From Candidatus Dadabacteria bacterium (GTDB taxonomy: Bacteria; Desulfobacterota_D; UBA1144; Nemesobacterales; CSP1-2): 23,598 nucleotides of DNA. Positions 1 to 23,598 of the stretch are shown here, one piece after another. A program made the position numbers and the translations under genes. Positions within the stretch are counted from its first letter, which is position 1, and each line of letters starts with the position of its first letter. The DNA is taken from NCBI GenBank assembly GCA_040289575.1, contig PSLL01000010.1, positions 27,298 to 50,895 of the forward strand, in the 5' to 3' direction. The notes beneath the pieces were generated by a model, which saw only the letters and a program-made list of their open reading frames with translations, searched no databases and was not told the DNA's origin.

Positions 1-60
1 GGATTCTGGTTTTCCTGCAAGGGTATTTGCGATTTTACCGTGACTATTCAAAAACTCATC

Positions 61-249
61 TTAAATTTGCTGTGTTGTAATCTGTATGAGTTTCACCCTT
101 TCCCCTGTGACCTCGTCGACAGTCAGCACATTGCCGATGCCAGAGGCATAGAACTTGTGTTCAAGGGCGTCGGGTTCCAAGGGCGTAGTCTCTTTGGTTT
201 TTAGGCAATTGCTAAAGCTACCGAAGGGAACAGTGACAGATTCACTTAG
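61..249 (-). pseudogene. Start-less C-terminal fragment of a conserved hypothetical protein
   Basis: Not in the ORF track. The minus-strand frame reads LSESVTVPFGSFSNCLKTKETTPLEPDALEHKFYASGIGNVLTVDEVTGERVKLIQITTQQI*. The VTVPxGxF...TPLEP...EHKxYAxGxG pattern is one I recall from the C-terminus of a hypothetical protein family. An in-frame TAG lies about 8 codons upstream, with no ATG/GTG/TTG between it and the start of the fragment. Confidence 0.6.
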
Positions 250-297
250 ATAGTAACTCCTTGTGTGTTTCTAATCCCAAGGCTAAAATAGATATGT

Positions 298-519
298 ATG
301 GAGTCATTTGAAGGTGCCCTCAGTGAGATTAGGGCTATTATCGAAAAACTAGAGGGGGGGAATCTCTCTCTGGAGGAATCACTGATTGTTTTTGAAAGGG
401 GGATCGAGCTTATAAACTTTTGTCATAGGAAGCTTGGCGAGGTTCAAAAAAGGGTAGAAATTCTCATAGAAGGCGCAGATGGAGAGATTTTAAATAAGGG
501 ATTCGACTTGGAAGATTAG
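298..519 (+). CDS. xseB: Exodeoxyribonuclease VII small subunit
   Basis: 73 aa with SFEGALSEI..IIEKLEGGNLSLEESL..FERG..L...C...L pattern; directly upstream of ispA as is usual. Confidence 0.95.
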   Translation: MESFEGALSEIRAIIEKLEGGNLSLEESLIVFERGIELINFCHRKLGEVQKRVEILIEGADGEILNKGFDLED

Positions 520-523
520 CTTA

Positions 524-1417
524 ATGGGATTCGATATAGAACTCTATCTTTCTATAAGAAAAGGTATGGTGGATAAGAAGCTGGTTGAGCTTCTCCCAAA
601 TCCCACTGAGCCTATGAGCAGATTGGAGGAGGCCATGCGCTACAGCATACTTGCCGGTGGTAAAAGGCTAAGACCTATCCTTTGCATAGCTGCCTCTGAA
701 GCGGTTGGAGGAACGATTGAGAGTGTGATTCCTATAGCGTGCGCAATTGAGATGATCCATACATACTCCCTAATACATGATGACCTTCCCTCAATGGATG
801 ATGATATTCTGAGGCGCGGTATACCGACAAATCACAGCGTTTTTGGGGAGGCAATTGCTATCCTTGCCGGGGATGCCCTGCTTACGGATGCATTTTCATT
901 AATTGCCAATCACGGCATCTCAGGCGATATTGATCCATTTGTAATCATTGAGATTATACAGGATATTTCAAGGGCCGCCGGGTCTCAAGGAATGGTAGGT
1001 GGTCAGGCTCTTGACCTTGCCCTTGAGGGAAAAGAGGTGACACTCGATGTTATTGAGAAGATGGATTCCTTAAAGACTGGGGCATTAATTGAAGCGTCAA
1101 TTATATCCGGCGGGAGGATAGGTGGGGCGAATGAAAATCAAATTTATCATCTCAGACAATATGCAAAGGCAATTGGGCTTGCCTTTCAGGTCATAGACGA
1201 TGTTCTTGACATTGAGGGAGGAACCGAAATAGGAAAGAATACGGGGGCAGACGCCCGCAAAAAGAAGGCGACTTACCCTGGCATAATTGGAGTTGAGAGG
1301 GCTAAGGAAGTGGCAACTGAGCTTATTAAAAGAGCCGTCCTCTCTTTAAAGGACTTTGGCGATAGAGCTGATCCTCTTAGGGAACTGGCTCTTTATATCG
1401 GGGGAAGGAAATATTAA
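524..1417 (+). CDS. ispA: Farnesyl/geranylgeranyl diphosphate synthase (polyprenyl synthetase)
   Basis: GGKRLRP, first Asp-rich motif SLIHDDLPSMDDD..RRG.PT, GQALD, KTGAL, second motif FQVIDDVLD. Confidence 0.95.
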   Translation: MGFDIELYLSIRKGMVDKKLVELLPNPTEPMSRLEEAMRYSILAGGKRLRPILCIAASEAVGGTIESVIPIACAIEMIHTYSLIHDDLPSMDDDILRRGIPTNHSVFGEAIAILAGDALLTDAFSLIANHGISGDIDPFVIIEIIQDISRAAGSQGMVGGQALDLALEGKEVTLDVIEKMDSLKTGALIEASIISGGRIGGANENQIYHLRQYAKAIGLAFQVIDDVLDIEGGTEIGKNTGADARKKKATYPGIIGVERAKEVATELIKRAVLSLKDFGDRADPLRELALYIGGRKY

Positions 1418-2144
1418 AGAGAGAATCGACACGCTCCTAGTAAAAAAGGCTCTTGTTCCTACAAGAGCGCGAGCCCGTTCCCTTATTATGTCTGGTGTTG
1501 TGTTTGTTGACGGCGTGCGAGTGGATAAAGCAGGAACCTTAGTAGAGGAAAATTCAGACATAGAACTCAGGGACACTTCTCTGAAATACGTAAGCCGAGG
1601 AGGAATTAAACTCGAGTCGGCTCTAAGGGAATTTGATATTAATGTTCGTGATAAAGTCGCGTTGGATGTTGGAGCCTCTACAGGCGGATTTACGGATTGC
1701 CTTCTTAAACACGGGGCAAAGAGGGTCTACGCGGTTGATGTCGGATACGGTCAGCTGGATTGGAAACTGAGACAAGACCCAAGGGTGCGAGTTTTAGAGA
1801 GAATAAACGCCAGATATTTAAAAGCCGAGGATATTGGCGAACCGATTGATATTTGCACAATTGATGTCTCTTTTATTTCCCTCACGAAAATTATTCCACC
1901 TGTATCACAAACACTTAAACCAAACGGAGTTCTTATTGCTTTAATAAAGCCTCAGTTCGAGGTGGGAAAGGGTGAAGTAGGAAGAGGTGGAATTGTAGGG
2001 GATGATGGCAAGCATAGAGAGGTAATCAATAAAATCACTTATTTTCTCGAAGGATTAAATTTTAAAATCCTGGGTGTTATTCCTTCCCCAATACTCGGCG
2101 CGGATGGAAATAAGGAATTTCTAGTAGCTGGGATTTGTGTTTAG
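1413..2144 (+). CDS. tlyA: TlyA-family rRNA 2'-O-methyltransferase (S4 domain plus FtsJ-like domain)
   Basis: KERIDTLLV S4 start, YVSRGGIKL, LDVGASTGGFTDCLL, DVSFISL, LIKPQFE, GADGNKEF. Start uncertain: the ORF track uses TTG 1356, but homology begins at ATT 1413. Confidence 0.93.
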   Translation: MKERIDTLLVKKALVPTRARARSLIMSGVVFVDGVRVDKAGTLVEENSDIELRDTSLKYVSRGGIKLESALREFDINVRDKVALDVGASTGGFTDCLLKHGAKRVYAVDVGYGQLDWKLRQDPRVRVLERINARYLKAEDIGEPIDICTIDVSFISLTKIIPPVSQTLKPNGVLIALIKPQFEVGKGEVGRGGIVGDDGKHREVINKITYFLEGLNFKILGVIPSPILGADGNKEFLVAGICV

Positions 2145-2165
2145 ATCCAAAATAGGGAATCGGCA

Positions 2166-2810
2166 TTACTTCTTTCCCCAATCTGAGAGGAACCTTTCAA
2201 GTCCGATGTCTGTTAATGGGTGTTTTAGAAGTTGCTTAAACACCTTGTAAGGCATTGTAGCAATATCGGCTCCGGCTCTTGCAGCTTCTAATACATGTAT
2301 TGGATGGCGGACGCTTGCGACGAGAACCTGTGTAGAATAGCCATAGTTTTTATAAATCCCGACGATGTCTCTTACTATGTCCATACCGACATTTGAAACG
2401 TCATCAAGCCTTCCGATAAATGGGCTTACATATGCGGCTCCGGCCTTTGCGGCAACGAGTGCCTGGGAGGGTGAGAAGATCAAGGTGACGTTAACCTTAA
2501 TTCCCTCTTCCGATACCCTCTTTGTCGCTCTAATGCCGTCTTCTGTAAGAGGCATTTTCACCACCACGTGGTGGTGGATTTGGGCGAGTTCCCTTGCTTC
2601 CTCAATCATTCTCTCTACATCTGTATTTATTACCTCTGCGCTTACAGGTCCCTTTACTATCTCGCATATCTCTCTTATGAGTTCCCTAAATCCCCTCTGC
2701 CAGTTCTCTTTTGATACGAGTGTCGGGTTTGTCGTAACCCCGTCTAAAATACCAAGGCTTGCGGCATCTCTTATTTCATCTATGTTTGCGGTATCGAGAA
2801 AGAACTTCAT
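2166..2810 (-). CDS. tal: Transaldolase, small TalC/MipB (FSA-like) family
   Basis: FLDTA, GVTTNP, VVVKMP Schiff-base Lys. Glu in SAEV and Phe in SPFIGR are the transaldolase-type residues, whereas FSA has Gln/Tyr. Confidence 0.9.
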
Positions 2811-2890
2811 TGTTTAATCTCCGGTTCTGAAACTAAACTATATCATAACTTGGCGGAGAGATGAAGTGTATCTAGTCGATAAATAATCGG

Positions 2891-2975
2891 GATGCATGAT
2901 TCAAGATGCACGATGCAGGATAAAAGAGAGTATTTACACGTAGTATCATGTATCCTGTATTCTGTATCGTGTTTG
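2891..2975. repeat. Inverted arrays of degenerate heptamers (hairpin-forming)
   Basis: Left arm GATGCAT GATTCAA GATGCAC GATGCAG GATAAAA (2891-2925); right arm TAGTATC ATGTATC CTGTATT CTGTATC GTGTTTG (2941-2975). Confidence 0.7.
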
Positions 2976-2977
2976 AT

Positions 2978-3005
2978 TTGACAAATCTTCTGCTGACAGC
3001 AAACT
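2978..3005 (+). promoter_or_regulatory. Putative sigma70 promoter of rpsT
   Basis: TTGACA at 2978-2983, 16-bp spacer, imperfect -10 CAAACT; AAGGAG RBS before ATG 3041. Confidence 0.4.
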
Positions 3006-3040
3006 ATTTGCTGAACTTAAAACGGTTTAAGGAGTAGGTT

Positions 3041-3331
3041 ATGGCTAAGAGAATTCGTTCTGGTGTAAAAAAGCACCGTCAGAGCCTAAAGAGGAGGGCG
3101 AGGAATATGCATATACGCTCTTTTCTCAAGACGGTTATAAAGGAGTTAAACGCTGCAATAGAGGCTAAAGACATAACAAAATCTCAAGAGGCTTTAAAAT
3201 CTACGGTATCGGCGCTTAGCAGGGCTGCATCAAAAGGGGTAATTAATAAAAGAACCGTTTCCAGAAATGTCGCGAGGCTTTCAAAGAAGGTGCATAATCT
3301 ATCAAAACAAACGGCACAGCCTGTCGTGTGA
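3041..3331 (+). CDS. rpsT: 30S ribosomal protein S20
   Basis: 96 aa basic protein: IRSGVKKHRQSLKRRARN...KT..K...AASKGVI.K....R..ARL; convergent with holA as is typical. Confidence 0.93.
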   Translation: MAKRIRSGVKKHRQSLKRRARNMHIRSFLKTVIKELNAAIEAKDITKSQEALKSTVSALSRAASKGVINKRTVSRNVARLSKKVHNLSKQTAQPVV

Positions 3332-3343
3332 GATCCCCTTTTA

Positions 3344-4339
3344 TTAGCCGCAGAGTTCTAAAATCAGGTTTGTGAGGGCCACGCTTTTAGGAATATATGC
3401 TGTCTTTAACATTCTATCCCCTTCATAGAGGATGCCGATTATACGTTTTATCTCTTCATAGGAGAGGCTCTTTGCTTGCTGCCCAATGTAGTAAAGGGCG
3501 CCCGGAGAGACCTTTAGTTCCTTTGATATCGCATCACGAGAGACGTTTTTATCAATCAGCTCTTTTGCCCTCCAGATTAGTCTGAATCTCCAGCCTATTC
3601 TACTCAGGATGGCAAGCGGTTCCTCATCTGTCGTTTCAAGATCGAGAAGAGCCTTTATTGCCTTTTCCTTATCCCTTGCCGCTATGGCATTTATGAGTCC
3701 AAAGACATCTTCAGATTGTGCCTTCTGAATGAGTTTTTCTACATCTTCAACCTCGATGGTTTTTCCCCTACCTGTAAAGAGGACAAGCCTTTGGAGTTCT
3801 GAGTGTATATCCTGCATATTGTCTCCGACAAGCGAGATGAGGCTCTGCACTGCCTCTTTTGTAATACTGCATCCGAGTTTTTTTACCTCCCGATGGATTG
3901 CTTCAAACACGTCCTTTATATCAAAACGGACGAAAATAACACCCTTCTTATCCAAGGCATTTAACCGGGCGTTATCTTGGGCACCGAATATTAAAACGAG
4001 GCATGTAAATGGAGAGGGGGAGAGGGGATATGATTCCATTAGCTTGAATTCGCCGTCGGGGAGTTTTTCAACGTTTTTTACTATTGCTAGTCTCATCCGT
4101 GAGAGCATGGGATAGGTTTTGGCGGTATCAATTATCTCTTTTGCCGAAGCAGAGTCGCCATAAAAAAGAGAGAGGTTAAAATCCGTTGAGTTGCCAAGGA
4201 CAATTCTCTTTAAATCCGATACGGCTTCGTCCATTAAGTAGGTTTGATTGCCCGTAAATACATAGACCGGACTAATCTCTCCTTCTGAGAGGTTCTTTTG
4301 AAGGTCAATATGGCTAATTTTATTTGTGGAGGTTTTCAT
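3344..4339 (-). CDS. holA: DNA polymerase III subunit delta
   Basis: 331 aa; PVYVFTG, TYPMLS..RLAIVK, ELQRL.LF, VFGLINAI, D..LKT; next to rpsT. Confidence 0.9.
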   Translation of the reverse strand: MKTSTNKISHIDLQKNLSEGEISPVYVFTGNQTYLMDEAVSDLKRIVLGNSTDFNLSLFYGDSASAKEIIDTAKTYPMLSRMRLAIVKNVEKLPDGEFKLMESYPLSPSPFTCLVLIFGAQDNARLNALDKKGVIFVRFDIKDVFEAIHREVKKLGCSITKEAVQSLISLVGDNMQDIHSELQRLVLFTGRGKTIEVEDVEKLIQKAQSEDVFGLINAIAARDKEKAIKALLDLETTDEEPLAILSRIGWRFRLIWRAKELIDKNVSRDAISKELKVSPGALYYIGQQAKSLSYEEIKRIIGILYEGDRMLKTAYIPKSVALTNLILELCG

Positions 4340-4402
4340 TTAATTCTTTAGTCTATCACAGATTGGATGTAGTTTCTGGAAGAGGTTATACTCAACTGAG
4401 TT

Positions 4403-5119
4403 ATGTCCATAACTTCAGAGAATTTAGTTAATTGGATTTACTTAGAACGAGTTGATTATTCTAAAGGGCTCTCTTATCAAATGGAGATTCATAAAAGGGT
4501 TTCTTTGGGTAAATACAAAGGGTTTCTTCTTCTCGTTGAACATAATCCAGTTGTTACGATTGGGAGGTTTGGAGATGAAAGTAACATTCTAATTTCTAAA
4601 GAGGATATGAAGAGACGAGGGGTCGAGATTTGGAGGATTGAGCGTGGGGGCGACGTTACGTTTCACGGCCCTGGCCAGCTTGTCGGCTATCCTATAATCA
4701 ATCTTAGGGATTTTAAGCTCGGGGTTAAATCCTATATCCATCTTCTCGAGGAAACCCTGATTGGGGTTATTGATAGATTTGGCATAAGAGGGGAGAGGAT
4801 TAAAGACCACACGGGGGTTTGGATCGGTAAAGAAAAGATTGCGGCAATAGGTGTATATGTAAAAAACGGGATTACGATGCATGGATTTGCATTGAATGTA
4901 AATACAGACCTCAAATACTTCTCCTTTATAATTCCATGTGGAATCTCAAACATGGGGGTAACTTCAATGAAGGAGATTTTGGGTATGGAAATCCCGCTTG
5001 AAAAAGTGGCTGTAGCCTTCGCTGAGGAATTCGGAGAGAGGTTTCAAACAAATATGATTTTAGCCACAGAGGACGCAGAGATTACGGGTTTTTTTAGTGC
5101 TTCTCCTTGTTCTCTGTAA
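4403..5119 (+). CDS. lipB: Lipoyl(octanoyl) transferase
   Basis: EHNPVVTIGR, RGGDVTFHGPGQLVGYPI, KIAAIG, HGFALNV, IIPCG. Confidence 0.96.
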   Translation: MSITSENLVNWIYLERVDYSKGLSYQMEIHKRVSLGKYKGFLLLVEHNPVVTIGRFGDESNILISKEDMKRRGVEIWRIERGGDVTFHGPGQLVGYPIINLRDFKLGVKSYIHLLEETLIGVIDRFGIRGERIKDHTGVWIGKEKIAAIGVYVKNGITMHGFALNVNTDLKYFSFIIPCGISNMGVTSMKEILGMEIPLEKVAVAFAEEFGERFQTNMILATEDAEITGFFSASPCSL

Positions 5120-5131
5120 AACCCGCGGCTG
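5061..5131. repeat. Degenerate REP-like palindrome overlapping the lipB 3' end, between convergent lipB and ndk
   Basis: TAGCCACAGAGGACGCAGAG (5061-5080) and CTCTGTAAAACCCGCGGCTG (5112-5131) are partly complementary. They resemble the CCACAGAGnACnCAGAG / CTCTGTGnnCTCTGTGG repeat class. Confidence 0.5.
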
Positions 5132-5148
5132 ATAATTAATATTAATCC

Positions 5149-5574
5149 CTATTCAACACGCTCGTGGATTTCCAGTGCATTGAAAAAATACCCTATCTCA
5201 AACAATGCCGATTCAGGCGAATCAGAGCCGTGGACTATATTTCTCTCGATATTTGATGCAAATTCCTTCCTAATGGTTCCCGCTTCGGCTTTTGCTGGGT
5301 CTGTAGCCCCCATGATTTCACGCACCCTTGAGATTGCATCCTCGCCCTCGAGCACCATTACAACGCACGGACCCGAAGACATAAAATCTGTGAGGCTTGA
5401 GAAAAAAGGCCTTTCTCTGTGAACGGCGTAAAATCCCTGTGCCTCCGCCTTTGATAGTCTCACCATTTTAAGGGCTATTACCCTGAGCCTGCTCTTTTCA
5501 AATCTCCTTATTACCTCTCCTATGAGATTTTTACTGACTCCGTCGGGCTTTATGATTGAGAGTGTTCTTTCCAA
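5149..5574 (-). CDS. ndk: Nucleoside diphosphate kinase
   Basis: [22 protein letters not shown], catalytic [11 protein letters not shown] start with GGAGG RBS. Confidence 0.97.
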
Positions 5575-5695
5575 TTTAATTGACCTCCAAATATATATTT
5601 GTCTAACTCGTCTTGAGGGAAAAGACTAACCCAGAAGCGGGCTTATAATTATAAGAAATCCTGAGAAAATTAGAAGAGCTAATATCTTCGACATA

Positions 5696-7108
5696 TTATG
5701 AATCCTGACCCTGCTCTGATCCTCTGGAGGCGGCTTTTGAAAAGCCTATGAGAAACGCAAAATACAGGGCATTTGATGGGACGTGCAGATTAAAGTCGGC
5801 AAGGCTGTGGATGAGCAGGGATACGATTCCCGACAGGGTCCCAAGAGACAGGAAGAATCTGAGGTGTTTTCCTTCATGAGATAGCTGGCCGAGTGTTTTC
5901 AGCAAGGAAAATATAAATAGACAAAGCACAATGAGAATTGAGAGAAATCCCAAGAGGCCAGTCTCAACTATAAGCTGAAGGTAGTCGTTGTGTGCGTGTA
6001 TGTATACAAGGGCCTGCTCCATGTATCTTTTGTATAGCGGATAGACGTAGCCGAATGTTCCAAGGCCGGTTCCAAAAATAGGAAAGTCTCTTATGGTCGC
6101 TAGCGAATCTTTCCACACAAGAGTTCTTCCTGGAGCGTCTGATTCAATTTGAAGGAATCTTTCAAATACGGAATGAAGCCCTATCCAGAGCCCGTAAATG
6201 AGAGCAACGGCTAGGACAAAAAGAATCATCATCGCCTTCTCTGTCCTATCCCTTTTAAAGCTGTGATAAGTCAGGTAGAAGAAAAGGAGGGATAGAAGAG
6301 CACTGAATATACCCATCCTTGATTGCGAAAGAAACAAGGCAAGGAGCGATATACCCAGAAGAAAGAGGAGCAAAATCTGTTTTTGAAATCTATCCGATGA
6401 AACCAGATTCTTAAAAAATGACCTATGCCTTCCGTGTCGCCTGCCCAGAAACAGCGCGTAGCCTAGAACAAGGGGAAGAGACATTTCAAGAAACCCCGCA
6501 AAATGATTTCGGTTGAGAAATGTTCCCCTGCCCGATCCCAGCCCCGCTGCTGCAGCGGTATTGATTGTAGTTATATATTGGTATATCCCATAAGCAGCTT
6601 CAATGAGAGATACTGTAAATACCGGAATGAGGAGAAACTTTATTTGGTTCTCTTTCCTAAACCTTCTTGATACGACAAATCCAAATGCGATATACGAGAA
6701 TAAAAGCAGTGTTTCTCTCCATGTGCCGTGTGGATAAAGGCTTATTGTGAATGCGCTATTTTCTCTGTTGAATCCGATGATTGAGAGAACCGATTGGTTC
6801 TTTTCCCAGATCTCTAGACTCTTTCCAGACACGATTCCTAGAATGGACTCTGGAAGCGGGATGATCTGAAATAAACATATAGATAAAAATACGAGAAGCG
6901 GCAGGCTCTTTGTGTTCAGTTTAATCTCCCTTTCCTCAGCGAGGGAATACAAGAGCCAGAAGAAGAGGAGTAGAAGGCATTGGATTTGGACTAGGAACAA
7001 TGCTAAGGGGCTTGGACTCCCGCTTCTTATAAGGAAAGGTGAGAAAAAGAGGAGAGAAAAGGTAAAAAAATAGATCAACTTATCCAGTATGGCACGGGCT
7101 ATAGTCAT
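5696..7108 (-). CDS. O-antigen ligase family (Wzy_C / WaaL-like) membrane protein
   Basis: 470 aa, many TM segments; GTFLNRNHFAGFL, SQSRMG, R...W..S....D.PIFGTGLGTF, HAHNDYLQ...ETGLLG, HSLADFNLH. Confidence 0.9.
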   Translation of the reverse strand: MTIARAILDKLIYFFTFSLLFFSPFLIRSGSPSPLALFLVQIQCLLLLFFWLLYSLAEEREIKLNTKSLPLLVFLSICLFQIIPLPESILGIVSGKSLEIWEKNQSVLSIIGFNRENSAFTISLYPHGTWRETLLLFSYIAFGFVVSRRFRKENQIKFLLIPVFTVSLIEAAYGIYQYITTINTAAAAGLGSGRGTFLNRNHFAGFLEMSLPLVLGYALFLGRRHGRHRSFFKNLVSSDRFQKQILLLFLLGISLLALFLSQSRMGIFSALLSLLFFYLTYHSFKRDRTEKAMMILFVLAVALIYGLWIGLHSVFERFLQIESDAPGRTLVWKDSLATIRDFPIFGTGLGTFGYVYPLYKRYMEQALVYIHAHNDYLQLIVETGLLGFLSILIVLCLFIFSLLKTLGQLSHEGKHLRFFLSLGTLSGIVSLLIHSLADFNLHVPSNALYFAFLIGFSKAASRGSEQGQDS

Positions 7109-7144
7109 GTTTGCATTATGATAACATAACGTAGATTTAATGTA

Positions 7145-7746
7145 ATGGTATTGCTCAGTTGCAAGGATAAATCAAGCAAATTAATCTATCGGAAAAAGAG
7201 GTTAAGTAGGAATTTAAAGAGTGATAAATGGGATGAGCAGAAACTACAGAAGCAGTATCTAGCCCTCTATGGAAAGGTTAAATTAGGATACTGTGATAGG
7301 ATGCGACATAGGGGATTTACAGAAAAAATACGGGGTCGTGCTTTCCAATATTTGGCTCAAGTACATGATTGGAGTGAGGAAAAGATTGGCCTAGGGTACT
7401 GGTTAATTGAGGTTTGTGCCTTGTACAAAAATGGAAGCAAAAACCCTTTGGTGCAATTCCAATTTGGATAGGAGGGGTTAAAAAAGCCTGTTGCGTTAGT
7501 GGTTGTCAGGGGTTTTGGGAAAGAACAGATGCTTCTTTTGACAAATTTAAAGACAGACAAGACAGATCAGATAGTTGTCGATGTTAGGATTTGCTTTTCT
7601 TTTCCTACTGGGAAAGGGTTCCAAGAGGTTCTTAAAATTTACTGCTTGAATTGATCGAAGTTTTCGACCATTATGACCCAGGTTTCATTTACTATCATCT
7701 GGGTAGGGCTATTGCTAAGGTCTTTGCTAATTCTGGGTAAAGTCCA
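7145..7746 (+). mobile_element. Decayed DDE (IS4-like) transposase remnant
   Basis: Transposase-like blocks RLSRNL, LAQVHD.SEEKIGLGYW, then past an in-frame TAG (7469-7471) LVVVRGFGKEQMLLLTNL, and finally PGFIYYHLGRAIAKVF. About 600 bp, far shorter than an intact IS. Ends in CTGGGTAAAGTCCA, a possible right terminal repeat; no left end found. Confidence 0.7.
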
Positions 7747-7759
7747 TTAATACATTTCA

Positions 7760-7787
7760 TTGAGATATTATTCTTTTGTGATATAAT
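7760..7787 (+). promoter_or_regulatory. Putative sigma70 promoter (extended -10) upstream of the zf-UBP gene
   Basis: TTGAGA (7760-7765), 16 bp, TATAAT (7782-7787) preceded by TGn. Confidence 0.55.
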
Positions 7788-7937
7788 GGAGATAAAATAT
7801 CATAGTGCTCATGATCATGGGCTTCATAGCTTAGGGACGAAAGAATCGCATGCTGGGTCTGCTTGAGCGTTAAAACAAAAAGTATTACTTCTCTCATAGA
7901 ACGCCACTAATCGGGCAGCAAGTATCTGGAGGATTTC

Positions 7938-8204
7938 ATGGCAACGCGATGTGCTCACTTCAGTCAGATAGGAGAAGTCACACCAAGCGCCGATGGTTGC
8001 GAGGAATGCCTCAAGATGGGCGACACGTGGGTACACCTGCGCCTCTGTGAAACCTGTGGCCATGTCGGCTGCTGCGACAGCTCGAAGAACAGGCATGCGA
8101 CCAAACATTTTCATAAAACCAATCACCCGATCATTAAATCCTTTGAGCCAGGCGAGGAGTGGGGCTGGTGCTATATTGACCGGATTTTTTTCGAGCGCCT
8201 CTAG
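7938..8204 (+). CDS. UBP-type zinc finger domain protein
   Basis: C.H...GCEECL..G..WVHLRLC..CGHVGCCDSS..RHATKHF....HP...S.EPGE.W.WCY.D; GGAGG RBS. Confidence 0.93.
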   Translation: MATRCAHFSQIGEVTPSADGCEECLKMGDTWVHLRLCETCGHVGCCDSSKNRHATKHFHKTNHPIIKSFEPGEEWGWCYIDRIFFERL

Positions 8205-8225
8205 ATGAATTGAGGAGAGATACCT

Positions 8226-8788
8226 ATGACTACTGAGTTATGGCCAGTGTTGCCCCTGGAAGGGTGGAAAGACACCTATGCGACGCTTCATATGTGGACT
8301 CAGATCGTCGGAAAGATTCGGCTCGCACAGACGCCATGGGTCAATCACTCGTGGCATGTGACGCTTATTCCGTATGGCATGAGGACATTCCAGATTGACT
8401 TTGATTTCATTGACTATCGGCTCATAATCCAGACAAGCGATGGCGCGGTGCAAACAATTGTGCTTCGACCAATTTCCGTTGCTGATTTTTACGGTGAGGT
8501 CATGATGGCGTTGCGGGATTTAGATCTCGGTGTGAGCATTCATACAAGGCCGAATGAGGTGACAGAGCCAATTCCAAAGGAGTTTCGCTCGCGATTCATA
8601 GGCAAGTGCAGCCCTGTGCATTTTTTCTGGAGCGGCTTTGATCTTGCAGTCACACGCTTCTCAGGTCGTCCGGCGCCAGAGCATCCGGGTGGTGTGCCGA
8701 ACCTGCCGGATTCCGTAACGCGCGAGGCATACTCTCATACTGTGGAAACTGGAACAGGGCCGCATTGGAGCGAAAAACAGTAAGTTAA
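8226..8788 (+). pseudogene. DUF5996 (Ava_C0101-like) family gene with internal deletions and a frameshifted tail
   Basis: WKDTYATLHMWTQIVGKIRL...PWVNHSWHVTL, SPVHFFWSGFDLAVTRFSGR, TREAYSH. The ORF is 185 aa versus about 300 aa as I recall for the family. The family-like C-terminus GNWNRAALER lies in another frame just after REAYSH. Confidence 0.8.
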
Positions 8789-8830
8789 TTCTATTACACG
8801 AGGCTGTTTTGGTTTTACCTTTGGGTATGG

Positions 8831-9496
8831 TTACCACCTTCCAAAACAGGTTATTTTACCGTTTGTGAGGCTCGCGGGATCTCGCCTGCAAACGGGAAGT
8901 TTAGGCTCAGAAATTATCACATCATCGGGAGCAACACATGGAGAGGTATCGCCGCAGAACACATTACCATTGATAGAGAACCTATTAATTACTATAGTGT
9001 CCTTCCCGGGGAACTCGGTTCTGCATGCCCCCATAGGATCGATCTTAAATGTTTTTCCCGTGCACGGATTGATGGTGCTGAATAAGGTAGGATTATCCGA
9101 TTCACATTCATTAAGTCGTATTGTTGTTGTGACCCCAGGAGATACCTCAACGGTCAATTGTGTAAATGCAGGGCTACAACTGATTAATCCCGGTAGGACG
9201 GGGTTTGTTACCGGTATGGGTTCTTGTCCCAAATCCGTTGAGAGGGTTGCACCGGTTACGTTTAAAATAAATATATTGTCTCCTATTTTTAGTGTTCCCC
9301 TTCCCACCACAAATACAGTACCGCTATATTTTTTTGATACACCAATTGCTGCATATATACCCGTAGTTTTATTCTTGCCTTTAGCAATGGCAGAAAAATC
9401 GGCGGTTGGTTGAGCTGAGGAAGGTGTATCCCTTAGTGTGCAAAAAGAGCCTAATACAAAGCCAAATATACACAAAGCAATAAATAGTTTCTTCAT
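8831..9496 (-). CDS. Hypothetical secreted Cys-rich protein
   Basis: 221 aa; MKK plus hydrophobic signal, probable cleavage at SSA|QP; eight Cys in the mature part; GAGG RBS. No family recognised. Confidence 0.8.
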   Translation of the reverse strand: MKKLFIALCIFGFVLGSFCTLRDTPSSAQPTADFSAIAKGKNKTTGIYAAIGVSKKYSGTVFVVGRGTLKIGDNIFILNVTGATLSTDLGQEPIPVTNPVLPGLISCSPAFTQLTVEVSPGVTTTIRLNECESDNPTLFSTINPCTGKTFKIDPMGACRTEFPGKDTIVINRFSINGNVFCGDTSPCVAPDDVIISEPKLPVCRRDPASLTNGKITCFGRW

Positions 9497-10262
9497 ATCC
9501 TCTCTCCTGTTATTAAGATTTATCCATGGTTATGTACTCTCAGCTGGTTAGGAAGTTTGTTCGATCCAATATTATGGGGATATTCAATCTGCTTGTGCAT
9601 AAACCTTAAAAATTGTCACACAAAGAATAATCCATCACAAGCTACATAGGAATTATTCTTTGATTTACCCTCGGCTTGTTATATCATTTGGAGAAAGATT
9701 GAATGAAATCTTAATCCTAATATTCGTAGTCTATTCTTTTAGGAAGCCCCGGGTGTTTTATGGAGGGTTAAGCCTAAAGTTTTATATATTCTTCGCATTA
9801 GTGCTTTATTTATCTGAAGAAATATGTCGGAAGTCCGATTGATTTCTCTGTGTTTGAATAGTAGATTTATATTGATTTTTTCGTTATATGTAACTGTAAA
9901 GGCGGAGCTTTAGAGTTATTAGCTTTTAGAAGTTGCAAGCCTGCTTTTTTATCTCCCTATTTTATCATTGAAAGACATACGGATTTAGAATGATAGAAAT
10001 GCATACAAGGGGGGGGTAGACTAAAGTCTTATATGTCTGTTAAATTAATATTCTTTTTCATTCTAAAAATCAACCGAAGTCTGGTTTTCTATATTTAGCG
10101 ATTTAGTATACTTTTCTAAGATACTTAGAAAACAGGCAAATTAGGCAACAGTAGAGAAATAGGGGGCAAGAAAAGCCCGAAGAGAATATTGATAAAATTT
10201 TATATTCAGTAGAATGAAAGTCGTATTTCTGGAGTTCTAACTCAAAATCGTTCATTAAGGAG

Positions 10263-11150
10263 ATGCATCCTTTGTATAACGAAAGGTTCTTTGATACTAA
10301 GGACTCTAAGGAAGCGGTCACGCTTGGAATGCTGCCGCCTTTGACCATCCGTCCATCGCGTGGTTGGGTATCACTCAGGCTCAAGGACCTGTGGGAATAC
10401 CGTGAGCTTCTATATTTCCTAGTCTGGCGCGATATGAAGGTGCGTTACAAACAAACAGTACTCGGTGTTACATGGGCGATTCTGCAGCCTTTTATGACAA
10501 TGGTTGTATTCAGCATCTTCTTTGGAAAGTTGGCTAAGGTACCATCTGACGGGATTCCGTATCCGATTTTTGTATACTGTGCGCTTCTCCCGTGGCAGCT
10601 CTTTGCCAATGCATTAACTGCATCTGGAAACAGTCTGGTGTCGAACCAGGGACTCATAACAAAGGTTTATTTTCCACGCCTGGTCATTCCCATATCGGTG
10701 GTACTGGCTGGGTTGGTCGATTTTGGTATATCACTCTTGGTTTTGCTTGGTATGATGTTCTACTACGGCATTGTTCCAACAACGGCTGTTCTGGTGCTGC
10801 CATTTATCATACTATTCGCTATTGCTACGGCTCTGGCTGTGGGCTTATGGTTGTCAGCCCTAAATGTAAAGTACCGCGACGTGCACTACACGATACCTTT
10901 TCTAACACAGTTCTGGCTCTTCGTAACACCCGTTGCCTACCCCAGCAGCCTGGTGCCGGAGGCATGGCGTATTTTATACGGGTTAAACCCTATGGCTGGG
11001 GTGGTGGAAGGGTTCCGCTGGGCCTTGTTGGGCAAAGCCGGCGGGGTAGGGATGCTAATGACTGTTTCGGTACTGGCAGTCACTATACTCCTTTTCGGGG
11101 GCCTTCTGTACTTTCGGCGTATGGAGAGAACATTTGCAGATATAGTGTAA
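10263..11150 (+). CDS. wzm: ABC-2 polysaccharide exporter permease (Wzm/RfbA-like)
   Basis: LWEYRELLYFLVWRDMKVRYKQT.LG..WAILQP, LITKVYFPR, LNVKYRDV, LNPMAGVVEGFR, FADIV. Alternative ATG at 10329. Confidence 0.95.
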   Translation: MHPLYNERFFDTKDSKEAVTLGMLPPLTIRPSRGWVSLRLKDLWEYRELLYFLVWRDMKVRYKQTVLGVTWAILQPFMTMVVFSIFFGKLAKVPSDGIPYPIFVYCALLPWQLFANALTASGNSLVSNQGLITKVYFPRLVIPISVVLAGLVDFGISLLVLLGMMFYYGIVPTTAVLVLPFIILFAIATALAVGLWLSALNVKYRDVHYTIPFLTQFWLFVTPVAYPSSLVPEAWRILYGLNPMAGVVEGFRWALLGKAGGVGMLMTVSVLAVTILLFGGLLYFRRMERTFADIV

Positions 11151-11153
11151 GCT

Positions 11154-12473
11154 ATGGGCGACGTTGCTATTTGTGTTGAAAATCTGGGTAAGCAATACCG
11201 CATCGGACAGCGCAAGCGCTATAATGCCTTGCGCGACGCATTATCTGAGGCGGTGTATACCCCTTTCCGATGGCTTTCACAATTCGTAAATGGTCAATCA
11301 GCAATCAGTAATGAACAATCCAATGGCATCATCTGGGCATTGAAAGACGTCTCATTCGAGGTTAAGCGTGGTGAGGTTGTCGGCATCATCGGGCCCAACG
11401 GCGCTGGTAAGAGCACATTACTCAAAATCCTCGCTCGTATCACCGAGCCAACGGAGGGTTACGCCGACATTTATGGCAAAGTAGGTTCACTCCTTGAAGT
11501 CGGCATCGGTTTCCACTCTGAGCTAACCGGAAAGGAAAACATATATCTAAGTGGTGCCATACTCGGTATGAAGAAGGCAGAGATTGACCGCAGGTTCGAT
11601 GAGATCGTAGCCTTCTCTGAAGTTGAGAGGTTCCTGGATACACCGGTAAAGCACTATTCTAGCGGCATGTATGTACGCCTGGCCTTTGCTGTAGCGGCTC
11701 ACCTAGAGCCGGAGATTCTGATTGTGGATGAAGTCTTGGCAGTGGGGGATGCCGCGTTCCAGAAGAAGTGTCTGGGGAAAATGGGTGATGTTGCTAGGGA
11801 AGGACGGACGGTGTTGTTCGTATCACACAGTATGGCTGCTATTACTCGTCTTTGTGAAAGAGCAATTCTCATTAAAGAGGGCAGAATCTTAGAAGACGGA
11901 CCATCTCATCGAGTTGTCAGCTTGTACTTAAGTTCAGGAATCGGTACGACTGCCGAGCGAATATGGCCCGACCGTAATAAGTCGCCACAAGGCGAAATCG
12001 TTCGTTTATATGCTGTACGTGTGAGGTCGGAGGAGGGGCATATAATCGACGCAGTTGATATCAGACAACCTCTCAGAGTTGAGATGGAATATGAAGTTCT
12101 CAAGGCGGGTTATGCGCTTATGCCGCATTTTGCCTTTTACAATGAAGAAGGTGTGCTTGCCTTTGTATCTCACGATCTCGACCCAGCTTGGCGGCGGCGA
12201 CCTCGTCCGAAGGGTTTATATGTGAGCACAGTATGGATTCCCGGCAATCTACTCTCTGAGGGGATGTTTTTTGTCCATGCTGGTCTCGATACGATTGACC
12301 CTGTTATCCCTCAATTTGATGAATGCGACGCAGTCGCTTTTCAGGTTATCGATAACTTTGACGGAGATTCAGCACGCGCTGATTATGCCGGAGATATGGG
12401 AGGTATTGTGAGACCAATGTTAAAATGGACTACCCAATCACGCTTAAATGAATTCAAAGTTGGCGATCTTTAG
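11154..12473 (+). CDS. wzt: ABC polysaccharide exporter ATPase with C-terminal Wzt_C-like domain
   Basis: Walker A GPNGAGKST, signature YSSGM, Walker B ILIVDE, VLAVGD..FQKKC, VSH; about 170-aa beta-rich C-terminal extension. Confidence 0.95.
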   Translation: MGDVAICVENLGKQYRIGQRKRYNALRDALSEAVYTPFRWLSQFVNGQSAISNEQSNGIIWALKDVSFEVKRGEVVGIIGPNGAGKSTLLKILARITEPTEGYADIYGKVGSLLEVGIGFHSELTGKENIYLSGAILGMKKAEIDRRFDEIVAFSEVERFLDTPVKHYSSGMYVRLAFAVAAHLEPEILIVDEVLAVGDAAFQKKCLGKMGDVAREGRTVLFVSHSMAAITRLCERAILIKEGRILEDGPSHRVVSLYLSSGIGTTAERIWPDRNKSPQGEIVRLYAVRVRSEEGHIIDAVDIRQPLRVEMEYEVLKAGYALMPHFAFYNEEGVLAFVSHDLDPAWRRRPRPKGLYVSTVWIPGNLLSEGMFFVHAGLDTIDPVIPQFDECDAVAFQVIDNFDGDSARADYAGDMGGIVRPMLKWTTQSRLNEFKVGDL

Positions 12474-12520
12474 TTATAGAAGCTGAGTCTCGAATGCCAT
12501 TTTAGCTTTGGTGAAATAAG

Positions 12521-13507
12521 ATGAGCATCAAGCCGCTGGTATCTGCAATCATTATTTTTCTGAATGAGGAGAAGTTCATACAGGAAGCCATAGAGAGTGT
12601 ATTCGCACAGACTTATGACAACTGGGAACTTTTGCTTGTAGATGATGGCTCAACAGACAGTAGCACTGCAGTTGCTAGACGTTATGCGGAGAAATACCCT
12701 GAAAAAGTGCGTTATCTGGAGCATGATGGCCATCGAAATCTTGGCATGAGTGCTTCACGCAATCTGGGTGTCTATAATGCCAAGGGCGAGTACATATCCT
12801 TCTTGGATGGTGATGATGTCTGGTTACCCCACAAATTAGAACAACAGGTGACAATTCTGGAATCACAACCTGAAGCTGCCATGGTTTATGGACCTCTTCA
12901 GGTGTGGTACAGTTGGTCGGGTAACCCTGAGTATAATAAGCATGACCATCTCATGGGTGTAAATCGTAATGGTGTGCACCCGTACAGTAATACGCTGGTT
13001 AAGCCACCGGCGTTGCTTAGCCTCTTCCTACGGGACGAATTTTTCATACCTGGTGGTATAATGGTACGACGTAATGTATTAGAAAGTGTAGGTGGATATG
13101 AAGAGATTTTTCGTGGTATGTATGAGGATACTGTTGTTCTCGTCAAGATATGCCTTACTTCAGCAGTGTTTGTGTCTAGTGAGTGCTGGTATAGATATAG
13201 GAGTCATCGGGATTCTTACACTGACATTTCATGGGAAAAGGGGCAATTTTACGCTGATCGCTTATTTTATTTGAACTGGGTAGAGGAGTATTTATCAAAA
13301 CAGGGGGTAAAGGATCCCGAGGTATGGAAATCTCTTCGAAAGGCCAAATGGCCCTATCGTCATCCGACTCTAAATCGTTTGTCAGAAATTTACCGCCATT
13401 TTTTTAACCCGATCCAGTGGCACTGGCTAATGATTTTTATAGCGAAGCAGACGTTACCTATTTCTCTTAGGCGCTGGCTACGAACGCTATGGCAGGCATT
13501 TACATAA
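12521..13507 (+). CDS. Glycosyltransferase family 2 (paralogue A)
   Basis: LVSAIIIFLNEEKFI.EAIESV, VDDGSTD, SASRN.G, FLDGDD, YED. Confidence 0.93.
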   Translation: MSIKPLVSAIIIFLNEEKFIQEAIESVFAQTYDNWELLLVDDGSTDSSTAVARRYAEKYPEKVRYLEHDGHRNLGMSASRNLGVYNAKGEYISFLDGDDVWLPHKLEQQVTILESQPEAAMVYGPLQVWYSWSGNPEYNKHDHLMGVNRNGVHPYSNTLVKPPALLSLFLRDEFFIPGGIMVRRNVLESVGGYEEIFRGMYEDTVVLVKICLTSAVFVSSECWYRYRSHRDSYTDISWEKGQFYADRLFYLNWVEEYLSKQGVKDPEVWKSLRKAKWPYRHPTLNRLSEIYRHFFNPIQWHWLMIFIAKQTLPISLRRWLRTLWQAFT

Positions 13508-13533
13508 GGGTATTTAAGATCTGAAGATTGTGC

Positions 13534-14487
13534 ATGTTTGCTAGAGGCTATAGAGAACCCCTCGTCTCTGTTATTGTTAGCTTCTTGAATGCCGAAAGGT
13601 TCATACAAGAAACCATCGAGAGTGTGCTTGCCCAGACTTACGAATACTGGGAACTATTCCTAGTGGATGATGGATCAGATGATAGAAGCACATCAATTGC
13701 TCGGCGGTATGCTGAACGGTATCCCGGAAAGATTCGCTATCTCGAACACGAGGGTCATCAGAATCACGGGGTATGTGTTTCACGCAATCTGGGTATTCGC
13801 CATTCTAAAGGTGAGTATATCGCTATTTTGGACGCCGATGATGTCTGGCTATCACATAAACTGGAACGACAAGTGGAAATCCTAGGTTCACACCCCGAAG
13901 TCGCTATGGTCTATGGAGCCAGTGAATATTGGAACAGCTGGACAGGTAAACCCGAAGATGCTAAACGAGACTTTGTACCAGAACTTGGTGTTCAGACCAA
14001 TACCGTGTTCAATCCGCCAAAGTTGGCTATTCTCTGCTACCCATTAGGAGAAGGTACCGCTCCTTGCCCCTCTAATATACTGTTGCGCCGTGAGATTGTG
14101 GAAGATATAGGAGGATTTGAAGAAGGCTTTCGGGGTATGTACCAATTATACGAAGATCAAGCATTTTTGATCAAGGTGTATCTCAATGCGCCTGTGTTTG
14201 CAGCTGGCGAGTGTTGGGATCGATATAGGATACATCCATATTCCTGTATGGCGCGGACGAGTCAATTCCACGATGAGATTAGGCTGTTTTTTCTAAAATG
14301 GCTGGAGGCGTATCTGACTGAACGAGAGATTAGGGACATCAATATCTGGAAGGCACTGCGGAGGGCCTTCTGGCCATACCAGCATCCGCACTTGTACAGG
14401 TTGTCAAAACTTCCCGGCAATCTCATTGAACAGATAAAAAAACCACTGAAGCGAGTAGTGCGGAGGACATTGCTCACCGACTCTTAG
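13534..14487 (+). CDS. Glycosyltransferase family 2 (paralogue B)
   Basis: LVSVIVSFLNAERFI, VDDGSDD, LDADD, YEDQ. ATG 13534 preferred over TTG 13528. Confidence 0.92.
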   Translation: MFARGYREPLVSVIVSFLNAERFIQETIESVLAQTYEYWELFLVDDGSDDRSTSIARRYAERYPGKIRYLEHEGHQNHGVCVSRNLGIRHSKGEYIAILDADDVWLSHKLERQVEILGSHPEVAMVYGASEYWNSWTGKPEDAKRDFVPELGVQTNTVFNPPKLAILCYPLGEGTAPCPSNILLRREIVEDIGGFEEGFRGMYQLYEDQAFLIKVYLNAPVFAAGECWDRYRIHPYSCMARTSQFHDEIRLFFLKWLEAYLTEREIRDINIWKALRRAFWPYQHPHLYRLSKLPGNLIEQIKKPLKRVVRRTLLTDS

Positions 14488-14534
14488 ATGTTGGTATCGC
14501 GAAATTATTCTGTGGATAGAGACTATCTTGACTG

Positions 14535-15299
14535 ATGGGATACCACAAATTAGCAACACGTACACAGCGCTGGTTGGAAAATCAATGGCGCTGGTTGAGA
14601 AGTCGATGGCAGGCATATCGCTACCCGATTGGAACAGTGAATTTTGGTAGCCTAAGACGGGTAACACCGATCAGCCGTGAGTTTGGATTTGATCGTGGTT
14701 TGCCTGTTGACCGATACTATATCGAGAATTTTCTTGCCCAATATGCCGATGATATTCGAGGACGTGTGCTAGAGGTTGGAGACGATTCATATACCAGACG
14801 ATTTGGCGGAGGCAGAGTAAATACCAGAGATGTACTGCATATTTCTAAAGGGAATCTGATTGCCACATTCGTCGGTGACCTGACAAAAGCCTACCATATA
14901 CCATCGGATACATTCGACTGTTTAATACTGACGCAGACGCTCCAATTTATATACGATGTGCGAGCCGCTATCGGGACAGTCCACCGTATTTTGAAACCAG
15001 GGGGGGTTGTGCTAGCCACATTTTCAGGCATCAGCCAGATTGCGAGCGACGAGTGGGGTGATTATCAGTGTTGGAGTTTCACAAGCCTATCATCGCGACG
15101 GCTGTTTGAGGAATTTTTCCCAGCAGACAATGTTAAGGTCGAAGCCTACGGAAATGTGCTGTCGGCAATCGCGTTTCTGCAGGGGCTTGCGGCTAGGGAA
15201 TTTTGTCAGGAAGAGCTCGATTTCCATGACCCTGCTTATGAGGTCTTAATCACGGTGAGGGCTGTTAAGCCGTTGTTAATTTATGATCAAAGAAGGTAA
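14535..15299 (+). CDS. Class I SAM-dependent methyltransferase
   Basis: FGFDRG.PVDRYYIE.FL, motif I VLEVGD, FDCLILTQTL, RILKPGG. Confidence 0.9.
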   Translation: MGYHKLATRTQRWLENQWRWLRSRWQAYRYPIGTVNFGSLRRVTPISREFGFDRGLPVDRYYIENFLAQYADDIRGRVLEVGDDSYTRRFGGGRVNTRDVLHISKGNLIATFVGDLTKAYHIPSDTFDCLILTQTLQFIYDVRAAIGTVHRILKPGGVVLATFSGISQIASDEWGDYQCWSFTSLSSRRLFEEFFPADNVKVEAYGNVLSAIAFLQGLAAREFCQEELDFHDPAYEVLITVRAVKPLLIYDQRR

Positions 15300-15318
15300 C
15301 TGATAAAATTCCAGGGTT

Positions 15319-17070
15319 ATGAATGATCTCCGATTGATGCAGGACATTAGTAGAGGCAAATCTGTGAGATTTAGTGTAATTATTCCAACTTACCAAAGGC
15401 GAGAGCTTGTATTGGCATTGGTGCATTCTCTGGTAAGACAGGAATTTGACGGCCACTTCGAGGTCATTGTGGTGGTGGACGGCTCAATAGATGGCACAGC
15501 CCAAGCCCTCCGAGAAATCAGCGTCCCCTTTCCCATGATGGTGATTGAACAACAGAACAAGGGTAGGGCTACGGCTCTGAACCGTGGTGCTGATGTTGCT
15601 CATGGAGAAATTTTACTCTTTCTGGACGACGACATGGAAGCCCATCCACGTCTCTTGGCCGAGCACAACCGGTCTCACCAAGAGGGCGCTGATATTGTCC
15701 TTGGGCACATTCCCTTGCATCCCGAATCGCCTTCAAACTTCCTGGGTGCCGCGGTCGGCATTTGGTCTGAGGAAAGGGTTAAGCGGTTGTCGTCTCCAAA
15801 TGCGACTCCGAACATTCACGATATGATTACCGGACAGGCTTCCCTATCACTTGAGATCTTTCGTAAGCTCGGTGGGTTCGACACAAATTTCAATCGCAAT
15901 GGCTCGTTTGGGAACGAAGACCTCGATTTTTGCTACCGTCTCAAACTCAAAGGATATCATATCGTCTTCAACCCAAATGCCATTAGCTGGCAGAAGTACG
16001 TAGTTACCCCGAGTGATTACCTGAGCCAGTGGCGACAGGCAGGGCGTGCGGATGTAGCTCTTGTACGAAAACACCCCGATCTCATCAATGACATCTTTGC
16101 GGCTCACCCTGCCGAGTCCTTAATCGAGCGGGTCTTGTGGCGTCTGACATCTTGGCTCTTGCTTGCTCTAGTAAATGTGGGGATTCAAAACGCTATCACA
16201 ACGAGGTTGTTTTTCCGGGGTCGGGACTTGGAATACTGGCGTGGAGTACGTGAGGCTGGAGGGATACCAAAACCTCAGTCTCTAAGGATCTTAGCCTACC
16301 ACTCAATATCAGATCTATCGGGATGTCACATACTCGAGCAATACGGAGTGCCAGAAGGATTGTTTCTCCGGCAGATAGATACACTTCAAAATTCCGGCTA
16401 TAGATTTATAACTACAGATGAGTTTTTACGTTTTTTAAATGGAAATGGTGGCCTGCCGCGAAAACCTCTATTGCTAACATTCGATGATTGTTTTGAGGAT
16501 ATCTTAAAGGTCGCGTTGCCTATACTTAAGAAGCGGGGTATACCGGCGGTTGCTTTCGCCGTAAGTGGACGTTTGGGTGGAGTGAATGACTGGGATAAAA
16601 TAATTGGGGCTAAGCAAATTCGATTACTCGATGCAAACGGCCTCAAGGAATTAGCAGCCGGTGGGGTCGAGATTGGTTCTCATTCTAAGACCCACCGGCC
16701 CCTCGCCCAGGTTCCGACTGAGGAATTGGCCAAGGAAGTGGGAGGTTCACTGGCAGACCTACAAGCAATTGGGCTACCACGACCGCGGCTTTTCGCCTAT
16801 CCCCATGGCAAAAGTGACGATAGGGTGGAAAAAGCTGTACAGGAAGCTGGTATACAGGCTGCGTTTACAGTAACAGCCGATTGCGTGATGCCATTTCAAA
16901 ACCCTTATCGGATTCCAAGAATCGAGATTCTGAGGTCTGACGTTGGATGGAAGCTCCTTTGTAAGGTCGCCTTGGCCGGGCGGTCGATTATCCCTTCAAT
17001 TGGAATACGTTCACTTCTAAAGCGGTTGCGCCTGAAACTAGCAGTTGCAGTTAGAGAGTACCAAAGCTAA
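15319..17070 (+). CDS. GT2 glycosyltransferase fused to a C-terminal CE4 polysaccharide deacetylase
   Basis: N-terminal SVIIPTY.R, VDGSID, FLDDD, EDLD; C-terminal ILAYH, LTFDDC, GSHSKTH, FAYPHG, IPRI. Confidence 0.92.
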   Translation: MNDLRLMQDISRGKSVRFSVIIPTYQRRELVLALVHSLVRQEFDGHFEVIVVVDGSIDGTAQALREISVPFPMMVIEQQNKGRATALNRGADVAHGEILLFLDDDMEAHPRLLAEHNRSHQEGADIVLGHIPLHPESPSNFLGAAVGIWSEERVKRLSSPNATPNIHDMITGQASLSLEIFRKLGGFDTNFNRNGSFGNEDLDFCYRLKLKGYHIVFNPNAISWQKYVVTPSDYLSQWRQAGRADVALVRKHPDLINDIFAAHPAESLIERVLWRLTSWLLLALVNVGIQNAITTRLFFRGRDLEYWRGVREAGGIPKPQSLRILAYHSISDLSGCHILEQYGVPEGLFLRQIDTLQNSGYRFITTDEFLRFLNGNGGLPRKPLLLTFDDCFEDILKVALPILKKRGIPAVAFAVSGRLGGVNDWDKIIGAKQIRLLDANGLKELAAGGVEIGSHSKTHRPLAQVPTEELAKEVGGSLADLQAIGLPRPRLFAYPHGKSDDRVEKAVQEAGIQAAFTVTADCVMPFQNPYRIPRIEILRSDVGWKLLCKVALAGRSIIPSIGIRSLLKRLRLKLAVAVREYQS

Positions 17071-17108
17071 GAACGCTTCTAAACAGAAGGTATATATAAA
17101 TAGGTTTT

Positions 17109-18797
17109 ATGCAAGCGATGTCAAGATTCAAAGCAAAAATCGATAACATTTGCTTTTCTGTGATTGTACCTGCTTACAATGCTTCAGATACACTGAATGA
17201 GACCATTGCAAGCTTAATTGCTCAGACCTTCCCGAGATGGGAAGCAATCATAGTTGATGACGGCTCAATAGACGACACTGCAGCTATCGCTTACAGTTGG
17301 GCTCAAAGGGATAACCGATTCTGCGTGATTCGTCAGAGTAATGGCGGAGAGAGCGCCGCACGAAATACAGGCATTCGGGCTGCAAGAAACGACTGGTTGG
17401 TTTTCCTCGATTCAGACGATTGGCTTGCTCCGGAGTACCTTGAACGTATGGCAAAACAGATCACAGCGGACCCTAAGCTCGACGCTGTGGTATGCGGTTG
17501 CGTTCGAGTAACCCCATCCGGTCAGTACGGTCCCGCATCGGTCTATACACAATCACTACTAAGTAATCTCTTTCCGGAGTTTGTTAAGGATTGTCCTTTT
17601 GCTCTCCTTAACTGCATAGTGCGGCGCTCACTGGTACAGGAAATTGGAGAATTCGACACGGGTCTTGTTACCTGTGCGGATTGGGACTTTTGGCAACGTG
17701 TTGCGCGCACCGGCGCCCGATTCGGTAACATACCTGAGGTGTTGGCATACTACCGAATGCGCCCGGGCTCCGCCTCTTCAAATGCCGAACGCATTCTTGT
17801 CGATGGACTGACTATTATCCGACGTGGACATGACCGAGATCCCAGGGTTCAATTTCCGCACCCTGACTATGCCGACGGTCTGCCCTCTAATAGTCTATCC
17901 GAGGAATTCTACCGGCACTCCTTGTGGCCTGTCAGTCATAAAATCGTCCGAGGCGAGGATGCCAGACCACTGCTACAATTCCTTGAGGAGGTGCGTGCTC
18001 CAAACCTCAATCCCCTCGAAGTTGCCGCATGCCTTTTCCAATACATACCCCTCGCTGCCAATCGCACATCTAAAGATTGGCCAATACTATGGCCAACCTT
18101 AGTGGTATGGCTCAATGCCTATCTGGTGGCACTTGAAGCCCAGTCTCAGGCAGTGGGTCTAGCTAAACAGACTATCCTTCACCTCGAGCGATTGATCGTC
18201 AATATAGCGGATCTCAAACAGCCAATTACTATCGGAACTACACACGGGGTCCGCATAAATATTGACCTTCCCATCGAGGATGTAAAGGTAGAGGAGGGTG
18301 TTGAGCAGCTAATTTGTCCGGTTGAATCCATGGGGCAGTATATAGGCTCGATTCGTCTGTCTGCCTTTCAAAGGGTCGTATCCAAAAAGGCTATTGCGGA
18401 GGCCATTGAGAATGATCTCGCCTTGCCACTTATGTTGGTTTATTTCCGAATCAAGCTGCCGCGCGATAACACGTTGTTGCATATACGAATTCGCCGATTG
18501 ACACAAGAGAATCAAACCTTGCGTATTCTCTTAGAATTGGCTGGTCTTCTCTCACCCTTGCTACGCTGGCAGTTGCGGGATGGACTGCTGCGCGAGCCGC
18601 TGTTACTAATGCGTTTCCTTTGGCTTACGTTGAGAATGCGGCCTGTGCACATCGCGATTAAAATAATCAGAACCGACCCTGAGTCGCGTCGAAAGAGGTT
18701 TAAAGAGTTCCTTATAAATATGGGGCAGAGGCTTATACGTGAGCAAAAACTAGTGACTATAAAATCTGATGAGGAGATACCGCGACTGCTTTTTTGA
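17109..18797 (+). CDS. GT2 glycosyltransferase with long C-terminal extension
   Basis: SVIVPAYN, VDDGSID, SAARN.G, FLDSDD, DWDFW; about 300 aa of unassigned C-terminal sequence. Confidence 0.9.
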   Translation: MQAMSRFKAKIDNICFSVIVPAYNASDTLNETIASLIAQTFPRWEAIIVDDGSIDDTAAIAYSWAQRDNRFCVIRQSNGGESAARNTGIRAARNDWLVFLDSDDWLAPEYLERMAKQITADPKLDAVVCGCVRVTPSGQYGPASVYTQSLLSNLFPEFVKDCPFALLNCIVRRSLVQEIGEFDTGLVTCADWDFWQRVARTGARFGNIPEVLAYYRMRPGSASSNAERILVDGLTIIRRGHDRDPRVQFPHPDYADGLPSNSLSEEFYRHSLWPVSHKIVRGEDARPLLQFLEEVRAPNLNPLEVAACLFQYIPLAANRTSKDWPILWPTLVVWLNAYLVALEAQSQAVGLAKQTILHLERLIVNIADLKQPITIGTTHGVRINIDLPIEDVKVEEGVEQLICPVESMGQYIGSIRLSAFQRVVSKKAIAEAIENDLALPLMLVYFRIKLPRDNTLLHIRIRRLTQENQTLRILLELAGLLSPLLRWQLRDGLLREPLLLMRFLWLTLRMRPVHIAIKIIRTDPESRRKRFKEFLINMGQRLIREQKLVTIKSDEEIPRLLF

Positions 18798-18822
18798 GGT
18801 TCCCTTTTATGAAGGGTACCTT
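18796..18822. other. Intergenic stem-loop without U-tract
   Basis: GAGGTTCCCTTT-TAT-GAAGGGTACCTT, a 12-position stem with one mismatch and two G-U pairs. Confidence 0.4.
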
Positions 18823-18881
18823 AAACAACACCTTATAACTGCCAATTCATAATCAATATTAGAACTGTGGAGACTAATGAT

Positions 18882-19916
18882 ATGAAGATACCAGGGGTCA
18901 ACCGCTTTCGCAGAGTCGTACGGCGGGTTAAGAGACGATTTGCGCTGGATGGACTTATCCTGATGTACCACAGTGTGAATAATTGGGGATCAGACCCGTG
19001 GTCTTTATGTGTGACGCCGGAATACTTCGCTGAGCAACTAGAGGTGTTACAAAAGTATTGTTTCTCCATGCCGTTGCATCAATTAGTTCAAAAGTGTCGA
19101 GGCGGGAAGATCCCGCGCCGCGCAGTGACCGTTACGTTTGATGATGGCTACGCAGATAACCTACATAATGCAAAACCATTACTGGAACGCTACGGAATAC
19201 CCGCGACGGTTTTTATAACAACTGGGTATATTGGGCGGGCCCGCGAATTCTGGTGGGATGAATTGGAAAGACTCCTCTTACAACCTGGCACACTACCGCA
19301 AACGCTTTGTCTAACTATTAGGGGTAATGCCCATAGGTGGGAGTTGGGCGAATCGGCCTATTACAGCGAAGATGACTACATGCGCCATCATGACCTGAAA
19401 CCATGGGAGGGAAAGGAAGGTTCTCGGCATTTTCTTTATTGTGCACTCTGGCAACTGCTGCAGCCTTTACGGCTGGACGAGCAACAAGAAGTGTTGGATG
19501 AAATAACGGTATGGGCTGGAACTCAACCTGTAGCCCGTCCGACTCATCGTCCCCTTATGGATGAGGAGCTGTCAATACTTCATAAGTGTGGGCTAATCGA
19601 GATTGGCGCACATACAATAACTCATCCTTGTCTTTCTGCACATCCTGTTGCTTTTCAGCAAGATGAAATCCAGCGGAATAAAGCCCAATTAGAGGATTTG
19701 CTGGGGTGTCCGGTAAGTAGTTTTGCATATCCGTACGGGGATTACACACCGGAGACGATCGGCCTCGTTCAAGAGGCGGGATTTGCATGTGCCTGCACTA
19801 CCGTTGAAGAAACCGTCTGGCGACATACTGACTGTTTTCAGCTACCTCGTGTTCAGGTGGAGGGTTGGAATGGAGATGAATTTGAGAAGCGGTTACTGAG
19901 GTGGTTTCATGGTTGA
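18882..19916 (+). CDS. CE4 polysaccharide deacetylase
   Basis: ILMYH, VTFDDGYAD, FWWDEL insertion, GAHTITH, FAYPYG, LPR. ATG 18882 with GGAG RBS preferred over GTG 18867. Confidence 0.93.
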   Translation: MKIPGVNRFRRVVRRVKRRFALDGLILMYHSVNNWGSDPWSLCVTPEYFAEQLEVLQKYCFSMPLHQLVQKCRGGKIPRRAVTVTFDDGYADNLHNAKPLLERYGIPATVFITTGYIGRAREFWWDELERLLLQPGTLPQTLCLTIRGNAHRWELGESAYYSEDDYMRHHDLKPWEGKEGSRHFLYCALWQLLQPLRLDEQQEVLDEITVWAGTQPVARPTHRPLMDEELSILHKCGLIEIGAHTITHPCLSAHPVAFQQDEIQRNKAQLEDLLGCPVSSFAYPYGDYTPETIGLVQEAGFACACTTVEETVWRHTDCFQLPRVQVEGWNGDEFEKRLLRWFHG

Positions 19917-20826
19917 TGCGATTATTAGACAGCCGCTGGTCTCAGTCATCACCATATTTCTAAACGCCGGGAAGTTTATACAGGAGGCTATCGAGAGCGT
20001 CTTCGCCCAGACCTATGGCAAGTGGGAACTTTTGCTTGTAGATGACGGTTCTACAGACGGTAGCACTGAAATTGCGTTAGGGTATGCTAAGCAATATCCC
20101 AAGAGAGTTCGTTATCTTGAACATAATGGTCATCGAAATCGGGGCATGAGCGCTTCGCGCAATTTGGGCATCAGTGATGCTGGGGGGGAATACATCGCCT
20201 TCTTAGATGCCGATGACGTTTGGCTACCGTACAAACTGGAACAGCAGGTGGCGATTCTAGATTCTTATCCTATGGCCGGTATGGTTTTTGGACCTACTCA
20301 ATATTGGTACAGCTGGACCGGTAATTCAGAAGATAGCCAAGGCGACTCGGTGCGGGAAATCGGGGTTCTGCCCAATATGCTTTACCAACCGCCCCAATTG
20401 CTCACGCTTTTATTGCAAAACAGGGCGAATGCACCTGCCACTTGTAGTGTTCTAATAAGGCGCAGGGTGTTTGATGAGGTAGGTGGATTTGAAGATGTCT
20501 TTAGGGGGTTATTTGAGGACAGGGCATTTTTTGCTAAGGTGTATCTTAAAGTGCCGGTGTATGTATCCGGCGAGTGTTGGGATAGGTATCGTCAGCACCC
20601 GGATTCATGCTGCTCGGTTGCTGAGAGAACCGGGCAACTCCAACTCTCGCAGCCAAACTCGGAACACTTAAATTTTTTAAACTGGGTGACGGAGTATTTA
20701 TCCAAACAGGAAATTCGGGACGAGAGGGTCTGGCAGGCTCTTCAAAAGGGATTTTGGCCATATAACCATCCCATTCTATACCGACTTAGCCGAATCAAGA
20801 AGCGATTGGAATATATTTGGAGATAA
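19909..20826 (+). CDS. Glycosyltransferase family 2 (paralogue C)
   Basis: LVSVITIFLNAGKFI.EAIESV, VDDGSTD, FLDADD, FED; 8-bp overlap with the upstream gene. Confidence 0.93.
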   Translation: MVDAIIRQPLVSVITIFLNAGKFIQEAIESVFAQTYGKWELLLVDDGSTDGSTEIALGYAKQYPKRVRYLEHNGHRNRGMSASRNLGISDAGGEYIAFLDADDVWLPYKLEQQVAILDSYPMAGMVFGPTQYWYSWTGNSEDSQGDSVREIGVLPNMLYQPPQLLTLLLQNRANAPATCSVLIRRRVFDEVGGFEDVFRGLFEDRAFFAKVYLKVPVYVSGECWDRYRQHPDSCCSVAERTGQLQLSQPNSEHLNFLNWVTEYLSKQEIRDERVWQALQKGFWPYNHPILYRLSRIKKRLEYIWR

Positions 20827-20836
20827 GTTAATCTCT

Positions 20837-22150
20837 ATGAATGCCTTTAAGCCCTGGAAAATTCTGAATATCGATTTAGGTAAGGGCTTGCCTTCGCTGC
20901 AAATTGATGAGGGCTATCAGGGGCTATATATTGTCTTTTGGTGGTATAGCATTCCGCTTGGTCATCGGGAAATCCCATCTGCTCAATTGCCTATAACTTC
21001 TGAGCAGCTTGCAAATCTAGCGCTTCAAACCATTACTCCGGTAGTCAGCGATCGTCTATTGAAGCAAGGCTTGGGAGGCCATTCAGCCGAGTTATATCAA
21101 AATTCAAGAATTATAAACTCGGGGCAACGAGGTCTTATGATGTTCGATCAATCTCTCTCTAAAGTGCATGAGTATTTGTCAAGGCCTGTGGATGAATCCG
21201 TTTCTGTTATTATATGTACACGGGATAGGTCAGAACAATTGGCAAAGTGCCTACGATCGGTTCAAGATTTATCTCAACATCCCGAAGAGATATTGGTTGT
21301 TGATAACGCACCCAGATCAGACTCCACACGCCAATTAGTCGCGAAGATGCCAAGAATCAGATATATATTGGAACCTCGACCTGGTTTGGGTGTAGCTAGA
21401 AATACAGGTATTCGCAAGAGCACAGGCGACATCGTCGCCTTTATAGATGATGATGTAATGGTTCACCCCGATTGGATCACCCGATTATTACAAGGCTTTA
21501 ATGATCCGAAGGTAATGGCTGTTACCGGGCTTGTTCTGCCAATGGAATTGGAAACGGAAGCCCAGTTTATTTTTGAAAAATACTGGGGCTTTAATCGAGG
21601 ATATATAGCTTTGACCTTCGACAGTCGTTTCTTTGAGGATCATAAGACTTGGGGTGTGCCCGTTTGGCGCATTGGTGCCGGAGCTAATATGGCATTTCGG
21701 CGCAAGGTTTTTGAGTTGGTAGGAAGTTTTGACGAGCGGTTGGGTGTAGGGGCTGCCGGATGTAGTGAGGATTCTGAATTATGGTATCGGATGATTGCTG
21801 AGGGCTGGACTTGTGTCTATGAACCGGCTGCTGTAGTTTATCACAACCATCGTCGGGACACAGATAGCTTAGAGCAGCAGGTGTACTATTATATGCGGGG
21901 GCATGTAGCCGCACTTTTAATTCAGTTTGAAAAGTACAGACACCTTGGTAATCTGCTACGTCTGTTTATTGTTTTACCTGCCTTCTATGTTAAATCCTTT
22001 TTAACTGGGACTTTAAAAGGTTTTGGGCAAAGGCGAGGTACGCTGCCGGTAGAGATTTCGGGCTATTTGTCGGGAATTAAGTTTTACTTAAACAATAGAT
22101 CTTACACGGGTGGGTCTAAAGTAAGGGACATTATGGGTATCGGCTCGTAA
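20837..22150 (+). CDS. GT2 glycosyltransferase with N-terminal extension
   Basis: About 120-aa N-terminal region, then SVIICTRDR, VVDNAP, FIDDD, GAGANMAFRR, EDSE. Confidence 0.92.
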   Translation: MNAFKPWKILNIDLGKGLPSLQIDEGYQGLYIVFWWYSIPLGHREIPSAQLPITSEQLANLALQTITPVVSDRLLKQGLGGHSAELYQNSRIINSGQRGLMMFDQSLSKVHEYLSRPVDESVSVIICTRDRSEQLAKCLRSVQDLSQHPEEILVVDNAPRSDSTRQLVAKMPRIRYILEPRPGLGVARNTGIRKSTGDIVAFIDDDVMVHPDWITRLLQGFNDPKVMAVTGLVLPMELETEAQFIFEKYWGFNRGYIALTFDSRFFEDHKTWGVPVWRIGAGANMAFRRKVFELVGSFDERLGVGAAGCSEDSELWYRMIAEGWTCVYEPAAVVYHNHRRDTDSLEQQVYYYMRGHVAALLIQFEKYRHLGNLLRLFIVLPAFYVKSFLTGTLKGFGQRRGTLPVEISGYLSGIKFYLNNRSYTGGSKVRDIMGIGS

Positions 22151-22219
22151 GGTATGGGGATGTTGAGGCTGCGGGATATGGCAACAGTATGAAAGATTTT
22201 TGTATTTAGGTGATTGTCT

Positions 22220-23137
22220 ATGAGAATTTCTTTAATAATCTGCACCAGAGATAGAGCGGATCTCTTAAAGAGCTGTCTTCAGTCTCTCTCTAAGAGCAGT
22301 GTTGAATTCCATGAGATCATAGTTGTAGATCAGAGCTCAAATATTGCTGCTACCATATCTGTTATAGAAGAGTTATTACCTGTTATACGGAACCTGAGGT
22401 ACATACCCACGGAAACTAGGGGTCTATCTAAGGCAAGAAATGTGGGTATTAAGATTGCTACTGGCGATATAGTAGCCTTTACTGACGATGACTGTATTGT
22501 AACTAGTGATTGGGCTGAAGCCATTATCCATGAATTCAAAAGGGATAAAGATACTATGGCTGTTTATGGGAAGGTACCCCCTGTTTTTGATGGAGCCCGA
22601 ACCAGAAAGATGCTGGCTATTCGCTTGAAAGATAATCGTCAGGAATACAAAAGATTAGTCAATCCCTGGGAGTTTCAATCCGGCAATAATATGGCTCTTA
22701 GAAGAGGGGTTTTTAAAGAGATAGGATATTTTGATGAATTGCTGGGACCAGGGGCCGAATTGAGGAATTGTGATGATGCCGACATGGCCTATAGACTGCT
22801 TCGTTGTGGACTGAAAGTTGTCTATACACCCGAGGCCGTTATATATCACAGACTGTGGAGGAAAGATGTGGAAGCCTTGCGTGTGGAGAAGGATTATAAT
22901 ATCGGTGCGGGTGCGCTATTGATTAAACACCTGCGTTATGGAGATGTGTATATACTCAGACTGATTATTGAGAGACTCCTCATTCGAGGGATAGGAAATA
23001 TTATGTTGGCAGCCCTGACCAGAAGTAGATATAGGTTACTCAGGGGCTATTGCTATCTTTTTGTTACCCACGGGATGTGGAAGGGATTAATGAAGCCGCT
23101 GTCTTTCAAATACAGGGTATTTGAAAAGACAGATTAG
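22220..23137 (+). CDS. Glycosyltransferase family 2
   Basis: SLIICTRDR, VVDQS, GLSKARN.G, FTDDD, GNNMA. ATG 22220 with AGGTGA RBS preferred over TTG 22214. Confidence 0.92.
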   Translation: MRISLIICTRDRADLLKSCLQSLSKSSVEFHEIIVVDQSSNIAATISVIEELLPVIRNLRYIPTETRGLSKARNVGIKIATGDIVAFTDDDCIVTSDWAEAIIHEFKRDKDTMAVYGKVPPVFDGARTRKMLAIRLKDNRQEYKRLVNPWEFQSGNNMALRRGVFKEIGYFDELLGPGAELRNCDDADMAYRLLRCGLKVVYTPEAVIYHRLWRKDVEALRVEKDYNIGAGALLIKHLRYGDVYILRLIIERLLIRGIGNIMLAALTRSRYRLLRGYCYLFVTHGMWKGLMKPLSFKYRVFEKTD

Positions 23138-23215
23138 TGAAAAATAGATTAACCCAAATAGTGCATTAAGAGAATGGCAATGATTCAGAATATATCCAAA
23201 ATTTAGAAATCTTAT

Positions 23216-23243
23216 TTGACAATAGATTATTCTTGTGTAATAA
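23216..23243 (+). promoter_or_regulatory. Putative sigma70 promoter upstream of the riboswitch
   Basis: Perfect TTGACA (23216-23221); weak -10 TAATAA at 16-bp spacing in an AT-rich context. Confidence 0.45.
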
Positions 23244-23302
23244 ATAGAAAAGCTTTGTGCATAAAAGTATCTGAATCACACAATTACAAAATGGTTATCT
23301 CT

Positions 23303-23395
23303 AACCGACAAAGGCAAACCATCCGAAAGGATGAGGCGCAAAACCTTCGGCCTAAAGATTGCGCGAGCAATCTATGGCGGCTGAGTTACCGAAGT
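23303..23395 (+). ncRNA. c-di-GMP-I (GEMM) riboswitch aptamer
   Basis: GGCAAAC-CATCC-GAAA-GGATG-AGGCGCAAAAC-...-GGCCTAA-AGATTGC GCGA GCAATCT-ATGGCGGCTGAGTTACCG. It shows P2 with a GAAA tetraloop, the CGCAAA junction, P3 with a CCTAA/ATGG receptor-like element and a 3' GTTACCG, closely paralleling the Vibrio Vc2 aptamer. Confidence 0.95.
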
Positions 23396-23498
23396 AGGGC
23401 AAGGAGCTTTCTTATTTTATCCCCTTAGCTTCTAATCATCTCAGCTAATGGTTTGCCTCCATCTAGAAGTAACAAAAACTAGTAGGAGGTGACCCATT

Positions 23499-23598
23499 AT
23501 GAGATTTGAGATAAGGGAGATCGTAATTACCTTAGCAATATTTTTGGGGGGAATCACATACGCTTACTCTACTACCTACTATGTCAGTTCTTCGGGGG
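23499..23598 (+). CDS. 5' end of a secreted protein, possibly right-handed beta-helix (pectin-lyase-like); truncated by the window
   Basis: AGGAGG RBS at 23484-23489; MRFEIREIVITLAIFLGGITYAYS|TTYYVSSSG, i.e. a signal peptide followed by a TYYVS..G start motif. Confidence 0.75.
   Translation, partial: MRFEIREIVITLAIFLGGITYAYSTTYYVSSSG

Follow-up and report, generated by a model that had tools for sequence, protein, structure and literature searches.

Vc2 of Vibrio cholerae is the type example of the c-di-GMP-I riboswitch family, RF01051 in Rfam. Translational repression by masking of the ribosome-binding site (RBS) in a c-di-GMP riboswitch was reportedly described by Inuzuka et al. in 2018, and the RNA that they studied is said to be Vc2. 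Translational control by a c-di-GMP-I riboswitch is already known, and the locus analysed here adds one more riboswitch. Regarding ligand recognition, the excerpt of PMC6140456 used here states that G20 of Vc2 contacts the G-alpha of the ligand, that C92 is the Watson-Crick partner of G-beta, and that an A replaces G20 in the cGAMP sensors. Another described system is Cd1 of Clostridioides difficile, a c-di-GMP-I OFF switch; according to the excerpt of PMC9262584 used here, its OFF structure and its ligand-bound aptamer can coexist, its competing ligand-free structure requires the loss of binding competence, and its antiterminator is transient, refolding in time into the terminator.

Using cmscan against Rfam on the window (the whole stretch of 23,598 nucleotides of Candidatus Dadabacteria DNA analysed here), we found RF01051 at 23303-23393 of the + strand with 66.2 bits (E = 3.5e-11), well above its gathering score (35 bits, used as the cut-off). 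The match spans model positions 1-87 of 87, i.e. the full length, and is the sole Rfam match over gathering score in the whole window; the c-di-GMP riboswitch announced from the letters alone by an earlier note on this DNA is thereby confirmed. The two hairpins that mark RF01051, one capped by a GNRA tetraloop and one carrying the receptor motifs, are both present. The elements of the aptamer are as follows.

23303..23393, + strand: c-di-GMP-I (GEMM-I) aptamer, from the RF01051 match.
23306..23307, + strand: CG, putative 5' strand of P1, a 2-bp closing helix with C23390 and G23391, from the RF03167 structure line.
23313, + strand: G, equivalent of Vc2 G20, unpaired, model position 11 (the mapping of Vc2 numbers is our own).
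23319..23334, + strand: P2 hairpin CCAUCC-GAAA-GGAUGA, from the cmscan alignment and pair list.
23340, + strand: A, equivalent of Vc2 A47, the first A after the GC pair (CGCAAA in the window, as in the RF01051 consensus).
23342..23387, + strand: P3 hairpin with the CUAA and UAUG tetraloop-receptor motifs, from the cmscan alignment and pair list.
23389, + strand: C, equivalent of Vc2 C92, model position 83, unpaired just before the 3' strand of P1.

P2 consists of five Watson-Crick pairs and a C·A pair (core CAUCC-GAAA-GGAUG), the GC/GC pair joins 23314-15 with 23338-39 in the cmscan alignment, and P3, the 3' strand of which is GGCUGAG (23379-85), bears CUAA and UAUG motifs that align with conserved consensus letters of RF01051. 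The alignment flags four non-standard pairs; a register shifted by eye re-pairs P3, and this re-registered pairing was applied in the constrained and growing-transcript folds presented below. P1 was mapped to the window from the RF03167 structure line, taken as printed for two other loci (L080 and L103), and this mapping would pair C23306 with G23391 and G23307 with C23390, leaving C23389 unpaired just before them. Like Vc2 and the RF01051 consensus, the window has a GAAA-capped P2, a P3 with receptor motifs, G/A/C at the three contacts and a location in a 5' leader. Unlike them, it has a sequence-specific expression platform, with a masking strand that targets the 5' core of the aptamer (from G20 to the P2 5' strand) and the P3 3' strand, and it reads GGC instead of GAC at 23335-23337 (model positions 33-35; G for A at position 34). 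This GGC variant is common, as it occurs at no fewer than 120 loci across many phyla among the matches listed in a genome scan, in which the aptamer pattern, its P2 stem left as N, returned at least 120 loci and, among those listed, 123 pattern instances. Several of the GGC-bearing aptamers score higher with RF03167 than with RF01051 despite an A at the variant-defining position.

The three contact positions, G23313, A23340 and C23389, read G/A/C in the alignment, which is the ordinary c-di-GMP type. The first and the last had been named earlier as the G20 and C92 equivalents, and both align with the unpaired positions expected of them; A23340 is what we take to be Vc2 position A47 (the number A47 itself is presumed), and the transfer of Vc2 numbering onto RF01051 model positions is in part our assumption as well. 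Judging from the aptamer assignment and the contact positions, c-di-GMP is well supported as the predicted ligand. GEMM-I relatives of altered specificity exist, as stated in the excerpts of PMC6140456 and PMC7266159 used here, so a preference of the aptamer for 3',3'-cGAMP or another dinucleotide over c-di-GMP has to be weighed; we regard it as highly improbable, since position 20 is G and not A, position 47 is A where the RF03167 consensus has G, position 92 is C, and RF01051 beats the two clan variants, neither of which reaches its gathering score in the window. Variant classes being defined here by model consensus alone, we rejected both cGAMP-sensing GEMM-Ib, which is marked by A at position 20 where the window has G23313, and the c-di-GMP-I-GGC class (RF03167), the consensus of which is CGCGAA at the A47 equivalent where the window has CGCAAA. 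RF03167 remained below its gathering score (59 bits) in the window, and a lower-scoring clan match was set aside; the window's own GGC, at model positions 33-35, lies elsewhere than the A47-equivalent position that defines the GGC class.

Downstream of the aptamer, the leader is organised as follows.

23394..23437, + strand: spacer with weak local hairpins, from the minimum free energy (MFE) and constrained folds.
23438..23466, + strand: switching strand, which is the 5' arm of the Shine-Dalgarno (SD) hairpin, from repeats, folds and duplex energies.
23479..23505, + strand: 3' arm of the sequestering hairpin, with the SD GGAGG (23485-89) and the AUG (23499-23501).
23499..23597, + strand: start of the regulated ORF, 33 codons up to the window end.

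Reading of 23100-23598 reproduced all the strings and coordinates of the earlier note. On the aptamer side, AGGCAAACCAT (23312-23322) and ATGGTTTGCCT (23448-23458) were returned by the inverted-repeat search as an exact 11-nt inverted repeat, and GCTGAG (23380-85) complements CTCAGC (23440-45). On the initiation side, CCTCC (23456-60) complements GGAGG (23485-89), CTAG (23463-66) complements CTAG (23479-82), and TAATGG (23446-51) complements CCATTA (23494-99), the last A of which opens the ATG (23499-23501). Within the switching strand, the 3' strand of P3 finds its complement at 23440-46, and the 5' core of the aptamer, comprising G20, the GC pair, AAA and the 5' strand of P2, finds its own at 23448-58; 23453-60 constitutes the anti-SD, and the duplex energies are −16.3 and −9.6 kcal/mol. 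The segment 23438-23460 pairs either with the aptamer (11 + 7 pairs) or with the SD/AUG region; the dual pairing of one strand, as put forward earlier, was found on both sides, and the two pairings are mutually exclusive in the folds. A second strand of this kind, CUUAGCU (23424-30), is located in the spacer; it is also an inverted repeat (duplex energy −7.4 kcal/mol) and has as its partner either GGCUGAG (23379-85) or UAAGGG (23512-17).

The SD hairpin, seen both as an inverted repeat and in the unconstrained MFE fold, is an interrupted hairpin of 24 bp (23438-23505, −26.3 kcal/mol) made of the helices 23438-43:23500-05, 23446-51:23494-99, 23453-60:23485-92 and 23463-66:23479-82, and it buries both the SD and the AUG. 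Extended to 23420-23520 by the addition of CCCUUA (23422-27):UAAGGG (23512-17), it reaches −36.2 kcal/mol. The unconstrained fold of 23290-23520 (231 nt) has an energy of −74.1 kcal/mol; relative to 200 dinucleotide shuffles, its z is −3.57. When 22800-23598 was scanned for terminators, no intrinsic one was returned on the + strand, in line with what had been said before, and the platform has no U-run; the one match of the scan in this region lies on the − strand, where it corresponds to the P2 hairpin.

Several other repeats are present around these elements. AAUGGUU occurs twice, just upstream of the aptamer (23290-23296) and inside the switching strand (23447-23453); the upstream copy could pair with AACCAU (23317-22) or, alternatively, make a hairpin GGUUA/UAACC (23293-97 / 23302-06), which is seen in folds. 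Imperfect long-range inverted repeats (23250-23266 / 23415-23431, 76%; 23242-54 / 23405-17, 85%) link the region just upstream of the aptamer with the spacer that follows it, and a 23251-56:23403-08 helix encloses the aptamer in some folds. The Rfam scan also gave weak microRNA matches on 23421-23518 (E = 0.42-8.8), which reflect only the long hairpin.

To describe the folding of the leader, we used constrained folds, ensembles and growing transcripts with two assumed 5' ends and 3' ends that included 23460, 23470, 23480, 23492 and 23505 onward. When the aptamer was enforced, the SD hairpin (23438-66:23479-23505) was retained at −65.5 kcal/mol, and the probability of the SD being unpaired was 0.0-0.01 in the in silico ensemble. 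When the 11-bp anti-aptamer helix was enforced (−67.7 kcal/mol), the fold also acquired the 7-bp helix GGCUGAG:CUCAGCU (23379-85 with 23440-46), the aptamer core was broken, P2 was shortened, and the SD was left in a weak hairpin of −6.0 kcal/mol, as compared with −26.3 (−36.2 extended) kcal/mol for the SD hairpin. In transcripts with 3' ends at 23460-23492, the MFE structure holds 9 of the 11 anti-aptamer pairs together with the 7-bp GGCUGAG:CUCAGCU helix, the two anti-aptamer helices being collinear, and the aptamer-enforced fold is 11-20 kcal/mol worse than the MFE. From 23505 on, the MFE structure is the SD hairpin. For the full leader (23251-23560), the free ensemble has an energy of −92.4 kcal/mol and the anti-aptamer-enforced ensemble −86.3 kcal/mol, i.e. 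they are 6.1 kcal/mol apart; the probability of the SD being unpaired is about 0 in the free and aptamer-enforced ensembles and 0.0-0.21 with the anti-aptamer helix enforced, the SD bases then being mostly paired.

In nearest-neighbour folding, the earlier idea that the ligand-free strand invades the aptamer and frees the RBS applies to transcripts ending at 23460-23492 but not to the full leader, the MFE of which is the SD hairpin. Equilibrium folding predicts the OFF state with or without ligand. The switch, if any, would be decided on the nascent RNA, because the strong hairpin is the equilibrium fold both ways, and the ON state would be transient and co-transcriptional rather than an equilibrium state.

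How far the complementarity between aptamer and hairpin arm could be accidental was estimated by shuffling. Of 2000 mononucleotide shuffles, 9 (0.45%) produced an exact complement of at least 11 nt when the 91-nt aptamer was compared with the 176 nt downstream; with the comparison restricted to the 29-nt hairpin arm, 11 of 20000 shuffles (0.055%) did so. The 11-nt aptamer complement exceeds chance. It could be argued that the match between 23448-58 and 23312-22 is nevertheless coincidental, the hairpin being an unrelated translational operator or thermometer beside a riboswitch that acts otherwise: one sequence only is at hand, and, among the matches listed, 5 of 118 other instances have exact complements of at least 11 nt linking the aptamer to its downstream region, not all of them necessarily functional. 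The low shuffle rates, the second independent segment CUCAGCU/GGCUGAG adjoining the first, and the collinearity of both helices in the nascent-transcript MFE make such a coincidence quite unlikely.

A different objection is that the aptamer is real and the SD/AUG hairpin effectively constitutive, so that c-di-GMP acts otherwise (e.g. through Rho-dependent termination or mRNA decay) or translation is simply very low. The full-length MFE structure, which is the SD hairpin with or without the aptamer, agrees with this objection, as do an SD with an unpaired probability of about 0 when the ensemble is free and an anti-aptamer state lying 6.1 kcal/mol higher. Against it stand the rarity of an 11-nt aptamer complement within the hairpin arm (the 11 of 20000 shuffles mentioned above), the role of this complement as the MFE partner of the aptamer in nascent transcripts, the presence of a two-partner strand in relatives as well, and the fact that nearest-neighbour energies leave out tertiary structure and ribosomes. 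We hold a constitutive hairpin to be rather unlikely, though worth keeping in mind.

Concerning the direction of the switch, ligand-bound = OFF would be the only logic that these elements allow in the folding models, because the closed aptamer coexists there with strong SD sequestration; the OFF direction of the earlier note agrees with the aptamer-enforced folds, which keep the SD hairpin. c-di-GMP-I riboswitches of both signs exist, which is a point for the opposite direction, i.e. a translational ON switch in which c-di-GMP exposes the SD. In addition, the excerpt of PMC9262584 used here sets the c-di-GMP-sensing OFF switch Cd1 against a c-GAMP-sensing ON switch, pilM. In the window, however, the switching strand is not engaged by an enforced aptamer and goes into the SD hairpin, up to its extended version, and the analysis of the leader found no element that holds the anti-SD strand in the bound state only. 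An ON switch therefore seems very unlikely to us.

On balance, we favour the view that the window contains a single class I c-di-GMP riboswitch in a 5' leader, probably one that represses translation when its ligand is bound. Its operation may be pictured as follows. c-di-GMP would lock the aptamer during transcription and leave the switching strand free; the free strand would zip with 23479-23505 and then with 23509-23517, so that a hairpin of −26 to −36 kcal/mol would close over the first codons together with the SD and the AUG. If no ligand is bound, invasion of the aptamer by the switching strand would come first, and a hairpin of about −6 kcal/mol, which the 30S subunit could open, would be all that holds the SD. 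The choice would be kinetic and made on the nascent transcript. The SD arm may start pairing at 23459-66 and then drive out the aptamer strand through branch migration, which would perhaps make the ON state very short-lived. c-di-GMP-I aptamers release their ligand very slowly.

Compared with Cd1 as it is described in the excerpt of PMC9262584 used here, the proposed mechanism has in common an OFF structure compatible with the ligand-bound aptamer, a ligand-free alternative that costs binding competence, and the transience of that alternative, which yields to the OFF structure; the growing-transcript folds of the window match this last behaviour. The two differ in that Cd1 ends in an intrinsic terminator, whereas the window platform is without a U-run and buries the SD and the AUG, and in that the Cd1 antiterminator uses the aptamer-stabilising 3' strand, whereas the main target in the window is the 5' core.

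We then looked at the window's relatives in the genome scan. Among the at least 120 loci listed, a megablast search with the whole window gave no match, the best blastn match was 87% over 55 nt (in L004), and none of these loci resembles the window beyond its aptamer; a distant search of the plasmid collection returned no match to 23290-23598. A complement of GGCAAAC was found downstream in 7 of 118 instances among the matches listed; the corresponding counts were 3 of 119 for upstream regions and 2 of 72 for regions far downstream. None of the 7 reaches into P2, and with such counts we rejected the GGCAAAC complement as a general feature. A complement of at least 9 nt to the aptamer 5' segment (−10..+16) is present in 9 of 118 instances among the matches listed, compared with 3, 3, 3 and 6 of 118 permuted pairings and 1 of 113 upstream regions; this complement is modestly enriched among the listed instances. 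Four of the nine are the Bacillota loci L068, L080, L103 and L004, the aptamers of which were confirmed by Rfam; the other five are L078, L020, L015, L111 and L118.

The four Bacillota loci resemble the window in several respects. First, they share with it the aptamer 5' flank ACCGACAAAGGCAAACC. Second, a downstream strand that complements the 5' segment with its G20 equivalent is directly fused to an anti-SD (CCCUC in L068, L080 and L103; UCCUC in L004) opposite the SD. Third, their SD lies in the 3' arm of a hairpin. Fourth, their downstream proteins have N-terminal hydrophobic segments. In the folds of these loci, the anti-aptamer helix competes with the full SD hairpin. They differ from the window in that their complement covers −7..+3, as against +2..+12 in the window (relative to AAAGGC), and spares P2 and P3, and in that the hairpins of L068, L080 and L103 are followed by 5-6 U and look like terminators that also hold the SD. 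Judging from these sequences, the OFF logic apparently recurs in the four loci, in another register. The possibility that the L068-type helix is an ON-type extension of P1 was rejected, as the RF03167 line shows P1 as a short CG/CG only and the long helix pairs the G20 equivalent.

In L078 and L020, such a strand sits inside terminator hairpins. L078 (an Omnitrophota MAG) has two successive terminator-like hairpins at ~90-175 nt past the aptamer start, each of which contains AGUUUGCC, the complement of the aptamer's GGCAAACU. The genes behind six such switches encode a glucosaminidase, two transglutaminase-like proteins, a GH113 glycoside hydrolase, a GGDEF-EAL protein and one protein without family match. 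Some of the loci are rich in c-di-GMP aptamers: L068 has two class II aptamers (1048-1130 and 1872-1954) beside its class I aptamer, L004 has three class I-type aptamers within 6 kb (3194-3299, 5954-6040 and 8761-8850), and L103 has a tandem aptamer pair (119-207 and 294-383).

The regulated ORF of the window begins with a hydrophobic, signal-peptide-like stretch, and its SD lies 9 nt upstream of the AUG. The most likely reading of its 33 N-terminal codons is that the predicted gene product is secreted or membrane-anchored. These 33 amino acids gave no Pfam match, and the two matches of a representative search, long repeat proteins aligned in many short stretches, were judged spurious. An N-terminal motif of the Y[YF]V..G type was found in none of 84 downstream ORFs called from the 123 aptamer instances among the matches listed. 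A possible promoter of this leader was noticed by eye.

23216..23244, + strand: possible promoter, TTGACA (23216-21), a 17-nt spacer with TG and a weak −10 AATAAA.

A consensus scan returned only TTGAAA-18-TAGATT at 23121-23150, the promoter at 23216-23244 not being among its matches.

The regulated gene comes directly after a glycan-synthesis cluster on the same strand (10263-23137, +), which comprises an ABC-2 permease, an ATPase with a weak Wzt_C match, seven GT2 glycosyltransferase genes, a methyltransferase, and deacetylase functions both as a polysaccharide deacetylase domain fused to one GT2 and as a separate deacetylase. The cluster is one for an ABC-transporter-dependent glycan. Upstream of it, a Wzy_C O-antigen-ligase-like gene occupies 5696-7108 (−). 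Two side observations can be added. The ORF at 8226-8783 (185 aa) has a DUF5996 match in two stretches, the best of which covers the first 123 of 296 positions, and it may be truncated or split. At 23100-23132, just before the stop codon that ends the last glycosyltransferase gene, there is an A/U-rich inverted repeat, UGUCUUUCAAAUA ... UAUUUGAAAAGACA, which is without a U-run after it and was not called a terminator.

Bringing these elements together, we tentatively propose, as a more specific version of the favoured repressing riboswitch and with clearly lower confidence, a purely kinetic translational OFF switch. It would be built on a three-part region (23422-30, 23438-46 and 23446-60), each part being complementary to both the aptamer and the initiation region. 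c-di-GMP captured by the nascent aptamer would free a zipper of ~36 bp that covers the first six codons as well as the SD and the AUG, and the ligand-free RNA would offer a brief window for the first ribosome. The gene might then encode a secreted glycan-active or matrix-remodelling enzyme that follows an exopolysaccharide locus and is repressed at high c-di-GMP. If this last part is true, the arrangement would resemble that in Bacillota, where look-alike switches precede secreted hydrolases.

The riboswitch of the window leaves the knowledge of the c-di-GMP-I class unchanged. Its leader is a clean, mutation-ready case of one strand choosing between an aptamer core and a ribosome-binding site. 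If the kinetic proposal is true, the leader would be a model for a translational riboswitch with the OFF fold as its equilibrium state, a question so far studied mostly for transcriptional switches. The riboswitch further suggests repression by c-di-GMP of a predicted secreted protein encoded beside a glycan-synthesis cluster.
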